From contig JAFGLO010000015.1 of NCBI GenBank assembly GCA_016927995.1, forward strand, positions 75,430 to 139,429: a stretch of 64,000 nucleotides of DNA, in the 5' to 3' direction. The notes beneath the pieces were generated by a model. The model ran no database searches and was not told the origin of the DNA. It saw only the letters and a program-made list of their open reading frames with translations. The stretch comes from Candidatus Dojkabacteria bacterium (GTDB taxonomy: Bacteria; Patescibacteriota; Dojkabacteria; JAFGLO01). A program made the translations under genes and the position numbers. Shown here one piece after another: positions 1 through 64,000 of the stretch. Each line of letters begins with the position of its first letter. The first letter of the stretch is position 1.

Positions 1-666
1 ACCGTAGCGAGCCAAGGGCTTTACTACACCCATCACGTTACCTTAACAGATCTTGATATAGGCGGAACCTATTATATTCGTGTAAATTCCGGAACCGATA
101 GATATTTTACCCCAACAGCAAGGGCTGTAACGTTAAACCAGTTATCGGCAACTCCTCCGGCACTTTCACTTTTAAATGGTTCCATTTCCGGAACCGGACA
201 AAATGATACACTTGTTTATGCTACAATTTCCGATGCTGACAGCCAGGGGTCAGGAGGATCCTCTCAGGAGCTTTCGACCGTTGCTTCGGCTACCGGTGGA
301 TTTACAATTAGCCTTGGAGAGGCTTATACTACATCTGGAACATCATACTATCAGTCAACTAATAACGATGACGTACTTGTTTCAATGGCAACCTATGGTG
401 ATAATGACACCCAAACGGTTAAAGTATCCGCAGCCGAGACCGGAACCTCGTTTACTCTTGATTCATATGGCTCGTCCGATGGTAGATCAAACAAACTTTT
501 AGATATGTCAGTTCTAAAAGGATCATCCCCCAAAACGGCCGGATTAATAACGATTATAATGTCGGTTGCCACCTTTATTGTGTCCATACTTCTTTCCAGC
601 CAGCTGTACATATATAATAAAAAGCATGCCTGGGAAAATAAAATAATAGATACCTTAAGTGAATAG
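1..666 (+). CDS. C-terminal fragment of a large cell-surface protein (5' partial); Gly/Ser/Thr-rich repeats, then SPKTAG-like motif, a hydrophobic helix and a basic tail
   Basis: Frame 1 is open from base 1 to the stop at 664-666. Composition resembles beta-sandwich/FN3-like surface repeats. The C-terminus is a tripartite signal: motif, transmembrane helix, KKH tail. Confidence 0.45.
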   Translation, partial: TVASQGLYYTHHVTLTDLDIGGTYYIRVNSGTDRYFTPTARAVTLNQLSATPPALSLLNGSISGTGQNDTLVYATISDADSQGSGGSSQELSTVASATGGFTISLGEAYTTSGTSYYQSTNNDDVLVSMATYGDNDTQTVKVSAAETGTSFTLDSYGSSDGRSNKLLDMSVLKGSSPKTAGLITIIMSVATFIVSILLSSQLYIYNKKHAWENKIIDTLSE

Positions 667-1858
667 TAAATCGGGTTTAAGTTTATTATTCTTTACAATC
701 TTGGGGAGCTCGTTAGGTTTTACTTTGGTTGCACAGCTATTCTTAAATCAGGTTAAGGCCGAGTCACACTATCAAACAGTTGATGTAGACAGAAATATAG
801 CGGAATCGGGATTTGATAAGTATGCAAAGGTCGAGAAAATAGTATTATGTAACATTGATAAATCTAGTTTATATAATAATGTTTCGTCAGAAGATTGGTA
901 CAAATCTCTATATTTTTATACAATAACATCACTTCATTTTTATGATATTCCATACAATTTTGTATATGATGGTGGAACTATATATCAGGGACGGCAAACT
1001 TCACATTGGGTAGATTTACAGCCACTTGTTGTAAACAACACTCAGGGAATCGTGCTTGTTGGCGTAACAAATCTCGCAGGGAGTCTAGATTCTACACTTT
1101 CCTCGTTTATTTCGTATCTTTTAGATGTATACGATATTTCTCCGAGTGCAGTTTTGGTAAAAGATTGTAAAATTGAAAAGACCCAAATTCAAGATAGTTT
1201 TGTGTCAAATTTCTCGCTTGAAGAATCTTTTGTTAGCATATCTTCTTTTGTTGGACAACTTTCAGTGTCCGACAATTTTAAGCGAACTTACGAGGGGAGT
1301 GTAACAACAGTTTCCAATGAGGAATATACAGATCCCGACAAAAATCTGTCTGTAAAAATTAATATTGAGAATACCGGCGATTATGCTTGGTATGCAGTAG
1401 ACGATTTCTACATTGTTACAACCGACTTGTTTTTGCATGATAGTCAATTCTTTTTAACAGGAGTATGGCCAAGCAGATCACATGCAAAAAAAATCGATCA
1501 GGATATACCTCCGGGAGAAACTATTCCAATCACTTTTGAACTTAGACCGGGAATAATGCCCGGAGAATATACGGAAAAGTTCATTATCGTTGACAAAAAC
1601 AAACTACCCATACAAGGAACCGAATTTAGCGTAAGCTTTATTACAAACAATGTTGACTATACTTTTGTACGTGTAAAAGAAAATCAGTGGGGCTTTTTAA
1701 ATGTACGTGAAAGTCCATCCTCATCAGCAGAAATAGTAACGAAAGTGTCGCCGGGTGAGATTTTCATTGTTGTAGAGCATGTTAATTCGTGGTACAAAAT
1801 TAAGATAGATGAGACTCGCGAAGGCTGGGTTTCGGGAACATATATAGAATTTCTTTAA
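659..1858 (+). CDS. Secreted or membrane-anchored protein with C-terminal bacterial SH3 (SH3b) domain
   Basis: GTG start overlapping the upstream stop. N-terminal hydrophobic signal/anchor. C-terminus matches the SH3_3 pattern (FVRVKE...WGFLNVRESPS...WYKI...GWVSGTYIEF). Confidence 0.5.
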   Translation: MNSKSGLSLLFFTILGSSLGFTLVAQLFLNQVKAESHYQTVDVDRNIAESGFDKYAKVEKIVLCNIDKSSLYNNVSSEDWYKSLYFYTITSLHFYDIPYNFVYDGGTIYQGRQTSHWVDLQPLVVNNTQGIVLVGVTNLAGSLDSTLSSFISYLLDVYDISPSAVLVKDCKIEKTQIQDSFVSNFSLEESFVSISSFVGQLSVSDNFKRTYEGSVTTVSNEEYTDPDKNLSVKINIENTGDYAWYAVDDFYIVTTDLFLHDSQFFLTGVWPSRSHAKKIDQDIPPGETIPITFELRPGIMPGEYTEKFIIVDKNKLPIQGTEFSVSFITNNVDYTFVRVKENQWGFLNVRESPSSSAEIVTKVSPGEIFIVVEHVNSWYKIKIDETREGWVSGTYIEFL

Positions 1859-3804
1859 TGGATCTTCAGACACTTAACGACAAGCAAAAAGAGGCAGTTA
1901 CTTATTTTGATTCTCCACTTTTGGTTTTTGCAGGTGCAGGCTCCGGAAAAACTCGTGTTATCGTTCACAAAATCGCATATTTAATCAATGAGCTTAAGGT
2001 TTCGCCACATAACATTTTGGCACTTACCTTTACCAAAAAAGCTGCAGAAGAAATGAGAAGTAGAGTATCCCAGATGCTTAACTCAAGTGTAAATCTTAAG
2101 GGTATGTTTGTTGGAACGTTTCATTCATGGGGTGCATATATTCTACGTCGGGAATCCCAAGAGATAGGTCTTAATCAAAACTTTCCAATATTCGACAGTA
2201 CCGACAAAGACAACATAATTAAAGAAATAATAAAAGATTTTAACATTGGTAAGGTTTCATTTGGTGCAGTTTCTGCCGTAATTTCAAGGCTTAAGAGTGA
2301 CTTGATTTCAAGTTCCGACTACTTAAAACTTAATTTTAGCTCTCCTCAGGTTGAGCTAATGGCTAAAGTATATGACGAATACGAAAAACGCAAGTCCAAC
2401 ATGGGTGGAGTTGATTTTGATGACCTGTTAGCGTATCCGCTTAAATTGTTTTCTGAGAATTCCGAAATTTTACAAAAATATAAACAGACTTATTCATACA
2501 TTCTTGTCGATGAATACCAAGATACCAACAAAACCCAATATAAGCTAATCAAGAATATTTCAAACGAAAATGTGTGTGTAGTGGGTGACGACGACCAAAG
2601 TATTTATTCATGGCGGGGTGCAATTATTGAAAATATCCTGAGATTTAAATCTGACTTTGCACAGGCAAAGATCATTAAACTTGATACAAATTATAGATCC
2701 ACACAAAAAATAATTGATGCCGCATATGGTCTTGTTGCAAATAACACAAAGCGTGAAGATAAAGAAGTTTTTTCTGTCTCTGATACAGGCGAAGATCTTA
2801 CCTTGTACGAAGGCGATGACGAGAACGACGAAGCTTTCTTTGTGATAAGTCGGATCCAAAAGCTTTTGGATGAGGGTTATTCTTTTAATGATATTGCCAT
2901 TTTCTATAGAACAAACAGCCAATCCCGTGTGATTGAGGAACAGTTGGTAAGTTATGGATTGCCGTATAGGATATACGGAGGGTACCGGTTTTACGAACGT
3001 GCTGAAATAAAAGATCTAATTGGATATATTTCCTTTCTTGTTGACAACAAAGATGACATATCTCTATTTAGAATACTTAATACACCTGCAAGGAAAATCG
3101 GACCGTCAGCTATTTCGAAACTTAAGGAAGTTTCGTCACAAAACGGTATAAGCGCCAAGGAGTTAGTAAGAGCATATATTGTTAATTCCGGGGTTGCACT
3201 ACCGTTTGGAAGTAATACCAAAAGTCTTTCCGACAAAGACATAAAAGCCCTTAAATTCTTGGACAAGTTTGTAGAAGCTTTTAGGGAAATTGATTTTTCA
3301 AGGTTTTCAACCCTTACCGAATTTGTTACCACTATAATTGAAACAACTAATTACAAAGAGTATTTAGCCAATAAATACCCCGAGCTATACGAAGAAAAAC
3401 TTGAGAATATTGTTCAACTAAAACACGTCACCGAAAAATATGGATTTCAAAACAGTGACCTGCTTAATTTCCTAGAAGAGGTCGTACTAATGCTGGATAT
3501 TGAGAGTGAATCAACGAATAAAGAAGGTGCAGTAAATCTTATGACACTACATGCTTCAAAGGGTCTTGAGTTCTCGGTTGTGTTTATTGTTGGGATTGAG
3601 GAGGGGGTCCTGCCACATTTTAGATCACTTGAAAGTACCGATGCAGTTGAAGAAGAGCGTAGACTTTTATATGTTGGCATCACTCGTGCGAAGCGAAAAG
3701 TATTTTTAAGTTATACAAGATTTAATTCAGCAAGACTTATGTCCAGAAGTCCTTCTCGCTTTTTAAGTGAGATCCCGGAGGAACATCTTCAGATAATTAT
3801 GTAA
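1858..3804 (+). CDS. uvrD: ATP-dependent DNA helicase, UvrD/PcrA family (SF1)
   Basis: Walker A GAGSGKT, DEYQDT motif and UvrD_C motifs (LMTLHASKGLEF, VGITRAK). 648 aa. Confidence 0.85.
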   Translation: MDLQTLNDKQKEAVTYFDSPLLVFAGAGSGKTRVIVHKIAYLINELKVSPHNILALTFTKKAAEEMRSRVSQMLNSSVNLKGMFVGTFHSWGAYILRRESQEIGLNQNFPIFDSTDKDNIIKEIIKDFNIGKVSFGAVSAVISRLKSDLISSSDYLKLNFSSPQVELMAKVYDEYEKRKSNMGGVDFDDLLAYPLKLFSENSEILQKYKQTYSYILVDEYQDTNKTQYKLIKNISNENVCVVGDDDQSIYSWRGAIIENILRFKSDFAQAKIIKLDTNYRSTQKIIDAAYGLVANNTKREDKEVFSVSDTGEDLTLYEGDDENDEAFFVISRIQKLLDEGYSFNDIAIFYRTNSQSRVIEEQLVSYGLPYRIYGGYRFYERAEIKDLIGYISFLVDNKDDISLFRILNTPARKIGPSAISKLKEVSSQNGISAKELVRAYIVNSGVALPFGSNTKSLSDKDIKALKFLDKFVEAFREIDFSRFSTLTEFVTTIIETTNYKEYLANKYPELYEEKLENIVQLKHVTEKYGFQNSDLLNFLEEVVLMLDIESESTNKEGAVNLMTLHASKGLEFSVVFIVGIEEGVLPHFRSLESTDAVEEERRLLYVGITRAKRKVFLSYTRFNSARLMSRSPSRFLSEIPEEHLQIIM

Positions 3805-4356
3805 ACCTGTGGAAGCTTTTGTGTTACGATTTGTTGTGTTTTCATTAAAGAATAACACTTCAAGCTTTGTCAAACATGATTTCCCGTGGTGATGAACTTT
3901 AATAGGGGATCCGAATTATATTGAAACTCGCTATTTCAGACGATTTCTTTAACTTAAATTTTTGGGTAATTTAGAGTTGACCCACGTGCAAGTTTTTTGA
4001 GCATTAAAGCGACCTGCAGGAGGCGACTTTGAGGGTGTATACCTTGCGTGTACGTGTCTGTACCTGTTTTGTATACAAGTTATTGAGAAGCAAAGCTCTT
4101 TTTAAAAAAGTTGGAAAATCTTTCTACTGCTTAACTTTAGTAGTCAGTACCGAAATTCATAAACAGTGATTTTGCGTGATTTGAGGATATTTATATAAGA
4201 TAATTTAGGAGATGATCAATTGTAACGCCATTCTTTTTCAGCCTGTTACAATAGTCGCAATAGTGCTTTTGTTAGATGGTTTTATGACCTATCTGTTGTT
4301 GTCTCCGTTCCGAGTTTTTGTTATAGTGAAGAAGTATTATATACCGTCAAAACATA

Positions 4357-5715
4357 ATGCAACTATTCAATAAATTAAAGAAAACTTTCGGACTTCGCGA
4401 AAGTTCTAGAATTAATCGTTATTTTAATATTGTTAGCACTTTTTTCTTTGTTATATTTGCGTTGTTTTCAACCTTTAGAGTATCCCCCGCATATGCCGGT
4501 TCAATTGAACAAGCTGCACTTGTTGCACTTGCAAATGTTGATAGAATTTCCCGTGGATTAATTCCCTTGCAAGTAAACAACGAACTTGTGGCAGCAGCGT
4601 ATCTAAAGGCTTATGACATGCTTGATAAACAGTACTGGGCACACTATGGTCCCTCCGGAGAGAGTCCGTGGATGTATATTTTGTCATCGGGATACGATTA
4701 TACCTATGCAGGTGAGAACCTAGCTTATGGTTTCGAGGACTCATCCGGGGTGCACGAAGCATGGATGAATAGCCCGACTCATCGAGACAACATATTAAAT
4801 AACAGCTTTATTGATGTAGGAATTGCTGTTGTTAAGGGCTTCTTTGAAGGATCCGAGACTACCCTAGTTGTGCAACTTTTTGGATCGCTTGGTGATTCAT
4901 CCAAAACGGTTGATATATCATCGAAGCCGTTAAATATCCTTTATCCGACAGAAGGTTCTGTTGTAATTGATGAGCTGTTCGGTGTGCTGGGAACTGTTTC
5001 AACCGATGTACAAAATCCGCTGGTTCAGATTTTCATGGATGGTGAGAGTATTGGTGGAGCAATTATTTCGAGTGGGACCTTTAGTAAACGATTAAACTTT
5101 TCAAAACGAGGTGGGCATAAACTTACTGCCGATCTACTGGATTCAATGGGAAATATTGTTTATAGTGACATGGTAAATTATGAAATTGCAAACAATAATT
5201 GGGTCCAATTAGCTCCAACCAACCTTTCTTATGAACGATTAACAGATGACACATATAATTTAACTGGAACGGTAACAAAGGACGTTCTAAAAGCGAATAT
5301 TAAAACATCAACAGATGTTATTAATTGTAATGTGATAAATCAATCGCTAACGTGTGTTGTACCCAAGAAGATTTTTGAACAAAAAAATAAACAGTTAATC
5401 CTTCTTGACAACTCCGGAACGGCTGCCAATGTGGGTGTCGATAATCTTATTGTATATGGTGTTTCGGGAGCTGTGTTCATGGGAAGTAATGTACTTGGTC
5501 GGCTTCTTACCGAAGGGCAACAGATGACTTCAAAGTTTTTGAACCGGGGAACAATCGGTCTGTTTTTGTCGATATTTGTAATGATTGAGATTATTCGTGT
5601 AATTATATTGTGGAGAAATAACAGCTACAAAGGTCACTACGGCTACAGAGTTCTTATATTCATGCTTGCGCTTTTTGCACAGCTTTCATTTACTGGGGGA
5701 GGGATAGTTATATGA
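4357..5715 (+). CDS. Secreted CAP/SCP (YkwD-like) domain protein with C-terminal transmembrane segment
   Basis: N-terminal signal peptide. CAP-domain motifs (HYGPSGESPW, GENLAYG, HEAWMNSPTHRDNIL). Hydrophobic helix near the C-terminus. Confidence 0.5.
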   Translation: MQLFNKLKKTFGLRESSRINRYFNIVSTFFFVIFALFSTFRVSPAYAGSIEQAALVALANVDRISRGLIPLQVNNELVAAAYLKAYDMLDKQYWAHYGPSGESPWMYILSSGYDYTYAGENLAYGFEDSSGVHEAWMNSPTHRDNILNNSFIDVGIAVVKGFFEGSETTLVVQLFGSLGDSSKTVDISSKPLNILYPTEGSVVIDELFGVLGTVSTDVQNPLVQIFMDGESIGGAIISSGTFSKRLNFSKRGGHKLTADLLDSMGNIVYSDMVNYEIANNNWVQLAPTNLSYERLTDDTYNLTGTVTKDVLKANIKTSTDVINCNVINQSLTCVVPKKIFEQKNKQLILLDNSGTAANVGVDNLIVYGVSGAVFMGSNVLGRLLTEGQQMTSKFLNRGTIGLFLSIFVMIEIIRVIILWRNNSYKGHYGYRVLIFMLALFAQLSFTGGGIVI

Positions 5716-6503
5716 AAACCCAAAGCAAAATATTCAAAAAGAATCTTTTAATTAGTTCGTTAGTATATTTTGTCGTGCTTGAGCTTACTTTTTTTGTTAA
5801 GCAGTCTCTTAATACTGATTCATACCTTTTATCTTGGCATCTTGTACTTGCAATACTTTCACTTGGACTTAATTATCTTTCCTTTTACGTTTTGTTGACA
5901 AGAATAAATGATCAGAAACGAGCGAAAAGGAACTGGACTTTAACTCAAATATTTTTTGGTTTTCCGATTCTAATATGGACTCTTACAATTGGAGTTCTGA
6001 TTCTCTTAACAAGTGGGTATTCAGGTCAATTATGGATTTTGATCTCATCAACAATTTGGACGGTTTTTCTTGCTGCATTGCTTAGATCAGTACAAAACGC
6101 ATATTCGGTCTCAAAATATATAAAACTGATTGACTTTGTTGCCGTATATATTTTCTTTGCGGGAATACTATTGGTTGGATATTTCTTAAAAGATCTAACC
6201 TTTGGTGCTGTTCTAATCGTTTATCTGATAATGATATTTGCAACCTTTAAGCTTGAACTTTTAACAAAGCCTTTCTTTTATATAATAAATCTCTTAGCAA
6301 TTTTTGTGATGTATATGGTCTTTTTGTTTATAGATCATCAGTCGAAACTGCTTTTCTTTCGAGAGGCACTTTTCTTTACAAATATTTTTTTCTTGTTTTC
6401 ATCGGTCCTAAGGCTTATTGAACTTGGACGATTCAAAAAAGACAACATATTTCAGACAATAATAGCCTTTCTTGTTGTGGCAATTGTAACATTGGGTGGC
6501 TAG
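5712..6503 (+). CDS. Polytopic integral membrane protein, hypothetical
   Basis: About 8 predicted hydrophobic helices. Start overlaps the upstream gene stop by 4 nt (translational coupling). Confidence 0.4.
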   Translation: MKTQSKIFKKNLLISSLVYFVVLELTFFVKQSLNTDSYLLSWHLVLAILSLGLNYLSFYVLLTRINDQKRAKRNWTLTQIFFGFPILIWTLTIGVLILLTSGYSGQLWILISSTIWTVFLAALLRSVQNAYSVSKYIKLIDFVAVYIFFAGILLVGYFLKDLTFGAVLIVYLIMIFATFKLELLTKPFFYIINLLAIFVMYMVFLFIDHQSKLLFFREALFFTNIFFLFSSVLRLIELGRFKKDNIFQTIIAFLVVAIVTLGG

Positions 6504-6961
6504 TTTACCGATTTGATTTTTACTGATTCTTTTTTACCAGACGGGGTAGCATAATTTGCAGTATCTCCAGCTTCTTTGCCTAGAATTGCCTTGCCAAGTG
6601 GTGATTCAACCGAGAGTTTGTTTTCTTTGGGATCTGCCTCCTGTGGAGAAACGATTGTATATTCGATATCCTTTCTACCCTTAACAACGGTTACAGTTGA
6701 TCCGATTTCGGCAGTTTTGGAATTAACGTTCTTTAAAATTTTTGCGTTTTCAAGTATCTGTTCAATTTCGTTTATTCTTGCTACGTTGTTTTCGTACTCT
6801 TCCTGAGACATGCTCCAGGCACTGTTTTCCGATAAATCACCAGCTGATCTGGCTTCGGCCATTCGCTTACGGATATCGAGCATCTTGGGTCCCTTGCGTT
6901 CGGCAAGCTCGTTCTTTAATTGTTGTACTCCCTCTGCAGTTAATTGTACAACCTTATCCAT
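6500..6961 (-). CDS. greA: Transcription elongation factor GreA
   Basis: N-terminal coiled-coil plus FKBP-like C-terminal domain, typical GreA sequence, 153 aa. Confidence 0.9.
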   Translation of the reverse strand: MDKVVQLTAEGVQQLKNELAERKGPKMLDIRKRMAEARSAGDLSENSAWSMSQEEYENNVARINEIEQILENAKILKNVNSKTAEIGSTVTVVKGRKDIEYTIVSPQEADPKENKLSVESPLGKAILGKEAGDTANYATPSGKKESVKIKSVN

Positions 6962-6979
6962 GTATATATAATAAAGTTA

Positions 6980-7195
6980 ATGAAAAACGAAAGAATTATT
7001 ACACGTGTCATTCTAGTATGTCAAGTGATTGTTTCGGCTTTTGTAGATTTGTTAATAGTTGTCGCAATTACAGGGTACCGAAGTTCCGAACAATTGATAA
7101 CATTGTTAACAAATACCTTACCCGTTGGAATAGAGCTAGAATCATCTGTGATTGAGGATTATATCGGTTGTTCAAGGTGGGAACAACTAAAATAA
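6980..7195 (+). CDS. Small ORF encoding a single transmembrane helix; possibly the frame-shifted N-terminal anchor of the downstream L,D-transpeptidase
   Basis: Hydrophobic stretch VILVCQVIVSAFVDLLIVVAITG. The ORF ends 28 nt after the transpeptidase ORF opens in another frame. Confidence 0.25.
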   Translation: MKNERIITRVILVCQVIVSAFVDLLIVVAITGYRSSEQLITLLTNTLPVGIELESSVIEDYIGCSRWEQLK

Positions 7196-7623
7196 AGGTC
7201 TTCGCAGAAAAGCTTATTGATGCCAAGTTAAAGATGGAAAACAACAAGCTGGTAATGCCTTTTAATAACTATGCAATTGTTGATCTTTCGGAACAAAGAG
7301 AATATGTGTTTTCCGATGAGACTATTTATGTCTATAGAGTTGCAACCGGGGCTGCCGAAAATCCAACTCCTGTGGGTGTCTGGAAGATTGTTAAGTATTA
7401 TGAAGATTTTGAACTGAGTTCACTTTACGGACCGTGCCTTTTAAAACTTAATTATTTTGATGGACGCACCTGGATTCCAACAGAAAGAGCTTTGCATGGG
7501 ACTAATACGCCTGATATAATAGGTTCACCTGAGTCTTTTGGGTGTATATATCATTACAATGATGATATCCTTAAGATTTGTGAGCTCTTTAAAATTGGTG
7601 ACTTTGTAATTGTGATCGAGTAG
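7168..7623 (+). CDS. L,D-transpeptidase (YkuD domain)
   Basis: Catalytic motif HGT...SHGC-like (ALHGTNTPDIIGSPESFGCIYHYNDD) and the IVDLSEQ..YVY signature. TTG start as annotated; no signal peptide in this frame. Confidence 0.7.
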   Translation: MFKVGTTKIKVFAEKLIDAKLKMENNKLVMPFNNYAIVDLSEQREYVFSDETIYVYRVATGAAENPTPVGVWKIVKYYEDFELSSLYGPCLLKLNYFDGRTWIPTERALHGTNTPDIIGSPESFGCIYHYNDDILKICELFKIGDFVIVIE

Positions 7624-7732
7624 AGATTGTTGACCGCAGGTTGCTTATAACCCGTTATCAATGCTATGGGTTTGGCGTTTCGGGTTTGATACCTTTTACG
7701 TAATACCTTTAAATATACCGTTTCTCACTTGT

Positions 7733-7804
7733 GCCGCTATCGTCTAACGGTTAGGACGCGGGATTCTCAATCCTGTAATCGGGGTTCGATTCCCCGTAGC
7801 GGTA
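7733..7804 (+). tRNA. tRNA-Glu (anticodon CTC)
   Basis: Manual cloverleaf: acceptor GCCGCTA/TAGCGGT with G1-U72, D-arm GTCT/GGAC, anticodon stem CGGGA/TCCTG with loop TTCTCAA, T-arm CGGGG-TTCGATT-CCCCG. No CCA encoded. Confidence 0.8.
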
Positions 7805-7925
7805 TTTATTCAGTGGGGAATCGAACCTGTATCACTTGTTTAGTTTCTTGATCCATGCTCCAAGTATTCGCATTCAGCCTTAGCCTGAGTTAGGTACATC
7901 TCAGGCTCCCCGTAGCGAGTGGGTA
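7805..7925. other. tRNA-like fragment region: inverted T-loop motif GGAATCGAACC and a second copy of the tRNA-Glu 3' end (CCCCGTAGCG..GTATTT)
   Basis: Seen directly in the sequence. Neither strand folds into a canonical cloverleaf by hand. Confidence 0.25.
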
Positions 7926-7968
7926 TTTTGCAAAGCGTAAATTGTATTCATAAATTTTCAAAAAAGCC

Positions 7969-8604
7969 GTGATTAAATTTAAAATAATAACTCCGTTTCC
8001 GGACTTTGTCTCAACAATAAAAGACTTTAGCATAATAAAGAATGCTATTAATAAAAAGCTTGTATCGATAGAGGTCCACGACTTGCGAAAGTGGAGTTTA
8101 GGTAATTACAAACAGATTGATGATACTCCATACGGTGGTGGTGCCGGGATGGTTTTAATGATCGAGCCGATATTTAATGCCCTTAATGATCTAAAGAGTA
8201 CTGACTCGCATGTTGTTTTGACATCTGCAAAGGGTAAAAAGCTTGATTATCAAAAATCACACGAACTCTCAGAAAAAAAAGAGATTATTATAATATGTGG
8301 TCATTATGAAGGTGTCGATCAGCGGATAGAAGACAATTTGGTCGACGAATCAATAAGCATTGGCGATTATATTCTTTCCGGCGGTGAACTACCTGCAATG
8401 ACTATTGTGGATGTGGTAACACGCCTTGTTCCCGGAGTTATTAATGCAGACTCATTAACAGAAGAAACAGATCAGAAAAATAAAGAATATCCTCATTACA
8501 CACGACCGGCAAAGTTTAAGGGCTGGGCGGTACCGGAGGTATTGTTAAGTGGTAATCACGAAGAAATTAAAAAATGGCGAGAGTCTCAGCGCAAGAAAAC
8601 ATAA
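7969..8604 (+). CDS. trmD: tRNA (guanine37-N1)-methyltransferase TrmD
   Basis: SPOUT-fold TrmD sequence (IICGHYEGVDQR, LSGGELPAM), 211 aa. Confidence 0.9.
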   Translation: MIKFKIITPFPDFVSTIKDFSIIKNAINKKLVSIEVHDLRKWSLGNYKQIDDTPYGGGAGMVLMIEPIFNALNDLKSTDSHVVLTSAKGKKLDYQKSHELSEKKEIIIICGHYEGVDQRIEDNLVDESISIGDYILSGGELPAMTIVDVVTRLVPGVINADSLTEETDQKNKEYPHYTRPAKFKGWAVPEVLLSGNHEEIKKWRESQRKKT

Positions 8605-9716
8605 AAATTGCTGCCGAAATTGCAACTTCGGAGTTACGGGCATGTTATACATCCGATGGTATTATTGCCGGATCTACAACGTATGACGACTATTGGACGG
8701 GGGATTTTTTCTGGGCTGCACTTGGAGCTTTGAGCTTAGGCGATGTTGCTCCTGTTATTTCTCATGTAAAATTGCTTGCAAGGTTTCAGCGAAAAAGTGG
8801 ACAGATTCCATTTTTAATAAGAAGAAATTTTCCGGTTCTCCCATTTTGTGGAATAAAGGTTGGAATTCCTTATATCTCACAAGTAAGAAGTCATAAGTTT
8901 TTCTTTTTAAGCTCGTTTTCTGACAGCACTCCATATTTTATTATTTTACTTTCGGAATTGTGGGAAAAAGGAATTTTAGAAAAAGCAGATTATTTAGAAA
9001 ATTTTAGACATGCTGTTAACTGGTGTATACAAAGAATAGGCAAGGATAACCTTGTATTTGATTTACCAATATCTGGTTGGAACGATGGAGTTTACAAGCT
9101 TGGTAAAGTGCTCTATACAAATGTGCTATTTTATAAAGCGTTAGTGGAAGCTGGTTCAATTTCCAGTGAGGCTAGAGATATTTCTCAAAGGGTCTTAAAG
9201 TCGATTCGTGAAAAGCTATGGGGTAATGGTTATTATAATGACTGGGTATTTTTAAAATCTCATACAAACTTTTGTACTGTAGGCAATATGCTTGCAGTAG
9301 TTTATGACGTCGCGACAAAAGCAGAAGTTGTATCAATATTGGATTTTGTGGAAAAAAATCTATATAAGGATCCTTTTGTTAGTACTGTTTTTCCGGCATA
9401 TAAACAACACAAAATTGATATTTGGAATCGGCTTAGTGGAATGGGCGATTATGCCAACGGAAGTAGTGTGTACTGGCTTGAGCCTGTGCTTTTATATGTA
9501 ATCGCACTTGCCCAAATTGGACTTAAATCCAAAGCCGTTAATATCTTTAAGAAAGTGGCTAGTCAGATAGTAAGGTCGATAGGGGTGTACGAGATATATG
9601 ATTCGAAAGGAAAACCGTTTAGCAGTAGGTTATATAAATCTGAACATCCTTTTGCAAGGAGTTGCGGACTCTTTCTTTTAGCAAAAGAATCGCTTAAAGA
9701 TTTTCACCACCAATAA
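8574..9716 (+). CDS. (alpha/alpha)6-barrel glycoside-hydrolase-like protein (GDE_C / amylo-alpha-1,6-glucosidase-like)
   Basis: Composition and motifs (YDDYWTGDFFWAALGA, WNDG, YYNDW) resemble six-hairpin glycosidases. Overlaps the trmD 3' end by 31 nt. Confidence 0.35.
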   Translation: MARVSAQENIKIAAEIATSELRACYTSDGIIAGSTTYDDYWTGDFFWAALGALSLGDVAPVISHVKLLARFQRKSGQIPFLIRRNFPVLPFCGIKVGIPYISQVRSHKFFFLSSFSDSTPYFIILLSELWEKGILEKADYLENFRHAVNWCIQRIGKDNLVFDLPISGWNDGVYKLGKVLYTNVLFYKALVEAGSISSEARDISQRVLKSIREKLWGNGYYNDWVFLKSHTNFCTVGNMLAVVYDVATKAEVVSILDFVEKNLYKDPFVSTVFPAYKQHKIDIWNRLSGMGDYANGSSVYWLEPVLLYVIALAQIGLKSKAVNIFKKVASQIVRSIGVYEIYDSKGKPFSSRLYKSEHPFARSCGLFLLAKESLKDFHHQ

Positions 9717-10266
9717 GGATAATGTTTTTAGGATCCAGAATTCGTTCTATAAACATATCACGTTTTTTGCGCCTAAAGTCGAACTCATCTTTTGTTAGAA
9801 CGGAATACTTAATTTCGCGCTTTTCTTCTGTTTCGACTTGTTTTACAAGGTGGCTTGCAACGGGCACGTGAATTTCTCCGACCAATAAAAGGTCGACATC
9901 GTACTGGTTTTTGTGGGTATTGTTAACATAGTTTATTGTTAAAATAGCAATTTGAACATTTCCAATAGCCGTTGAATTTTGAATGATACTTTTCCCAAGT
10001 CCTGTTGTTTTATATACAAGTCTTAGAAATTCTTCATAAAGTGGAAATTGCGGATTGGCAGAAAACATTTTTTTTCGACCGGCCTTTTCGGCTTTAATAA
10101 AGCCAATATCGAGTAGGTTAGCAAGCTCACGGCTTACGGCATTTACCTGTTTTTTTATAATTCTAGAGATGCTTCTTAGGTGGATTTTTTCTCCCGGGTT
10201 TTTAATAAACCAGGTAATAAGTGATCTTCTTGTGTCAGCAGTTAGTATCTTGTCTAATATGTCCAT
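9694..10266 (-). CDS. Winged-helix (ArsR/MarR-like) DNA-binding protein, possibly with a C-terminal nucleotidyltransferase-like domain
   Basis: The N-terminal 90 aa look like a winged HTH. The C-terminal G..x..YDVDLLLVGE stretch is weakly NTase-like. Confidence 0.35.
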   Translation of the reverse strand: MDILDKILTADTRRSLITWFIKNPGEKIHLRSISRIIKKQVNAVSRELANLLDIGFIKAEKAGRKKMFSANPQFPLYEEFLRLVYKTTGLGKSIIQNSTAIGNVQIAILTINYVNNTHKNQYDVDLLLVGEIHVPVASHLVKQVETEEKREIKYSVLTKDEFDFRRKKRDMFIERILDPKNIILIGGENL

Positions 10267-10330
10267 ATAGAAATTCTAAAGGTTAATATACTACTATACC
10301 ATACTTTTTGTGAACATTTCAATAATCAGG

Positions 10331-11680
10331 CTACCTGTCTTGCAATGTATACAGGTTTATCGGAAGAATCATAACCCAGATTTGACCCCTATTAAATACT
10401 ACCTCCTCATTGGTTCCTCTAACGTAATATTTTGTTCTGTCGTTAACATTGGATTTACTCCATGTCGCATCGATTTTTTTACCGTCTATATAAATTGTAG
10501 CGTTTCCTTGTCCCGTGGTCCCAAGTATAAGATGACCCTCATAATCAAAGCTTTGAGTAAATGTAGTCTCCTCAATGATTACTGTTTTAACGGAGATTTG
10601 ACTACCCGTTATTGCGTCAACATGAGGTTGTCCGGCTAAATATCGTTTATAAGAATTGGAATCTTTGTCATATTTAAACTCAACGTCCATTCCGGATGTA
10701 AAGTTCTTCCAGGGTATAACATAGCACGAGGTTTCACCTCGATTGGTGTACGTTGCATCGGTTTTAAAAGGAGGGTTAGTGAAATTACTTTCCATACTAT
10801 AGCCAAGTGTTTTAGCAGCACTGATCATATCTTCTGTGTTTACGTATGCGTTGTGTGGTGATGCACGCTTGCTGTCTCGCCAATAAATGTCGGAGAATCC
10901 AACGGTTTTAACGTTGTATGTAAATAATGCACCCATTGCATTTGTATTTGGACTGTCTGTTACGGCCCCGCCAATATGGGCATAGATTGCATCGAATGGC
11001 AGAAGCCAGTGAATATAATAAAGCCTTGTGCTTCTTACCGGACCTACGTATTCAGGCATGTGTGACCAATAAATTGGCATGAATCTTGTAATTCCGCCTT
11101 CTGCAAGTGTTTCAAAAACGATATCGGCATATATAAGTCCCGTTTGGGGTCTTGCGTCGGGGTGGTTCTCTATCATCACGGCGATTGGGGGTGTTTCTGT
11201 CATTTTTTCGTATTCTTTTACAGACATAAATATCCCGTTTATTGGGTTCTCCATGGTTTTAGGGTCAGAAATCTGTTCCAAAAATATGCTTGGGTTGGGA
11301 TTGTTTACTTTTGCGTCAATATCAGAGGGAAGATTGATTTTTTGTGGGTCAACTCTACTGGTAATTGACGTGTAGGTGAAATATCCGATTCCTCCGATTA
11401 TTAAGGCAAATGGAAGTGATATTACAAGTATTCGTGGGACGAATGGTAGTTTTGAGACCCAGTTCTTGATGGCTTTTAAAAACTTTAAGAGTTTACGTTC
11501 TTTTATTTTGGTGGGAATTGAGGATTCTAATGGGGTATGTGTCATTGGAGATGTGGCATGTTTTGGGTCGATCGGTGAATTGGTAGCGGTTGAATGTGTT
11601 TTCGAGGGTAAGCTTTGATTAATGTTGGGGTTTTTTGTGGTATCAATGATTTTCATTTTTATGGTGCTTAAGTTAATCAA
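10331..11680 (-). CDS. Membrane-anchored extracytoplasmic protein, DUF3048 (YerB-like) family candidate
   Basis: N-terminal Pro/Thr/Ser-rich region, a transmembrane helix, then a large conserved domain (MPIYWSHMPEYVGPVRSTRLYYIHW...). Confidence 0.3.
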   Translation of the reverse strand: MINLSTIKMKIIDTTKNPNINQSLPSKTHSTATNSPIDPKHATSPMTHTPLESSIPTKIKERKLLKFLKAIKNWVSKLPFVPRILVISLPFALIIGGIGYFTYTSITSRVDPQKINLPSDIDAKVNNPNPSIFLEQISDPKTMENPINGIFMSVKEYEKMTETPPIAVMIENHPDARPQTGLIYADIVFETLAEGGITRFMPIYWSHMPEYVGPVRSTRLYYIHWLLPFDAIYAHIGGAVTDSPNTNAMGALFTYNVKTVGFSDIYWRDSKRASPHNAYVNTEDMISAAKTLGYSMESNFTNPPFKTDATYTNRGETSCYVIPWKNFTSGMDVEFKYDKDSNSYKRYLAGQPHVDAITGSQISVKTVIIEETTFTQSFDYEGHLILGTTGQGNATIYIDGKKIDATWSKSNVNDRTKYYVRGTNEEVVFNRGQIWVMILPINLYTLQDR

Positions 11681-11812
11681 TCGTTATACGAATAGTATAC
11701 GTTAAATTTTGTTTATTGTAACTATCTATTGTGGCAAAATGTCAGTTTAATTGGTTTACACACGAGGGTTGGTTTGTTACAATCGAGCCACTAAGTTTTA
11801 AAGGTATTTTAG

Positions 11813-12826
11813 ATGGTAAAGCAAAAGAATGATGACAGTATTGCCGTTGCTTCAAAAGATAGTGCCATTAGTGTTGCCGTGTCCGAGATTGAAAAAATGT
11901 TCGGTAAAGGTTCAATTATGCGTTTGGGTGACAAAAAACATGTTGATGTTGATGTAATTCCAACCGGAGCGCTTTCATTGGACGTTGCGCTTGGGGTCGG
12001 TGGGGTCCCGCGCGGTAGAATAATAGAAATTTATGGACCTGAATCTTCAGGCAAAACTACGCTAGCATTGCATATTGTTGCTGAAGCCCAGAAAAAGGGC
12101 GGAAGAGCCGCTTATATTGATGCAGAACATGCACTTGACCCTGTTTATGCAAGCAACTTAGGAGTCAATATTAAGGAACTTTACATTTCTCAACCAGACT
12201 ATGGTGAACAGGCACTTGAAATATTAGAAATGCTTGTACGCTCGGGTGCAATGGATGTTATCGTTATTGATTCAGTGGCCGCACTTACACCAAAGGCCGA
12301 AATAGAAGGAAATATGGGTGATACACACATGGGTCTTTTGGCAAGACTAATGTCTCAGGCATTACGCAAATTAACTGCAATCTCAGCCAAAACAGGAACA
12401 ACCGTAATATTTCTGAATCAAATAAGGTTAAACATTGGTGTATTTGTTGGCAACCCGGAAACAACTACCGGAGGTAAGGCGCTTAAATTCTACTCGTCCG
12501 TTCGAATGGACATTCGACAGCGCGAAAAAATCACCGAAGGTGACGAGATTGTTGGACATTTGCGGGAGGTCAAGGTTGTTAAAAACAAGGTTGCCCCACC
12601 ATTCAGACGGGCAACATTTGCAATTATTTATCCACAAGGAATGGACAAAGAATCAAGTATCATTGACGCAGCAATAAAAGTTGGTGTACTTGAAAAGAAA
12701 GGCGCATGGATAAGTATGGAAGGAAAACAAATTGCACAAGGTCAGTCAAAGATGATTCAGCTTCTTAAGGAAGATACAAAGTTTTGCAAGGATATTGAGA
12801 AAAAAGTAAGGGAAAAAATTAAGTAA
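11813..12826 (+). CDS. recA: Recombinase RecA
   Basis: Walker [10 protein letters not shown] and the canonical RecA sequence throughout. Confidence 0.95.
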
Positions 12827-12833
12827 TATAATT

Positions 12834-14519
12834 ATGGCGCGATGGATCCTTTCCGATAACTCCATTCTGGAAGGTAATATCCCATCAGACTTATCGGACT
12901 ACAATCCTTATTTACTGCAACTTTTGTTTAACCGTGGTGTAACGGACAGAATAAGTATTGAAAAATTCTTACACCCGCAAATTTCCGATTTACCACATCT
13001 TTCGGAGTTCAAAGATCTTCGGAAAATCGTTGATAGAATAAATCTTGCCGTCGAGCGAAAAGAAAAGGTATATATTCACGGCGATTACGATGTTGATGGT
13101 ATGACTGCTACGGCAATTTTGTGGGAGTATCTTTACAATCGACTAAAACTTAATGTGCTTCCATATATTCCGGATCGGGAAGGTGAGGGTTACGGCTTAA
13201 CTGACTCATCAATATCTACAATGTCCAAACGTGGAGTAAACCTTGTAATAACTGTTGACTGCGGCATAAGAGATCATGAACTGATTGATAAATGGAGCAA
13301 GAAGGGAATTGACTTTATAGTTACCGATCATCATCAATTGCCTGCTAAAATGCCGGATTGTTTAGTTTTGCATCCGGAAGTAAAAAGTAAAAAAGGGTTT
13401 TTAGGTACATCCGGGGCTGCAATTTCTTGGATTTTGGTGTGCGGTTGTGAATATTTTAAAGATACTAAGAACTTTTCATATCTTAATATTCCGGGCTTGG
13501 ATCTTGTCGCGATATCAATACTTTCGGATATGATTAACAGTATAGGAGTAAACAGGGTTCTTCTTTGGTATGGGCTGGAACAGCTTAAACTAACAAAGCG
13601 TGCAGGCTTAATAGCCTTATATCAGGCACTTGGTTTAAATTCACTAGAAATTTCGTCGGCAGACCTTTCGTACAAAATCATTCCGAGACTTAATTCTTGT
13701 GGTCGGATTGGGGATCCACTTGATCCCGTTAGGTTACTTGTTGCAGACACCGAAGAAATTGCCGAAAAACATGTGCTTAAAATAAATGATTTAAATGATA
13801 AAAGAAAAGGAATAACTACAGATCTTTATAATCAAGCGAAAGCCCAAACTGTTGATGATAGTTCCAGCACACTTGTTGTTATTGGTGAGGATTGGCCCGA
13901 GGGTCTAGTCGGACTTGTTGCCGGTAGACTTAACTCCGAATTTAACAAAGTTTCAGTAGTGTTAAGTAAACGACCGGATAGGTCCGTTGGATCGATTAGG
14001 AGTATATCCAGTGTAAACATTGTATCTGTACTTGAATCAATGCAAGAGCTTTTGGAAAAGTTCGGCGGACATGACCAAGCAGCAGGCTTTACCGTTAATA
14101 CTGAAAATATAGACAATTTTGTTAGTAAACTAAGAGCAAGTATTAATGAAATAACAAACAAGGAAGAACGTTATGTTACCCATAACATTGAGCTTAGTTT
14201 AAAACCCGATGAATTTGACTGGAAGTTACTTTTGACAATTCAGCAGTTAAGGCCGTTTGGTGAAGGAAATCAGGAACCATTAATTATGTTACGCAGTGGT
14301 AGGATTGATGCAATAAAAATTGTCGGCGATTCACACCTTAAACTAACTGTCGGAGGAGAGTATAATTACATAGACTGTATAGGATTTTCGCTTGCCGAAA
14401 AGACAGCAACCGTTAAAATCGGAAACATTGTTGATCTTGTAGGATATCTCGAGGTAAACAAATGGAACGGTAGTGAGTCATTGCAGTTCAGATTTATCGA
14501 TATTCGAGTAACAGATTAA
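12834..14519 (+). CDS. recJ: Single-stranded-DNA-specific exonuclease RecJ
   Basis: DHH motifs (HGDYDVDGMTA, VTDHHQ) and DHHA1 (GGHDQAAGF). Confidence 0.85.
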   Translation: MARWILSDNSILEGNIPSDLSDYNPYLLQLLFNRGVTDRISIEKFLHPQISDLPHLSEFKDLRKIVDRINLAVERKEKVYIHGDYDVDGMTATAILWEYLYNRLKLNVLPYIPDREGEGYGLTDSSISTMSKRGVNLVITVDCGIRDHELIDKWSKKGIDFIVTDHHQLPAKMPDCLVLHPEVKSKKGFLGTSGAAISWILVCGCEYFKDTKNFSYLNIPGLDLVAISILSDMINSIGVNRVLLWYGLEQLKLTKRAGLIALYQALGLNSLEISSADLSYKIIPRLNSCGRIGDPLDPVRLLVADTEEIAEKHVLKINDLNDKRKGITTDLYNQAKAQTVDDSSSTLVVIGEDWPEGLVGLVAGRLNSEFNKVSVVLSKRPDRSVGSIRSISSVNIVSVLESMQELLEKFGGHDQAAGFTVNTENIDNFVSKLRASINEITNKEERYVTHNIELSLKPDEFDWKLLLTIQQLRPFGEGNQEPLIMLRSGRIDAIKIVGDSHLKLTVGGEYNYIDCIGFSLAEKTATVKIGNIVDLVGYLEVNKWNGSESLQFRFIDIRVTD

Positions 14520-14520
14520 C

Positions 14521-15717
14521 ATGGATTTCTCTAAAATGCATCAAAACTTTCTAAGTCCTGAACCGAAAGATAATACCGGTTTATTATCCAATAATTTACC
14601 GGAGTCCAAGTTTCAAGTTGAACATGGATTGAAAAAGCAACCCTCTAACGAATCCTCTAATATTATCGATTCGGATGTTACTGCTGGTACTAGTAATCAG
14701 TCAGCCCAAACATTCTCCACAGATTTAAAAGAAAAGCCGATATATGTTTCGGGAAGTTGGAAAGACCTTGAGGCAAGACCGTTTAACCCCAAGACCATTT
14801 TTCTTATTGCTTTTATCATCACTCTTCCAATACTTATTTTTGTAATAAAAGGTATTTTTACCACAAGTGAGGCTGCAGGAAATTATTTAGTAGGAGCGGA
14901 CATTGTTGACCCAAATATTCAGATTGATAGTAAGGCGCAACCTGCAGTGGAGTTAAAAAATTTTTCAATAGACTATGCTGAATGTGTTGATAAGCTTTCG
15001 GCCGCATTGATTGTTGATTTGTCAACGGGCGAGGAGATCTTTGCATACAATGCTTCAAATAAACGTGCCATTGCAAGTATATCCAAATTGATAACAGCCT
15101 ATGTCGCATACAATACTTACAGTAAGGACCAGCTGTTAACGGTGGTTACACCAAGGTATTATTATGGTAGTCAACTTGGACTTTTAGAAGGTGAATTTCT
15201 TACAGTTGATGATCTTGTTTCGGCAATTCTGATTCAGTCTTCGAATGACGCAGCTTATATTCTTGCCGACAATTATCCCGGCGGATATAACAATTTTATT
15301 GCCGAAATGAATAATTTTGCAAGTTCACTTGGGCTTACAAATACAAACTTTGCAAATCCCGTTGGACTTGATGACTCCCTTCAGTATTCTTCTGCCGCAG
15401 ATGTTGTCAAGATTCTAAATGTAATTCTAAATATTTCTTACCTAAGGGGTAAACTTGAAACAAGTAATAAGGATATTTCGGTATATACAATGGATGGTGA
15501 ATTTATTCGGGAAATTAATCTTACAAACATTAACGAACTGTTAATCGATGATTTGGTTGATGGTGGGAAAACCGGCTATACCGGTAGTGCCGGTGGTTGC
15601 CTTGTTAGCTATGTAGGTGATGTTGTGTATGTTGTCCTAGGGTCTTACGATAGATTTGAAAGTACGAAGTGTTTACTGGGAGTGGGTGAAGCAGTAAGTA
15701 GTGAAGCAGTGAAATAG
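14521..15717 (+). CDS. D-alanyl-D-alanine carboxypeptidase (PBP5/6-like, peptidase S11)
   Basis: SxxK (ASISK), SxN (SSND) and KTG (KTGYT) motifs. N-terminal transmembrane anchor. Confidence 0.75.
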   Translation: MDFSKMHQNFLSPEPKDNTGLLSNNLPESKFQVEHGLKKQPSNESSNIIDSDVTAGTSNQSAQTFSTDLKEKPIYVSGSWKDLEARPFNPKTIFLIAFIITLPILIFVIKGIFTTSEAAGNYLVGADIVDPNIQIDSKAQPAVELKNFSIDYAECVDKLSAALIVDLSTGEEIFAYNASNKRAIASISKLITAYVAYNTYSKDQLLTVVTPRYYYGSQLGLLEGEFLTVDDLVSAILIQSSNDAAYILADNYPGGYNNFIAEMNNFASSLGLTNTNFANPVGLDDSLQYSSAADVVKILNVILNISYLRGKLETSNKDISVYTMDGEFIREINLTNINELLIDDLVDGGKTGYTGSAGGCLVSYVGDVVYVVLGSYDRFESTKCLLGVGEAVSSEAVK

Positions 15718-15885
15718 TGAAGTAATCCTCCGGAAGATAACTATGAGAGAAGTGGCAAGCTTTAACAATAAAAATAAAACAGATAAAGGGTTCACTTCGA
15801 ACATAGGAATCAACGGAAGCTTACGCAGTAAGTAGTAAAGTAGTGAAACAGTCACCTGTTACAGATTTGTCCCTAAGGAAGTAAA

Positions 15886-17109
15886 CTAATACTTTATTGC
15901 CGGAACGTAAATAACGAAATCAGCTTTACCATAACTTGTGTTGGCTTCACCAGTAAAAACATAAACCGGTTGTAGGAATTCCTGTTCGTAGCTAGTGTCT
16001 AAATATGCAAGCGAGATATCAAAGACTCTAAGTGAGGTTACAACGGTATCGGCCGGAACGGTATCAAGCGTTAGTGCACCGTCAAGCTTTAAACTGACCA
16101 GATAACCATTACCGGTTTTAATTTTTTGAACAGCGTTTTCCTCACCAATTAGTTCATAGGTTCCGCAAGGCGCTTCCGAAATCGGCCAGTTGGTATAGTT
16201 AAAAAAAAGAAGTGAATCTTTTGCGGTGGTATATCGCTCAGCTCCGGCTAGCACAATAAATATATTTGATTGACTGGGCTTTTCGGTAACAAGAGGTACG
16301 TTGTAGGCGCGTACAACAATATTTTTGCCATCTGATTGCAATCTTTGCTTTGGGGCATTAGCTAATTCTTTTTGGAGAAAGGCGCCAAGTTCTCTACTTT
16401 CAAGATATTCCTCTTCAATTACCACAATTGCCTTGGTTTTGACATAATCGATTCTAAGTACATCTGCATCAATTCGAGAGGCTGTTTCTTGTAGATTGTT
16501 TTGTGAGGTCACAAGTAAATACCTGGTAATTGTTTTCGATTCGTCAATATTAGAAGGCATTATGCCTAGACCGGTAATCAAAGACTTTGCAGATGAAGTG
16601 ATTGAATTAACGTCAATGATACTTGAGCTCGATGGTTGGAAATAGGATAGGTTTGTACTTATTGTGAAGTTTTGATTTCGTGTTTCTACAACCATAATTT
16701 TTCCCTTTGCCGTATTGGTGAATATATAGGCAGTTTGTCCCTCGCGGCGTATTGTTTCAGGATCGAATCCGAGCGACTTTGCAAGTGATTTTGCAATGTC
16801 CATTACTCCAAGATCGGGTGAGACTTCATATTTGTAGACGTTAACAATTTTGGGAAGGCCAGGATATTTTCCGGTCTCTGTTTCAATTTCAAGGTTCTCA
16901 AAATTTACCTCAAGCGGAAGTCCGGTGAGACTGGGTGGATAAACTTTGCCGCAACCGTTGTTTGCAATAATATACTTGTCAGGAAGTTTAGGCCCTGGAT
17001 ACAAAAAAGCAACAAGTTGCCAAATTCCAAGCACAAAGAGTATAGCAACACCAACGATTATTCCACCTTTTTTTGTCCAGTAGGACGCCTCTGTAAGTGT
17101 CATTGCCAA
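15886..17109 (-). CDS. Hypothetical secreted or membrane-anchored protein
   Basis: N-terminal transmembrane helix. No recognisable domain. Confidence 0.4.
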   Translation of the reverse strand: MAMTLTEASYWTKKGGIIVGVAILFVLGIWQLVAFLYPGPKLPDKYIIANNGCGKVYPPSLTGLPLEVNFENLEIETETGKYPGLPKIVNVYKYEVSPDLGVMDIAKSLAKSLGFDPETIRREGQTAYIFTNTAKGKIMVVETRNQNFTISTNLSYFQPSSSSIIDVNSITSSAKSLITGLGIMPSNIDESKTITRYLLVTSQNNLQETASRIDADVLRIDYVKTKAIVVIEEEYLESRELGAFLQKELANAPKQRLQSDGKNIVVRAYNVPLVTEKPSQSNIFIVLAGAERYTTAKDSLLFFNYTNWPISEAPCGTYELIGEENAVQKIKTGNGYLVSLKLDGALTLDTVPADTVVTSLRVFDISLAYLDTSYEQEFLQPVYVFTGEANTSYGKADFVIYVPAIKY

Positions 17110-17176
17110 ATTGAAGTAAAGATTTAACTAGAGTATACTTCTGTTATGAATATAGCTTAATTATGATACTTCGTCA

Positions 17177-18718
17177 ATGAATAAAGTTCGTGTAAGGGCC
17201 GCTCCAAGTCCGACAGGGAAGGTGCATATAGGGAATATTCGTACGTACCTTTATAACTATCTTCTTGTTAGAAAATACGGTGGTGCCAATATTATCCGTA
17301 TAGAAGACACCGATCAGAAACGAAAGGTTCCACAGGGTGTTGAAGCAATGATAGAAGCCTATGAAGCCTATGGAATTACCTTTGACGAAGGGCCTCATGT
17401 TGGTGGATTGCATGGACCATACGTTCAGTCCGAGCGCAAAGAAATCTATTCAAAGTATGCTCACGAATTAGTCGAAAAGGGTGCAGCATATTACTGCTTT
17501 TGCACGGAAAAAAGATTGCAGGAGGTGCGTAGCCGTCAGCAAGAGAATAAGGAGAGAGTGATGTACGATCGTGCCTGTAGAAATCTCTCAAAGGAAGAAG
17601 CCCAAAAACGTGTGAACGCCGGTGAAAAATACGTTGTACGAATGAAGTTTCCGCTTGCGGGTTTTACCGAATTTAACGATGTTATTTATGGGAAAATCAG
17701 AATAAATAATAATGAAATTGATGATATGGTTCTGCTTAAATCCGATGGCTTACCAACCTACCATTTCGCAGTAGTAGTTGATGACCATCTGATGCAAGTA
17801 ACACATGTTATTCGAGGACGAGAGTATCTTACTCAGACCACTAGAAATGTATTTCTCTATAACGCTTTCGGATGGGAGCAACCTATATGGGTAAATGTTC
17901 CACAAATTCTTAATCCCGATGGTAAAGGAAAGTTAAGCAAACGCCACGGGGCAATGCCTGCGCTTGCATATTTACGTAAAGGATACCTAAAAGAGGCGGT
18001 AATTAATTATATAATGCTTTGTGGTTGGTCGCCTCCACCTGAAAAGTCCAATCAGGACGACATCTATTCTGTCGAGGAACTTATTTCCCTTTTTGATTTG
18101 ACGCGATTTCAAAAGGCTGGTGCCAGGTACGATCAAAAGAAACTTGATTATATAAATGGAAAACATATAAGAAACCTTAGTATCGACAAGCTTTGTTCGG
18201 TGATAATATCTTGGGGTGAAAACCTAGTGCTTAAGCCGTTTATTACTGACAAATACGAGGATCCGGAGCCGTGGGAGGCAAGTCTTAAACAAAAGATTTC
18301 TAAACTCCTACCATTATGGAAGGCTGACCTGAATAAGTTTAAAAGAATTCTAGAACTTGTTCAGGAGCGAATGGTTTTACTTTCCGACATCTTAGATAGT
18401 ACTCTGTTTTTTTATGAGCAGATTAAGTCACCGGAACTAAGTACGGTAAAAGGGCTTGCTGCATACGAATCTACCGTTTTGGAAAATGCCAAAGAAAAAT
18501 ACACTGAAGTCTTTAACGGATACAATGATTTATCCGATATTTCGCAAGAGAAATGGGTTGCAGATGTAAGATCAACGGCTGATGAATTTGGCATAAAGCA
18601 TGGTGATTTGTTCATGCTTGTTCGTGTACTTATCTGTGGATCGGAATTTTCACCACCACTTTTTGAATGCTTGCAGCTTCTTGGAAAGAAAGAAGTCTTG
18701 GCAAGGCTTTCGCAATAA
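17177..18718 (+). CDS. gltX: Glutamyl-tRNA synthetase
   Basis: HIGH motif (PSPTGKVHIGNIRT) and KMSKS (KLSKRHG). 513 aa. Confidence 0.9.
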   Translation: MNKVRVRAAPSPTGKVHIGNIRTYLYNYLLVRKYGGANIIRIEDTDQKRKVPQGVEAMIEAYEAYGITFDEGPHVGGLHGPYVQSERKEIYSKYAHELVEKGAAYYCFCTEKRLQEVRSRQQENKERVMYDRACRNLSKEEAQKRVNAGEKYVVRMKFPLAGFTEFNDVIYGKIRINNNEIDDMVLLKSDGLPTYHFAVVVDDHLMQVTHVIRGREYLTQTTRNVFLYNAFGWEQPIWVNVPQILNPDGKGKLSKRHGAMPALAYLRKGYLKEAVINYIMLCGWSPPPEKSNQDDIYSVEELISLFDLTRFQKAGARYDQKKLDYINGKHIRNLSIDKLCSVIISWGENLVLKPFITDKYEDPEPWEASLKQKISKLLPLWKADLNKFKRILELVQERMVLLSDILDSTLFFYEQIKSPELSTVKGLAAYESTVLENAKEKYTEVFNGYNDLSDISQEKWVADVRSTADEFGIKHGDLFMLVRVLICGSEFSPPLFECLQLLGKKEVLARLSQ

Positions 18719-18782
18719 GTTGCAAACTGTTGCTATGGATTTGATTTAAACGTAAACTTATATATAAAATAAGATTTATAAA

Positions 18783-20294
18783 ATGAAAATGGACCCAAAG
18801 ACAGGTAAAAAGATACTTCAAATTCTTGGCGTTGTAGGTGCCGTATTTTTTGTGGGAGCTCTAGGATATGCAGTATACGTAAAATTTTTCTGGGGTAAGG
18901 TTTCCGACGAAAATCGTTTAAAAGCACAGGAGTATTACCTTACAGCAATCGATAATATTTCGGACTTGAGCTATTCAACGGCGCTTGAAAATCTAAACGA
19001 AGCTCTTAATCTGGATCCTTATAATATTGACACATATCTTGCAATTTCCAACGTTTACAAGAGTAAAAACCGATATGACCTTCAACTTCAGTTCTTATCT
19101 TCTACTGAAGGAGTAGTAAGATCGGATGAGCGAATTCAGCGTGAGATAGGTATAAGTCAATATAAAAACGGAAGATATGATGAGTGTTCGGCAACGTTGC
19201 AATCACTTTTTAAGGCAAACTCTGTTCAGGAGTCAGATGTATATTTGTTTAATGCCCTGTTAAAGGTCGGAGAATATAATCTTGCAACGGGTTATCTGTC
19301 AGACATAAACAGTTGTGACAATAATTACAAGCAAGCTCTAGTCCTTATAAAAACACTACTTGCGGGTTCTGATTACAACACAGCAATTAACTCTATTTCG
19401 GTTTGTAAGGACACTTCAGCGTTGGGCCCGCTATATACAACTCTTTCCGAGATTAAGAATTCCGAACTGGATGATGCCGGTAAAACCCAAAAAACACTTG
19501 TGGTTATTGCAAACGAGGCACTGAAAAATGGGTTTGACAGATATGTGGTTTATCTGCTTGAGACGAAAATGTCTGAGTTTCAAAACTACTGGGAGCCTAA
19601 CTTTCTATTGGCTTCTGCATATTTTAAGCTTGGGGATGTTAGTAAGGCTTTAGCTTGTGCGCAAACTGCGTGTACTGTTAACCCCTTTAGGTATGAGCCG
19701 GTTTGGTTGATTGCCCAAATAAAATCACAGCAGGGTGATAAGGAAGATGCAATATTAAAATATGAACAGGCTATTCTTTTAGCCGGTGACGAAGCTTCTC
19801 CCGTACAGGAAGAGTATGTTGACTTCTTAATAGCAGGAAATCTTTTTTCGAAGCTTGATATAGAATTTATTTTGGTTGCCGAGAAGTATGAAAGAAATGA
19901 AGAATGGACCGAATATGGGGAAATTTGCTTAAAGGCACTTAACTATTACCTTGGAAAAGACAATGAGCCCAAGGCTACTTATTATGTAAACAAACTTTTA
20001 ACCTACAGTCAGGAAGAGCTTTCCGATTTAGGACTAAATGACATGTTTTATTTACTATATGTTGAATACCTTGTTTCAAAAGGGGACATTTCAACTGCCG
20101 AAGGTATAGTGGCCGATATCACATTCGAGGAACAGATTTTTACCGAATATGTTGTTGGTGTTATTAACTTTACAAAACGTGAAGACAGTGTTGCAATAGA
20201 ACATTTTCGAAAGGCAATTGACATGGATACGCAAGGATTCATAACCGATAAGTCCAAAGAATATCTAAGGATTCTTGGAGTGTCGGTGAAATAG
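18783..20294 (+). CDS. TPR-repeat protein with N-terminal transmembrane anchor
   Basis: Transmembrane helix at residues 10-33. Repeated TPR-like helical hairpins. Confidence 0.5.
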   Translation: MKMDPKTGKKILQILGVVGAVFFVGALGYAVYVKFFWGKVSDENRLKAQEYYLTAIDNISDLSYSTALENLNEALNLDPYNIDTYLAISNVYKSKNRYDLQLQFLSSTEGVVRSDERIQREIGISQYKNGRYDECSATLQSLFKANSVQESDVYLFNALLKVGEYNLATGYLSDINSCDNNYKQALVLIKTLLAGSDYNTAINSISVCKDTSALGPLYTTLSEIKNSELDDAGKTQKTLVVIANEALKNGFDRYVVYLLETKMSEFQNYWEPNFLLASAYFKLGDVSKALACAQTACTVNPFRYEPVWLIAQIKSQQGDKEDAILKYEQAILLAGDEASPVQEEYVDFLIAGNLFSKLDIEFILVAEKYERNEEWTEYGEICLKALNYYLGKDNEPKATYYVNKLLTYSQEELSDLGLNDMFYLLYVEYLVSKGDISTAEGIVADITFEEQIFTEYVVGVINFTKREDSVAIEHFRKAIDMDTQGFITDKSKEYLRILGVSVK

Positions 20295-20422
20295 TAACCG
20301 GTTGATACGATATTGAATTTGCTGTTGTAACTCTATATAATTGCATCATCCATTAGTGCAAAGTATTTCTTGTTTTGTTATACTACGCGCTGTGTTCGGA
20401 TAAATTTATATAGTATCTAATA

Positions 20423-22522
20423 ATGGCAAAGGGTGAAAATATTAAAGTTGACCTTAAACTTTTACGGAATATTGGCATTATTGCCCATATCGATGCAGGC
20501 AAAACAACCACAACGGAAAGTTTACTTTTTTATACCGGAACAACTCATAAAAAGGGTGACATCAACGACGGTAATACAACAACCGACTGGATGGTTCAGG
20601 AGCGCGAAAGAGGAATAACAATTACTTCCGCTGCAATTACGTGCTTTTGGGATTTAAATAACGTTAAGTACAGAATCAACATCATTGATACCCCGGGTCA
20701 CGTTGATTTTACTGCCGAAGTTGAGCGATCACTTCGAGTACTTGATGGCGCCGTTGTTATATTCGACGGAAAAATGGGAGTTGAACCTCAGAGTGAGACT
20801 GTTTGGCGTCAAGCTGACAAGTATCATGTTCCAAGATTTTGCTTTATTAATAAGCTAAATCTTATCGGGGGTGATTTCTATATGAGCCTGGCCAGTATAA
20901 AGGAAAGGCTAAGTTCTAGTGCAGTTGCAGTTCATCTTCCGATTGGTAAAGAATATGAACTTAAGGGTGTTGTCGACCTTCTTTCGCAAAAGGCTTATAC
21001 CTATAAAACATTTGAAGATCAAGAACTTGTCGAGGAAGAAATTCCCGAAAATATGAAAGACCTGGTTACGGAACATAGATCGGAACTTGTCGAAAAAATA
21101 GTTGAATTTGATGATGCTCTCATGGAGAAATATCTCAACGGAGAGATGCCAACCGTTGATGAGCTAAAGCAAGCGCTTCGTAAGGGTGTTGTTGCAGGAA
21201 AAGTGTTTCCCGTGTCCGGAGGAGATTCAAGAAGTCCCGTAGCAAGAAAAATTCTCGATACAGTTGTTGAATATCTTCCTTCTCCGCTTGATATTCCTCC
21301 TGCCGAAGGTGAACTTCCCCAAACCGGCGAAAAGATAAAGGTTAACCCAACCGATGAGGAACCTTTTACAGGGCTTGTCTTTAAAATTATGAACGATCCG
21401 CACGTTGGTAATCTAGCATTCTTTAGAGTGTACAGCGGGGTTTTAAACAAAGGAACGTATGTTGTAAACTCCACCAAGGGAACAAAAGAGCGTGTCGGTC
21501 GTCTTTTATTAATGCACGCTAATCATCGAGAAGAGATTGAATTTGTTCGTACGGGTGATATTGCGGCAGTTGTTGGACTTAAAGACAGCACAACGGGTGA
21601 CACTTTATGCGACGAAAAACGTAAAATTCTTTTGGAAAACATTGTGTTTCCGGATCCCGTTGTCTCAATGGCAATCGAGCCAAAGACAAAGGCCGATCGT
21701 GAGAAAATGGGTATGGCACTTGGAAACCTTATTAAAGAAGATCCAACGCTTAAAGTTTCCACTAATCAAGAGACTGGTGAAACAATAATATCCGGAATGG
21801 GTGAACTTCACTTAGAAATTATTATTGACAGAATGGTGCGTGAATTCGGAGTAGAAACAAATACCGGTTCTCCACAGGTTGCATATAAAGAAACCGTTAG
21901 GGAAGCTGCCGAACGTGAAGGTAAGTTCATTAAGCAATCCGGTGGTAAAGGTCAGTATGGACACTGTGTGCTTGTGGTCGAGCCCCAGGAACCTGGAAAA
22001 GGATTCGAGTTTGTCAATGGAATTAAGGGTGGTGCAATTCCTAAAGAATATATTCCGTCTATTCAGAAGGGTGTCGTAGAGGCAATGCAAAGTGGTGTTG
22101 TGGCCGGTTACCCTGTAGTTGATATCAAAGTAACCTTAAAGGATGGCTCGTTCCACGAGGTTGACTCATCCGATATTGCATTCCAGATTGCCGGAAAAAT
22201 GGCCTTTACTGATGCAATGAAATCGGCTAAACCTTGTCTTTTGGAACCGTACATGAATATTGAAATAATCGTACCTGAAAAATACGTTGGTGATATTAAC
22301 GGATTTGTTAGTAGTAAACGAGGAAGTATTGAAGGTACCGAAATGAAGAATAACCTAAGTGTTATTAAAGGCAGAGCCCCGCTTGCCGAATTGTTTGGAT
22401 TGGCTAAGGAAGTTAGAGCTATTACATCCGGGAGAGGATCGCCGACAATCTTCTTTTCCCATTATGACAGAGTGCCTATGTCGGTAGAGGAGAAAATAAA
22501 GGGAACAACAAACGTTTCTTGA
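20423..22522 (+). CDS. fusA: Elongation factor G
   Basis: GTPase motifs AHIDAGKTT and DTPGHVDF, full EF-G domain order, 699 aa. Confidence 0.95.
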   Translation: MAKGENIKVDLKLLRNIGIIAHIDAGKTTTTESLLFYTGTTHKKGDINDGNTTTDWMVQERERGITITSAAITCFWDLNNVKYRINIIDTPGHVDFTAEVERSLRVLDGAVVIFDGKMGVEPQSETVWRQADKYHVPRFCFINKLNLIGGDFYMSLASIKERLSSSAVAVHLPIGKEYELKGVVDLLSQKAYTYKTFEDQELVEEEIPENMKDLVTEHRSELVEKIVEFDDALMEKYLNGEMPTVDELKQALRKGVVAGKVFPVSGGDSRSPVARKILDTVVEYLPSPLDIPPAEGELPQTGEKIKVNPTDEEPFTGLVFKIMNDPHVGNLAFFRVYSGVLNKGTYVVNSTKGTKERVGRLLLMHANHREEIEFVRTGDIAAVVGLKDSTTGDTLCDEKRKILLENIVFPDPVVSMAIEPKTKADREKMGMALGNLIKEDPTLKVSTNQETGETIISGMGELHLEIIIDRMVREFGVETNTGSPQVAYKETVREAAEREGKFIKQSGGKGQYGHCVLVVEPQEPGKGFEFVNGIKGGAIPKEYIPSIQKGVVEAMQSGVVAGYPVVDIKVTLKDGSFHEVDSSDIAFQIAGKMAFTDAMKSAKPCLLEPYMNIEIIVPEKYVGDINGFVSSKRGSIEGTEMKNNLSVIKGRAPLAELFGLAKEVRAITSGRGSPTIFFSHYDRVPMSVEEKIKGTTNVS

Positions 22523-22611
22523 TTTTTTGAAATCGGTATGCTAAACTCACGTGCTCGTTTCAACGAGAGAGTTTTTCAATACCACAAATAATTAAATTTA
22601 ATTAATAAAAC

Positions 22612-23781
22612 ATGGCTACATACGATAGAAGTAAATCGCACGTAAACGTAGGAACCATAGGTCATATTGACCACGGTAAGACTACGTTGGCTGCGGCTAT
22701 CTTAAAGGTTACGCGCCCGTCCGACTGGGAAGCCGAGCGAGACAAGCTCGACAAAGACCCAACGTCGCGTGCCAAGAGCATTACAATTGCTGCTGCTCAC
22801 ATAGAATATGAAACAGAAAAGCGACACTATGCTCACGTAGATTGTCCTGGCCATAAGGACTATATTAAGAACATGATTACAGGGGCTGCTCAGATGGATG
22901 GTGCAATCCTTGTTATTAGTTCTGTCGATGGACCAATGCCTCAGACAAGAGAGCATGTACTTTTGGCAAGACAGGTTGGCGTTCCAAAGATTTTAGTATT
23001 TATAAACGTTTTTGGTGAGAAGGATGAAGAAATGATTGAACTTATTAAAGATGAAACCAAGGAACTTCTCAAACAATACGAATTCGACGAAAATTGTCCG
23101 TTTGTTGTAGGTAGTGCACTCAAGGCTTTGGAAGGTGATGCAGAGGCAGAAACATCAATCAAAGAGCTTCTAACTGCAATCGATGAATACATCCCCGTTC
23201 CGGAGCGTGCCATTGATAAAGACTTCCTAATGCTTATTGAAGACGTGTTTTCGATCGAGGGTCGTGGAACTGTTGCAACAGGACGTATCGAAAGAGGTGT
23301 TGTAAAGGTTAACGATGAGGTCGAGCTTTTGGGACTTACTAAGGATGTCAAAAAGACTGTTGTTACTGGTGTCGAAATGTTCCACAAGTCACTTGACCAG
23401 GGTATGGCAGGTGATAACGCAGGAATTTTGCTTCGAGGTCTTAAGAAGGAAGAGGTTCAAAGAGGACAAGTTCTTGCAAAACCGGGAACAGTAAATCTAC
23501 ACACTGAATTCAAAGGTCAGGTTTATATCCTTTCCAAGGAAGAAGGCGGAAGACATAAGCCATTTATTACCGGATACAAGCCACAGTTCTATATTGGAAC
23601 AGCTGATGTAACCGGAGAGGTTTCACTTCCGGAGGGTGTAGAAATGGTAATGCCTGGTGATAACGTTGAATTTTTGGTGAAACTTATTGTTCCCGTTGCA
23701 ATCGAGAAAGGAATGAGATTTGCAATTCGTGAAGGTGGACGAACAGTAGGTTCGGGTGTTGTTACCGAGATAGTAAAATAA
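22612..23781 (+). CDS. tuf: Elongation factor Tu
   Basis: [14 protein letters not shown], NKxD. 389 aa. Confidence 0.95.
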
Positions 23782-23809
23782 GTTCTTTTAAATTTGGAGC
23801 ATTACTCAA

Positions 23810-24133
23810 ATGGCTGTAAAGATTAAAAAGCTTAGAGTAAAAATTAAAGGTTATGATGCCAAGGTAGTGGAGAGTAGCTCCAAAATGGTACTAGAGGCAG
23901 CATACAGTACTGGTTCTAAAGTTTTAGGACCAGTACTTCTTCCTAGACGAAGGCGGATTTATTGTGTAACCCGCTCACCTCACATTGAAAAAAGGTCGAT
24001 GGAGCACTTCGAGAAGAATTCTCACGTAAGGTTAATCGACATTTTAGAACCGACTGTCCAAACCGTTGACTCATTGCAGCATTTGGAATTACCTGCCGGT
24101 GTCGACGTAGAAGTTAAGTCACTTTTAGAATAA
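23810..24133 (+). CDS. rpsJ: 30S ribosomal protein S10
   Basis: Sequence and its position at the head of the S10 operon. Confidence 0.9.
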   Translation: MAVKIKKLRVKIKGYDAKVVESSSKMVLEAAYSTGSKVLGPVLLPRRRRIYCVTRSPHIEKRSMEHFEKNSHVRLIDILEPTVQTVDSLQHLELPAGVDVEVKSLLE

Positions 24134-24135
24134 AG

Positions 24136-24744
24136 ATGATGTTTATTGGTTTGAAACGGGACATGACTCATGTTTACAAAGATGATATGTCTGTTCCGGT
24201 AACAATAGTAGAGGTGCCGGATAATTATGTGGTATCAAAGCGGTTTGACACAAACAAAGACAAGTGGCTCGTTTCCGTAGGAATTGGTGAAAATAAAAAG
24301 GCCGGAAAAAGAATAAGTGGTCAGTTTAAAAACGTAGGCAAGGTTCCCAAACAGGTAAAGCAGTTTTGGGTGTCAAAAAACGTTGGAGATTTATTAGAGG
24401 TTGGACAGTTGTTAAACCTTGGTGAACAATTTAAAGATATTAAGACCGTATCCGTTTGCGGAAAGAGCAAGGGAAAGGGCTTTGCTAGCGTAATAAAACG
24501 TTGGGGTTTTAAAGAAGGTCCGGAAACAAGAGGTCAAGGGACAATGAAACGTCACCCGGGTTCAATCGGTGCACAGGGTACCGGTAGGGTATTCGCCGGT
24601 AAAAAAATGGCCGGTCGCATGGGTGGTGATTCTATTAAACTTAGCAAGGTCAAGGTTGTTGAAGTTCAGAATAACTTGATACTTTTAAAGGGTGGACTCC
24701 CGGGTTCACGGGGAAGCTGTATTTATATGGAAATCAATAATTAA
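24136..24744 (+). CDS. rplC: 50S ribosomal protein L3
   Basis: Sequence and operon position. Confidence 0.9.
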   Translation: MMFIGLKRDMTHVYKDDMSVPVTIVEVPDNYVVSKRFDTNKDKWLVSVGIGENKKAGKRISGQFKNVGKVPKQVKQFWVSKNVGDLLEVGQLLNLGEQFKDIKTVSVCGKSKGKGFASVIKRWGFKEGPETRGQGTMKRHPGSIGAQGTGRVFAGKKMAGRMGGDSIKLSKVKVVEVQNNLILLKGGLPGSRGSCIYMEINN

Positions 24745-25412
24745 TGGATATTAAAGTTTTCGACTTAACAAACAAAGAAGTATCAAAGATTTCTTTGTCT
24801 CCTTCTGTTTGGAATGTTGACTTTGATCCTGCAGTGATTGAAAAATATGTACAAATTGTTCTTTCAAATCGTAGGGCTTATAGTGCAAGTGTAAAGGATC
24901 GTTCCGAAGTTAGAGGTGGAGGAAGGAAACCTTGGGCCCAAAAGCATACGGGTCGCGCACGTCACGGCTCGATAAGATCACCAATCTGGGTTGGTGGTGG
25001 AGTTGCGCATGGTCCTGTTCCGGGAAAACGTCTAAAGTCAATGAACCAAAAGGAGCGTCAGTTGTTTTACAGAGTTGTATTAAGTAAGCTGGTAAAGGAA
25101 AATCTGGTTACATTTGTTTCTGCAGATTCATTCGAGAAGCTTGATAAAGCTATTTCAAAGGAAACAAAGGGTCTTACTAAATTGGTTTTGAGTAAATTTA
25201 ATAAGTTCTTTAATCCTAACGGACTTGTAATTGTGTCAAATGATACATACAATTCAATTCTTCTAGGACTAAGGAATTTAAATACCGTAAGTGCAATGGG
25301 TGCAAAAAACGTTGACTGGCTTCAAATATTAAATGCGGGTCAGGTAATAATGACAGATTCAGCGGCAAAGCAGCTAAACGATAACTTAGATACAGGTAAA
25401 AAGAATGATTAA
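24744..25412 (+). CDS. rplD: 50S ribosomal protein L4
   Basis: Sequence and operon position. Confidence 0.9.
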   Translation: MDIKVFDLTNKEVSKISLSPSVWNVDFDPAVIEKYVQIVLSNRRAYSASVKDRSEVRGGGRKPWAQKHTGRARHGSIRSPIWVGGGVAHGPVPGKRLKSMNQKERQLFYRVVLSKLVKENLVTFVSADSFEKLDKAISKETKGLTKLVLSKFNKFFNPNGLVIVSNDTYNSILLGLRNLNTVSAMGAKNVDWLQILNAGQVIMTDSAAKQLNDNLDTGKKND

Positions 25413-25680
25413 GCCGGTTGTCTCGGAAAAAAGTTTTAAACAGTCCGACGAACTTAAGTGTTACACGTTTATTACTTCTCCCGAAGAGACAAAAAACACA
25501 GTAAAAACAAAGATTGAGAAAATGTTTGGGGTAGAGGTCGATAAAGTTAGGTCAATATCAGGAAGAACCAAGCGTAGGTTTAACGCGAAAGTAAGGAAAA
25601 CGGTTTCCGGTAAAAAATACAAGAAGTTTTTTGTGTTTGTTAAGCCCGGCAGTGAAATAGAATTTTTTAAGAATAAATAA
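25405..25680 (+). CDS. rplW: 50S ribosomal protein L23
   Basis: Sequence and operon position. Confidence 0.85.
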   Translation: MIKPVVSEKSFKQSDELKCYTFITSPEETKNTVKTKIEKMFGVEVDKVRSISGRTKRRFNAKVRKTVSGKKYKKFFVFVKPGSEIEFFKNK

Positions 25681-25682
25681 TC

Positions 25683-26519
25683 ATGGCACTAAAAAAATAC
25701 AAACCAACAAGTCCGGGTAGAAGGCACAAAGTGGCTGTTCATACGAAGGATTTGTCAAAGGAGAAGCCGCTAAAACGTTTAACGGTTGGTAAGAAAAACC
25801 GTGCGGGTAGAAACAGTCAGGGTAGAATCACTGTTAGACACAGAGGCGGTGGTGCAAAACGGAACTACAGGATCGTTGATTTTAAAAGGAAAAAATTTGG
25901 AATCTCGGCTAAAGTTGAGACAATAGAGTACGATCCTAATAGGGGATCAAATATTGCACGGATTCTGTATGCCGACGGAGAGAGAAGTTACATTCTTGCT
26001 CCGGATGCATTAAAGGTTGGAGATAACGTTATCTCCGGGGAAGATGTTGAAATTAGGATTGGTAACACATGCGCCTTAAAACAAATTCCGTCAGGGACAA
26101 TGGTTCATAATGTTGAGGTTATGCCGGGCGCAGGCGGAAAGCTTGCCAAGGCGGCCGGTTCCGGATTAACAGTTCGTGGTAACAACGGAAAGGGTTATGT
26201 TATTGTAAAGCTGTCATCGGGGGAAGTACGACTTTTAAATGAAAATTGCTTGGCAACAATCGGGATAGTAAGTAATCCCGACAAGCTAAATGTTGTTTTA
26301 GGTAAGGCAGGAACAAGTAGACACTTAGGACGTAGGCCCGAGGTACGAGGAGTTGCGATGCATGCAGTTGAACATCCACACGGTGGAGGTGAAGGTCGTA
26401 ACGGATTCCGAGTTGCAAAAGATATTTGGGGGCACAAAGTTGGTGTCAAGACCCGAAAAAATAAGCGTACGCAGAAGTTCATTATTAAGAGAAGACCTGT
26501 AAAACGAGATAAAAAATAA
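25683..26519 (+). CDS. rplB: 50S ribosomal protein L2
   Basis: Conserved L2 C-terminal domain (GGGEGRN...). Confidence 0.95.
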   Translation: MALKKYKPTSPGRRHKVAVHTKDLSKEKPLKRLTVGKKNRAGRNSQGRITVRHRGGGAKRNYRIVDFKRKKFGISAKVETIEYDPNRGSNIARILYADGERSYILAPDALKVGDNVISGEDVEIRIGNTCALKQIPSGTMVHNVEVMPGAGGKLAKAAGSGLTVRGNNGKGYVIVKLSSGEVRLLNENCLATIGIVSNPDKLNVVLGKAGTSRHLGRRPEVRGVAMHAVEHPHGGGEGRNGFRVAKDIWGHKVGVKTRKNKRTQKFIIKRRPVKRDKK

Positions 26520-26535
26520 TTTATAAGTATGGGTT

Positions 26536-26838
26536 ATGTCCAGATCACTAAAGAAAGGTCCGTATATTAATCCCAAAATCCTGAAGAAGGTTTTAAAACT
26601 TAAGGAAGAGGGAAAGCGTGGCCCTATAAAGGTTTGGGATAAGGCTTGTGTAATAACACCTGACATGGTTGGAATGAACTTTGAGATTCATAATGGAAAA
26701 GATTTTATACCGGTTTTGGTAAATGAATTTATGGTTGGTTTTAGGTTTGGTGAGTTTGTTTTAACAACGAACTTTAAGGGACACAGTAAGAAAGGTAAAA
26801 TCGCAAAGACATATGGTAGTACCGGTCGATTTGAGTAA
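26536..26838 (+). CDS. rpsS: 30S ribosomal protein S19
   Basis: MSRSLKKGPY start and operon order. Confidence 0.9.
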   Translation: MSRSLKKGPYINPKILKKVLKLKEEGKRGPIKVWDKACVITPDMVGMNFEIHNGKDFIPVLVNEFMVGFRFGEFVLTTNFKGHSKKGKIAKTYGSTGRFE

Positions 26839-26855
26839 TTTATTAAATAATTATT

Positions 26856-27215
26856 GTGAAGGGTAGTATATTTAAAGGTCCGGGTACATGCACAAGGAAG
26901 AACGTTTATTCTTCTTTACAGAAGGCAAAACTTGTGGCGGACCTAATTAGAGGAATGGGTTTGCAGGAAGCAAGAGCAACACTTCACCTCTTAAACAAAA
27001 AGGTGGCTGTTGATTTTGACAAATGTTTAATGACTGCATTTGCCAGCCTTGCCGAAAAGGATAAGACTGCTGATGAGTCAAACACAGTAATAAATCAACT
27101 TTCTGTGGCTGAGGGCAGAAGAATACGAAAGGTCATATTCGGAGCAAGAGGGCGGGCAAGCAGAAAGTACAGAAAGTATTGTCATATATATGTTAAGTTA
27201 AACAAAAAGGGATAA
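26856..27215 (+). CDS. rplV: 50S ribosomal protein L22
   Basis: L22 core (ADLIRG) and position. The start codon is uncertain. Confidence 0.85.
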   Translation: MKGSIFKGPGTCTRKNVYSSLQKAKLVADLIRGMGLQEARATLHLLNKKVAVDFDKCLMTAFASLAEKDKTADESNTVINQLSVAEGRRIRKVIFGARGRASRKYRKYCHIYVKLNKKG

Positions 27216-27833
27216 ATGGGGACAAAGATGAACTCGGTGGCCTTAAGAATCGGAATAAACAAGACCTGGACATCTCATTGGTTTGCCAAGAGGGGTGAGT
27301 TCGCCGATTATCTCATGGAAGACATAAAAATTCGAGATTTTGTTCGAGGAAAGCTATCTCATGCAGGACTTGATTCAATAATAATTGAACGACCTGCCGG
27401 GAAATTAATTGTAGAAGCTTCCGTTGCTAAGCCGGGTGTAGCAATTGGTAGACAGGGCGCCGGAATCGAAGAGCTTAAGAAAAGCATTTCCGATATGGTT
27501 GGTAAAGCAGTTGATCTTCGCATAAAGGAATATGGAAACGCAGATCTGTCCGCAAGAATCGTTGGTCAGGAGATTGCAAATGGTATAAATAAAAGACAAG
27601 CACCAAAACTGTTGGCAAAACTTTTCATGAAGAAGGCGATGCAGGCTGGTGCAAAAGGAATAATGGTCTGGGTGTCCGGAAGAATTCGTGGACATAAAGA
27701 TGCAAGGCGATTAAAATTTACCGAAGGATCAGTTCCTTTACAGACACTTCGGGTAAATCTTGATTATGCTTTAGTTACAACCCAGTATCCTGGTGCGGGT
27801 ACCACTAGTGTGAAAGTATGGATAAATCGATAG
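27216..27833 (+). CDS. rpsC: 30S ribosomal protein S3
   Basis: KH domain plus S3 C-terminal domain. Start abuts the L22 stop. Confidence 0.9.
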   Translation: MGTKMNSVALRIGINKTWTSHWFAKRGEFADYLMEDIKIRDFVRGKLSHAGLDSIIIERPAGKLIVEASVAKPGVAIGRQGAGIEELKKSISDMVGKAVDLRIKEYGNADLSARIVGQEIANGINKRQAPKLLAKLFMKKAMQAGAKGIMVWVSGRIRGHKDARRLKFTEGSVPLQTLRVNLDYALVTTQYPGAGTTSVKVWINR

Positions 27834-27874
27834 TTCGTTGATAGTCTTAATTATGTGTGTTAAAATACCAAGCT

Positions 27875-28279
27875 ATGTTACAACCTAAAAGATATAAATA
27901 CGCAAAACAATTTACGAAGCGACCCAGAGGTATTGATGTTAAGTCAACCACTGTGGTTTTTGGTGACTTTGGGTTAAAGGCCATGGAAAACGGCTACATT
28001 ACGTCAAATCAGATAGAATCTGTACGTATGGCCATTAGCCGATTTACCAAAAGAAAAGGAAGAATCTGGGTAAGAATTTTCCCTGACTTGGCAATTACGG
28101 CTAAGCCACCAAGCAGAATGGGTGGCGGTAAAAGTCCAATTGATACCTGGACTGCACCTGTTCGTAAGGGAAGAATTCTGTTTGAAATAGGTGGTGTCGA
28201 TGAAAAAACAACTAAAGGTGCATTCGATTTGGCTAGGCATAAACTACCGATTAAAGTTAAGTTTGTTGAAAAGGTATAA
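27875..28279 (+). CDS. rplP: 50S ribosomal protein L16
   Basis: MLQPKR.. start typical of L16. The ORF track began at an upstream in-frame GTG at 27857. Confidence 0.9.
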   Translation: MLQPKRYKYAKQFTKRPRGIDVKSTTVVFGDFGLKAMENGYITSNQIESVRMAISRFTKRKGRIWVRIFPDLAITAKPPSRMGGGKSPIDTWTAPVRKGRILFEIGGVDEKTTKGAFDLARHKLPIKVKFVEKV

Positions 28280-28494
28280 TGGCTACTGAAAAAAAGAAAG
28301 TTTTAAAACCGAGCAAAACGGTTGACAAGCTTTCAGGGTTAAAAGCAAATGTATTAAAGATTCATTGGGATATAGTTACCGGCAAAGAAACCGACACGTC
28401 AAAGTTAAAGAAAGCTAAGAAAGAAGTCGCAAGATTTCTAACAAACGAGAAAAGTAAATTAATAAAGAGTCCAAATGGCCATTCAGAAAATTAA
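28279..28494 (+). CDS. rpmC: 50S ribosomal protein L29
   Basis: Size, helical pattern and position between L16 and S17. Confidence 0.75.
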   Translation: MATEKKKVLKPSKTVDKLSGLKANVLKIHWDIVTGKETDTSKLKKAKKEVARFLTNEKSKLIKSPNGHSEN

Positions 28495-28714
28495 GGGTGA
28501 AGTAGTAAGTACCGGAATGACTGATACCGTTGTGATTTCCGTAAAGCGGGCCATTTCTCACCCGATTTATTCAAAGCGTGTATTTAAAAGTAAAAAATAC
28601 ATGATTCATGCGCCTGGAGCAAAACTTTCGGTGGGTGATATCATAGAGGCTAAATTGGTAAGACCAATCTCAAAAAACAAAAAATGGGCTTATATTAAGA
28701 AAACAAAAAAATGA
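28475..28714 (+). CDS. rpsQ: 30S ribosomal protein S17
   Basis: Sequence and operon position. Confidence 0.9.
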   Translation: MAIQKIKGEVVSTGMTDTVVISVKRAISHPIYSKRVFKSKKYMIHAPGAKLSVGDIIEAKLVRPISKNKKWAYIKKTKK

Positions 28715-29082
28715 TTCAAAAGGGAAGTAGACTAACAGTTGCAGACAACACCGGAGCCAAAATCGCGGAGGTTATTGGTAACTATGGAGGTTCCGCAAGA
28801 AGATATTCTTCGCTGGGGGACATTGTTATGGTTTCAATAAAAAAGTCAAATCCCGGGGGAACGGTTGAGGCACACGGAAAACATAGGGCAGTAATCGTAA
28901 GGACAACAAAAGAAACCAGAAGGTCCGACGGTAGTCGTATTAGATTTGATGATAACGCTGCAGTAATACTTGATGGCACAACAAAACAACCCAAAGGAAC
29001 AAGGGTTTTTGGTCCTGTCGCAAGAGAAGTAAAAAACAAAGGATTCGATAAAATAAGTTCATTGGCACCAGAGGTACCGTGA
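28711..29082 (+). CDS. rplN: 50S ribosomal protein L14
   Basis: MIQKGSRLTVADNTGAK start. Confidence 0.95.
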   Translation: MIQKGSRLTVADNTGAKIAEVIGNYGGSARRYSSLGDIVMVSIKKSNPGGTVEAHGKHRAVIVRTTKETRRSDGSRIRFDDNAAVILDGTTKQPKGTRVFGPVAREVKNKGFDKISSLAPEVP

Positions 29083-29420
29083 AAATAAGAGTAAACGATA
29101 CAGTTAAGGTTCTTTTAGGAAAAGATGCAGGAAGAACCGGAGTTGTACAGGCAGTAAATCCTAACAAGAATTTAGTGTTGGTTGGTGGTTTAAATATTTT
29201 TAAGAAGCACGTCAAAAAGGATAATAAGGGAGACGGTGGAATAGTCGACATTTCAAAGCCAATTCAGGCTAGTAAGCTTGCTGTTTTATGTCCAAGCTGT
29301 GAAAAGACAACAAGGATTGGATTCAAGAAAACAGACGGAAAAGCCACAAGGGTATGTAAAAAGTGTGGAAAACCCCTAGAAGTAAAAACCCAAAAGTCAG
29401 TTAATTCAGATAAAAAATAA
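29079..29420 (+). CDS. rplX: 50S ribosomal protein L24, with a C-terminal CxxC..CxxC zinc-ribbon-like motif
   Basis: KOW motif at the N-terminus. The C-terminal 35 aa contain CPSC and CKKC pairs. Confidence 0.9.
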   Translation: MKIRVNDTVKVLLGKDAGRTGVVQAVNPNKNLVLVGGLNIFKKHVKKDNKGDGGIVDISKPIQASKLAVLCPSCEKTTRIGFKKTDGKATRVCKKCGKPLEVKTQKSVNSDKK

Positions 29421-29956
29421 TGGATAGCTTTAAGCAGATACACGATAAAGTAAGGACCGAATTGGCAAAGGAAGGTAAATATGCTAATATAATGGTCGCT
29501 CCGCGGTTAAGAAAGATTGTTGTTAATGCGGGCGTTGGAAACGGTACTAAGGATAGAGCCGTTGTAGAAGATGTAGTAAGTATACTTACTCAGATTACTG
29601 GGCAGAAGCCGGTTGAAACTAAAGCAAACGTTGCCGTATCAAACTTTGGAATAAGAAGGGGTGATGTTGTTGGAGTAAAAGTCACGTTAAGGGGTGAGCG
29701 AATGTGGAGTTTTGCGGAAAAGTTCTTAAACATTGTACTTCCCAGATTTAGGGACTTTAGAGGAATTGCTAAGAAATCGATTGATCAATCAGGAAACTTA
29801 CACATTGGTGTTCTTGATCATATGGTTTTTATAGAAATCGATCCCAATAAGGTTCAAAATAATAGATCTTTCCAGGTGAGTCTTGTTGCAAATGCAAGTT
29901 CAGCAGAGGCTGGCTTAGAGTTTTTTACAAGATTAGGGTTTCCTTTTATTGAATAA
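29420..29956 (+). CDS. rplE: 50S ribosomal protein L5
   Basis: Sequence and operon position. Confidence 0.9.
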   Translation: MDSFKQIHDKVRTELAKEGKYANIMVAPRLRKIVVNAGVGNGTKDRAVVEDVVSILTQITGQKPVETKANVAVSNFGIRRGDVVGVKVTLRGERMWSFAEKFLNIVLPRFRDFRGIAKKSIDQSGNLHIGVLDHMVFIEIDPNKVQNNRSFQVSLVANASSAEAGLEFFTRLGFPFIE

Positions 29957-29972
29957 ATTTTAATTACTTTAA

Positions 29973-30167
29973 ATGGCTACCACAGCAGGTTGGGTTCAAT
30001 ACAAAAGGCTCAAGAAAAAATCAAAATTTAAGACAAGAGTTTACGAGCGTTGTCGCAAATGCGGAAGATCGAGAGGTGTTTTCAAAGAATTCGGGCTTTG
30101 CAGAATTTGCTTTAGAGAGCTTGCACACAAGGGAGAAATTCCGGGTGTAAAAAAGTCAAGCTGGTAA
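29973..30167 (+). CDS. rpsZ: 30S ribosomal protein S14 type Z (zinc-binding)
   Basis: 64 aa with CRKCGRS and CRICFRE Cys pairs. Confidence 0.9.
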
Positions 30168-30186
30168 TTTATATATTTATAAAGTT

Positions 30187-30579
30187 ATGGTTACAGACAT
30201 TGTTGCAGATACAATAACAAGAATATATAACGGATCACTTAGTAAACTCGACGTTATTGAAGTCGTTTACGGAAAACTTGTTGTGGGTGTCTTGCAAATC
30301 CTTAAGGATCAGGGTTTTATAACTGATTTCGAGGAGATTGATAATAGTGGAAAGAAGTCTATCAATGTTGTCTTGAAATACGAGGACAAAGATCCTATAA
30401 TCACCGGAGTAAAGAGAGTTTCCAGTCCCGGAAGAAGAATATACAGATCGGCTAATCAGGTAAGAAAAGTAAAGCAAGGACTTGGAGTAGGAATCTACTC
30501 TACGTCAATAGGATTAATGTCCGATAAAGATGCTTACATTAAAAAAGTAGGCGGCGAATATTTATGTGAAGTTTGGTAA
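30187..30579 (+). CDS. rpsH: 30S ribosomal protein S8
   Basis: Sequence and operon position. Confidence 0.9.
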   Translation: MVTDIVADTITRIYNGSLSKLDVIEVVYGKLVVGVLQILKDQGFITDFEEIDNSGKKSINVVLKYEDKDPIITGVKRVSSPGRRIYRSANQVRKVKQGLGVGIYSTSIGLMSDKDAYIKKVGGEYLCEVW

Positions 30580-30580
30580 T

Positions 30581-31123
30581 ATGTCAAGAATAGGTATAAA
30601 ACCGATTACAATACCGGAGGGCGTTAATGTGTCGGTGGACAATAATATACTTACGGTTAAAGGACCTAAAGGCGAACTTACTTTCCCTGTTCATGACATG
30701 ATAACGGTTTCTGTAAATGACAAAAGTATTGAGGTAGCCAGAAAAAATGATCAGGAATTAAGCAAAGCAATGCATGGCACAACCAGAAGCATAATTAAAA
30801 ACATGGTAGAAGGTGTTGTTAACGGTTACCAGAAAGTTCTTTTAATCCAGGGTATTGGGTATAGGGCAAGTTTAAACGGCAAAGATATATCGTTAAGTAT
30901 TGGATATACTCATCCAGTTGAAATAATCGCTCCGGAAGGCATTACCTTTTCTGTAGAAGACTCGGTAAAAATAACCATATCAGGAATAGATAAGCAACTT
31001 GTGGGTGAGACTGCAGCAAAAATAAGGGCAGTCAGGAAGCCTGAACCGTATAAAGGTAAGGGTATTAGGTATGAAAACGAGTACGTAAGGAGAAAGACTC
31101 CTCGAGTTATTTCTTCAGAATAA
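30581..31123 (+). CDS. rplF: 50S ribosomal protein L6
   Basis: MSRIGIKPI.. start typical of L6. The ORF track began at 30566 in the same frame. Confidence 0.9.
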   Translation: MSRIGIKPITIPEGVNVSVDNNILTVKGPKGELTFPVHDMITVSVNDKSIEVARKNDQELSKAMHGTTRSIIKNMVEGVVNGYQKVLLIQGIGYRASLNGKDISLSIGYTHPVEIIAPEGITFSVEDSVKITISGIDKQLVGETAAKIRAVRKPEPYKGKGIRYENEYVRRKTPRVISSE

Positions 31124-31139
31124 TTATAAGCATAAAAAC

Positions 31140-31481
31140 ATGAGCAGTGTAGCGGAATCAAGACAAAGAAGAAAACTAAGGGTAAGGAAGAAAATTCATG
31201 GTACGTCTTTAAGACCCAGGATTTCCGTATTTAGGTCAGCAAAGCACTGTTATGTTCAGGCAATAGATGATGACAAAGGAAAAACTTTAGTTGGGGTTCG
31301 TGATACTGATCAAAAGGCTGATTCAAAAAACAGTAAGTGGTTTGCATTGGGAGCAGTAATGGGTGAAGCCTTAGTAAAAAAGAGGCTGAAATCAGCCATC
31401 TTCGACAGAGGGGCATACAAATACGGCGGTAGGTTAAAAGATATTGCTGACGGTATACGATCTAAAAAAATAAATTTTTAA
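31140..31481 (+). CDS. rplR: 50S ribosomal protein L18
   Basis: Sequence and operon position. Confidence 0.9.
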   Translation: MSSVAESRQRRKLRVRKKIHGTSLRPRISVFRSAKHCYVQAIDDDKGKTLVGVRDTDQKADSKNSKWFALGAVMGEALVKKRLKSAIFDRGAYKYGGRLKDIADGIRSKKINF

Positions 31482-31484
31482 TTC

Positions 31485-32150
31485 TTGCTTGTGAAAAGAA
31501 GGGAACAACGAAGAGAAAAGCCAAGGTTTGAGAGACATATTGTTGACACAAGGCGTGTCGCAAAGGTTCGTGCAGGTGATAAGCTATTAAGTTTTAGTGC
31601 TTTGGTTGTTGTCGGTGACAAGAAGAGTAAAGTTGGTGTTGGACTTGGTAAAGGTCGTGATACAAGGGCCGCAATAATGAAAGCAGTAAATAAAGGTGAA
31701 CGAAAAATGTTTGAAGTATGTAGGATCGGAACAACAATTCCGCACGAAGTCCTTCATAAGTTTGGGGCTGCAAAGATACTTCTAAAACCCGCTCCCCCCG
31801 GTACTGGTGTAATTGCAGGAAGTTCGATTAGACCTGTATTAGAACTTGCCGGAATTGCCGATATTGTCACAAAGCAGGTGGGTAGAGGAAACGCAATTAA
31901 TAATGTTTATTGCGTAGTTGAAGCATTAAAAAAACTAAAAAAAGAGAGAGTATTATCGAAGCGCTCCAAGGCACCTAAAGTTGAAGAAACAAGTGTTGAC
32001 ACAGTTGAGGAAAATAAAAAGATAGATTTACCCAAAAGCAAACAGGTCAAAACTAAGTCAGTAGAGAAGGTCGTGAGTCCCGTAAAAACAGACGTAAAAC
32101 CTTCTAGAACAGTAAAGTCAGAAAAAAATACTAAACTTAAAAAATCATAG
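31485..32150 (+). CDS. rpsE: 30S ribosomal protein S5 with roughly 55-aa lysine-rich C-terminal extension
   Basis: dsRBD plus S5 C-terminal domain, then a K/V/S-rich tail. L15 starts 1 nt after the stop, so there is no room for an rpmD (L30) gene. Confidence 0.9.
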   Translation: MLVKRREQRREKPRFERHIVDTRRVAKVRAGDKLLSFSALVVVGDKKSKVGVGLGKGRDTRAAIMKAVNKGERKMFEVCRIGTTIPHEVLHKFGAAKILLKPAPPGTGVIAGSSIRPVLELAGIADIVTKQVGRGNAINNVYCVVEALKKLKKERVLSKRSKAPKVEETSVDTVEENKKIDLPKSKQVKTKSVEKVVSPVKTDVKPSRTVKSEKNTKLKKS

Positions 32151-32612
32151 ATGAGTATACTTGCCGAAGTTTCATTTAAAGGAAATCCCCTTCAGAAAAA
32201 AAAGCGACTTGGTAGAGGTTATGGATCAGGAAAAGGTGGACATACGGTAGGACGTGGTCAAAAGGGACAAAAATCAAGAGGGAAGAGAAAAGTAAGACTT
32301 GGGTTTACCGGAGGACAGGTATCATTACATGAACGACTTCCTCATTACAGAGGAATTACCAGGAGAAATATCGGCGTAAGAAGATCCACAAAAACTGTTA
32401 ACGTATCACAGATTGAAACGCATTTTAAGACCGGTGACATTGTTAACAAGGCTGCGCTTATTAATAAGAGGCTTGTCAGGAAAACAGAGCTTGTAAAAAT
32501 TCTGGGAAACGGTGATCTTAAGAAAAAGGTAAAAGTTATTAATCTTAACGTCTCGCTTTCCGCAAAGGAGAAAATAGAAAAGGCGGGTGGAGAAGTTATC
32601 AATGAAGGCTAA
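32151..32612 (+). CDS. rplO: 50S ribosomal protein L15
   Basis: Gly/Arg-rich N-terminus typical of L15. Confidence 0.9.
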   Translation: MSILAEVSFKGNPLQKKKRLGRGYGSGKGGHTVGRGQKGQKSRGKRKVRLGFTGGQVSLHERLPHYRGITRRNIGVRRSTKTVNVSQIETHFKTGDIVNKAALINKRLVRKTELVKILGNGDLKKKVKVINLNVSLSAKEKIEKAGGEVINEG

Positions 32613-33924
32613 GAGCAAAATACAAAAATGGATTCTTTCATTTAGAAGCGGTAATGGTCCAGACATTTTAAATAAGACTCTATTTATATTACTGGTCTCG
32701 GTACTCTTTAGAATTCTTTTTGCAATTCCTGTGCCCGGAGTGCCAATAAACTCACTTGGTGAGTTATTATCTCAATATTCACTTACCGAAGTTTTAAACA
32801 TAACGTCGTCCGGGGCATTAATGAATACAACCTTAATTGCTATTGGGTTGGGTCCATATATAAATGCCTCCGTAGTAATTCAGCTTTTAACAACTATATT
32901 TCCCAAGTTCCAGGAACTCCAAAAGGAAGGTGTTTCCGGCCGGATGAAGCTTAGTATGTATACAAGGCTTCTAACTCTTCCTTTGGCGGTTTTTCAATCT
33001 GTCGCGATTTATCTTGCATTAAAAGGTGACGGGATAATCATGCCGCTTTTTCCTCTGGAGCTAGCTTGTTTGATTGCTGCATTTACTGGCGGTTCTTTTC
33101 TTTTGATGTGGTTAAGTGAACTTGTAACTGAGGATGGATTTCTAAACGGCAGCTCATACCTAATTGCCGCAGGAATACTTTCAGATATACCGAGTAGGTT
33201 TATAAGTGCATCCGGTAGTGTTGGAACATTAGTACTTATATTAACAATAGTAGGAAGTTTGCTTTGGATTGGATTTGTAGTTTTTGTTACATCCGCAGAG
33301 CGTAGAGTTGTAATGAAACACGCTAAAATAATGACATTTAACAGTAAAAAGGTAAAAGATAATCATTTGCCACTAAAACTAAATCAAGCCGGAGTGATGC
33401 CTGTCATTTTTGCAACATCATTTGTTTCTATGCCACAACTCTTGGTAAAAGTCTTGTCAAATGTTTCATGGGTGCAAACTACAGCATGGTTATCAAATGC
33501 TGTTTCGAAAATTGAGTTGTTTTATACAGATGCTTCACTTGAATACTATAGACAGGGACTTATTGCGCTTTTAATAATTGTATTTTCATTGGTATATACT
33601 TTTGTGGTATTTAACCCACGAGAAGTTGCTGAAAATCTTCAAAAACAGGGAGCCTACATTCCGGGTGTACGACCCGGGAAAGATACAACAAATTATCTAA
33701 TTAAAGTAATGTTGCGACTTTCTGTTGTTGGTTCTATATTCCTGTCGCTTCTTGCGATGTTTCCGTTTATTGTCCAGGAGATTACCTCGCTGTTTAATGA
33801 GAATCTCATAATCCCAATGTTTTTCAGCGGAACAGGTATTTTAATTGTTATCGGTGTGGCGATTGATCTTTTTAACAAGATCAGATCAATGAAAACCGAA
33901 ACATACTCTATTACCGGTATTTAA
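32587..33924 (+). CDS. secY: Preprotein translocase subunit SecY
   Basis: 10-helix SecY topology and sequence. 445 aa. Confidence 0.9.
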   Translation: MEKLSMKAKSKIQKWILSFRSGNGPDILNKTLFILLVSVLFRILFAIPVPGVPINSLGELLSQYSLTEVLNITSSGALMNTTLIAIGLGPYINASVVIQLLTTIFPKFQELQKEGVSGRMKLSMYTRLLTLPLAVFQSVAIYLALKGDGIIMPLFPLELACLIAAFTGGSFLLMWLSELVTEDGFLNGSSYLIAAGILSDIPSRFISASGSVGTLVLILTIVGSLLWIGFVVFVTSAERRVVMKHAKIMTFNSKKVKDNHLPLKLNQAGVMPVIFATSFVSMPQLLVKVLSNVSWVQTTAWLSNAVSKIELFYTDASLEYYRQGLIALLIIVFSLVYTFVVFNPREVAENLQKQGAYIPGVRPGKDTTNYLIKVMLRLSVVGSIFLSLLAMFPFIVQEITSLFNENLIIPMFFSGTGILIVIGVAIDLFNKIRSMKTETYSITGI

Positions 33925-33935
33925 AGTCTTTTGTA

Positions 33936-34595
33936 ATGATAATTATTATCCTTGGTCCAAGTGGTTCGGGGAAGGATACTCAGGCAGATCTTATCTCCAG
34001 GAAATATGGATTTAGCGTTTGCGGAACAGGAGATCTTTTTAGACATGAAATTGAAAAGGGTACAAAGTTAGGTAAAATCGCTGAAGGGTATATAAAAAAG
34101 GGAATCTGGGTCCCAATAAGATATTGGGAACAGGTTGTAAAGAATTGGATCTCCAGAACAGATCTTTCAAAAAATCACCTACTTGTAGGCTTCATAAGAA
34201 TAGACGGTCAACAGCAAATATTGGACAAGCTTTTGGCCAATGCAAAAAGCAGAGTGGACTTGGTAATTCACGTAACGTTATCTGATCAAGAAGCTATCAA
34301 AAGACTGAGTTGTAGATGGTTTTGTAAGACATGTGGCGAAACATATGACGATGTACATAAACCACCCAAGGTTAAAGGCATTTGTGATAAAGACGGAAGC
34401 AAACTAATAAAAAGAGAAGATGATAAACCCCAAAGTATAAGACATCGAATGAGTGATTATAATAAAAATATTCACCCAATAATAAGTTACTATCGTGAAC
34501 ATGGGGTTTTAGAGGAAGTGGATGGTGCACCGTCAATACCTAAGGTTTTTAAAGCTATCTCAAAAATTTTAACGAAAAACAATGAAAAAGCCTGA
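33936..34595 (+). CDS. adk: Adenylate kinase with zinc-binding LID
   Basis: P-loop GPSGSGKDT. LID region with CxxC...C.D. Confidence 0.9.
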   Translation: MIIIILGPSGSGKDTQADLISRKYGFSVCGTGDLFRHEIEKGTKLGKIAEGYIKKGIWVPIRYWEQVVKNWISRTDLSKNHLLVGFIRIDGQQQILDKLLANAKSRVDLVIHVTLSDQEAIKRLSCRWFCKTCGETYDDVHKPPKVKGICDKDGSKLIKREDDKPQSIRHRMSDYNKNIHPIISYYREHGVLEEVDGAPSIPKVFKAISKILTKNNEKA

Positions 34596-35304
34596 AGCAA
34601 TGAGAAAAGGCGGCAAAATAATTGCCGAAATTCACGAAATTCTAATGGGGATGATATCTAAAGGAGTTAGTGAACTTGAAATAGAGAATAAAGCCAAGTC
34701 GTTATGTAAAAAATATAACGTTATTCCGGGATTTCTGGGTTATGAGGGATATCCTGCCGCTACTTGTATTTGCGTAAATGACGAGGTTGTACATGCAATT
34801 CCGTCAAATTACAGGTTTAAGACGGGTGATGTGGTAACTATTGATTTTGGAATTGTCTTTAATGGTTATAATCTTGACATGGCAAGAACCGTAGTTGTTG
34901 GTAAGACCCAAACCAATGATATAATCGAGGTTAGTAAGACAGCACTAAAACTTGCAACGGCGATATGTAAAAACGGTGTAAGGGTCGGAGATATTGGGGA
35001 AGTAATTCAGGACTATGTTGAATCTCATGGATATGCTATAATCCGGGAACTTGTTGGTCATTCAATAGGTAGGCATTTGCACGAAGCTCCGTACATTCCC
35101 AATTTTGGGAATAAAGGAACCGGTGCAGTATTAAAAAAGGGTGATACAATTGCAATAGAGGTTATAATTTCCGAAGGTTCAGGTGAAATTGTAATTGCAG
35201 AAGACGATTGGACAGTACTTACGGATGATGGCTCTATTGGTGTAGCCACCGAAAATACTATCATGGTCGGGTCAAGTGCCCCCGAAGTGTTGACTATTCG
35301 CTAG
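34582..35304 (+). CDS. map: Methionine aminopeptidase type I
   Basis: Pita-bread fold motifs and conserved metal ligands (D..D..H..E..E pattern). Confidence 0.85.
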   Translation: MKKPEAMRKGGKIIAEIHEILMGMISKGVSELEIENKAKSLCKKYNVIPGFLGYEGYPAATCICVNDEVVHAIPSNYRFKTGDVVTIDFGIVFNGYNLDMARTVVVGKTQTNDIIEVSKTALKLATAICKNGVRVGDIGEVIQDYVESHGYAIIRELVGHSIGRHLHEAPYIPNFGNKGTGAVLKKGDTIAIEVIISEGSGEIVIAEDDWTVLTDDGSIGVATENTIMVGSSAPEVLTIR

Positions 35305-35367
35305 AAAGAGTATAAAATAGCCAGCATTGTCAATGGTATATCCGATATGATATGTTAAATTTAATCA

Positions 35368-35601
35368 GTGGCTTGTATGGAACCAAAGGTCTTTGAAATA
35401 GACGGTGTGGTAACAGAAGCACTTCCACAGATTAAATTTATTGTTGAAATCGAGGTCAGTGGTAAAAAGCGTCAATTAGTTTGTCACCTGGCAGGAAGAA
35501 TGAAATTAAATTACATAAAAATCGTTGTGGGTGATAAGGTAAAACTCGAGATTAACTCATATGATCCCACAAAGGGAAGAATAATATATAGGCACCCTTA
35601 A
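35368..35601 (+). CDS. infA: Translation initiation factor IF-1
   Basis: S1-like OB fold sequence. Start may be the second ATG at 35377. Confidence 0.85.
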   Translation: MACMEPKVFEIDGVVTEALPQIKFIVEIEVSGKKRQLVCHLAGRMKLNYIKIVVGDKVKLEINSYDPTKGRIIYRHP

Positions 35602-35718
35602 ATGAAAGTAAAAACATCAGTAAAAAAAAGATGTATACATTGTTATGTGGTTAGAAGAAAAGGTAGAGTGTATGTGTATTGCAGAAAAAGTCCTAAACAT
35701 AAGCAGAGGCAAAGATAA
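35602..35718 (+). CDS. rpmJ: 50S ribosomal protein L36 (Zn-ribbon type)
   Basis: Hand translation gives [38 protein letters not shown], with the C..C..C..H L36 motif. It sits between infA and rpsM as expected. It is absent from the ORF track because it is 38 aa. Confidence 0.85.
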
Positions 35719-35733
35719 ATTTAATCAAGTAAG

Positions 35734-36117
35734 ATGGCAAGACTTTTTGGTGTAGAACTAAATGACAACAAGAGAGTAGCATATGCATTGACCGGAATAG
35801 TCGGTGTCGGGTTAAATCAGGCAAGAAAGATTATTGTCGCTATAAATATTGACTCTAACCTTAAGCTTAAGGACCTTACAAACGACGAACTTGACAGAGT
35901 TCGAAGTTATATCGAAGAAAATCTAAAAGTCGAAGGTGAATTAAGACAAGAAGTTAATCAGAATATTAAAAAGTTAAAAGACGTTCGAGTTTATCGAGGA
36001 ATAAGGCACAAACTTGGACTTCCAGTGAGAGGTCAGCGAACCCGTAGAAATTGTCACACCCGTAAAGGACATTCAATGCCGGTTGGTGGACTTAAGCGTG
36101 TACTTACGAAGACTTAA
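35734..36117 (+). CDS. rpsM: 30S ribosomal protein S13
   Basis: MARLFGVEL.. start. Confidence 0.9.
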   Translation: MARLFGVELNDNKRVAYALTGIVGVGLNQARKIIVAINIDSNLKLKDLTNDELDRVRSYIEENLKVEGELRQEVNQNIKKLKDVRVYRGIRHKLGLPVRGQRTRRNCHTRKGHSMPVGGLKRVLTKT

Positions 36118-36132
36118 TTGTTTTAAATATTA

Positions 36133-36570
36133 ATGGCAGATAAAGCTGTAGACAAAAAGACCAAAGTTTCAAAGGTTGTTAAAAAGGATGTAAAACCCAA
36201 GAAAAACAAGGTTAAAAGAAAGGTTCTAAGGGGGCGTGCATATATAAAGGCCACTTTTAACAATACAATGATTACCATTACCGATGAAGAAGGTGCAACT
36301 TTGGCTTGGGGATCTCCGGCAATATTAGGGTACAGTGGAGCCAGAAAAGGTAGTTCTTTTGTTGCTACAAAAGCCGCAGAAGATGTTGCTACCCGTGTTC
36401 AACGATTTGGTCTTGTCGAAATAGATGTTTTTGTTTCGGGACCCGGTTCAGGAAGAAACGCGGCAATTAAAGGACTTGCTTCGGGTGGACTTAGGATAAA
36501 TACTTTACGTGACGTAACCCCGATAAGGCATGGTGGATGTAAACCAAGAAAACGACCAAGGGGTAGTTAG
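36133..36570 (+). CDS. rpsK: 30S ribosomal protein S11
   Basis: Sequence and operon position. Confidence 0.9.
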   Translation: MADKAVDKKTKVSKVVKKDVKPKKNKVKRKVLRGRAYIKATFNNTMITITDEEGATLAWGSPAILGYSGARKGSSFVATKAAEDVATRVQRFGLVEIDVFVSGPGSGRNAAIKGLASGGLRINTLRDVTPIRHGGCKPRKRPRGS

Positions 36571-36596
36571 TTTTAATTTGTTAACTGGATTCTTAA

Positions 36597-37181
36597 ATGG
36601 GTAAATATACAGGGCCAAAATGTAGACTTTGCAGACGTGAAGGCGTTAAGCTTTTCTTAAGGGGCGAAAGATGTTTGTCTCCAAAGTGTGCATTTAACAG
36701 AAGACCAGTTGCTCCGGGAATGTATCCCAATACTACCGGTAAGATTTCAGACTATGGTGTACATCTTCGTGAAAAGCAAAAGGTAAAGCGGATGTATGGA
36801 ATGGGTGAGGCACAATTTAAAAGGTTTTTTGGTATGGTTTCAAAGGAATCGAATCGAGGATTTGCCTTTCTTCAGCTTTTGGAAAGAAGACTGGACAATA
36901 TTGTACTAAAATCAGGTTGGGCTGTTTCAATTTCGTCCGCCAGGCAGATTGTAAGTCACGGTAATATTTCCGTTAATGGTAAAAAGGTCGATATTCCATC
37001 ATATCTTGTTAAAGTCGGTGATAAAATAACAATAAAGAAACTTTTGTGGGAACCGTCCGGCAAGGCTCCAAAATGGCTTGAAGTTTCTGGAACCGAATGT
37101 ATTATTAAAGATTATCCGTCAAGAGAAATGATTGACTCCGGAATCAAAGAAAACCTTATTGTAGAGTTTTATTCTAGATAA
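36597..37181 (+). CDS. rpsD: 30S ribosomal protein S4 (with N-terminal zinc finger)
   Basis: CRLCRREG...C..KC zinc finger followed by an S4 domain. Confidence 0.9.
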   Translation: MGKYTGPKCRLCRREGVKLFLRGERCLSPKCAFNRRPVAPGMYPNTTGKISDYGVHLREKQKVKRMYGMGEAQFKRFFGMVSKESNRGFAFLQLLERRLDNIVLKSGWAVSISSARQIVSHGNISVNGKKVDIPSYLVKVGDKITIKKLLWEPSGKAPKWLEVSGTECIIKDYPSREMIDSGIKENLIVEFYSR

Positions 37182-37197
37182 ATTTAACCTTTCATAG

Positions 37198-38115
37198 ATG
37201 AGTCTTTTTGATGACGTAAAAGTTACAACAAAACAGGAATCGGCAGTAAAAGCTAAAATTGAAGTTACAAATCTTCCGTCCGGATACGGATACACCTTGG
37301 GATCTGCAGTTAGGAGAATCCTTCTAAGCAGTATGGAAGGTGTTGCCGTTGTCGGAGTAAGGATTACAGGCGTAACTCACGAATTTTCAACAATAAAGGG
37401 TGTAAAAGAAGGTGTGTTCGAGATTCTTTTAAATTTAAAGCGGGTAAAATTTAAGATTGATGGTGCCGACGAGGCTACCGGTGTAATTAAATTTCCCAAG
37501 AGTGGCGTTGTAACAGCAAAGGATATAACCGTTCCTTCAAACGTTACAATTGCAAACCCTGATCAAAAGATTGCTGAGATTAGTAAGCTTTCGGGTAGTG
37601 TTAAATTTGACTTAGATATAAAACGTGGAATTGGTTACAATCATGTAGAACTTGTTGATCGAAACGAGATCGGATATATTCCACTTGATGCTGACTTTTC
37701 TCCAATTAGACGAGTCGATATGGATGTTGAAAAAGTAAGGTTTGGTGAAAGAACCGATCTTGACAAAGTTTCCTTAGTCGTTGTAACGGATAACTCCGTT
37801 GAACCACTTGAGGCTGTAAAGCGTTCAATTGGAATCCTAGTTGAAGCCTTAAGCACATTTGGCGAAATATTAAAAAATGAAAAGGAAGACGTTGCCGAAC
37901 CAACCGAAGTTCAGGAAGAATCAGGTTGGAATATTGAAAATATTGACATTCCGACAAAGGTTAGAAACGTATTGATTGCGGCAGGGGTTAAAACACTAGA
38001 CCAATTAACAAAGCTTACGGTTGCAGATGTGATGGAGATACAGGGATTGGGAGCAAAGGCTGTAAAGGAAATAGAGAAAGCACTTAAGAAAATAGGATTA
38101 ACATTAGCAAAATAA
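37198..38115 (+). CDS. rpoA: DNA-directed RNA polymerase subunit alpha
   Basis: N-terminal dimerisation domain and C-terminal domain; sits in the alpha operon. Confidence 0.9.
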   Translation: MSLFDDVKVTTKQESAVKAKIEVTNLPSGYGYTLGSAVRRILLSSMEGVAVVGVRITGVTHEFSTIKGVKEGVFEILLNLKRVKFKIDGADEATGVIKFPKSGVVTAKDITVPSNVTIANPDQKIAEISKLSGSVKFDLDIKRGIGYNHVELVDRNEIGYIPLDADFSPIRRVDMDVEKVRFGERTDLDKVSLVVVTDNSVEPLEAVKRSIGILVEALSTFGEILKNEKEDVAEPTEVQEESGWNIENIDIPTKVRNVLIAAGVKTLDQLTKLTVADVMEIQGLGAKAVKEIEKALKKIGLTLAK

Positions 38116-38118
38116 TAA

Positions 38119-38565
38119 ATGAAGGTTCTGGCAAAACAAAAAATAAACGCACGAGTAGGTGTTCGAGAAAGGCTTATAATCTCTCAGTTTGTATCTTTAG
38201 TAACTACAGGTAAAATTACAACTACCACTACTAAGGCTCGTGCATTAAAGTCATTTGCCGACAAAATAATCGGAATGATTGTATCTAAGAAGACGGCTCA
38301 CGATCAGAATATTGTTAGGGCCAGATTAAAGCACAACAAAAGACTTGCCGAAATGTTCGAGAAACTTTCTAAACTTCCCCCTAGAATGGGAAGTTATGTA
38401 AGTATGATCGGTGCAGGTAATAGAAAAGGTGATAATGCTGCTGTATCGGAAGTATCACTTATTGATTACGACAAACTTACAAAATCTACAAAAGAAAACA
38501 AAATAGAGGACAAAAGTTCCAAGAAGGAAGAAAAAAATACTTCCGGTCGTGCTAAGAAATCTTAA
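38119..38565 (+). CDS. rplQ: 50S ribosomal protein L17 with lysine-rich C-terminal tail
   Basis: Sequence and position after rpoA. Confidence 0.85.
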   Translation: MKVLAKQKINARVGVRERLIISQFVSLVTTGKITTTTTKARALKSFADKIIGMIVSKKTAHDQNIVRARLKHNKRLAEMFEKLSKLPPRMGSYVSMIGAGNRKGDNAAVSEVSLIDYDKLTKSTKENKIEDKSSKKEEKNTSGRAKKS

Positions 38566-38580
38566 TTGGAGTTAGTTTAA

Positions 38581-39039
38581 ATGAGAAGAATCAGACAAGA
38601 CACAACCTGGGTAAAAGGAAAAGATACTCATAAGCGAAATTGGTATCTTGCCGATGCCAAAGGTCAAACCCTGGGTAGACTTGCCACTAAGATTGCAACT
38701 ATATTGACAGGAAAGCATAAGCCGGACATGGTTCCAAATCTTGATCAAGGTGATGGCGTTGTAGTTATAAATGCAAAGTATGTTAGACTTTCAAGTGAAG
38801 GAAAGCTCGAAAACAAAATCTATCGAAGTCATACCCGTTATCCGACCGGACTTAAAGAAATTAGTCTTGGGGCGATGCTACGAAAAAGTCCCGAAGAGGT
38901 AATAAAAAGAGCCGTAAAGGGTATGCTCCCGGTAAACAAGCTGAGAGACAGATATATGACTAGGCTTTCTATTTTTGCAGAGGCAGAGCATGACAAACAG
39001 GCTCAAAAACCTGAACCAATAGATAATTTGTTTAAGTAG
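38581..39039 (+). CDS. rplM: 50S ribosomal protein L13
   Basis: Sequence and L13-S9 pairing. Confidence 0.9.
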   Translation: MRRIRQDTTWVKGKDTHKRNWYLADAKGQTLGRLATKIATILTGKHKPDMVPNLDQGDGVVVINAKYVRLSSEGKLENKIYRSHTRYPTGLKEISLGAMLRKSPEEVIKRAVKGMLPVNKLRDRYMTRLSIFAEAEHDKQAQKPEPIDNLFK

Positions 39040-39044
39040 TTTAA

Positions 39045-39446
39045 GTGGTAGACAAAAAGTTAAAATACATCGAAGGTATAGGCAGGAGAAAAACATCAAC
39101 AGCCAGAGCTAGAATATATGATGGTGAAGATATTTCAATTGTTAATGGTAAGGATATCAAAGAATATTTTTTTAACCAGTCAGATCTTGAATCCGCAATT
39201 GAACCGCTTACCGTTACAAATACTCAAAAGAAGTTTGGCTATTCGATTTCGGTTAATGGTGGTGGAATTTCCGGTCAGTCCGGTGCAGCGAGCTTGGCAT
39301 TGGCAAGGGCCCTTGTCAAATTCGATGAAACGTTAAAGCCGGCACTCAAGGCTAAAGGTCTTATGACTCGAGATCCACGTATGGTTGAGCGTAAGAAATA
39401 CTTTCTTAAAAAGGCAAGAAAATCTCCGCAATATTCAAAGCGTTAA
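39045..39446 (+). CDS. rpsI: 30S ribosomal protein S9
   Basis: Conserved C-terminal ..KKARKSPQYSKR. Confidence 0.9.
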   Translation: MVDKKLKYIEGIGRRKTSTARARIYDGEDISIVNGKDIKEYFFNQSDLESAIEPLTVTNTQKKFGYSISVNGGGISGQSGAASLALARALVKFDETLKPALKAKGLMTRDPRMVERKKYFLKKARKSPQYSKR

Positions 39447-40963
39447 GCTTTCACCTGTTCCGACCTATAGGACAATGCTTCCGTTATATGGCTTGCTTTT
39501 ACTTTACGGGAATTTTTAAGGTCTGCAATTGTTCTACCAACCCTTGCAATCTTAACAAAGGCTCTAGGAGATAGAGCAAGTTTTTTATATGCAAGATTAA
39601 GAAGATCTTCGGCTTCATTAGTAAGTTCACAGTATTCCTTTATTTGCTTGTATGATAACTGTGAGTTGCTTGTAAGTTTTGTACCTGAAAACCTTGTTTT
39701 TTGAATTTCTTGTGCTGTAAAAATTGATGTTTTCAAAGCGCTAATTTCGGTATCCGTGCAAGTGGAATTAGCAAGATTCTCCGGTCTGGTAATGTATTTG
39801 TAAATGTCAATTCTGTCTAAAAGTACTTTTGATACTTTGTTAAAGTATCGATTTATTACAAAGGGTTGGCAGGTACATTCATGCTCGGGATCATTAAAGT
39901 ACCCGCAGGGACAAGGATTCATGGCCGCGATAAACAAAAATCTGCAAGGATACAAAACACGGTATTCGGCTCTGGCAATAGTGATATTTCCTTCTTCTAA
40001 TGGTTCTCTAAGTGCATTAAGCGTTTTAATTCCAAATTCGGGGAGTTCGTCAAGGAATAATACGCCATTGTGTGCTAAGCTTATCTCGCCTGGGCTGGGC
40101 TTGGTTCCACCACCAATAATTGAGGCATAGCTCGAGGTGTGATGTGGAGTCCGTATTGGACAGCTTCCTAAGGATATTAGATCTGTTGGTGTTTTGTGGG
40201 CAGAACTACTGTAAATAAGTGCTGTTTCGTATATTTTTTCGGGAGTAAGTTTTGGCATTAGCTGAGATATTGCCTTTGCGGTAAGAGTTTTCCCACAGCC
40301 TGGTGAACCCACGGTAATAATATGATGATCACCTGCAGCTGCAATTTGTGCAATGTGTGCTTCCGATCGGGGTAAGAGGATAGGGATTGGTTCGATCTTA
40401 GGTTGGATATTCAATTGTTTTGAGGCGTTCCAAACGGGTAAGATTTTTATTCCGTTAAGGTGCCGAAGGACTTCGTTAAACCGTTGTGCATAAAATATTG
40501 TTCCGCTAAATGTTTTGGAAAGGGGTATATCGTAAAGATTATCTTTGGGAATAATAATATTGCGTAACCCTTGAGTTTCCATTATGTCGATTGCTTGAAG
40601 AATACCGTTACTGTATTTTACTTCGCCGGACAGTGAAAGTTCACCAATAAACAGATATTCATCGCAAATTTTTTGAGGTAGGTGTTTGTATGCTCCCAGA
40701 ATACTTATTGCAATTGGTAAGTCAAGACTGGCTCCTGTTTTGGGAATATATGACGGGGCAAGATTTATTGTAATCTTCTTGGGGATAAGTGAAAGTCCGG
40801 AATTCTTGATTGCCGGCCAAACACGTTCTTTTGCATCTTCTACTGCTTTATCGGGTAATCCGACGATTCGAATAGAAGGCAAGGAATTGCTGGTGCTTGC
40901 CTCTACAGTCACCATCTGACCGGTAACGCCATAGGTTGTCGATGAATAAACTCTAAATACCAT
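39443..40963 (-). CDS. comM: Mg-chelatase-like AAA+ ATPase ComM/YifB
   Basis: N-terminal Lon-like domain, Walker A GSPGCGKT, and a zinc-binding C..C..C cluster typical of YifB. Confidence 0.85.
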   Translation of the reverse strand: MVFRVYSSTTYGVTGQMVTVEASTSNSLPSIRIVGLPDKAVEDAKERVWPAIKNSGLSLIPKKITINLAPSYIPKTGASLDLPIAISILGAYKHLPQKICDEYLFIGELSLSGEVKYSNGILQAIDIMETQGLRNIIIPKDNLYDIPLSKTFSGTIFYAQRFNEVLRHLNGIKILPVWNASKQLNIQPKIEPIPILLPRSEAHIAQIAAAGDHHIITVGSPGCGKTLTAKAISQLMPKLTPEKIYETALIYSSSAHKTPTDLISLGSCPIRTPHHTSSYASIIGGGTKPSPGEISLAHNGVLFLDELPEFGIKTLNALREPLEEGNITIARAEYRVLYPCRFLFIAAMNPCPCGYFNDPEHECTCQPFVINRYFNKVSKVLLDRIDIYKYITRPENLANSTCTDTEISALKTSIFTAQEIQKTRFSGTKLTSNSQLSYKQIKEYCELTNEAEDLLNLAYKKLALSPRAFVKIARVGRTIADLKNSRKVKASHITEALSYRSEQVKA

Positions 40964-41100
40964 AAATTACTATACCAGTTGTAATCCGTGTGATTAAAGT
41001 CTTGAATCTGTCAATTTGAAAGATTATCGTGGAATCTTTCAGTGGGTAGTACTTTCCGGCGGAGGAGTGATACAGTAAACGATGAAATTTGATATAATAT

Positions 41101-41442
41101 AACATCCTTGGTTTATCGGATGACTGCTTCGATAGGTTTTTCTTATTGAAGAGGAAAGTCCAGACACCATGTGGTCCCGACTTTTCGGGATAGACACTCT
41201 GGAGACAGAGGTAGGTGAAAGCTTACGGAGAAAAGGGCAACAGAAAGTTATACCGCCCCGACTTGTCGGGGTAAGGGTGAAATGGTGGAGTAAGAGCCCA
41301 CCGGTTCCAACAGTAATGTTGGGATGCGTGGTAACCCCTGTCTGGTGCAAGGGCAAAAACGCCCGCATAGATTGATAGTCATACATTCCCGACTTGTCGG
41401 GGAGGACAGAATTTGGCTTATAGGTAGGCCAAGGATGCTTAT
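41101..41442 (+). ncRNA. rnpB: RNase P RNA (bacterial type A)
   Basis: Conserved blocks GAGGAAAGTCC (P4 5' strand), AGGGTGAAATGGTGGAGTAAGAGCCCACC (CR-II) and ACAGAATTTGGCTTA (CR-V). P1 pairing CATCCTTGG (41103-11) with CCAAGGATG (41429-37). The region is visibly GC-rich. Confidence 0.85.
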
Positions 41443-42314
41443 TCCAATACGGTTTTGTTAAACCGTAAATATCCATTGTAAAAGGCTTTTGGCTCGACAG
41501 GTTGTTTCCCTTCGAGTTGAAGTTTACCTGGAGTGTACAAGCCCCGTGTACACGCAATTTGAACAAAGGGGGCCGTTTTTGATAGTAATATTGTTCCCGG
41601 GGTGTAGTCATGACTTATAAAGATCATTTCCCCGGGGTAGATTTTTAATATTTTATTATCAAGTTTCGTCCACGCAATAGGGTTATCAAAATAGGCTTGG
41701 ATAAACCATTTTAGCTTTTCTGCAGGTGTCTTCCAGTCGATGTGAGCTGTGTCAAAATTCACCAGGGTTCTGTCAGCGTATGAGGGTTTTCCCGTCTGTG
41801 CAAAAGGTGTTATAAATTCAAGGTTATTTAACAGATTCGGCAACTTTTCGTGAGCAAGTTTTGCAAGTTTATATTCAAGAGAGTAGGCTGTTTCGGATGG
41901 CACAATTGAGGCTTCAAATTGTTGGAAGATTTCTCCCTCATCCATTCCCTTTACGGTTCGGTGAAACGTAACACCGGTTTTTGTATCTCCCACCAGGATT
42001 GCTCCCACAATTGGATTTGCACCTCTATATTTTGGAAGTAAAGAAGGGTGAATGTTTATAAAGATTGAATCAGGGTTTCCAAAAAACTTTTCCGGAATAT
42101 ATTTTCCATACGAGGCAACAATGTTTATACCCTTGTAGCCTGTAGGTTTATCTGTAACCGGTATTTCTTTGGTTTTACAAAGCTCAATTAATTGAACATA
42201 AGTTGTTTTAATATTGGTAGTTATGAGAGTAGTTATATTAAGATCGCTGTTTTCAAGGAGTCCTTTTAGTATTGTATGTGTTATTCTTGATGTTCCCCAA
42301 AGGGTAATGTTCAT
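41439..42314 (-). CDS. fmt: Methionyl-tRNA formyltransferase
   Basis: Formyl-transferase N-terminal domain (HPSLLPKYRG) plus C-terminal domain. 291 aa. Confidence 0.8.
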   Translation of the reverse strand: MNITLWGTSRITHTILKGLLENSDLNITTLITTNIKTTYVQLIELCKTKEIPVTDKPTGYKGINIVASYGKYIPEKFFGNPDSIFINIHPSLLPKYRGANPIVGAILVGDTKTGVTFHRTVKGMDEGEIFQQFEASIVPSETAYSLEYKLAKLAHEKLPNLLNNLEFITPFAQTGKPSYADRTLVNFDTAHIDWKTPAEKLKWFIQAYFDNPIAWTKLDNKILKIYPGEMIFISHDYTPGTILLSKTAPFVQIACTRGLYTPGKLQLEGKQPVEPKAFYNGYLRFNKTVLE

Positions 42315-42373
42315 GGCTTCCTTTTAGAAGTTATCCATAATATTTATTATATCAAAATTGTTGTATAATTACT

Positions 42374-43606
42374 GTGCAATTAAGCAGGTTCTTAATTATG
42401 AATGACATTTTAACTCCGCTTGCCTATAGATACCGACCTATTGATCTATCAGACTTTGTGGGTCAAAAGCATCTTGTAGGGAAAGATGGACCAATAAGAT
42501 CTTTTATTAAAAGTAAAAAACTTCCGTCTATGGTGTTTTGGGGGCCTCCCGGTACGGGCAAAACTACGCTTGCAATAATTCTTTCAAAAGAGCTGGGATA
42601 TGATTTTCATTCTATGTCAGCTGTTAGCAGCGGTAAATCTATGCTTCTTGATATTGTAAAAAGTGCAAAGGAATCAAAACTCTTTTCTAAAAAGGTTGTT
42701 TTGTTTCTGGACGAAATTCATCGCTGGAATAAAGCCCAACAGGACGTACTCTTGCCTTACGTAGAAAGTGGATTAATAACGCTTATTGGTGCAACTACCG
42801 AGAATCCGTCTTTTTCACTAAATGCCGCACTTTTATCACGTGTAAAAATTTTTACGTTTGAGCGACATACTGCACCCGAAATTGCCGGTTACCTTGGGAA
42901 AGTTATAAAAGATCTGCAGAAAGAAAAAAACTTCCGGATCAAAAAGAATGTGATTGATTTAATTGCCGAAATTTCTAATGGGGATTTGCGTTCTGCATTA
43001 AATATTCTGGAGATAACCATTAATTTGTTACCGCCCAAAAATAAAGATATAACGGTGGCACTTGTTAAAAATGCTGTTCAGAAGCAAATTTATTATGACA
43101 AAACCGGCGACGAGCATTACAACATAATTTCAGCTATCCACAAAAGCCTACGAAGCTCGAATGCAGATGCTGCCTGTTATTGGATTGGCAGAATGCTTAT
43201 TGCAGGTGAAGACCCTAGATACGTTGCAAGAAGGCTGGTGCGCTTTGCCAGTGAGGATATTGGGAATGCCAAGCCGGCTGCACTTTCTTTGGCACTAACT
43301 GTTTATGAGTCCATCGAAAAGGTTGGAATGCCTGAATGTAACGTATTTTTAATGCAACTTGCCATTTACCTTGCAAACTGTCCCAAAGACAATACGGCAT
43401 ATAAGGTTTGGGGCATGGTGGCTGCCGATGTAGAGAAATTTGGCAATTTACCTGTACCTCTGCATTTGCGCAATGCACCGACTAAGCTTATGGAGGGTTT
43501 GGGTTATGGCAAAGGATATGAGTACGATCACGACTTGCCCGGCAAAAAATCAGATCAGCAATGTATGCCCGATAAATTAAAAAATCGGAAGTATCTTGAT
43601 GTTTAG
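42374..43606 (+). CDS. rarA: Replication-associated recombination protein A (RarA/MgsA AAA+ ATPase)
   Basis: Walker A GPPGTGKTT and MgsA C-terminal domain. Start may be 42398. Confidence 0.85.
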   Translation: MQLSRFLIMNDILTPLAYRYRPIDLSDFVGQKHLVGKDGPIRSFIKSKKLPSMVFWGPPGTGKTTLAIILSKELGYDFHSMSAVSSGKSMLLDIVKSAKESKLFSKKVVLFLDEIHRWNKAQQDVLLPYVESGLITLIGATTENPSFSLNAALLSRVKIFTFERHTAPEIAGYLGKVIKDLQKEKNFRIKKNVIDLIAEISNGDLRSALNILEITINLLPPKNKDITVALVKNAVQKQIYYDKTGDEHYNIISAIHKSLRSSNADAACYWIGRMLIAGEDPRYVARRLVRFASEDIGNAKPAALSLALTVYESIEKVGMPECNVFLMQLAIYLANCPKDNTAYKVWGMVAADVEKFGNLPVPLHLRNAPTKLMEGLGYGKGYEYDHDLPGKKSDQQCMPDKLKNRKYLDV

Positions 43607-44324
43607 ATTTTTTACGTCCAAAATAAATAGTTCAGGATTTCTTATAGAAGAGAAATTTGACATAAAACACATAACAACGGTTTTAAGGTTAACCCCGGGT
43701 GATCATATAGAAATTGTAAACGATACTCAGGTATATGAGGGAGTAATAGACAGCCTTTCTAAATCTGCGGTGAGAGGCTCAATTATTAAACCGCTTGAGG
43801 CGGTGTCTGATAAAATCGAGTTCAGACTTTTTCTTGCAACTATTCGGCCAAGGCTATTTGAATTGGTAATCGAAAAGGCAACCGAACTTGGTGTTTCCGA
43901 AATAATTCCCGTTGTTATGAAAAACTCACAGTTTAGTGTAGATGTTTATAGCTCAAAACATGAGCGGTTTAAAAAAATTATAGTTGCTGCAAGTAAGCAG
44001 TCCAAGCAGGTGAGGGTTCCGCTTATAAGTTATCCTATTGCAATTTTAAATTTAGCCGACAATATATTAAAAGGAGATTTAAATGTCATGTTTGATTTGG
44101 GCTCTAAGTCAGTTTCGATTGATTCGATAAAATCCAAGCTTCTAAAACATAAACGAACAAACTGTTTTGTAGGACCTGAAGGTGGTTTTTCCAAAGAGGA
44201 CAAAGATAATCTAAACGATTTAGATAACCTTTTTACTATAAAACTCTCTGATCATATACTTCGTGCCGAGACTGCAGCTATCGTCGGATTAGGTATTATG
44301 AAAGCCTTAGCTGTTGACAGTTAG
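43596..44324 (+). CDS. rsmE: 16S rRNA (uracil1498-N3)-methyltransferase RsmE
   Basis: PUA-like N-terminus plus SPOUT C-terminus (GPEGGFS). Confidence 0.8.
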   Translation: MMFRFFTSKINSSGFLIEEKFDIKHITTVLRLTPGDHIEIVNDTQVYEGVIDSLSKSAVRGSIIKPLEAVSDKIEFRLFLATIRPRLFELVIEKATELGVSEIIPVVMKNSQFSVDVYSSKHERFKKIIVAASKQSKQVRVPLISYPIAILNLADNILKGDLNVMFDLGSKSVSIDSIKSKLLKHKRTNCFVGPEGGFSKEDKDNLNDLDNLFTIKLSDHILRAETAAIVGLGIMKALAVDS

Positions 44325-44371
44325 CCAAAAGTCTGGTTTAATTGTCGTATATAATATAACTTTTATAAATA

Positions 44372-44773
44372 ATGAACTATATCCTGGGTGTTGATCTCTC
44401 AAGTTTCTTAAATCTTAACACTATTCCGTTATGGGCAATTATTGTTTATGGCGTAATGGTAGTTTTTCTGGGAATGATAGGATATGTCATTAAATCATTC
44501 ATAATTTACAAAATAGCCCAAAAGCTCAATGCTCCAAACGACTGGCAGTCTTGGGTTCCTGTGCTTCGAAGTATGTACAGATTCGAATTAGGTGACCAAA
44601 ACAAGTGGTTATATCTTCTTTCTTACATTCCTTGTATCGGAGTAGTAGCGTTTGTTTTTGGTATAATTGCATGTATAAAGATTCTTTCAAAGCTCGGAAA
44701 ACCTACTTGGCACATCGTTTTATTCTTTGTCCCGGTTGTAAACCTGATTTATATGATTACGTTGGCTCTGTAA
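44372..44773 (+). CDS. Small 3-4 transmembrane-helix membrane protein, hypothetical
   Basis: Hydrophobicity pattern only. Confidence 0.35.
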   Translation: MNYILGVDLSSFLNLNTIPLWAIIVYGVMVVFLGMIGYVIKSFIIYKIAQKLNAPNDWQSWVPVLRSMYRFELGDQNKWLYLLSYIPCIGVVAFVFGIIACIKILSKLGKPTWHIVLFFVPVVNLIYMITLAL

Positions 44774-44849
44774 AAGTGATTAGTAATTGGTAATCCGTGA
44801 GTGATTAACAACAAGCACCCAACTCATGCAATAACTTCGGTGTTTCTTA

Positions 44850-45614
44850 ATGTATTGGTATTATTTTAAGGCACAGCTCGCCGTAGATTTAGAACGTCGG
44901 CTGGATTTTATACTTGATCCTCTCCTAAGAACAATCGGACTACTTGTTTATTTCTATTTGTGGAGGGGTAGTGTTTCGGATGTTGGCTCTCTTTTTGTAT
45001 ATTTCTTAATTTATTATCTTGTAGTCAATCCATTGCATTCGGGTAAGGTTGCTGTGTTTATGTCCAAAGGCATAAATACGGGAGAGTTAAACAATTTTCT
45101 TTGCAAGCCAATTGATTTTAGAATTGCCTCCACGGTTAGGTTCTTTTCTACCCTTATTAAAAGACTTGTTTTACCTACATGTTTGATAGCTGTGGCAATT
45201 ATATTTCTTCCCGGGATTTTCGCACCTGTTTCTTTTACAGCATTTATACTATTTATCTTGGCACTTATTCTGGGTGAAATATCGTGGATTTTGTTTATGT
45301 GGATATTTGGGGCTTTATCGTTTTGGGTTACCGAAATAGACTTTACTATAGTTGTTTGGGATTTAATCATGAACATCTTTGCGGGGGTATATATTCCATA
45401 TTTTCTTTTTCCCGAGAGTTTAAAGACTATTCTTGCATATACGCCAATTCCTTATTGGGGTGCATTTCCTATAACAATTTTCCAGGGTGAGGTAGTTGGC
45501 AACAAAGTATTTTGGGGCTTTGTTATTCTTCTCGGATGGACTGTTGTTTTGTATCTTACTGGGAAAGTACTCTATCGGTTGGGTCTCAAGAAGTATGAAG
45601 GAGTTGGAATTTAA
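44850..45614 (+). CDS. ABC-2 family transporter permease
   Basis: 6-helix ABC-2 topology. Lies upstream of a second permease and the ATPase. Confidence 0.55.
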   Translation: MYWYYFKAQLAVDLERRLDFILDPLLRTIGLLVYFYLWRGSVSDVGSLFVYFLIYYLVVNPLHSGKVAVFMSKGINTGELNNFLCKPIDFRIASTVRFFSTLIKRLVLPTCLIAVAIIFLPGIFAPVSFTAFILFILALILGEISWILFMWIFGALSFWVTEIDFTIVVWDLIMNIFAGVYIPYFLFPESLKTILAYTPIPYWGAFPITIFQGEVVGNKVFWGFVILLGWTVVLYLTGKVLYRLGLKKYEGVGI

Positions 45615-45630
45615 GTTTTCTTAAGGTGCA

Positions 45631-46416
45631 ATGTTTCGATATTTTAAAATCTACTTACAGTACTTTAAGAGTTCGATTATGCTTTTAATGGCACATAAGT
45701 TTAATCTTGGGATGGGTCTTTTAGCAAATATTCTTTGGACTTCCGGTCAATTAGTTTCATTATGGTTTCTGTTTAAGAATATTAGCGGTCTTGGCACTTG
45801 GAACGCACATGATCTTGTGCTCCTACTGGCATTTAGCCAAATATCTTTTTACTTGTCATATTCTATTTACTACAATAATTTTGAAAAGTTTAACGATAAA
45901 ATAAATGAAGGTAATCTGGATAAATATTTGTTAAAGCCGATAAGCCTGATTTTCCAGATTTCTTTTGAGGAGGTCGCTGTTGCACAAATAATTGCAACCG
46001 TAATTAACGTTTTACCGCTTTTTGTATTTGGGTTAATAGGTAAAAGCCTAACTTGGGGTGCAGTAGTCATATGTGGGATAGTTACAATCCTTGGGATTTT
46101 GCTTGTTTATTTGTTTTTCCTAAATATTGTTGGGTTAACTTTGATTATTGGTCGGACGGGTGGAGTTTTATCGGTTCTGCGTAACAGTAGTGATCTTGGT
46201 CGTATTCCAATAGATCAGATGAACAAATATCTTGGCGGGTTTTTGTCATATGTGCTTCCAATTGCGTTTGCAACCAGTTATCCGGTAATGGTTCTAACGG
46301 GGAGGATTAGTGCATTGTCCGTTATCGGTATGGAGGGGGCGTTGCTACTTATTTTGTTAATTCTTAATCTAATAACATGGCGTATTGGAATAAGAAAGTA
46401 TTCCGGTTCGATATAA
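45631..46416 (+). CDS. ABC-2 family transporter permease (second subunit)
   Basis: Paralogous topology to the upstream gene. Confidence 0.55.
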   Translation: MFRYFKIYLQYFKSSIMLLMAHKFNLGMGLLANILWTSGQLVSLWFLFKNISGLGTWNAHDLVLLLAFSQISFYLSYSIYYNNFEKFNDKINEGNLDKYLLKPISLIFQISFEEVAVAQIIATVINVLPLFVFGLIGKSLTWGAVVICGIVTILGILLVYLFFLNIVGLTLIIGRTGGVLSVLRNSSDLGRIPIDQMNKYLGGFLSYVLPIAFATSYPVMVLTGRISALSVIGMEGALLLILLILNLITWRIGIRKYSGSI

Positions 46417-46433
46417 TTTCAAGTACCCAAAAA

Positions 46434-47429
46434 ATGGAAGTAATCTCGGTAAAAAACTTAAGCAGGAGTTTTAATCAATACAAGAAGGCTACCGGGCTGT
46501 TGGGTTCAATTAAGTCACTTTTAAAGCGTAATTATTTTAAGGTTTCGGCCGTATCCGATATCTCGTTTTCGATTGATGCCGGTGAGATAGTAGGATTTAT
46601 AGGACCAAATGGAGCAGGGAAAACCACAACCCTTAAAATGCTTTCGGGTATTTTGTATCCAACAAGTGGACAAGTGCAGGTACTTGGACATACTCCGACA
46701 GACAGAAAAAGAGAATTTCAGGAAAAGATTGCTCTTGTAATGGGGCAAAAGTCTCAGCTTATTTGGGACCTTCCTGCTAAGGATAGCTTTATGTTAAATA
46801 AACACGTTTATAATATTCCTGAAAACACGTTTAAAAATTCGGTTTTAGAGCTTTCTTCAATTCTAGAAATTGAGGATATATTGGAGATACCGGTTAAAAA
46901 ACTTTCGTTGGGTCAGCGAATGAAATGTGAATTATTGGCATCGATTTTACATGGACCGCAAATTTTGTTTTTAGATGAACCTACAATTGGACTGGATGTT
47001 GTTGTTCAAAAAAAGGTTCGTGAATTTATAAAGGAATACAATGAAACTTATAAAACAACCGTTATTTTGACAAGTCATTATATGGACGACGTAAAGGAGC
47101 TTTGCAAACGGATTATTGTAATTTCAAAAGGCAGCATTGTTTTTGATGGTGAGATTTCAACCCTTGTAAAGAAATACGCGACACATAAATATTTGAAACT
47201 TGTTTTTACTAAGTCGGTTAATAGGGAAGATATTCAAGTATTTGGAAAAATTACTGATTCTAGTGATGACGGTTTTTCGTATACATTGTCTGTTCCGGAA
47301 GAAGGTCATGTCCAAATTGCAAGTCAAATACTTCAAAAGCTACCTGTCGACGATATTGATATTTCCGAGGTTGAACTGGAAGATATAATTAGAAAGATAT
47401 TTGCAAACTCAGACTCAAGTATCTGTTAA
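46434..47429 (+). CDS. ABC transporter ATP-binding protein
   Basis: Walker A GPNGAGKTT, signature LSLGQRM, Walker B LFLDEPT. Start MEVISVKNLS. Confidence 0.85.
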   Translation: MEVISVKNLSRSFNQYKKATGLLGSIKSLLKRNYFKVSAVSDISFSIDAGEIVGFIGPNGAGKTTTLKMLSGILYPTSGQVQVLGHTPTDRKREFQEKIALVMGQKSQLIWDLPAKDSFMLNKHVYNIPENTFKNSVLELSSILEIEDILEIPVKKLSLGQRMKCELLASILHGPQILFLDEPTIGLDVVVQKKVREFIKEYNETYKTTVILTSHYMDDVKELCKRIIVISKGSIVFDGEISTLVKKYATHKYLKLVFTKSVNREDIQVFGKITDSSDDGFSYTLSVPEEGHVQIASQILQKLPVDDIDISEVELEDIIRKIFANSDSSIC

Positions 47430-47442
47430 AGGTTGTACCGAG

Positions 47443-48795
47443 TTACTTACTAATGATCTCTTTCCCTATATATTTTTGCAAGGACTTTGGAATTTTAACA
47501 GAACCGTCGGGTTGTTGGTAGTTATCAATTATTGCAATAATCATTCTGCCCATTGCTACGCCGGTATCGTTTACAGTATGTGCAAATTTCTTTTGACCAT
47601 CAACATCTGTAAACTTAATGTTTAACCTTCGTGCCTGATAATCGGTTGTGTTTGTACTTGTGCCAACCTCCATAAATTCTTGCTGTGAAGGAAGCCATGC
47701 TTCGGGATCCCACTGGGCATGTGAAGCGTAGTAGCCCATGTCGCCAAAGCATTTGCGTACAATTCTAAATGGTATTTCGAGTGTTTGCAAAAGCCATTTG
47801 TTTATTCCAAGCAGGTAATTTTCGGCAAGTTCGTTAGATTCATCGGGATGGCAAATTAAGTCCATTTCAAGTTTGTCGAACTGATGAACACGTTTTATGC
47901 CGCGAGTATCCTTGCCCCATGATCCTGCCTCACTTCTAAAGCAGGTTGTATATGCCATAAGTTTAATTGGCAGGTCTTTTATATCCAGAGTTTTATCCAT
48001 ATACAAGGCAAAGTTTGAAGGTTCTGACGAGCCTACAAGATACAATTGATTGTTGTCTTCTACGTTGGATCCGTCAATTTTATAGACTTGTTCCTTGTCG
48101 GCAGGAAAGTGGCTAGTACCGTAAAGTGCACGTTCTCTGACTAAAAGTGGGGGTACAACGGGGATAAATCCTTCGGTTATAAGTTTATCCTTAAGAAGTT
48201 CGAATAATGCGTACTGTAAGAGAGCGCCTTCATTTTTGATATAGGTAAAGCGGCTGCCCGATACGATTGCGCTTTGTTCGTTGTCGATAATGTCAAGTGC
48301 TTTTCCAATATCGATATGATGAGCTCCTTTAAAGTTTTTGTTAGCATGCGATGGAAACTCTGGCATGAATTTTGTTGCGCTTCCCGGCTTATTTATTTTG
48401 CTAGCCGGAATTTCACCGTCTGTAGGAGTCCAGGCATAAACGTCGACATTGTCGGCTTCGCCTTTACCGTTAGGGGTATCCGGTCTTGCAATATTGGGAA
48501 TAAGATCATAGGTTTCTTGCCAGCGGGCTGTAAGCTCTTTTAGAGCGGTTTCTAGTTCGGCAGTTTTGGTTTTTATTTCCTTAACTTTTTCTATTTCCTC
48601 TGCTGTAGGCTTTTTGCCCTTTGCGCTTATATCGTTGCGTTCTTTTTTAAAAATGTCAATTTTTGTAATAAGTGCCCTTCGAGATGAATCCATTTCCAAA
48701 AATGTCTTAACGATTGAATTGCCTGAAAGCCCTCGTTTGTTCATGGTTTCTGCTACGAGTTCAGGGTTTTCCTGAAGTATCCGAAGGTCTAACAT
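47443..48795 (-). CDS. serS: Seryl-tRNA synthetase
   Basis: N-terminal coiled coil plus class II core motifs. 450 aa. Confidence 0.9.
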   Translation of the reverse strand: MLDLRILQENPELVAETMNKRGLSGNSIVKTFLEMDSSRRALITKIDIFKKERNDISAKGKKPTAEEIEKVKEIKTKTAELETALKELTARWQETYDLIPNIARPDTPNGKGEADNVDVYAWTPTDGEIPASKINKPGSATKFMPEFPSHANKNFKGAHHIDIGKALDIIDNEQSAIVSGSRFTYIKNEGALLQYALFELLKDKLITEGFIPVVPPLLVRERALYGTSHFPADKEQVYKIDGSNVEDNNQLYLVGSSEPSNFALYMDKTLDIKDLPIKLMAYTTCFRSEAGSWGKDTRGIKRVHQFDKLEMDLICHPDESNELAENYLLGINKWLLQTLEIPFRIVRKCFGDMGYYASHAQWDPEAWLPSQQEFMEVGTSTNTTDYQARRLNIKFTDVDGQKKFAHTVNDTGVAMGRMIIAIIDNYQQPDGSVKIPKSLQKYIGKEIISK

Positions 48796-48921
48796 GTTGT
48801 TAGGTTTATTATGTTATATGGTCAATTATACAGCTACTTGATATAATCAGCAATTGCATGTTGATAAAATCCTTATAATATATTAAAATCAACGGCTTAT
48901 TTCTAATTTGTAGTTTGTAAA

Positions 48922-49557
48922 ATGAAAGGTGATAAATTTGCGGTTATTGAGCACGACAGAACACAATATATTGTGGTGCCGGGCAGTCTTGTCGACGTTG
49001 AAAAGTTAAATATTGAGGAAGGCACAGAATATTCGGTCGATTCTGTTTTACTCATAAAAGATGGTGATAATGTCCTAATAGGCAAGCCTACAGTAAAGGG
49101 TGCAAAAGTGGTTTTTGAGGTCAAGCTTCACGGCCGGGATAATAAAGTAGTTATCTACAGGTATAAAGCTAAGTCAAGATATAGAAGGACTCGTGGGCAC
49201 AGGCAGGAATTTACAAGGCTCTTCGTAAAAAGTATTGAAGTTGATGGGAAGGTAGTTGCCAAGGCTGAAGGTGTAAAATCCGTTAAATCAACTAAAACCG
49301 TAGTTGTGCAGTCCAAAGCTAAAAATACGCATAAAAAGGCTGCTAAGGCTTCTTCAGGGAACGTTACAAAAGCAGTCACGAAAACTAAATCCAAAAGCCA
49401 ACTTGCCAAGAAGGTCACTAAGAAAGTTGCGACAAAAAAAACAGTAAAGAAACCTGCCGTTAAGAAGCCGGTTAAGAAATCCGTGGGAAAAAAGCCGGTT
49501 AAAAAAGCGACCGTAAAAAAATCTTCAACAGCAAAAAAGACTTCTTCGCAAAAATAA
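48922..49557 (+). CDS. rplU: 50S ribosomal protein L21 with roughly 100-aa lysine/alanine-rich C-terminal extension
   Basis: The N-terminal 105 aa are canonical L21. The tail is K/A/T-rich (KKPVKK repeats). Confidence 0.85.
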   Translation: MKGDKFAVIEHDRTQYIVVPGSLVDVEKLNIEEGTEYSVDSVLLIKDGDNVLIGKPTVKGAKVVFEVKLHGRDNKVVIYRYKAKSRYRRTRGHRQEFTRLFVKSIEVDGKVVAKAEGVKSVKSTKTVVVQSKAKNTHKKAAKASSGNVTKAVTKTKSKSQLAKKVTKKVATKKTVKKPAVKKPVKKSVGKKPVKKATVKKSSTAKKTSSQK

Positions 49558-49617
49558 ATACTCTTACGTCCGTAGGAATGGTATAATTGCCCATAATTAG
49601 ATTTTTTCATTTATAAC

Positions 49618-50883
49618 GTGGATAAACGATTTTTTGTTCCTGGGCATAGATTGGGATTATCTATTGCTGAAGTAGTTAACCATTTGTCCGTACATAAGGC
49701 AGAATTTGATCTTACTACTATTAACGATGATTTTTTCATTATTGAATCCGATTTTAAAAAGTGTAATATTGAACGGCTTGGGGGAATTGTAAAGTCAGGC
49801 AAGATTCTTGAAGTTTTCGATATAAAGGATTTTTCACAAGATATTCTTATTTCAACTTTGATCAAAAGTATAGTTAAAAACAAGAAAGATAAGCTTTCGG
49901 TTATCTTAAATTTTAGAGGGAATGTAAGAAACCTACGAATTAGCAAGAAAAATGTTTTAATGGGGCTTAAGCAGACTTTACGAGCGGAAGGTATTGCACT
50001 TAGGTTTCCGGGAGACATGAACTCACTCGTAAGTTCGGCCGTTGTTTTTGACAAGAAAATAAAAGGCAAAGGACTAGAGTTTGAGGTACTTGCCGACTCT
50101 ACTTATGTTTACATTGGATCTACGGATTGGGTTCAAGATTACGAAGAGTTTAGAGAACGTGATTACGATAAGCCATTTTTTGATAAAGAGGCGGGAATGC
50201 TTCCGCCTAAGCTTGCTCGAATAATGGTAAATCTTGCCGACACAGGCAAAACAAAGGTAGTTTGGGATCCATTTTGCGGTAGTGGGGCTGTACTTATGGA
50301 GGCACTTGATCTTGGATATCACCTTATCGGTACGGACATAAGTGATAGGGCCATAAAAAACACAAAGGGTAACATTGATTGGCTAATGAATCGGCTTGAT
50401 GAGTCGGGTCATTATGCCGGGGATAAGTCTGGTCAGTTTGTGTTTTTAAAGCAGAATGTAATTGTGGGTATACATAAAGTGTACAAGGAGCTGGGAATCG
50501 AGATCAATTCAAATATCGCTTTCGTAACGGAGCCTTATTTAGGTCCGCCGGTACTAAGAGTTTTGGAAACGGAAAAAGCCGCAAAGATTATTAAAAATGT
50601 ACACAATATTTATATAGACTTTTTAAACAAAGTTGAATACATTGATAGGCAGTTGGGAAAGCCGATAGATTCGATAGTCATGGTGGTTCCCGAATATAAA
50701 ACCAGACTGGGCTGGATTCCGCTCCATCTGAGTAAGGAGCTTAAGATGCTTGGACGAATAGGTTTTTCTTCCCCTAGGTGGTTTAGTTATCTTTCAAAAA
50801 AGATTCCTAACTTTGATATGTATTGGTTTAGAGAAGAAAGTCTAATAAGAAGAAAAATATTAGTTCTGCACAAGGAAAGATGA
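49618..50883 (+). CDS. Putative RNA (tRNA/rRNA) methyltransferase, UPF0020 / Trm14-like class I SAM MTase
   Basis: DPFCGSGAV (motif I) and LIGTDISDRA. Confidence 0.5.
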   Translation: MDKRFFVPGHRLGLSIAEVVNHLSVHKAEFDLTTINDDFFIIESDFKKCNIERLGGIVKSGKILEVFDIKDFSQDILISTLIKSIVKNKKDKLSVILNFRGNVRNLRISKKNVLMGLKQTLRAEGIALRFPGDMNSLVSSAVVFDKKIKGKGLEFEVLADSTYVYIGSTDWVQDYEEFRERDYDKPFFDKEAGMLPPKLARIMVNLADTGKTKVVWDPFCGSGAVLMEALDLGYHLIGTDISDRAIKNTKGNIDWLMNRLDESGHYAGDKSGQFVFLKQNVIVGIHKVYKELGIEINSNIAFVTEPYLGPPVLRVLETEKAAKIIKNVHNIYIDFLNKVEYIDRQLGKPIDSIVMVVPEYKTRLGWIPLHLSKELKMLGRIGFSSPRWFSYLSKKIPNFDMYWFREESLIRRKILVLHKER

Positions 50884-51665
50884 GCTTTAAGCTATTTAAG
50901 CTTCCATCCTACAATGTGATTATAGGAAAAGAGCGGGAGATAATTGATTATTTAGTAAACGATAACGAATTTAAAGCAATAAGCTACCTTAACGTAAATA
51001 CATTTATTGAGCTTAAGGAAACTTTTACAAGGGTCGAACTCTCAATGTTTAAATTTCTTGTTGATGGTAAATATGTAGATTTTGTACTAAATCTTTTCTT
51101 TGGAGCGGAGAATACGCAGGTTATGAGTTTTACATATATTTATAAAAGTTTTTTTGCGGAATGCGAGAAAGCTGCAAAATCCATTTATCTTGTGGGCGGA
51201 ACCGATGAAGTTATAAAAAAGACGGTAGACTATTTAAAAGATACTTTTCCAAATCTTATAATTGCCGGATATGCACCCGCCTGGGTTGAAAATTTAAGGG
51301 AAGGGGCATCCGGAATGCCCGATCTTACACCTGTTGTGAACGATATAAGTACCAAGAAACCTGACTTTGTGGTTTTGTCTATGGGTGGTAAACAACACAA
51401 TCAGGAAAAATTTGTGCTTAAAAATATAGGGATGTTTAGAGCAAATACCAATGCCGTTTTTTGTGTTGGTGGACTGTTTAATAGGCTGGCCGGCAAAGAT
51501 TTAACTATCCCACGATGGGTTAATAGCCTGGGGCTTGAATGGTTAATTCGATTTTTGGTAAAGCCCGGCAAGATCATTAGAAGGATTTACGAGGGGTTAG
51601 GGTTTTTCAAAGTATTTTCAGAGGAATTAAACGAATTTAAAAATGAACAGGCTGGAAATAAGTAA
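50880..51665 (+). CDS. WecB/TagA/CpsF-family glycosyltransferase
   Basis: Family signatures YLVGG...VLSMGGKQ...EWLIRF. Confidence 0.7.
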   Translation: MSFKLFKLPSYNVIIGKEREIIDYLVNDNEFKAISYLNVNTFIELKETFTRVELSMFKFLVDGKYVDFVLNLFFGAENTQVMSFTYIYKSFFAECEKAAKSIYLVGGTDEVIKKTVDYLKDTFPNLIIAGYAPAWVENLREGASGMPDLTPVVNDISTKKPDFVVLSMGGKQHNQEKFVLKNIGMFRANTNAVFCVGGLFNRLAGKDLTIPRWVNSLGLEWLIRFLVKPGKIIRRIYEGLGFFKVFSEELNEFKNEQAGNK

Positions 51666-52500
51666 CTTTAATCCCGATTTAACACTTTTGGGTGGCCAGG
51701 GGCTTACCTGGGAGTACGACAAAACAGCCAAGGTTTATTATGGTGTCACAAGCCAGAATGTAATTGAACTTAAAAAGTACGGCAAAGACTTTCTCTGGCA
51801 GACATATCCCAATCTTGACGATTATGAGTTTATTCGTAAATATTTTCGGCTGGACCTTCCTTATCGAGAAATAATTGATCAGATAGCTGTAGACTCGCTT
51901 ACAAAGTCGGCAGTTTCATCACTTTCAGGCTTAAGGCTTATATCACAACCGTTTGCCGATACGGTAATTATGTTTATTTCAAGTACCAATCGCAACATCC
52001 CATTGATCAAACAAAGTATACGTTTGTTGTATACCGATATTGGACAACGGGTAGAAACGCCAACGGGTAATCGATATTTGTTTCCTGATCCGGCAGGCAT
52101 TGCCGATTTGGAGCTTGATAGGCTTTTTTCTTATAAATTAGGTTACAGGGCACCTTTTATTAAAGAAGCAGCGCAAAGACTTTTGGATGTAAATTATCAG
52201 ATTGGTAAATCAAAAGTTAGTAAAATAAAAAATAAAAGCTTCGAGGCCGAGACGCGGTCTAAGCTATTAAGGCTTCCCGGGGTAGGTCCTAAAGTTGCCG
52301 ACTGTATAATGTCTTTTTCGTTAGGATTTGATGATATTATTCCACAGGATGTATGGATGCGAAGAATCTTTGGTGAACGATACGACATATCACCTACGGC
52401 AAAATATCAAGAAGTTGTTGATTGGTACAGAAATTATTGGGGTAAATATGCCGCTTGGGCAGGGCAATTTCTTTTTGAATTTTTAAGGAAACCGCATTGA
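51643..52500 (+). CDS. ogg: 8-oxoguanine DNA glycosylase (Ogg, HhH-GPD superfamily)
   Basis: HhH motif LPGVGPKVADCI followed by the catalytic Asp region. OGG-like N-terminal domain. Confidence 0.7.
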   Translation: MNRLEISNFNPDLTLLGGQGLTWEYDKTAKVYYGVTSQNVIELKKYGKDFLWQTYPNLDDYEFIRKYFRLDLPYREIIDQIAVDSLTKSAVSSLSGLRLISQPFADTVIMFISSTNRNIPLIKQSIRLLYTDIGQRVETPTGNRYLFPDPAGIADLELDRLFSYKLGYRAPFIKEAAQRLLDVNYQIGKSKVSKIKNKSFEAETRSKLLRLPGVGPKVADCIMSFSLGFDDIIPQDVWMRRIFGERYDISPTAKYQEVVDWYRNYWGKYAAWAGQFLFEFLRKPH

Positions 52501-52555
52501 CTGGACTCCTTAATATTGATACCATAATGATCTGATTACTTTATAAAGAGCAAAA

Positions 52556-55500
52556 GTGGTTATTACGGCAATCGCAATTATAGCTGGACTAATATTGGTT
52601 TTTAGTTTGTTTAATCCCTTAATTGTTAAGCTTGGAATAAGAAATGTTTTTAGAAGATTTGGAAACACAATATTAATAATAATCGGATCCATGGTGGGAA
52701 CGGCTCTAATAACGGGCTCACTTGTGCTTTCATTTTCGCTTGATAAAACCCTTTCGGGTGTTGTTATAAACCAGGTGGGAGAAAATGATGTTGTGCTTTC
52801 TGTAAAAAATCTTGGACTAAGTGAAGAGCTAATTGATGGAATAAATCAAGAAAAATATGATCAGCTTGCTGCACAGTTTAATACCGATGAGTACGACGGG
52901 TTTGTAGGAGCAATCGAGCTTGATGTTTCTCCCGCAAAGCTTGAAAACGGTGAACCTGCAATAAAAGCGTATAACTCAACGCTAATAGGAATCGAGCTTC
53001 CGGAACTTTCCGATTGGGGTTCGGAGTTTGATTTTCCTGATATTGTGCTTACGGGTTCTACTATTGCGGTTTCGGAGTCATTTGCAAAAAATACCGATGC
53101 CAAAGTGGGAGACCAATTACTGTTGTCATTTTTTGGTAACGAGACTACATTCGATATAGGTTCAATAATTCCGGAAAACGGAATTTTAAAGCATAACTCG
53201 TTTTGGGTTTCAAGAGAGTATGTTCAGGATCTACTTGGATATGAAAATGACATATACAACAGAATTTATCTTTCTGTTGCGGGTGGATTCGAGCCTAAAG
53301 ACTATGATGGGGCAAAGGTAAAAACTGATGTAGAAAGTAAAATTGATGAACTTTCATGGGATACAGTTAAAGTTATTGTTGGTGAACGAAAAAGCGATGC
53401 ACTCGACGGATATGGAGCAGGAGTTTTTGCCGATATGTTCTTGATTTTAAGTATGTTCGGAGTTCTGGCCGGAATTATTCTTTTGGTAAATATATTTGCA
53501 ATGCTTGCAGATGAGCGAAAAACAGAACTTGGTATTTTAAGAGCTATTGCATTAACAAGGTCAAAATTGACTCTAATATTTGGGTATGAATCTATCATAT
53601 ATTCTTTCTTTTCTGCAATAGTAGGGATGTGTTTCGGAATTGGTGTAGGATATGTGATAATTGCATTCCTAAATCGGCTTATTTCAGGAATTGGTGGAAT
53701 GGGTCGTATGGCCGGTTCCTTTACACTTGCCTTTGGATTTGATCATAATACAATTTTAACGGGATTTCTGGTCGGATTTCTAATAACAGTAGTAACTTCT
53801 TTTATACTTAGTGCCGGAATAAGTCGGCTTAATATTGTTGAGGCAATAAGAAAAATAAAACCCAGAGAAAAATTCAAGTTTAATGCTTGGGTAATACTTA
53901 AGCTTACCGGCTATTTCTTATTAACGGGTTCCGGAATTGGGTTAATTGGAATTTCTCAAAAGGCGCAGGCAATTTTTGATAGGCTAATCTCCGGGGAAAT
54001 TCCCAACTTCCCGGAGCTTTCCGAAACAATGTTCACTAAAATGGTGCGACTTACCGAAGGTATGGGACTTTATTTCGGAATAATGATGGCTCTAATAGGT
54101 TTTACACTTATTGTAGACAATGTACTTAAATACATTTTTAAGAAGGATTTTGGAAAGCATGTTTTTATTGTTGCAGCAATTGCTTCTATTTTGTTTAATA
54201 CGTTTATTGACAAGTTTCATGCAATCGGAGAGATTCTTGACTATACCGAGGGTGTAGTAATTTTCTTTTCAAATGGGCTTGCGTTGGTAGTATCAGCAAC
54301 TATTGTTATTGCATTTAATTTTGACTTGATTGCAAAACTTGCAAGCTTTATTGTATCAAAATTTTCGCGGCTTAGAGCACTTGTAAACATAAGTTTTAGG
54401 TATCCCGGTATTCATATAAAGCGTACGGCATTAACAATGATTATGTTTGGAATTATAATATATCTCGTGGTTTTTATAGGACTTGTTCGTGCAACGGTAG
54501 CGGAAGAGTTGGATAAAGCAACAAGGGAAATATTAGGAGAATACTCGTTGTCAATCAATACCCAACCATTTATAACAGAGGCGGATCTTACAGAAATAGA
54601 GTCTACCGTTATATCAAATGAAGGTATTGAGCGAGCCGATTGGGTTCGAGGTCTTTCCGTAAGAATGATAGGTTATTCAGGGAAGGGGATGTCTGTAAGT
54701 ACATCCGGGATGAGTATGGCTCCTACCGATGCAAAGTATAGGGAAGATTTCATTTCAGCTTTTCCTTATCAGTACTTAAGTTCGTTTGAAGCGGATTTTG
54801 AACAGATTCTAGATGGTTATTCAGAAGATCAAATTTGGCAACTTATCGACTCAGATCCTTCAAAAATTGTTCTTGGAATGGATTATTCGGAGAACTTTGC
54901 ATATCCATCACCCGAGAAAATAAATGTGGGTGATAAATTTACAATTACCGATTCATTTGGTGAATTCCCGTGGGAAGTCGAAGTTGTCGGGATTTTAAAA
55001 GATAACAATAGAATTTCCGGCTCATCGAACTTTGGAATAATTGTCGGTTCATCCTTTTATAACGAAGTATTTAGTAAAGATATTTGGCTTAAATACGGAT
55101 ATAATCAGCTCCTGGTTAAAATTTCAGATGATGCTGAATTTGATAAGGTTGCTAATGGGGTTAACAGAACTTTAATAAAACTTCCTGTTAGTTCAATTAC
55201 AAATATAGCCGATGTGCTTGTAAGTATACAATCCGTATACAACTCGATTATGTATTTGTTTCAGGGCTTTTTAGCCTTTAATCTTTTGGTAGGGTCGTCG
55301 GGACTGGCTATAATGACGGTTAGATCGGTACAGGAACGGAAGCAGCAAATAGGCATGTTGCGAGCACTTGGATTTGGACGAAGCGATATTCTTTTCATTT
55401 TCTTCATTGAGATATCTTTTGTTGCTATTAGTAGCATTGCTGTGGGGCTTTCTATGGGTGTTATCGGTGCTTTAAATGCATTTAAGGCAGCCTATGCTAA

Positions 55501-55648
55501 TCAACCGGACATTTCTCCGGTATTTCCTAGGCTTGAGATTGCACTCGTTGTGATTGGTGTTTATTTGATTTCTATACTTTTATCCCTAAGACCGGCAATT
55601 AATGCCTCAAAACTTGAACCAGTGGAGGCAACTAATTATCCCGAATAA
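52556..55648 (+). CDS. FtsX/MacB-like ABC transporter permease with two FtsX domains and large extracytoplasmic domains
   Basis: 1030 aa. Two 4-helix FtsX modules, each preceded by a large soluble domain. Confidence 0.7.
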   Translation: MVITAIAIIAGLILVFSLFNPLIVKLGIRNVFRRFGNTILIIIGSMVGTALITGSLVLSFSLDKTLSGVVINQVGENDVVLSVKNLGLSEELIDGINQEKYDQLAAQFNTDEYDGFVGAIELDVSPAKLENGEPAIKAYNSTLIGIELPELSDWGSEFDFPDIVLTGSTIAVSESFAKNTDAKVGDQLLLSFFGNETTFDIGSIIPENGILKHNSFWVSREYVQDLLGYENDIYNRIYLSVAGGFEPKDYDGAKVKTDVESKIDELSWDTVKVIVGERKSDALDGYGAGVFADMFLILSMFGVLAGIILLVNIFAMLADERKTELGILRAIALTRSKLTLIFGYESIIYSFFSAIVGMCFGIGVGYVIIAFLNRLISGIGGMGRMAGSFTLAFGFDHNTILTGFLVGFLITVVTSFILSAGISRLNIVEAIRKIKPREKFKFNAWVILKLTGYFLLTGSGIGLIGISQKAQAIFDRLISGEIPNFPELSETMFTKMVRLTEGMGLYFGIMMALIGFTLIVDNVLKYIFKKDFGKHVFIVAAIASILFNTFIDKFHAIGEILDYTEGVVIFFSNGLALVVSATIVIAFNFDLIAKLASFIVSKFSRLRALVNISFRYPGIHIKRTALTMIMFGIIIYLVVFIGLVRATVAEELDKATREILGEYSLSINTQPFITEADLTEIESTVISNEGIERADWVRGLSVRMIGYSGKGMSVSTSGMSMAPTDAKYREDFISAFPYQYLSSFEADFEQILDGYSEDQIWQLIDSDPSKIVLGMDYSENFAYPSPEKINVGDKFTITDSFGEFPWEVEVVGILKDNNRISGSSNFGIIVGSSFYNEVFSKDIWLKYGYNQLLVKISDDAEFDKVANGVNRTLIKLPVSSITNIADVLVSIQSVYNSIMYLFQGFLAFNLLVGSSGLAIMTVRSVQERKQQIGMLRALGFGRSDILFIFFIEISFVAISSIAVGLSMGVIGALNAFKAAYANQPDISPVFPRLEIALVVIGVYLISILLSLRPAINASKLEPVEATNYPE

Positions 55649-55664
55649 ATTCATATATATAAAT

Positions 55665-56342
55665 ATGGCAAAAGACATACTTCGTGCAAAAAATGTATAC
55701 AAAATATACGAGGAAGGGCGTGAAACAGAGGTTCGAGCACTTGACGGACTTTCATTGACTGTATTTGAGGGCGAAATTGTTGCAGTAATGGGTCCATCGG
55801 GATCAGGGAAAACTACGTTACTTAACTGCTTTTCAGGAATAGATAGTGCCACAAGGGGTGAGATTGTTATAGATGGGCAGGATATTCAAAAATTAAGTGA
55901 TCGTAAAAAGACACTTTACAGGGCAAAAAAAATGGGATTTATATTTCAGTCGTTTAACCTTATTCCTGTTCTAACGGCGCTTGAAAACGTTGAATTACCG
56001 CTACTTGTTAATGGCGTACCAAAGGCTGAGGCAAGAGAGCGTGCAATTACAATTTTAAACCGAGTTGGACTTTCCGATAGGTTGGCACATACACCTAATG
56101 AGCTTTCGGGTGGTCAAAAACAGAGGGTTACTGTTGCAAGGGCGCTCGCTCACAAGCCTAGTATAGTTTGGGCCGACGAGCCTACTGGTAACCTTGATTC
56201 GCATACTGCCGATTCGGTAATGGAATTAATTTCTGAGCTTCAGAAGGAAAATAATGCAACCTTTGTACTTGTTACCCACGATGAAAAAATTGCCAAAAAG
56301 GCAGATAGAATTGTACGTCTAATGGATGGGAAAATTAAATAA
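55665..56342 (+). CDS. ABC transporter ATP-binding protein (MacB/LolD-like)
   Basis: GPSGSGKTT, LSGGQKQR, WADEPTGNLD. Start MAKDILRAKNVYK. Confidence 0.85.
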   Translation: MAKDILRAKNVYKIYEEGRETEVRALDGLSLTVFEGEIVAVMGPSGSGKTTLLNCFSGIDSATRGEIVIDGQDIQKLSDRKKTLYRAKKMGFIFQSFNLIPVLTALENVELPLLVNGVPKAEARERAITILNRVGLSDRLAHTPNELSGGQKQRVTVARALAHKPSIVWADEPTGNLDSHTADSVMELISELQKENNATFVLVTHDEKIAKKADRIVRLMDGKIK

Positions 56343-56450
56343 TATCAAATTGTAGGGGCGGGTTTATAACCTGCCCGACTTGTAATTTCCCAGCCTTGTC
56401 AAATTTCATTATTCTTTGTATATTGGAGTATCTAAGATTTTTTTACATTC

Positions 56451-57347
56451 ATGGACAAAAAGAAGATTCTAATTATTGTTGCTGTGCTTGTGGCGGTGTT
56501 GCTACTTATTAGCTGCTCCTGCAGTGGTATTCTTATTTGGAAATGGAATGACCTTAAAGACTGGGTAGAAAGTCTTAGTGAAAAATCGGAAGATAATAAT
56601 TCTCAAACGGAGGAAAATGATGATGAAGAAGATGCCGAAGAAGATGATGATAATTTGGTATACGGAACCTACGAAATAGTCGTCGATTCGACGTATGAAG
56701 ACGAGGATGAATGGGATGATGTAAATTTCTGCACAATGGAAAACGAAATTCCTGAACTAACTCTACTTTTGGACGGGGGGGAAGTTTCGTCGGATAATAT
56801 CGATGATATAAACCAAGAATTTGAGGCTTTGTTTACTGCAGAAGGTTTTTGTGAAGATGTACTAGATTCTAATTCCGATTATCCTTCCGGTGATCTTTAT
56901 TTTGAGGGGTATTACGAGATTGGTTTAAATCAGTATCCTTTTGTAAGTATAGTCTACTACTCCTCAAGTTATACTGGTGGTGCACATGGCAGCAATATTG
57001 CCAAGGCAGCTACATTTAATGTTTTAACCGGTAATAGGCTTAATCTTTCCGACCTGTTTACCGACGATGGCTCAAATGATTGGGAAGAAGTCTTATGGAC
57101 TGGTGTTAAAACTGTTACTCTTGATGAATGGGAGGGTTATCTTTATGAGGATACATTTTCCGGTCAAACAGAACCTCCTTCCGGTCAGATTTGGTATTTA
57201 ACCGATGAGTATATTGGTTTCATCTGGAATGAATATGATATTGCGCCTTATGCTGCTGGCATGATTTATGTGGAAATTCCGTTTGACGCCGACTTTCTTG
57301 AAGATATTATTAAGTCGGGTGGTCCGATTGGGGTGCTTGTGGAGTAG
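56451..57347 (+). CDS. Membrane-anchored DUF3298/DUF4163-like protein with an acidic (D/E) tract
   Basis: N-terminal transmembrane helix, a DDEEDAEEDDD tract, and a YTGGAHG motif typical of DUF3298 (RsiV C-terminal-like). Confidence 0.5.
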   Translation: MDKKKILIIVAVLVAVLLLISCSCSGILIWKWNDLKDWVESLSEKSEDNNSQTEENDDEEDAEEDDDNLVYGTYEIVVDSTYEDEDEWDDVNFCTMENEIPELTLLLDGGEVSSDNIDDINQEFEALFTAEGFCEDVLDSNSDYPSGDLYFEGYYEIGLNQYPFVSIVYYSSSYTGGAHGSNIAKAATFNVLTGNRLNLSDLFTDDGSNDWEEVLWTGVKTVTLDEWEGYLYEDTFSGQTEPPSGQIWYLTDEYIGFIWNEYDIAPYAAGMIYVEIPFDADFLEDIIKSGGPIGVLVE

Positions 57348-57579
57348 GGGGAGGAGGTTCTCTGGGGGGACATAGGCTATTAGTATCGAATGGTTCTACT
57401 ACATGGTCAACGCCGTTATCGTTTTCGTGGTGAACTTCTCTTATTATAAATCCTATTTGCCAACTGCGTCTACCTCTGTTGTGTGCCTCGAATATGTAAG
57501 CCGTGGGTTTTTCAATTGGTCCGGCGATTCCAAAAAAGTCTACTTCTATTACATCGAGTTGGGCTGTGTTTCTATTCAT
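57310..57579 (-). CDS. Hypothetical protein; ORF may extend upstream without an ATG
   Basis: ORF in a locally GC-richer stretch. The 3' end overlaps the DUF3298 gene. Confidence 0.2.
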   Translation of the reverse strand: MNRNTAQLDVIEVDFFGIAGPIEKPTAYIFEAHNRGRRSWQIGFIIREVHHENDNGVDHVVEPFDTNSLCPPREPPPPTPQAPQSDHPT

Positions 57580-57990
57580 TAATGCTTCTATTGAGTCCGA
57601 ACAAGTGAAAGCAACATCCTGAACTTTTAGCTCTGGTTCATTACCTTTTTTTGGAATTTATTGAGTGCATAAGTAATTGCAAGTTCAGCCGCATAATAAG
57701 GCGGGTGAACTCCTTGACGTTTTTCTAAATCTAAACGTCTTTCACCTAGATCGGGTTCTTGTGGTAGGGTATCTTCTGGTTCAGGATGGGAAACCTGTGC
57801 TTCCTGTGTCTGTCTTCTACCTTCAAACAATCTCCTCAGGACGTTCATTTCAATGTGGCGGCTTAGATTAATTAAACGCAGAATAAGTGATTATACCACC
57901 ATCATCTAAACGGCACATTACAGTTTCTATTGAAATAAGCTTGAGATATAATTCATTACTTAGATAATATATTTTATGTAGCACACAAAA

Positions 57991-58461
57991 ATGAAGAACA
58001 TTACAAAAATAGACACTTTTCTTATGAATGCTTGGGGATGGTCATTTCTTTACGCATTTATCTTGGTTAACGACCTCGTGGCCTATTTAGTAATCGGGTC
58101 AATAGATTTGCATTTTAATATTTGGAATTCGAATCTGATATCATACATTCTTAGTTTTATTGTGGGTTATGGTATTACATTCTTGGCTATGTATACTTTA
58201 GGTAGCAGAGGGCTTATGAAATCAAAACTTTATGAAGTTAAAGATTTTAAGCTTGCAACCTTTGAAGGAATAAAATTTGCTGATGCTTTTAGTGGATTTC
58301 TCATCTGTAGTCTTGTCGCTTTATTTATAAGAATTGTTTGGGGCGTAGAAATTAGTGAAGATGTTGTTAATTCAGCAGGATATTACTCGTACGCAATTGC
58401 AGGGCTTTCTTATGTGTTTGGGATTACAACGGTTATTAATCTTTTTAGAAAGAATTTTTAA
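57991..58461 (+). CDS. Hypothetical 4-transmembrane-helix membrane protein
   Basis: Hydrophobicity pattern only. Confidence 0.35.
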   Translation: MKNITKIDTFLMNAWGWSFLYAFILVNDLVAYLVIGSIDLHFNIWNSNLISYILSFIVGYGITFLAMYTLGSRGLMKSKLYEVKDFKLATFEGIKFADAFSGFLICSLVALFIRIVWGVEISEDVVNSAGYYSYAIAGLSYVFGITTVINLFRKNF

Positions 58462-58471
58462 CTTTACTGAC

Positions 58472-59404
58472 CTACACGGGATCTACATAGTAAACGATTT
58501 TACCTTCAAAGGTTTTAACTTTATATCTGCCCGGAGAAACCTCTTTAAGCCAATCAACAGGTACCTTTCCATATCCGCCGGGTAGATCTAAAACGTATGT
58601 TGGAATTGCAATTCCCGAAAGGTTGCCTCGAAGTGATTTGTAGAGCTTAAGCCCGGTTTTTATTGAAACTCTAAAGTGATGAGTACCTTTGGCTTTGTCC
58701 AGATGGTGAAGGTAGTAGGGCTTTATGCCTATCTGAACTAGGTTGGTAAACAGCATAGGAAGTGTCTTAAGAGTATCGTTTACACCCTTAAGTAGTACTG
58801 TCTGGCTTAGCATAAGGATTCCAAAAGATTGAAGTTTTTTTGTAAGCGTAATTGTTTTTTTACTGATTTCTCTTGGATGGTTTACATGAACCACTATAAT
58901 TACCTGTTTTTTCCGCTGAATTTTAGCAAGTTTAGCTATGACGCCTGCTGTTATTAGCTTTGGTGCTGCCACAGGGACGCGTGTATGAATTCGTACAAGC
59001 TTTACTGTGTTTTGTGCATTTAAGGTGGATAGATATGAAAATAAAGCGGGTAGATCAGCTAAAGGGTCGCCACCTGATAAAATTACCTCGTTAACTTCTT
59101 GATGTTTTGACAAATAGGCTTTCACTTTTTTAGGGTCGGTATGCGTGCTTTCTAAATTATGTTTTCTAAAGCAGAATCTACAATGAATCGCGCATTTATC
59201 TGTTGTAAGTAGAAGAATGCGATTTGGGTATCTGTGAATAAGTCCGGGAATAGGGGACTTAAAATTATCTCCGATAGGGTCGGTCAACTCGTATGGTTTA
59301 ATATTGCGCTCGTGCTTGCTTGGTACAGCCATTAGTCTAAGTGGATCATTAGGATTGGTAGGATCAATAAGCGACGAATAGTGTTTAGGGATTAGTGGTT
59401 TCAT
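58472..59404 (-). CDS. KamA-family radical SAM protein (lysine 2,3-aminomutase / EpmB-like)
   Basis: CAIHCRFC CxxxCxxC cluster in a KamA-type context. At 310 aa its length fits EpmB better than KamA. Confidence 0.65.
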   Translation of the reverse strand: MKPLIPKHYSSLIDPTNPNDPLRLMAVPSKHERNIKPYELTDPIGDNFKSPIPGLIHRYPNRILLLTTDKCAIHCRFCFRKHNLESTHTDPKKVKAYLSKHQEVNEVILSGGDPLADLPALFSYLSTLNAQNTVKLVRIHTRVPVAAPKLITAGVIAKLAKIQRKKQVIIVVHVNHPREISKKTITLTKKLQSFGILMLSQTVLLKGVNDTLKTLPMLFTNLVQIGIKPYYLHHLDKAKGTHHFRVSIKTGLKLYKSLRGNLSGIAIPTYVLDLPGGYGKVPVDWLKEVSPGRYKVKTFEGKIVYYVDPV

Positions 59405-59518
59405 ACGCGGCGATTATATCACGCTCTTTGGGTTTGCAAATAAATAGGATATAATTACGCGTAATAGGAGAGGTGCCTGACCTTGCCATAGGCAGATCTG
59501 GCCCTAGTTTATGTTCTG

Positions 59519-59606
59519 GGAGAGGTGCCTGAGTGGTCGAAAGGACCGCTTTCGAAAAGCGGCGTCCCGCTTGTCGGGACCGTGGGTTCGAATCCCACCC
59601 TCTCCG
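59519..59606 (+). tRNA. tRNA-Ser (anticodon CGA), class II with long variable arm
   Basis: Acceptor GGAGAGG/CCTCTCC. Anticodon stem CCGCT/AGCGG with loop TTCGAAA. Variable arm CGTCCCGCTTGTCGGGACC. T-arm GTGGG-TTCGAAT-CCCAC. Confidence 0.8.
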
Positions 59607-59716
59607 GGTGGCACCCAAAGGGTGTCAGCCGGAGAGGGATGAAGTAGGAGAGCCCAGTGAAACGGGGGCGGAACGTACCATAAAGAAAATATCAGCACGT
59701 CTTGGCCGAAGGCCAA

Positions 59717-59732
59717 AATCCCACCCTCTCCG
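59717..59732 (+). repeat. Copy of the tRNA-Ser 3' end (AATCCCACCCTCTCCG)
   Basis: Exact 16-nt match to 59591-59606. Confidence 0.8.
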
Positions 59733-59851
59733 AGTGTGTGATTCTTCGCCACGGTATTCTGGTCAAATTCTTCCCGCAAGCCTAGGCTTTCGGGAAAGTT
59801 AGCCCCTTTATAGGTGTGCGGGCTGGGTTCCCTGTCTGCCGACAGGTAGAG

Positions 59852-59867
59852 AATCCCACCCTCTCCG
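59852..59867 (+). repeat. Second copy of the tRNA-Ser 3' end (AATCCCACCCTCTCCG)
   Basis: Exact 16-nt match to 59591-59606. Confidence 0.8.
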
Positions 59868-59983
59868 CAGATGTGCTTTAGTATACAATATTTGACTTAC
59901 CCATATTTGAAAAGGTAATATAGGCCAATATGAAAGAACCTACTATACAAACATAGGTTATACAAAGGGCCAAAAAAAGATTA

Positions 59984-60205
59984 TTGATTGTGGGATTGGT
60001 AATACTTGGCTTGTTTGTAATATATGCAATTATTCCTAAAAGATGCGACGATTATGTGATTTTTACTGGGCATATTACTGGAGGTAGTGATGATTCTGGG
60101 TACATTTTAGTATGTGAATGTATTGGATATAAAATTCAAAGAAAATATGCTCCTACCGATAATTCTGGCACGTGCATTGGGATAATGTATCATAGGAAAG
60201 AATAA
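59984..60205 (+). CDS. Small hypothetical protein with N-terminal transmembrane helix, Cys-containing
   Basis: ORF only. Confidence 0.25.
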   Translation: MIVGLVILGLFVIYAIIPKRCDDYVIFTGHITGGSDDSGYILVCECIGYKIQRKYAPTDNSGTCIGIMYHRKE

Positions 60206-60369
60206 ATGAACGAGGGGCAGGGGAACAAGCTGTGTTGGAAAAGTATTATCCTGATGCCCAAATTACTGCGATTGGCTTGTCTCATGCAGGGTCAGAGTTT
60301 TTAGTGATGTTTGATATTGCCAAATGGATTAAAGAAAATTTTGGGATCGAGGCTACGCCTTTTCCAGAG

Positions 60370-60388
60370 AAAAACTGGTGGAGGTAAT
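60370..60388 (+). repeat. 19-bp direct repeat AAAAACTGGTGGAGGTAAT (copy 1)
   Basis: Exact match to 61909-61927. Confidence 0.75.
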
Positions 60389-60449
60389 ACCATCATCTCA
60401 AAGGTTATTGCTTAATCGGTAATACATTCTAATATAACAAAGCTGATTA

Positions 60450-60611
60450 CTATATTAGAGGGCTTTTGATATTTTCGGTGTCCAGCTGACTTAAGTTCTT
60501 TTTTCTAAAAGTGAAATACTTCTTGAGACCATTCACATAACTTTTTATTGTTCTGGGGCTGTAATCACGAATTTCGAGCTCTCGTATTGTTATATTCAGT
60601 TCTTTTTGCAT
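60450..60611 (-). pseudogene. Tyrosine recombinase (phage-integrase) N-terminal fragment, truncated after 53 codons
   Basis: Hand translation gives MQKELNITIRELEIRDYSPRTIKSYVNGLKKYFTFRKKN.. then a stop. The ..YSPRTIKSY.. pattern is the integrase N-terminal SAM-like domain signature. No downstream frame continues the protein. Confidence 0.5.
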
Positions 60612-60669
60612 AAAAATATGGTTATGATAAAATTAGGACAGTTAATTTAGTGTTATTATAGCAGGGTGG

Positions 60670-60706
60670 ATTCGTATAGTATACGAATTTTCGTATAAAT
60701 TACGAA
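60670..60706. promoter_or_regulatory. Tandem palindromic operator-like site ATTCGTATAgTATACGAAT followed by TTCGTAtaaatTACGAA, 50-90 bp upstream of the DUF1801 gene
   Basis: Two perfect inverted repeats share TTCGTA/TACGAA half-sites. The region is divergent between the integrase remnant and the DUF1801 gene. Confidence 0.45.
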
Positions 60707-60756
60707 AACACTTCGGATAGTAACGAGTTGTACGCAATTCAAAAAAAGAGGTTTAT

Positions 60757-61101
60757 ATGGATGAAAAAATAAAACAATACATTGAAAAACAGAAGCCTAA
60801 AGAAAGACAGCTTATTGAAGAAGCGAGAAAATTAATATATGAAACGATTCCGGAATGTGATGAGTTTTTTCAATGGGGTGTTTTATGTTACTCTAAAGGC
60901 AAAATTTATATTGCTGCAATGAAGGACAGAATCCATGTAGGTTTTTCAATTATTGGTTTATCAAAAGAAGAGGTGAAAATTTTTGAAGGTAGTGGAAAAA
61001 CAGCCAGGCATATAAAAATATTTTCTGTTAATCAATTAGAAGAAAAAAATATTGCAGAATATGTTGAGATGGTTAATAAAAAAGCTGGTATACCTAGTTA
61101 A
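60757..61101 (+). CDS. DUF1801 (YdhG-like) domain protein
   Basis: Size and the conserved DUF1801 core pattern (..IPECDEFFQWGVLCYS.G..IYIAAMKDRIHVGF..). Confidence 0.5.
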   Translation: MDEKIKQYIEKQKPKERQLIEEARKLIYETIPECDEFFQWGVLCYSKGKIYIAAMKDRIHVGFSIIGLSKEEVKIFEGSGKTARHIKIFSVNQLEEKNIAEYVEMVNKKAGIPS

Positions 61102-61132
61102 CTTTTATTACCATTTTTTTTTGAACTGCGTA

Positions 61133-61215
61133 CAACAGCGTGTAGCCGGTTCGGGCGGAGTACCTCTCTCTCCCAAATTGCCTCCGCGAGTACGCTCCGG
61201 CAACTTCGGCTACAC
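61133..61215. repeat. GC-rich structured element: perfect 11-bp inverted repeat GCGTGTAGCCG / CGGCTACACGC enclosing nested GCGGAG/CTCCGC pairing
   Basis: Seen directly. Local GC content is far above the genome background. Confidence 0.5.
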
Positions 61216-61289
61216 GCGGAACGTTATGTGACATTTCGCGCACTGCCAAAAACGAAAAGGTTATAAATTTTGTTTTTTATATAGATACT

Positions 61290-61739
61290 ATGACGAAAAA
61301 AAGACATCAAAATATTCCTGCTTCTTATCTAACATTGTTCAAAGATAACAAAATCTTACTTCTTCGGCGTTGTAATACTGGATATGAAGACGGCAATTAC
61401 TCAATGGTTGCAGGACATGTTGATCCTTGCGAAACTTTTACTCAATGTATTATCAGAGAAGCAAAGGAAGAAGCAGGAATATTACTTAAACCTGAAGATT
61501 TGAAAGTTGTTCATGTAATGCACAGAAACTCTGGTACTGCTGAAAATAATGAAAGAGTTGATGTCTTTTTTATTGCTGAAAAATGGGGTGGTGAGATAGT
61601 AAACAAGGAACCTCACAAGTGCGATGATTTGTATTGGTTTGACTTGGATAGTATCCCAGAAAATGTCATCCCATATATCAAGCAAGCTATTGAAGGAATA
61701 AAAAATAAAATTTATTATAGTGAACATGGATGGCAGTGA
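61290..61739 (+). CDS. NUDIX hydrolase
   Basis: Nudix box GHVDPCETFTQCIIREAKEEAGI (G-x5-E-x7-REuxEExGu). Confidence 0.8.
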   Translation: MTKKRHQNIPASYLTLFKDNKILLLRRCNTGYEDGNYSMVAGHVDPCETFTQCIIREAKEEAGILLKPEDLKVVHVMHRNSGTAENNERVDVFFIAEKWGGEIVNKEPHKCDDLYWFDLDSIPENVIPYIKQAIEGIKNKIYYSEHGWQ

Positions 61740-61908
61740 GCGAAACGCTAAAGCCATGCTGCGCTCTCGTTCCGCTACGCTCCACTCGGGTCACATAACA
61801 CGGGATAAAAGGTTTGGCACTCGGCTCGTGTCTCACCAAAATTTTGCTCCACTCCGTTCCGCAAAACTTTGTATAGTCGCGGCACATTGTGGCGAAATTC
61901 CGTTCATT

Positions 61909-61927
61909 AAAAACTGGTGGAGGTAAT
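61909..61927 (+). repeat. 19-bp direct repeat AAAAACTGGTGGAGGTAAT (copy 2)
   Basis: Exact match to 60370-60388. Confidence 0.75.
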
Positions 61928-62122
61928 CAATGTGTTATAAGTCCATCTTAATGGCTGAGTTATCATACCCATCTTTAGTAGGCAAAACAATTAACGTTTC
62001 TGATCCTCGATATTAGGATATAACTACAGAGGTTCCTGTCTAATTGTGTTTGTATCTTATCGTTACTTTTTACTTTTACGTAATTTCTGCTATTATTTGT
62101 ATATAATTAGCTAACGTAATCC

Positions 62123-62554
62123 ATGATTAAGTCCAACCTAATAGCCCCATGCGGAATGAACTGTGCCTTATGTCTTGGGTATATCCGTGAAAAGAACCGT
62201 TGTGCAGGTTGTAGGGGAGACGAAAAGGGCATGCCAACGTATTGTGGAACCTGTAAAATGAAGGAGTGTGCAAAGGCAAAAGGATTTAAATACTGCTTTG
62301 AGTGTGATAAATATCCCTGTATGCTGGTAAAACATGTAGACAAGCGATACAGAACTCGTTATGGCATGAGCATGATAGAAAACCTAGACTTTATTAAAGC
62401 CCACGGAATTAGGGCATTTGTCAAAAAAGAAAAGGCCAGGTGGACGTGCAAATCCTGTGGAGCCATGCTTTGTGTTCATAGGCCAGTTTGTTTAAACTGT
62501 GGGGCGCAAAGGAATCCGCCGATGCCAGTTCCAACAAAGACAAGATCAAAGTAA
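62123..62554 (+). CDS. Cys-rich DUF3795-like protein
   Basis: N-terminal PCGMNCALCLGY... followed by multiple CxxC pairs (about 16 Cys in 143 aa), the pattern typical of DUF3795. Confidence 0.45.
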   Translation: MIKSNLIAPCGMNCALCLGYIREKNRCAGCRGDEKGMPTYCGTCKMKECAKAKGFKYCFECDKYPCMLVKHVDKRYRTRYGMSMIENLDFIKAHGIRAFVKKEKARWTCKSCGAMLCVHRPVCLNCGAQRNPPMPVPTKTRSK

Positions 62555-62590
62555 ACAATATCTTAACGGCTTTACTTGTTACCAACTTTA

Positions 62591-62624
62591 ATCGGTTCGC
62601 GTATAATCTATTAAGATAAGTTTT
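62591..62624 (+). repeat. 34-bp direct repeat ATCGGTTCGCGTATAATCTATTAAGATAAGTTTT (copy 1; contains TATAAT)
   Basis: Exact match to 63193-63226. Confidence 0.8.
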
Positions 62625-63096
62625 GTATTTTATCTTTATAAGAATTCTATTCAAGAGGAGAAAGGTTAAAAGATTTCTCATAATTTTCTTGTCAATGGTT
62701 ACACTTATTTCCATTTTGGTGGGAGTTATTTATTTCTTTTCATTTTGGTCGTGTGGTATGGATGATATGCAGAGGATATATTCTTGGCAGAAGTTTATTA
62801 TCCCAAGTGTATTAAGAAATGCACCTGAAAGCGAAACTATTAGTTGTTCTTGTGGTTATTATCCGAGTTGTGGAATTTTTGTTAAACATAATGAAACAAC
62901 AGAAAAAAATTTGGCTGATCTTATGCAGGATAATATCGTTTATTTTGAAAGTAATGGATACTATCTCACGATAGAGAGTTACTCTGGTGATGAACTTTAT
63001 TGTAAGGAAGGTTCATCAAAACTTGATTGTTTTCAGATGGTCAGTTATGAAAAGGATAATGCGACAATCCTAGCCGTTACATTTTATGACAGGTAG
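62623..63096 (+). CDS. Hypothetical membrane-anchored, Cys-containing protein
   Basis: N-terminal transmembrane helix. Begins right after the repeat. The C-terminal domain has a truncated paralog 600 bp downstream. Confidence 0.4.
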   Translation: MYFIFIRILFKRRKVKRFLIIFLSMVTLISILVGVIYFFSFWSCGMDDMQRIYSWQKFIIPSVLRNAPESETISCSCGYYPSCGIFVKHNETTEKNLADLMQDNIVYFESNGYYLTIESYSGDELYCKEGSSKLDCFQMVSYEKDNATILAVTFYDR

Positions 63097-63192
63097 TTAT
63101 TTGTCGTTTGGTTTCTTTCGCAACTTTGGGAACAGGTCCTGGAACATTGTAATTTGAGGTACTAAAGAAAAATTCGAGATTGAGCGACTCCG

Positions 63193-63226
63193 ATCGGTTC
63201 GCGTATAATCTATTAAGATAAGTTTT
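63193..63226 (+). repeat. 34-bp direct repeat (copy 2)
   Basis: Exact match to 62591-62624. Confidence 0.8.
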
Positions 63227-63231
63227 AATAA

Positions 63232-63381
63232 CAAAGTTTGGAAATTATAGTCTCTCCTGGAGAAATAGCCTATTGCTATCATGGAAGTGAATATTCGGAT
63301 AATGGTGATCGTAATGATTGTTTCAAGGTTGAGCATCTAGGATCTGATCGTTTAATTGTAACATTTTACAACAGGTGGTAG
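63232..63381 (+). pseudogene. Truncated paralog of the C-terminal domain of the 62623..63096 protein (no ATG start)
   Basis: Frame-1 translation ..SPGEIAYCYHGSEYSDNGDRNDCFKVEHLGSDRLIVTFYNRW* aligns with ..YSGDELYCKEGSSKLDCFQMVSYEKDNATILAVTFYDR*. Confidence 0.45.
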
Positions 63382-63605
63382 TGTTTGATATTAGAAAAAC
63401 AACAATTTGGCTGCTTTTGGTAAATGCAGCCTTCTGGCTTGTATATGCAATCTACTTTTCATTCCTTTGGTTTTGGGGAAGACCAGAGTATCTGATAATA
63501 AAGATACTACTTTTTATGGAACCAATTTTATATGTAGGTTCGCTCTGGGGGTTTGTAAAGAGAAACAGGTATATATATATGTTCAGTATTATTTGTGTTT
63601 GCTAA
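63375..63605 (+). CDS. Small 2-transmembrane-helix hypothetical membrane protein
   Basis: ORF and hydrophobicity only. Confidence 0.25.
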   Translation: MVVFDIRKTTIWLLLVNAAFWLVYAIYFSFLWFWGRPEYLIIKILLFMEPILYVGSLWGFVKRNRYIYMFSIICVC

Positions 63606-63812
63606 CACAATATTGTCAATAACAGATCAGTTTGGAATTTTAGACCTTCTATCCTTAGGGATAAGTTTTGTGTGTTTGGTTGGGCTATTGGCGAACTGGG
63701 CTCAAATATTCAAGAAAAAACCTTAGAGCACTTTAATCACATAGTACCAATAGACAGCATTCAAAAAATATATTACACTTGGGGTAGATAATAAATTAAA
63801 AAATCCCAGACA

Positions 63813-64000
63813 GATGAAGTTTTCAATCAAAACCACGGACATCGCAAAATACATGGCAAATATCGGGAGACTGGTTGATCCTAAACCGTCCATACCTGTT
63901 TTGGGGAATATCCTTATAAATGCATCAAAAGATGGAGTAATGTTTACTGCTTCAAATCTTGAACTTAGCATGCAGGTTACCCTAAAGGCCGATGTATCCG
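63813..64000 (+). CDS. dnaN: DNA polymerase III beta subunit (sliding clamp), N-terminal fragment (3' partial)
   Basis: MKFSIKTTDIAKYMANIGRLVDPKPSIPVLGNILINASKDGVMFTASNLELSM matches the DnaN N-terminal domain consensus (..P.LGN.L......L.L.A.DLE...). Confidence 0.75.

Follow-up and report, generated by a model that had tools for sequence, protein, structure and literature searches.

Does a 53-codon open reading frame (ORF) that looks like the beginning of a tyrosine recombinase, lying near a tRNA-Ser gene in a genome of Candidatus Dojkabacteria (Patescibacteria), mark a degraded phage-type island, a retained small protein or the ruin of another kind of mobile system? We followed up this ORF within the 64-kb stretch of contig JAFGLO010000015.1 that contains it (hereafter, the window). 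Our analysis indicates that it is probably an integrase gene, now inactivated, that served a small chromosomal integron which is itself decaying. Taken alone, such a remnant is routine gene decay, and the interest lies in its family—tracing the remnant yielded evidence for true cassette arrays in CPR bacteria, with attC and attI-like sites. The features of the locus are collected in Table 1.

Table 1 Features of the integrase remnant locus, in window coordinates.
Feature	Position	Strand	Description or evidence
tRNA-Ser(CGA)	59519..59606	+	Convergent with the integrase remnant; context feature
Partial tRNA-Ser copies	59467-59480 (5' end, 14 nt); 59716-59732 and 59851-59867 (3' end)		Repeat search
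Remnant integrase gene	60450..60611	-	53 codons, ATG start; residues 1-49 of the SAM-like domain plus the tail SPLI-stop
Deletion joint	60465..60476	-	Codons E-N-I-K, GAAAATATCAAA; merged N-terminal and C-terminal NIK repeats, ~217 codons (~650 bp) gone
attI-like site	60671..60733	+	TTCGTATA boxes, TTACGAAAAC, TTCGGATAGTAACGA, then core G|TTGTAC at 60727-60733
TTCGTATA boxes of the attI-like site	60671-60687 (palindrome); 60690-60706	+	Part of the attI-like site
Cassette 1	60728..61223	+	DUF1801 gene (ORF 60757-61101) plus attC; Pfam PF08818, E = 2e-9
Intact attC of cassette 1	61130..61229	+	Covariance model, half-site HMMs, fold
Cassette 2	61224..61886	+	NUDIX gene (ORF 61290-61739); Pfam PF00293, E = 3e-17
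Hybrid, non-folding attC2	61793..61892	+	Half-site HMM, fold against shuffles, homology endpoint

The integrase remnant and its internal deletion

The initial annotation had described a minus-strand ORF of 53 codons carrying the SAM-like N-terminal domain of a tyrosine recombinase, had taken it for a decayed integrase gene that no other frame continues with a catalytic domain, and had suggested a search with the Phage_int_SAM profiles. The ORF is present (60611 to 60450), its translation is exactly the one quoted, and this part of the description was borne out. Against Pfam, the peptide matched PF13495 (Phage_int_SAM_4) with E = 3.3e-6 and 27.8 bits, just above the curated gathering cutoff of 27.0, over positions 3–47 of the 85 in the profile; the match to PF02899 was weaker, and NCBIfam returned weak N-terminal matches to XerA and integron-integrase models. 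A phmmer search of 1.84 billion representatives gave 67 matches at E ≤ 1e-3 (best, 1e-11), and the remnant is 58–64% identical over 50–53 amino acids to the N termini of Patescibacteria tyrosine recombinases of ~270 amino acids, a likeness in sequence that is far beyond chance. The exhaustive phmmer search was required to reach these relatives: a word-indexed protein search with the same peptide gave no match, a search of solved structures gave insignificant matches to MecI alone, and an exact-match contig look-up found identical copies of the peptide nowhere else. The neighbouring proteins in the Candidatus Dojkabacteria MAG are MBN1374491–94.

The SAM-like N terminus is kept and the catalytic domain is gone. 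A Pfam scan of all three minus-strand frames across 59380–60640 found no PF00589 catalytic domain, and the R..K..HxxR..H/W..Y set that PF00589 contributes to a functional tyrosine recombinase is missing from the locus. In tblastn searches of the whole 64 kb with three full-length relatives, 60611–60453 was the sole match (E = 1e-14 to 1e-17, 60–63% identity), with no further integrase piece in the window; the frame-shifted C-terminal remnants that the initial annotation had envisaged are therefore absent. Together, the frame scan and tblastn rule out decay by frameshift or nonsense mutation with a surviving downstream remnant.

The architecture of the remnant points to a different kind of loss. 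Members of the family carry two NIK motifs, one at about residue 47 (LD.ENIK.FLL) and one at the extreme C terminus (..TNP.LKNIKSPL-stop). In 117 of 120 full-length relatives the C terminus consists of NI[KR]|SP[LF] followed by 0–6 residues and the stop, whereas SP follows the N-terminal NIK in none of the 120. The remnant reads ..LDTENIK|SPLI-stop and so bears both ends of the family signature, the N terminus MQK.L..T.RELKIRNYSPKTIKSY...LD.ENIK and the C-terminal tail ..NIKSPL-stop. Given these counts, the loss is an internal in-frame deletion and the stop at 60450 is the native one: the remnant consists of residues 1–49 joined in frame to the native C-terminal tail, with ~217 codons removed. 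The gene had previously been taken as truncated at its 3' end, a view that the presence of the native tail SPLI-stop contradicts.

In intact genes, a direct repeat of the type AAAATAT(C/T)AAA is common to both NIK regions, with 7–10 nucleotides matching exactly (identity at about 10 of 11 positions). The ~217 codons were lost by deletion between such short AAAATATCAAA-like direct repeats encoding both NIK motifs; slippage or microhomology-mediated deletion at these repeats is a plausible mechanism. What remained is a 53-codon ORF that still runs in frame from the native start to the native stop but encodes just half of the DNA-binding domain and none of the catalytic residues; its product is probably without function. 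Collapse of the assembly at the joint is unlikely: at ~10 nt, the repeat falls below the k-mer length of assemblers, and the sequence was identical from a second assembler; the independent Logan assembly of run SRR13394437, which may share reads with the source genome, is 100% identical over 59838–61161. A 52-codon ORF with the same joint (..NENIK|SPF-stop) is found on L095, an unrelated contig from groundwater, with dnaJ beginning 3 nt beyond its stop. The two mini-ORFs are 59% identical to one another, compared with 58–64% identity of each to intact genes; their mutual identity is thus no higher than that to intact genes, and independent deletions are the simpler reading. Other entries of the family in the database are broken differently (P0020, P0022 and P0039). 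Deletion from NIK to NIK would be a simple, repeatable way for such integrase genes to die.

The recombinase family, its recombination sites and its cassettes

A profile built from the phmmer relatives retrieved more than 7,600 proteins, of which nearly all of the best are 270–272 amino acids long and contain PF13495 and PF00589; the best members, where named, belong to Patescibacteria. For a full-length relative, the best solved structure was VchIntIA (PDB 2A3V; E = 8.5e-45), matched in two blocks, and the region of the additional domain measures 28 residues in the relative versus 71 in VchIntIA. The enzyme of a Peregrinibacteria locus (L032) aligned without gaps to Pyrococcus XerA (4A8E) over residues 2–264. 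Against the integron-integrase model TIGR02249 (cutoff, 265 bits), four full-length relatives scored 209–225 bits, each in two stretches; against the XerA model NF040815 (cutoff, 220), three of the four scored 225–238 and one 207. Passage of the XerA model by three of four relatives counts against an integron reading, and a role in dimer resolution is possible. Membership of IntI was judged on the full-length relatives, the region concerned being deleted in the window, and these relatives lack the additional domain as well as falling below the TIGR02249 cutoff. Because they nevertheless show an integron layout, we call them integron-integrase-like and do not file them as IntI. The family would thus work like an integron integrase while not being IntI by the additional-domain test, and it would be this recombinase family that moves the cassettes.

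Upstream of intact relatives in many loci lie attC-like sites of identical geometry, in which RYYYAAC, 2 nt, an 11-bp stem and a variable loop with a CCCA(A/T)AT motif are followed by the 11-bp stem, 5 nt, GTTRRRY and then G.AAT. Seven such sites stand in a row in L032, each between small same-strand ORFs. A covariance model was seeded with 17 sites from other loci and with no window sequence; in the seed alignment the stem is 96% paired and 10 of the 11 pairs vary on both sides, the seeds having been chosen for having the stem. The model, whose E-values are rough owing to a short calibration, found a single significant site in the 64 kb, at 61133–61226 on the plus strand (25.3 bits, E = 2.3e-4; next best, E = 0.8). 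For half-site HMMs built on these outside sites, the best matches agreed with the prediction in both place and strand: 61788–61818 (E = 3.2e-4) and 61125–61154 (E = 3.4e-3) were the top matches in the window for the 5' half and 61200–61235 (E = 1.5e-4) was the best for the 3' half, all on the plus strand. As in an integron, a significant attC match adjoins the integrase remnant and points away from it, accompanied by the 5' half-site at 61788–61818.

Beyond the window, the covariance model identified 34 sites at E ≤ 0.01 (19 of them non-seed) in 1.02 Mb around 83 relatives. Two arrangements account for all 34: sites on the opposite strand lie upstream of the recombinase gene, and sites on the same strand lie downstream of it, with none in the other two configurations. 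The upstream, opposite-strand sites comprise all Patescibacteria-type loci plus L091, and the downstream, same-strand sites belong to Spirochaetota, Paenibacillaceae and Flavobacteriia. Contigs tend to break 80–600 bp upstream of the recombinase gene, as expected beside repeated or variable arrays.

The non-coding region between the integrase start codon and the next gene carries TTCGTATAGTATACGAA, TTCGTATAAATTACGAAAAC and TTCGGATAGTAACGA, the last standing directly ahead of GTTGTAC. It can be aligned to the sequence upstream of intact integrase genes in six loci (L003, L008, L011, L015, L017 and L056), a similarity also detected by tblastx, and repeated TTCGYATA boxes in a conserved stretch ending in G|TTRTRC are found upstream of the integrase gene in the window and in six relatives. 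Its DNA fold has z = −3.6. The first cassette begins exactly at the core of this region, and homology to a DUF1801 cassette of another locus (L105) starts at 60727. We refer to the region as attI-like, that is, a conserved, putative attI.

Two cassettes follow, and with no attC or half-site recognizable past 61892 by the covariance model or half-site HMMs, 'array' here means two cassettes. Cassette 1 starts at the core G|TT (60727/8) and is closed by the inverse core GCGTACAAC. This inverse core falls within a 21-nt inverted repeat (GTTGTACGCAATTCAAAAAAA / TTTTTTTGAACTGCGTACAAC, at 60727–60747 and 61116–61136) and is complementary to the bases with which the cassette opens. Its attC is composed of R'' GTACAAC (61130–36), the spacer AG, L'' CGTGTAGCCGG (61139–49), the loop, L' CGGCTACACGC (61207–17), the spacer GGAAC and R' GTTATGT (61223–29), and its bottom strand folds at −27 kcal/mol (z = −3.1). 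Complementarity between the start of a cassette and that cassette's inverse core, the classical mark of integron cassettes, is seen in both cassettes (60727/61130 and 61223/61790); in cassette 2, the start TTATGTGAC is complementary to the inverse core GTCACATAA(C) (GTCACATAAC) at 61790–61799. A stem-scan 'site' inside the DUF1801 coding region (60769–60886) was set aside as a chance match and had no covariance-model support.

The second attC is a hybrid of two sites. Its 5' half derives from the NUDIX cassette (R'' ACATAAC, 61793–99; L'' GGGATAAAAGG, 61802–12) and its 3' half from another attC (L' TTGTATAGTCG, 61869–79, a spacer, the mutated R' ATTGTGG at 61886–92, then CGAAAT); the latter fits the family pattern with the first core base mutated. 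The halves are not complementary and fold no better than shuffles (z = −0.3 and −0.6), which rules out a complete site from 61790 to about 61900. Similarity to other NUDIX cassettes ends at 61821, and the complete attC of those cassettes in other loci reads GCCTAAC AG CGGATATGAGG ... TCTCATATCCG CGAAC G|TT. The array is decaying, as expected after loss of the integrase. That only one attC in the window is significant, the second being a hybrid, counts against the integron reading.

Both cassettes occur in other contexts. The DUF1801 cassette is 89% identical in L105, with homology over exactly 60727–61137, and ten attC matches are found there between small ORFs in an array that differs from that of the window. 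Clustering at 90% identity places the NUDIX protein in a group of 73 members, and its cassette is 86–89% identical to cassettes in L111–L117. There, it is preceded by any of four different attC 3' halves or by an attI-like site and followed by either of two different cassettes, and every change of neighbour falls exactly at G|TT. It occupies the first position in L111, where 144 bp separate it from the start of a divergent and intact recombinase gene of the same kind, which is also without the additional domain. As is characteristic of integrons, the NUDIX and DUF1801 cassettes are thus discrete, mobile and exchanged at G|TT. Exact-match contig look-ups with the NUDIX and DUF3795 proteins gave no match, and those with DUF1801 and KamA returned the same organism's Logan contigs alone, broken at the tRNA repeat and inside the first attC. 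On either side of the cassettes and the remnant (59400–60450 and 61890–63810), no homologue other than the tRNA was found in any fetched locus; Rfam contained no family in the region apart from tRNA, and promoter and terminator scans of the region were at chance level.

On the basis of these comparisons, the intact gene would have encoded a XerA/IntI-like tyrosine recombinase of ~270 amino acids, read divergently from the attI-like site and from promoterless-looking cassettes that each end in a hairpin-forming attC. In intact relatives, the enzyme would exchange strands at the G|TT of the core sites and in this way add or remove cassettes. In the window, the platform would now be dead in cis, with the attI-like site and the first attC intact and the second attC a non-folding hybrid.

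The tRNA-Ser gene and alternative readings

Copies of the tRNA-Ser 3' end are found at 59590, 59716 and 59851 (16–17-nt repeats, all on the 3' side of the integrase); a search of the 64 kb that allowed up to 3 mismatches found no others, and 59629–59732 folds like a degenerate tRNA with both acceptor halves. The scars lie at least 582 bp past the native stop, the nearest ending at 59867. The initial annotation had supposed that a full gene of about 1 kb would reach back into these repeats, in the tRNA–att–int layout of a phage-type integrase. This cannot be upheld: intact relatives are ~270 amino acids long (813 bp), and 582 bp separate the native stop from the nearest repeat; all three tRNA 3'-end copies lie on one side of the gene, the 5' side of which faces the attI-like site and the cassettes; and the family is XerA/IntI-like, not P4/lambda-like. 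Its wider proposal, a degraded integrative island at 59.4–63.8 kb, survives as a degraded mobile-DNA region but not as a tRNA-integrated one, as the 3'-end repeats fail to bracket the integrase and its cargo.

Among relatives, the intact gene ends 8 nt (L025) or 35 nt (L017) from a convergent tRNA-Ser(CGA), 84 nt from a tRNA-Leu (L028), 130 nt from a tRNA-Ser(GCT) (L051) and 58 nt from a tRNA-Met (L031), an adjacency far above that expected from tRNA density. In the four tRNA-adjacent loci checked (L025, L017, L028 and L051), no tRNA 3'-end repeats were found. Given the recurrence of tRNAs beside the 3' ends of relatives, the tRNA-Ser and the integrase gene are probably neighbours by more than accident; the likeliest reading is that the platform once lay directly beside the tRNA-Ser and that later insertions at the tRNA 3' end pushed them 843 bp apart. 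A synteny scan of metagenome contigs with the KamA-like neighbour returned relatives of 37–39% alone, none of them accompanied by a tRNA or an integrase. The integron model does not account for the recurrence of a tRNA beside the 3' end of the gene.

Three other readings were weighed against that of a decaying integron. The ORF is very unlikely to be the stump of a phage-type integrase from a tRNA-Ser island that lost its 3' two-thirds by decay or deletion towards the att-like repeats. The three tRNA 3'-end copies and the 5' fragment (59467) on the 3' side of the gene would suit such an origin, as would the relatives that end beside tRNA-Ser and tRNA-Leu genes, but the preserved native tail and stop imply that the gene never extended past 60450, which largely refutes it. 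Moreover, no tRNA 3'-end copy lies on the far side of the gene or array, in the window or in the four tRNA-adjacent relatives, and both the family and the sites on the 5' side of the gene are of another kind. It is very unlikely that the 53-amino-acid product has been kept as a working mini-protein—such as a DNA binder made of half a SAM domain that sits on the attI boxes—and that its NIK-to-NIK form was selected. Although the ORF has an unbroken frame between its native start and stop, recurs with the same architecture in a second, unrelated genome (L095, above) and adjoins a fully conserved attI-like site, only positions 3–47 of the 85 in the PF13495 profile remain, the identities between the mini-ORFs and intact genes fit independent deletions, the NIK repeat is present in every intact gene, many versions are broken differently and identical copies of the peptide are absent elsewhere.

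We regard as highly improbable that the gene encoded the host's XerA-type recombinase for chromosome-dimer resolution, with the cassettes incidental and moved by another enzyme. The NF040815 scores, the end-to-end gapless alignment with Pyrococcus XerA and the absence of the IntI additional domain all fit that role; yet a sole Xer is not expected to be dispensable or so often broken, the orientation relative to the gene is fixed in every one of the 34 attC matches, many lineages share a conserved attI-like site immediately upstream of the gene, contigs repeatedly break shortly upstream of it and the gene in L111 has a mobile cassette adjoining it at the attI core.

Comparison with known integrase systems

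The decaying-integron reading places an integron in a group for which we found no description of integrons in the literature searched, the CPR bacteria. The arrays adjoin a recombinase without the additional domain, which is regarded as both a requirement for integron integrases and diagnostic of them. Enzymes of this kind near attC sites have been treated as not IntI (Cury et al., PMC4889954), and CALINs, clusters of decaying attC sites, have been proposed to follow integrase loss (PMC4889954). For archaeal IntIs, the additional domain was stressed by Ghaly et al. (2022), who reported six IntIs versus 539 attCs (PMC9668308). We tentatively suggest, as a possibility that falls a little short of an even chance, that a large class of Patescibacteria integrons, with relatives in DPANN archaea, Spirochaetota, Bacteroidota and Paenibacillaceae, has been overlooked and has as its working integrases XerA-like recombinases of ~270 amino acids that lack the IntI additional domain; that these enzymes read attC hairpins with plain 11-bp stems and an asymmetric spacer instead of extrahelical bases; that current tools score their arrays as integrase-less CALINs; and that the window holds a member decayed by the recurrent NIK-repeat deletion. 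If the enzyme does move the cassettes, the definition used by integron software would leave out an entire branch of integrons, the integrase of many supposedly 'integrase-less' attC clusters may lie right beside them, and strand choice by an enzyme without the additional domain would become an experimentally testable question.

With integron integrases (IntI; TIGR02249) and their platforms, the system described here shares the PF13495 N terminus, a divergent gene, an attI-like site, attC-bounded cassettes, the core sites RYYYAAC and G|TTRRRY, cassette starts complementary to their own inverse cores and the occurrence of the same cassettes in different arrays; with intI pseudogenes beside degraded arrays or CALINs, it shares an integrase loss that leaves a decaying attC cluster (PMC4889954). 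In contrast to IntI, the relatives here are ~270 amino acids long, are without the ~35-amino-acid additional domain near patch III and score below the TIGR02249 cutoff, and the host is a CPR bacterium. The sites also differ from classical attC in having 11 uninterrupted pairs and an asymmetric spacer (2 nt versus 5 nt), with no bulged L-box bases seen. Archaeal XerA (NF040815; PDB 4A8E and 5HXY) has the same length and domain order and aligns without gaps, but acts on dif as a single-copy housekeeping enzyme, whereas the family here lies beside attI-like and attC sites and is often broken. The likeness to tRNA-targeting integrases of the P4 and lambda type is one of position—a tyrosine recombinase near a tRNA whose 3' end is repeated nearby, and a convergent tRNA-Ser or tRNA-Leu by the 3' end of the gene that recurs in relatives; the family here belongs to another subfamily, its gene is not bracketed by the repeats and its own recombination sites lie on the 5' side of the gene.

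Cassette ends and attC halves

Homology between the DUF1801 cassette of the window and that of L105 (an array in which this cassette is 89% identical) ends directly past the inverse core R'' (61137/61138 in the window versus L105:4139/4140), and the attC stems and loops beyond that point are unrelated (CGTGTAGCCGG in the window versus GAAATATGCGG in L105). Parts of the 3' halves of the window attC sites were found again elsewhere in L105 (1018-1064 and 7314-7347). These observations hint at reshuffling of attC halves, perhaps through exchange at R'' in addition to R', the last of the four attC boxes. The terminal inverted repeats of both the DUF1801 and the NUDIX cassettes are long, extending past the 7-nt cores, and would lengthen the attC stem once a cassette is circular. 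The organism of the window has also been assembled independently (Logan SRR13394437), and two contigs of that assembly, L001 and L002, break at 59604 (the tRNA 3' end), 59838 (shortly before the third repeat) and 61161 (within the loop of attC1, the site that ends the DUF1801 cassette), which suggests that the sequences at these points are repeated or variable within the population.

Positions of repeats, tRNA copies and landmarks in the window, and of features at related loci (L-numbers)
Feature	Position	Remark
tRNA-Glu	7732-7805	
Bacterial RNase P RNA	41108-41436	
5'-end copy of tRNA-Ser(CGA)	59467-59480	14 nt
Degenerate tRNA-like unit	59629-59732	~104 nt; both acceptor halves present; RNA fold z=-3.5
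Additional 3'-end copy of tRNA-Ser(CGA)	59851-59867	17 nt
DUF1801 cassette terminal inverted repeat	60727-60747 / 61116-61136	21 nt
NUDIX cassette terminal inverted repeat	61234-61248 / 61731-61745	15 nt; perfect in L111-L117 (arrays with the NUDIX cassette)
dnaN	starts at 63815 (within 63815-64000)	immediately past the variable region
tRNA near integrase stop	L025:10818-10907	
tRNA near integrase stop	L017:1421-1511	
tRNA near integrase stop	L028:974-1057	
tRNA near integrase stop	L051:10937-11024	
tRNA near integrase stop	L031:3168-3244	
attC-like sites downstream of recombinase	L049:11505-19322; L050, L044, L058, L081, L092	

Direct repeats and tRNA copies in the window

The intact tRNA-Ser(CGA) and its partial copies all lie within 59467-59867. 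The partial copies look like scars left where DNA inserted repeatedly at the 3' end of the tRNA, and they are distinct from the integron. A 19-nt exact direct repeat that contains a strong ribosome-binding motif (AAAAACTGGTGGAGGTAAT; 60370-60388 and 61909-61927) encloses the remnant of the integrase gene together with the attI-like site and the two cassettes; its copies are 1,539 bp apart, the left one 62 nt past the integrase stop and the right one directly after the hybrid attC, and comparison of their flanking sequences showed them to be dissimilar. Further right, each copy of a 34-nt exact direct repeat (ATCGGTTCGCGTATAATCTATTAAGATAAGTTTT; 62591-62624 and 63193-63226) lies upstream of a small ORF, and the two ORFs have similar C termini (..ILAVTFYDR versus ..LIVTFYNRW); the repeat and the similar ORFs look like a partial segmental duplication. 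The 34-nt repeat opens with the motif CGGTTCG, which resembles one that in many attC sites comes after the L'' stem.

NUDIX and DUF3795 genes inside and outside arrays

The NUDIX gene is also present outside any array, at 82-85% DNA identity, either flanked by relA/spoT and a polysaccharide synthase gene (L107-L110) or, in Magasanikbacteria (L099-L104), as part of a tightly packed operon that also contains zeta-toxin, radical-SAM, MazG and acetyltransferase genes. The copies outside arrays may represent either source genes or insertions at secondary sites. The window carries a DUF3795 gene (62123-62554) right of the recognizable array, and no attC was detectable there; another DUF3795 gene, at L011:2345-2644, forms a bona fide cassette adjoining an MNT/HepT toxin-antitoxin cassette.

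Surroundings and hosts of the recombinase relatives

In five relatives, the integrase stop codon lies 8-130 nt from a tRNA. Four of these five tRNAs are class II (Ser, Leu) and on the opposite strand to the integrase; tRNA-Ser(CGA), which the window also has, accounts for two. No duplicated tRNA end was found near the integrases at the four loci checked (L025, L017, L028 and L051). The proximity of tRNAs to the integrase stop is not accounted for by the integron model.

Several of the closest relatives (L015, L027, L036, L037 and L040) are on short contigs of metagenome-assembled genomes labelled Pseudomonadales or Gammaproteobacteria; the gene family is otherwise from Patescibacteria, and the occurrence of these relatives there may be due to mis-binning or transfer. 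DPANN archaea also carry recombinase relatives (L047, L054, L063, L065, L068, L075, L077 and L090). In more distant relatives (35-45% identity; L049, L050, L044, L058, L081 and L092), which come from Flavobacterium enshiense, Saccharibacillus, Paenibacillus, Spirochaetota and Flagellimonas, attC-like sites lie downstream of the recombinase gene and on its strand, the 'inverted integrase' arrangement.

What the first reader, a model, noticed from the sequence alone, without database searches (positions are those of the whole stretch)
61121..61905. GC-rich, inverted-repeat-rich structured elements flank the NUDIX gene in an otherwise AT-rich genome
Upstream of the NUDIX gene (61133-61215) is a perfect 11-bp long-range stem, GCGTGTAGCCG...CGGCTACACGC, enclosing nested GCGGAG/CTCCGC and CGGAG/CTCCG pairings. 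It ends about 75 nt before the NUDIX start. Downstream of NUDIX (61740-61905) is a second GC-rich block with its own hairpins (GAGCG..CGCTC) and a 10-nt segment (GTCACATAAC) inversely repeated relative to the upstream block (GTTATGTGAC).

In an AT-rich, CPR-like genome, GC-rich patches are usually structured RNAs. Candidates are a cis-regulatory RNA or riboswitch for the NUDIX gene, terminal inverted repeats of a small non-autonomous mobile element carrying the NUDIX gene, or remnants of the att and tRNA sequences. An R-rich ORF (61720-61926) annotated across the downstream block is probably a translation artefact of this GC-rich sequence.
Basis: seen in the sequence. Interest (0 to 1): 0.5.

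Follow-up and report, generated by a model that had tools for sequence, protein, structure and literature searches.

The report
Gene-cassette recombination sites flanking NUDIX
The two GC-rich blocks are hairpin recombination sites bounding mobile single-gene cassettes in a decayed integron-like array of a Dojkabacteria (CPR) genome. Relatives of this array sit beside a short Xer-like recombinase that lacks the domain defining classical integron integrases, and the same cassette occurs in MAGs assigned to DPANN archaea.

Summary
The blocks are real but are not a riboswitch. A covariance model built from related sites finds exactly two hits in the 64-kb window, both on the + strand. They are attC1 at 61130-61229 (block 1) and a degenerate attC2 at 61793-61892 (inside block 2).

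Block 1 closes the upstream DUF1801 cassette (60728-61223). The NUDIX cassette runs from 61224 to 61886. Its homology to copies in MAGs labelled Saccharibacteria, Pacearchaeota and Patescibacteria starts exactly at 61224, right after G|TT, the canonical integron crossover point.

Upstream lie a conserved attI-like site and a divergent 53-codon remnant of a tyrosine recombinase, so the array here is a fossil. In related loci the same site family forms same-strand arrays next to this recombinase. The site's stem shows strong covariation.

Full-length recombinases are about 272 aa and Xer-like ('XerA_Arch'). They lack the IntI-specific additional domain, so this is integron-like rather than a canonical integron.

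Two further features are unusual. Each cassette's 5' end carries 10-25 nt that pair with its own 3' end. An optional conserved module of about 45 nt, which makes up the first half of block 2, lies 5' of the site.

I rate it a new variant of a known kind. All evidence is computational.

The parts
60450..60611 (-). Remnant (53 codons) of the cassette-array tyrosine recombinase, transcribed away from the cassettes. The rest of the gene is absent from the window.
   Evidence: Pfam Phage_int_SAM_4 27.8 bits, gathering score 27. It is 45% identical to the N-terminus of the L002 recombinase. tblastn with full-length relatives finds only residues 1-54 in the window.
60612..60727 (+). attI-like primary site. 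Direct repeats TTCGTATAGTATACGAA (60671-87) and TTCGTATAAATTACGAA (60690-706), a proximal arm TTCGGATAG (60712-20), then AACGAG|TT with the crossover between 60727 and 60728.
   Evidence: The same architecture (a distal TTCGYATAA, a proximal TTCGYATA, then GAG|TT) lies between the recombinase start and the first cassette in L002, L082, L085, L086, L120, L134 and L136. The repeats are family D20.
60728..61223 (+). Cassette 1. It holds the DUF1801 gene (60757-61101) and its own recombination site. The 5' end 60727-60757 is complementary to 61106-61136.
   Evidence: Pfam DUF1801 2.2e-9. Inverted repeat I1 is 31 nt and 84% complementary. The own-end stem spans 31 positions with 26 matching.
R'' GTACAAC 61130-36; L'' GCGTGTAGCCGG 61138-49; variable loop with CCCAAATT; L' TCGGCTACACGC 61206-17; spacer GGAAC; R' G|TTATGT 61223-29.
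   Evidence: Model R1 scores 71.4 bits, but this site was one of the seeds. DNA fold z = -3.7 on the bottom strand. Close relatives are L038:42-128 and L067:786-863.
61224..61886 (+). Cassette 2. It holds a conserved leader (61224-61289), the NUDIX gene (61290-61739), the extension arm, the module and attC2.
   Evidence: blastn alignments to L002, L003 and L006 all start at cassette position 1 (= 61224) and run 527-625 nt at 83-87% identity. Pfam NUDIX 2.7e-17.
61233..61248 (+). 5' arm of the cassette-specific extended stem (CATTTCGCGCACTGCCA region). It pairs with 61731-61745.
   Evidence: I24. The arm is conserved in L002, L003, L006, L010 and L011, with TTTCTC/GAGAAA in L006 against TTTCGC/GCGAAA here.
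61731..61745 (+). 3' arm of the extended stem (TGGCAGTGAGCGAAA). It overlaps the NUDIX stop codon.
61746..61789 (+). Optional conserved GC- and pyrimidine-rich 'module' (CGCTAAAGCCATGCTGCGCTCTCGTTCCGCTACGCTCCACTCGG). Function unknown.
   Evidence: The motif YTGCRCT lies 26-63 nt (13 of 14 within 26-44 nt) 5' of R'' in 14 of 30 sites, against 0.018 expected per 90 nt. The aligned modules give no consensus structure. Sequences are shown.
61793..61892 (+). attC2, a decayed site that forms the second half of block 2. R'' ACATAAC 61793-99; L box with several broken pairs; R' ATTGTGG 61886-92, where the crossover G has become A.
   Evidence: Model R1 scores 35.6 bits, E = 1.5e-6, and this site was not a seed. 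The fold is not better than shuffles.
61887..61930 (+). Leader of a third cassette (TTGTGGCGAAATTCC..., with GGAGGT 7 nt before the ATG at 61931). No closing site follows.
   Evidence: It matches the cassette-start consensus TTRnRCGAAATT. The window holds no third R1 hit at E<=10.
60370..60388 (+). Left copy of the perfect 19-bp direct repeat AAAAACTGGTGGAGGTAAT. The right copy is at 61909-61927. Together they bracket the whole remnant array. Meaning unresolved.
   Evidence: Family D10. A scan of public metagenomes returned only unrelated coding matches.

Best explanation
The GC-rich blocks are attC-type recombination sites of an integron-like gene-cassette array.

Order on the + strand: a divergent recombinase remnant, the attI-like site, the DUF1801 cassette closed by attC1 (block 1), the NUDIX cassette closed by a module plus attC2 (block 2), and the leader of a third cassette.

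Shown:
- Each cassette starts at the TT of G|TT.
- Each cassette ends with its own site, an imperfect palindrome. The palindrome has an R box (xxxxAAC...GTTxxxx) and a 12-bp L box (consensus nnGnATATGCGG/TCGnATATnCnn) around a variable loop.
- As duplex DNA, the L'-spacer-R' half reads AAC(A/T)TCGYATAT-n9-TTAnnCGAAATT. These are two inverted copies of one about 12-nt arm, like a dif-type core site, with the crossover at the right-arm boundary.

Inferred mechanism: a roughly 272-aa Xer-like tyrosine recombinase, encoded beside intact arrays, binds the arms. It exchanges one strand at AA|C of the bottom strand on a site that forms when single-stranded cassette DNA folds back on itself. This is how integron IntI acts on attC and how XerCD acts on the CTX-phage attP hairpin. 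The result is excision of cassettes as circles and their insertion at the attI-like site.

In this genome the system is dead. The recombinase is cut to 53 codons. attC2 has lost several L-box pairs and the crossover G. The NUDIX gene is therefore probably fixed.

The blocks are GC-rich because the site family and its module keep their sequence across hosts, not because they encode an RNA.
For: - Site detection: model R1 finds exactly two hits in 64 kb, both on the + strand and each directly 3' of a small gene.
- Arrays in relatives: in 80 NUDIX loci there are 25 hits, all on the gene strand. They form arrays in MAGs labelled Saccharibacteria, Berkelbacteria, Magasanikbacteria, Buchananbacteria and Patescibacteria, with single hits in Moraniibacteriota, Pacearchaeota and Woesearchaeota loci.
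- Covariation: 8 of 12 L-box pairs carry double changes. The covariation score is 0.379 against at most 0.096 when partners are slid. A MAFFT-only alignment gives 7 of 12.
- R box: AAC/GTT is nearly invariant. The outer R-box bases pair poorly within arrays, as expected when they come from the next cassette.
- Crossover: cassette homology to three other genomes starts at 61224, just after G|TT.
- Mobility: NUDIX has more than 1,700 homologs, up to 95% identical, and its relatives occur in CPR, DPANN and other phyla.
- Recombinase linkage: a divergent recombinase, an attI-like site, cassettes and R1 hits in the right orientation occur together in the window, L002, L086, L120-127, L134 and L136/137. 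In other loci the contig ends 60-350 nt upstream of the recombinase gene.
- Shared motif: the attI repeats and the attC L' arm share TTCGYATA.
- Strand: the bottom strand folds better in 24 of 30 sites.
Against: - No experiment, read-level evidence of excision or circular junction was available.
- The window keeps only a 53-aa recombinase remnant and one well-formed site.
- The recombinase family lacks the IntI domain thought necessary for recognising attC hairpins. Hairpin use is therefore inferred from covariation, not from a known protein feature.
- No conserved extrahelical base is evident in the L box.
- The duplex L'-R' half could in principle recombine without folding.
- Model R1 was built by me from 10 seeds chosen with an attC-like rule, so its hits lean towards that rule.
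- Taxon labels come from metagenome bins.
- DUF1801 homologs in three other loci show no such site.
Confidence: 0.85

Rival explanations
1. The array is a canonical integron fragment (a CALIN). The sites are ordinary attCs served by a classical IntI, with the additional domain, encoded elsewhere or lost. The neighbouring Xer-like gene is unrelated to the cassettes.
For: The R''/L''/L'/R' layout, the G|TT crossover and the site length of 100 nt all fit classical attC. Most archaeal arrays reported by Ghaly et al. 2022 are CALINs, and IntI1 recombined 8 of 9 tested archaeal attCs (PMC9668308). By sequence the recombinase scores about as well against the IntI model as against XerA.
Against: The Xer-like gene sits in the IntI position, divergent and followed by a conserved attI-like site ending in GAG|TT, in at least six independent loci. 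The repeats in that site share the motif of the attC L' arm.
Confidence: 0.12
2. The recombinase is the host's chromosome-dimer resolvase (the 'Cand'/XerA-type Xer) next to its dif site. The cassettes are small elements that exploit Xer and pile up at dif (IMEX-like), rather than parts of a dedicated integron.
For: Relatives reach the NCBIfam XerA_Arch cut-off (233, 221 and 240 bits against 220). The site has inverted arms like dif. CTX-phage uses a folded single-stranded attP with XerCD (my own knowledge). Smyshlyaev et al. 2021 treat the 'Cand' subgroup as Xer substitutes (PMC8138268).
Against: The copies next to arrays are very often truncated or frameshifted: the window, L002, L082, L086 and L120. 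That is unexpected for an essential resolvase. The cassettes are single genes in arrays of up to about 11, unlike known IMEX. GC skew does not change sign across the window, so it shows no replication terminus or origin.
Confidence: 0.2
3. The blocks are structured RNA: a riboswitch or leader controlling NUDIX, or 3' stabiliser/terminator hairpins.
For: Block 1 is a stable hairpin 73 nt upstream of NUDIX. The cassette's 5' leader pairs with its 3' end, which could also matter in mRNA.
Against: Rfam gives no hit even at E<=1, and no terminator-like site was found. The hairpin is not conserved upstream of NUDIX elsewhere but recurs downstream of unrelated genes. Wobble counts show no sense-strand bias, 33 GT against 34 AC.
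Confidence: 0.03
4. The inverted repeats are the ends of a non-autonomous transposon (MITE-like) that carries NUDIX.
For: NUDIX is flanked by inverted 10 + 15 nt repeats, and the gene is widely transferred.
Against: There is no target-site duplication at 61223/61224 or after 61799. The repeats are cassette-specific, while the hairpin between cassettes is the shared element. The units sit in same-strand arrays next to a tyrosine recombinase, not a transposase.
Confidence: 0.03

Closest known systems
Integrons (IntI / attI / attC gene cassettes), including CALIN arrays and the archaeal integrons of Ghaly et al. 2022
   Same: - A divergent tyrosine recombinase gene, a primary site beside it, and same-strand arrays of small genes.
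- Each gene is followed by an imperfect-palindrome site with conserved AAC...GTT.
- The L box is kept by covariation rather than by sequence, and the crossover is at G|TT.
- The cassette's first bases pair with its own R''.
- The sites are about 100 nt long, and cassettes are shared across phyla and domains.
   Different: - The recombinase is about 272 aa and lacks the IntI-specific additional domain. The TIGR02249 profile is skipped over roughly positions 180-250, and about 28 residues of VchIntIA (around 214-241) have no counterpart.
- No conserved extrahelical bases are evident.
- The stem continues 10-25 nt beyond the R box with cassette-specific sequence.
- An optional conserved module of about 45 nt precedes R''.
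- The loop carries a conserved CCCAWATT motif.
Xer/dif recombination and elements that exploit it (IMEX; CTX-phage folded single-stranded attP)
   Same: - A simple Xer-type recombinase, with relatives passing the XerA_Arch cut-off.
- A core site made of two inverted arms.
- Integrated units flanked by directly repeated sites.
- An inverted second half-site that could fold single-stranded DNA into a recombination substrate without any IntI domain.
   Different: - The units are single promoter-poor genes in arrays, not phages or islands.
- The central region is about 9 nt.
- The recombinase copies are often pseudogenes.
- There is no evidence that the site lies at the replication terminus.
pdif modules of Acinetobacter plasmids
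   Same: Small gene modules bounded by Xer-type sites.
   Different: pdif modules are flanked by complete sites in inverted orientation that share their sequence. Here the complete sites are direct repeats, and each carries an internal inverted half.
'Cand' subgroup of simple tyrosine recombinases (Smyshlyaev et al. 2021, PMC8138268)
   Same: Xer-related short recombinases from candidate phyla. This is probably the same protein group, but I did not test that assignment.
   Different: That paper describes them as presumptive Xer substitutes. I found no link to cassette arrays in it.

Membership tests
Integron (canonical) | Integrase is a tyrosine recombinase carrying the IntI-specific additional domain around patch III | tested here: not met
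   The window holds only a 53-aa N-terminal remnant. Full-length relatives of 270-279 aa match TIGR02249 in two stretches at 190-229 bits, below the 265 cut-off. They match XerA_Arch at 204-240 bits against a cut-off of 220. PDB entry 2A3V aligns in two pieces, leaving about 28 IntI residues unmatched.
Integron (canonical) | attC sites: imperfect inverted repeats R''-L''...L'-R' with conserved AAC/GTT and structure kept by compensatory change | tested here: met
   Two hits in the window. AAC/GTT are paired in 21-25 of 25 sequences, and 8 of 12 L-box pairs carry double changes.
Integron (canonical) | Crossover between G and TT of R', so that a cassette begins with TTRRRY and ends with its own attC | tested here: met
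   Homology of the NUDIX cassette to L002, L003 and L006 begins at 61224, the first T.
Integron (canonical) | Extrahelical bases in the folded bottom strand that set strand choice | tested here: inconclusive
   The 12-bp L helix is ungapped in most sites, with 89% of cells paired. The only consistent asymmetry is the 1-nt against 4-5-nt spacer between the R and L boxes.
Integron (canonical) | attI site next to the integrase gene, divergent from it, receiving the first cassette | tested here: met
   A conserved attI-like region ending in GAG|TT is present in eight loci, including the window.
Integron (canonical) | Pc promoter reading into the array | tested here: inconclusive
   One promoter-like match lies at 60605-60633 (+), but such matches are not more frequent than in shuffles.
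CALIN (cluster of attC sites lacking an integrase) | At least two attC sites less than 4 kb apart, detected with the standard attC model, with no IntI nearby | not testable with these tools
   Two sites 564 nt apart were found with my own model R1. The IntegronFinder/HattCI models were not available.
Xer/dif with exploiting elements (IMEX) | Xer-family recombinase acting at a core site of two inverted arms around a short central region | tested here: inconclusive
   The arms AACaTCGcATAT and rc(TTAtgCGAAATT) = AATTTCGcATAA are inverted copies, but the central region is about 9 nt. XerA_Arch scores are at or near the cut-off.
Xer/dif with exploiting elements (IMEX) | Site at the replication terminus; recombinase needed for dimer resolution | not testable with these tools
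   Only 64 kb is available. GC skew does not change sign across the window. Frequent pseudogenes argue against essentiality.
Riboswitch / cis-regulatory RNA | Match to a curated RNA family, or a structure conserved together with the regulated gene | tested here: not met
   Rfam gives nothing at gathering score or at E<=1. The hairpin is not conserved upstream of NUDIX in other loci.
MITE / non-autonomous transposon | Terminal inverted repeats plus a target-site duplication, with copies at unrelated sites | tested here: not met
   There is no duplication at the cassette ends. The units occur only in same-strand arrays.
pdif module | Gene flanked by two complete Xer sites in inverted orientation | tested here: not met
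   The complete L'-R' sites flanking each cassette are in direct orientation.

The most novel reading that the evidence does not exclude
CPR bacteria and DPANN archaea may share a so far undescribed integron-like system. In it, a short Xer/XerA-type recombinase without the IntI additional domain would mobilise single-gene cassettes through long hairpin sites. Those sites have an R box, an L box, a cassette-specific outer stem and an optional conserved module.

Such a system could be a sister or ancestral state of integrons, or a convergent solution related to the CTX-phage trick. It would also be a route for gene exchange between episymbiotic bacteria and archaea, since the same NUDIX cassette (83-87% nucleotide identity) is found in MAGs of both groups.
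Probability: 0.4. Interest if true: 0.8.

Novelty: new variant of a known kind. Interest (0 to 1): 0.6.

Why it matters
For this window the result is a clean re-annotation. The 'structured GC-rich elements' are DNA recombination sites, NUDIX and DUF1801 are captured cassettes, and the locus is a dead array in an island between tRNA-Ser and dnaN.

The wider interest lies in the enzyme. Integron biology holds that the IntI additional domain is what lets a tyrosine recombinase use folded attC hairpins. Here an attC-like family with strong stem covariation is consistently paired with a recombinase that lacks that domain.

If the enzyme is active, three questions become testable:
- how hairpin-site recombination can work without the domain;
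- where integrons came from;
- how very small symbiotic bacteria and archaea trade genes.

The cassette-specific outer stems also bear on the unsolved question of how cassettes are made.

Tried and rejected
- Rfam over the whole window at gathering score, and over 60400-62200 at E<=1: nothing beyond RNase P RNA and two tRNAs.
- Terminator scan of the region: none found.
- Exact look-up of the NUDIX protein: not on record.
- The DUF1801 look-up gave only an identical 1.3-kb contig, which ends inside attC1.
- Scan of public metagenomes for the 19-bp direct repeat, hoping for an empty site: 33 hits, all unrelated coding sequence.
- Looking for the rest of the recombinase in the window: absent.
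- Loci of DUF1801 homologs (83% and 77% identical): no site of this family, so they say nothing about attC1.
- Strand choice from G-T against A-C mismatch counts: no bias once one terminal pair is left out.
- Consensus fold of the 45-nt module: none.
- My first attC rule required at least 5 R-box pairs and missed attC1. I relaxed it before choosing seeds.
- The idea that block 2 ends at GTTCATT (61902) was dropped. The model places R' at 61886-92, where the sequence matches the cassette-start consensus.
- Literature searches for integrons in CPR, Patescibacteria or Saccharibacteria found no description of such arrays. The library holds open-access papers only.
Full report
**Observation**

The window averages 38.3% G+C. 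Two patches either side of the NUDIX gene (61290-61739) reach 58-64% and 53-59%.

The nested pairings are also there. As single-stranded DNA, block 1 folds clearly better than shuffled sequence, with z about -3.7 to -4.0 on the bottom strand.

The 10-nt inverse match GTTATGTGAC/GTCACATAAC is present. It continues into a second 15-nt arm, 61234-48 against 61731-45. Block 2 as a whole does not fold better than chance. Rfam reports nothing there, even at E<=1.

**Anatomy of the locus**

- Immediately left of the two genes, on the minus strand, is a 53-codon ORF (60450-60611). It passes the Pfam gathering score for the N-terminal SAM-like domain of phage integrases. The rest of that gene is gone.
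- Between it and the DUF1801 gene lies a stretch with two TTCGTATA direct repeats. It ends in AACGAG|TTGTACGCAATTC.
- The DUF1801 gene (60757-61101) is bracketed by a 31-nt inverted repeat, 60727-57 against 61106-36, just as NUDIX is bracketed by its own.
- This pattern is what integron gene cassettes show: each gene's first bases pair with the sequence just before a hairpin, and the hairpin ends in GTT. I tested that idea.

**The NUDIX gene is a mobile unit**

NUDIX has over 1,700 homologs, many 75-95% identical, mostly on short contigs. In one-genome-per-species data its relatives occur in MAGs labelled Saccharibacteria, Magasanikbacteria, Berkelbacteria, Cloacimonadota, Alphaproteobacteria, Pacearchaeota, Woesearchaeota and others.

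Nucleotide alignments of the presumed cassette (61224-61886) to L002 (Saccharibacteria), L003 (Pacearchaeota) and L006 (Patescibacteria) all begin at its first base, the T after G|TT. They run 527-625 nt at 83-87% identity.

The block-1 hairpin to the left is not shared with those loci. Block 1 therefore belongs to the preceding DUF1801 cassette, not to NUDIX.

**The site family**

L002 shows the full layout. A divergent recombinase gene is followed by five genes, each followed by a related element.

I chose ten such elements with a simple rule and aligned them with MAFFT. They share xxxTAAC-A-nnGnATATGCGGTTC...CCCAWATTT...AAACWTCGnATATnCnn-(G/A)AAC-GTTAnnC.

I built a covariance model, R1, with a 7-bp R box and a 12-bp L box. 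Its results were:

- In the window it finds two hits, both on the + strand. attC1 at 61130-61229 scores 71.4 bits and was a seed. attC2 at 61793-61892 scores 35.6 bits (E = 1.5e-6) and was not a seed. In attC2 several L-box pairs are broken and the crossover G is replaced by A.
- In the 80 NUDIX loci it finds 25 hits, all on the gene strand. They form arrays in CPR MAGs, with single hits in two DPANN loci.
- The L box carries compensatory double changes in 8 of 12 pairs. The covariation score is 0.379 against at most 0.096 for slid partners. The MAFFT-only alignment gives 7 of 12.
- AAC/GTT are almost invariant. The outer R-box bases pair poorly within arrays, which is expected if they belong to the next cassette.
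- The bottom strand folds better in 24 of 30 sites, by 1.9 kcal/mol on average.

**The recombinase**

A profile of the window remnant plus the L002 fragment retrieves 281 proteins, named (where named) from Roizmanbacteria, Shapirobacteria, Kuenenbacteria, Jacksonbacteria, Peribacteria and others. The 120 listed are all 79-236 aa, cut by contig ends or frameshifts.

Intact C-terminal halves and full-length representatives of 270-279 aa do exist. They score as follows:

- XerA_Arch: 204-233 bits for the four representatives and 240 bits for a reconstructed L085 protein, against a cut-off of 220.
- Integron-integrase model TIGR02249: 190-229 bits, against a cut-off of 265, always in two stretches that skip roughly profile positions 180-250.
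- Solved structures: the best hit is Vibrio IntI (2A3V) in two pieces, leaving about 28 residues of the additional domain unmatched. Pyrococcus XerA (4A8E) follows in one piece.

The enzyme is thus a short Xer-like recombinase with sequence affinity to IntI but without the feature that defines IntI.

**Linkage of enzyme and arrays**

Wherever at least 1 kb upstream of the gene is available, divergent small genes carry R1 hits in the right orientation. This holds for the window, L002, L086, L120-127, L134 (eleven small genes) and L136/137. L006 keeps a 29-aa remnant directly upstream of its NUDIX cassette. Elsewhere the contig stops 60-350 nt upstream of the gene, as expected at a variable array.

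The inter-region is conserved in eight loci. It has a distal TTCGYATAAyATAC, a proximal TTCGYATA, and then GAG|TT.

The junction consensus is AAAC(A/T)TCG(C/T)ATAT-nCnnnAACG|TTAnnCGAAATT. The reverse complement of the right arm (AATTTCGcATAA) is the same motif as the left arm (AACaTCGcATAT). As duplex DNA, each junction is therefore a dif-like site with inverted arms. The crossover sits at the right-arm boundary, where a tyrosine recombinase would cut the bottom strand.

**Unusual features**

1. Cassette starts share GTTRnRCGMAATT and then carry 10-25 nt that are complementary to the cassette's own 3' end just 5' of R''. Own pairs exceed the 95th percentile of non-own pairs in 12 of 20 cassettes (Mann-Whitney p = 2e-6). 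In the NUDIX cassette the 3' arm overlaps the stop codon. L006 shows TTTCTC/GAGAAA where the window has TTTCGC/GCGAAA.
2. In 14 of 30 sites a conserved GC- and pyrimidine-rich module lies at the point where that outer stem meets the R box. It carries the motif YTGCRCT 26-63 nt before R'' (13 of 14 within 26-44 nt), against 0.018 expected. It has no consensus fold.
3. The loop carries CC[CA]AWAWT in 22 of 30 sites.

I cannot assign functions to these three features.

**Mechanism**

The sites, their boundaries, their covariation and their linkage to the recombinase are shown. The mechanism is inferred.

I propose that the recombinase excises cassettes as circles and inserts them at the attI-like site by a single-strand exchange at AA|C on a folded site. 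This is how IntI uses attC. From my own knowledge, it is also how XerCD uses the folded attP of CTX-phage, which proves that a Xer enzyme can use such a substrate without an IntI domain.

The covariation of L'' with L' argues that folding matters, since a duplex-only pathway would not need the inverted half.

In this genome the array is a fossil.

**Comparison with the literature**

Integrons are known in Archaea, including the DPANN phyla Nanoarchaeota and Aenigmatarchaeota. Most of those arrays lack an integrase, and the few archaeal IntIs do carry the additional domain (PMC9668308). Smyshlyaev et al. list a 'Cand' group of Xer-related recombinases from candidate phyla as presumptive Xer substitutes (PMC8138268).

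I found no paper linking such an enzyme to cassette arrays or describing integrons in CPR. The library is incomplete, so this is weak evidence of novelty.

**Verdict**

The riboswitch reading is rejected, and the 'mobile element carrying NUDIX' reading is close to the truth.

The blocks are attC-type sites of a decayed integron-like array (confidence 0.85). Whether the system is a distinct, active, Xer-driven relative of integrons is open; I give that about 0.4.

Two things remain unexplained: the 19-bp direct repeat bracketing the array (60370-88 and 61909-27), and the role of the module and the outer stems.

Noticed in passing
window 59519-59867: tRNA-Ser(cga) at 59519-59606 is followed by two extra copies of its 3' end (AATCCCACCCTCTCCG at 59717 and 59852). 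Each copy is preceded by a short GC-rich hairpin. They look like stacked attachment-site remnants of elements that integrated into this tRNA. The whole stretch from 59.6 to 63.8 kb, up to dnaN, is an island of small or broken genes.
   Followed up: partly
window 60370-60388 and 61909-61927: A perfect 19-bp direct repeat AAAAACTGGTGGAGGTAAT brackets the recombinase remnant, the attI-like site, two cassettes and the leader of a third. Both copies end an ORF with ...KNWWR*. The right copy supplies GGAGGT 7 nt before an ATG. Its origin is unknown (att core, duplication or secondary-site event), and a metagenome scan was uninformative.
   Followed up: partly
window 62591-62624 and 63193-63226: A perfect 34-bp direct repeat (ATCGGTTCGCGTATAATCTATTAAGATAAGTTTT, containing TATAAT) precedes two small ORFs whose C-termini are related (..AVTFYDR and ..IVTFYNRW). 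This looks like a local duplication of a small membrane-protein gene together with its promoter region.
   Followed up: no
L085:301-1115; proteins P0125, P0138, P0160, P0204, P0198, P0165: The Xer-like recombinase genes next to arrays are very often broken at runs of A (around codons 37 and 210) or truncated. None of the 120 best N-terminal matches is full length, although 270-279-aa versions exist. Possible causes are decay, assembly error or slippage-based switching.
   Followed up: partly
L011:1361-1400, L011:820-860, L038:2908-2940: Some 'cassettes' seem to have no gene. The start GTTGGGCAAAATCGCTCGCTCCGCTCGCAATTTTGCCCAAC folds straight back on itself, so that the R box plus outer stem has only a tiny loop.
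   Followed up: no
L001 (Logan SRR13394437), matching window 59838-61161: An independent assembly is identical to the window over 1.3 kb and stops inside the attC1 hairpin. This would fit a repeat or a variable junction in that sample.
   Followed up: no
L120-L127 (Kuenenbacteria-type loci): Eight assemblies of one population share the recombinase and a first MFS-transporter cassette. They differ in the number and size of the small ORFs beyond it (for example 56/63/73/43 aa against 56/101 aa), hinting at cassette-content variation between samples.
   Followed up: no
window 41108-41436: A bacterial class A RNase P RNA scores 155 bits. It overlaps two mechanically listed minus-strand ORFs (41039-41611 and 41439-42314). 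The first of these lies almost entirely over the RNA gene and is probably spurious.
   Followed up: no
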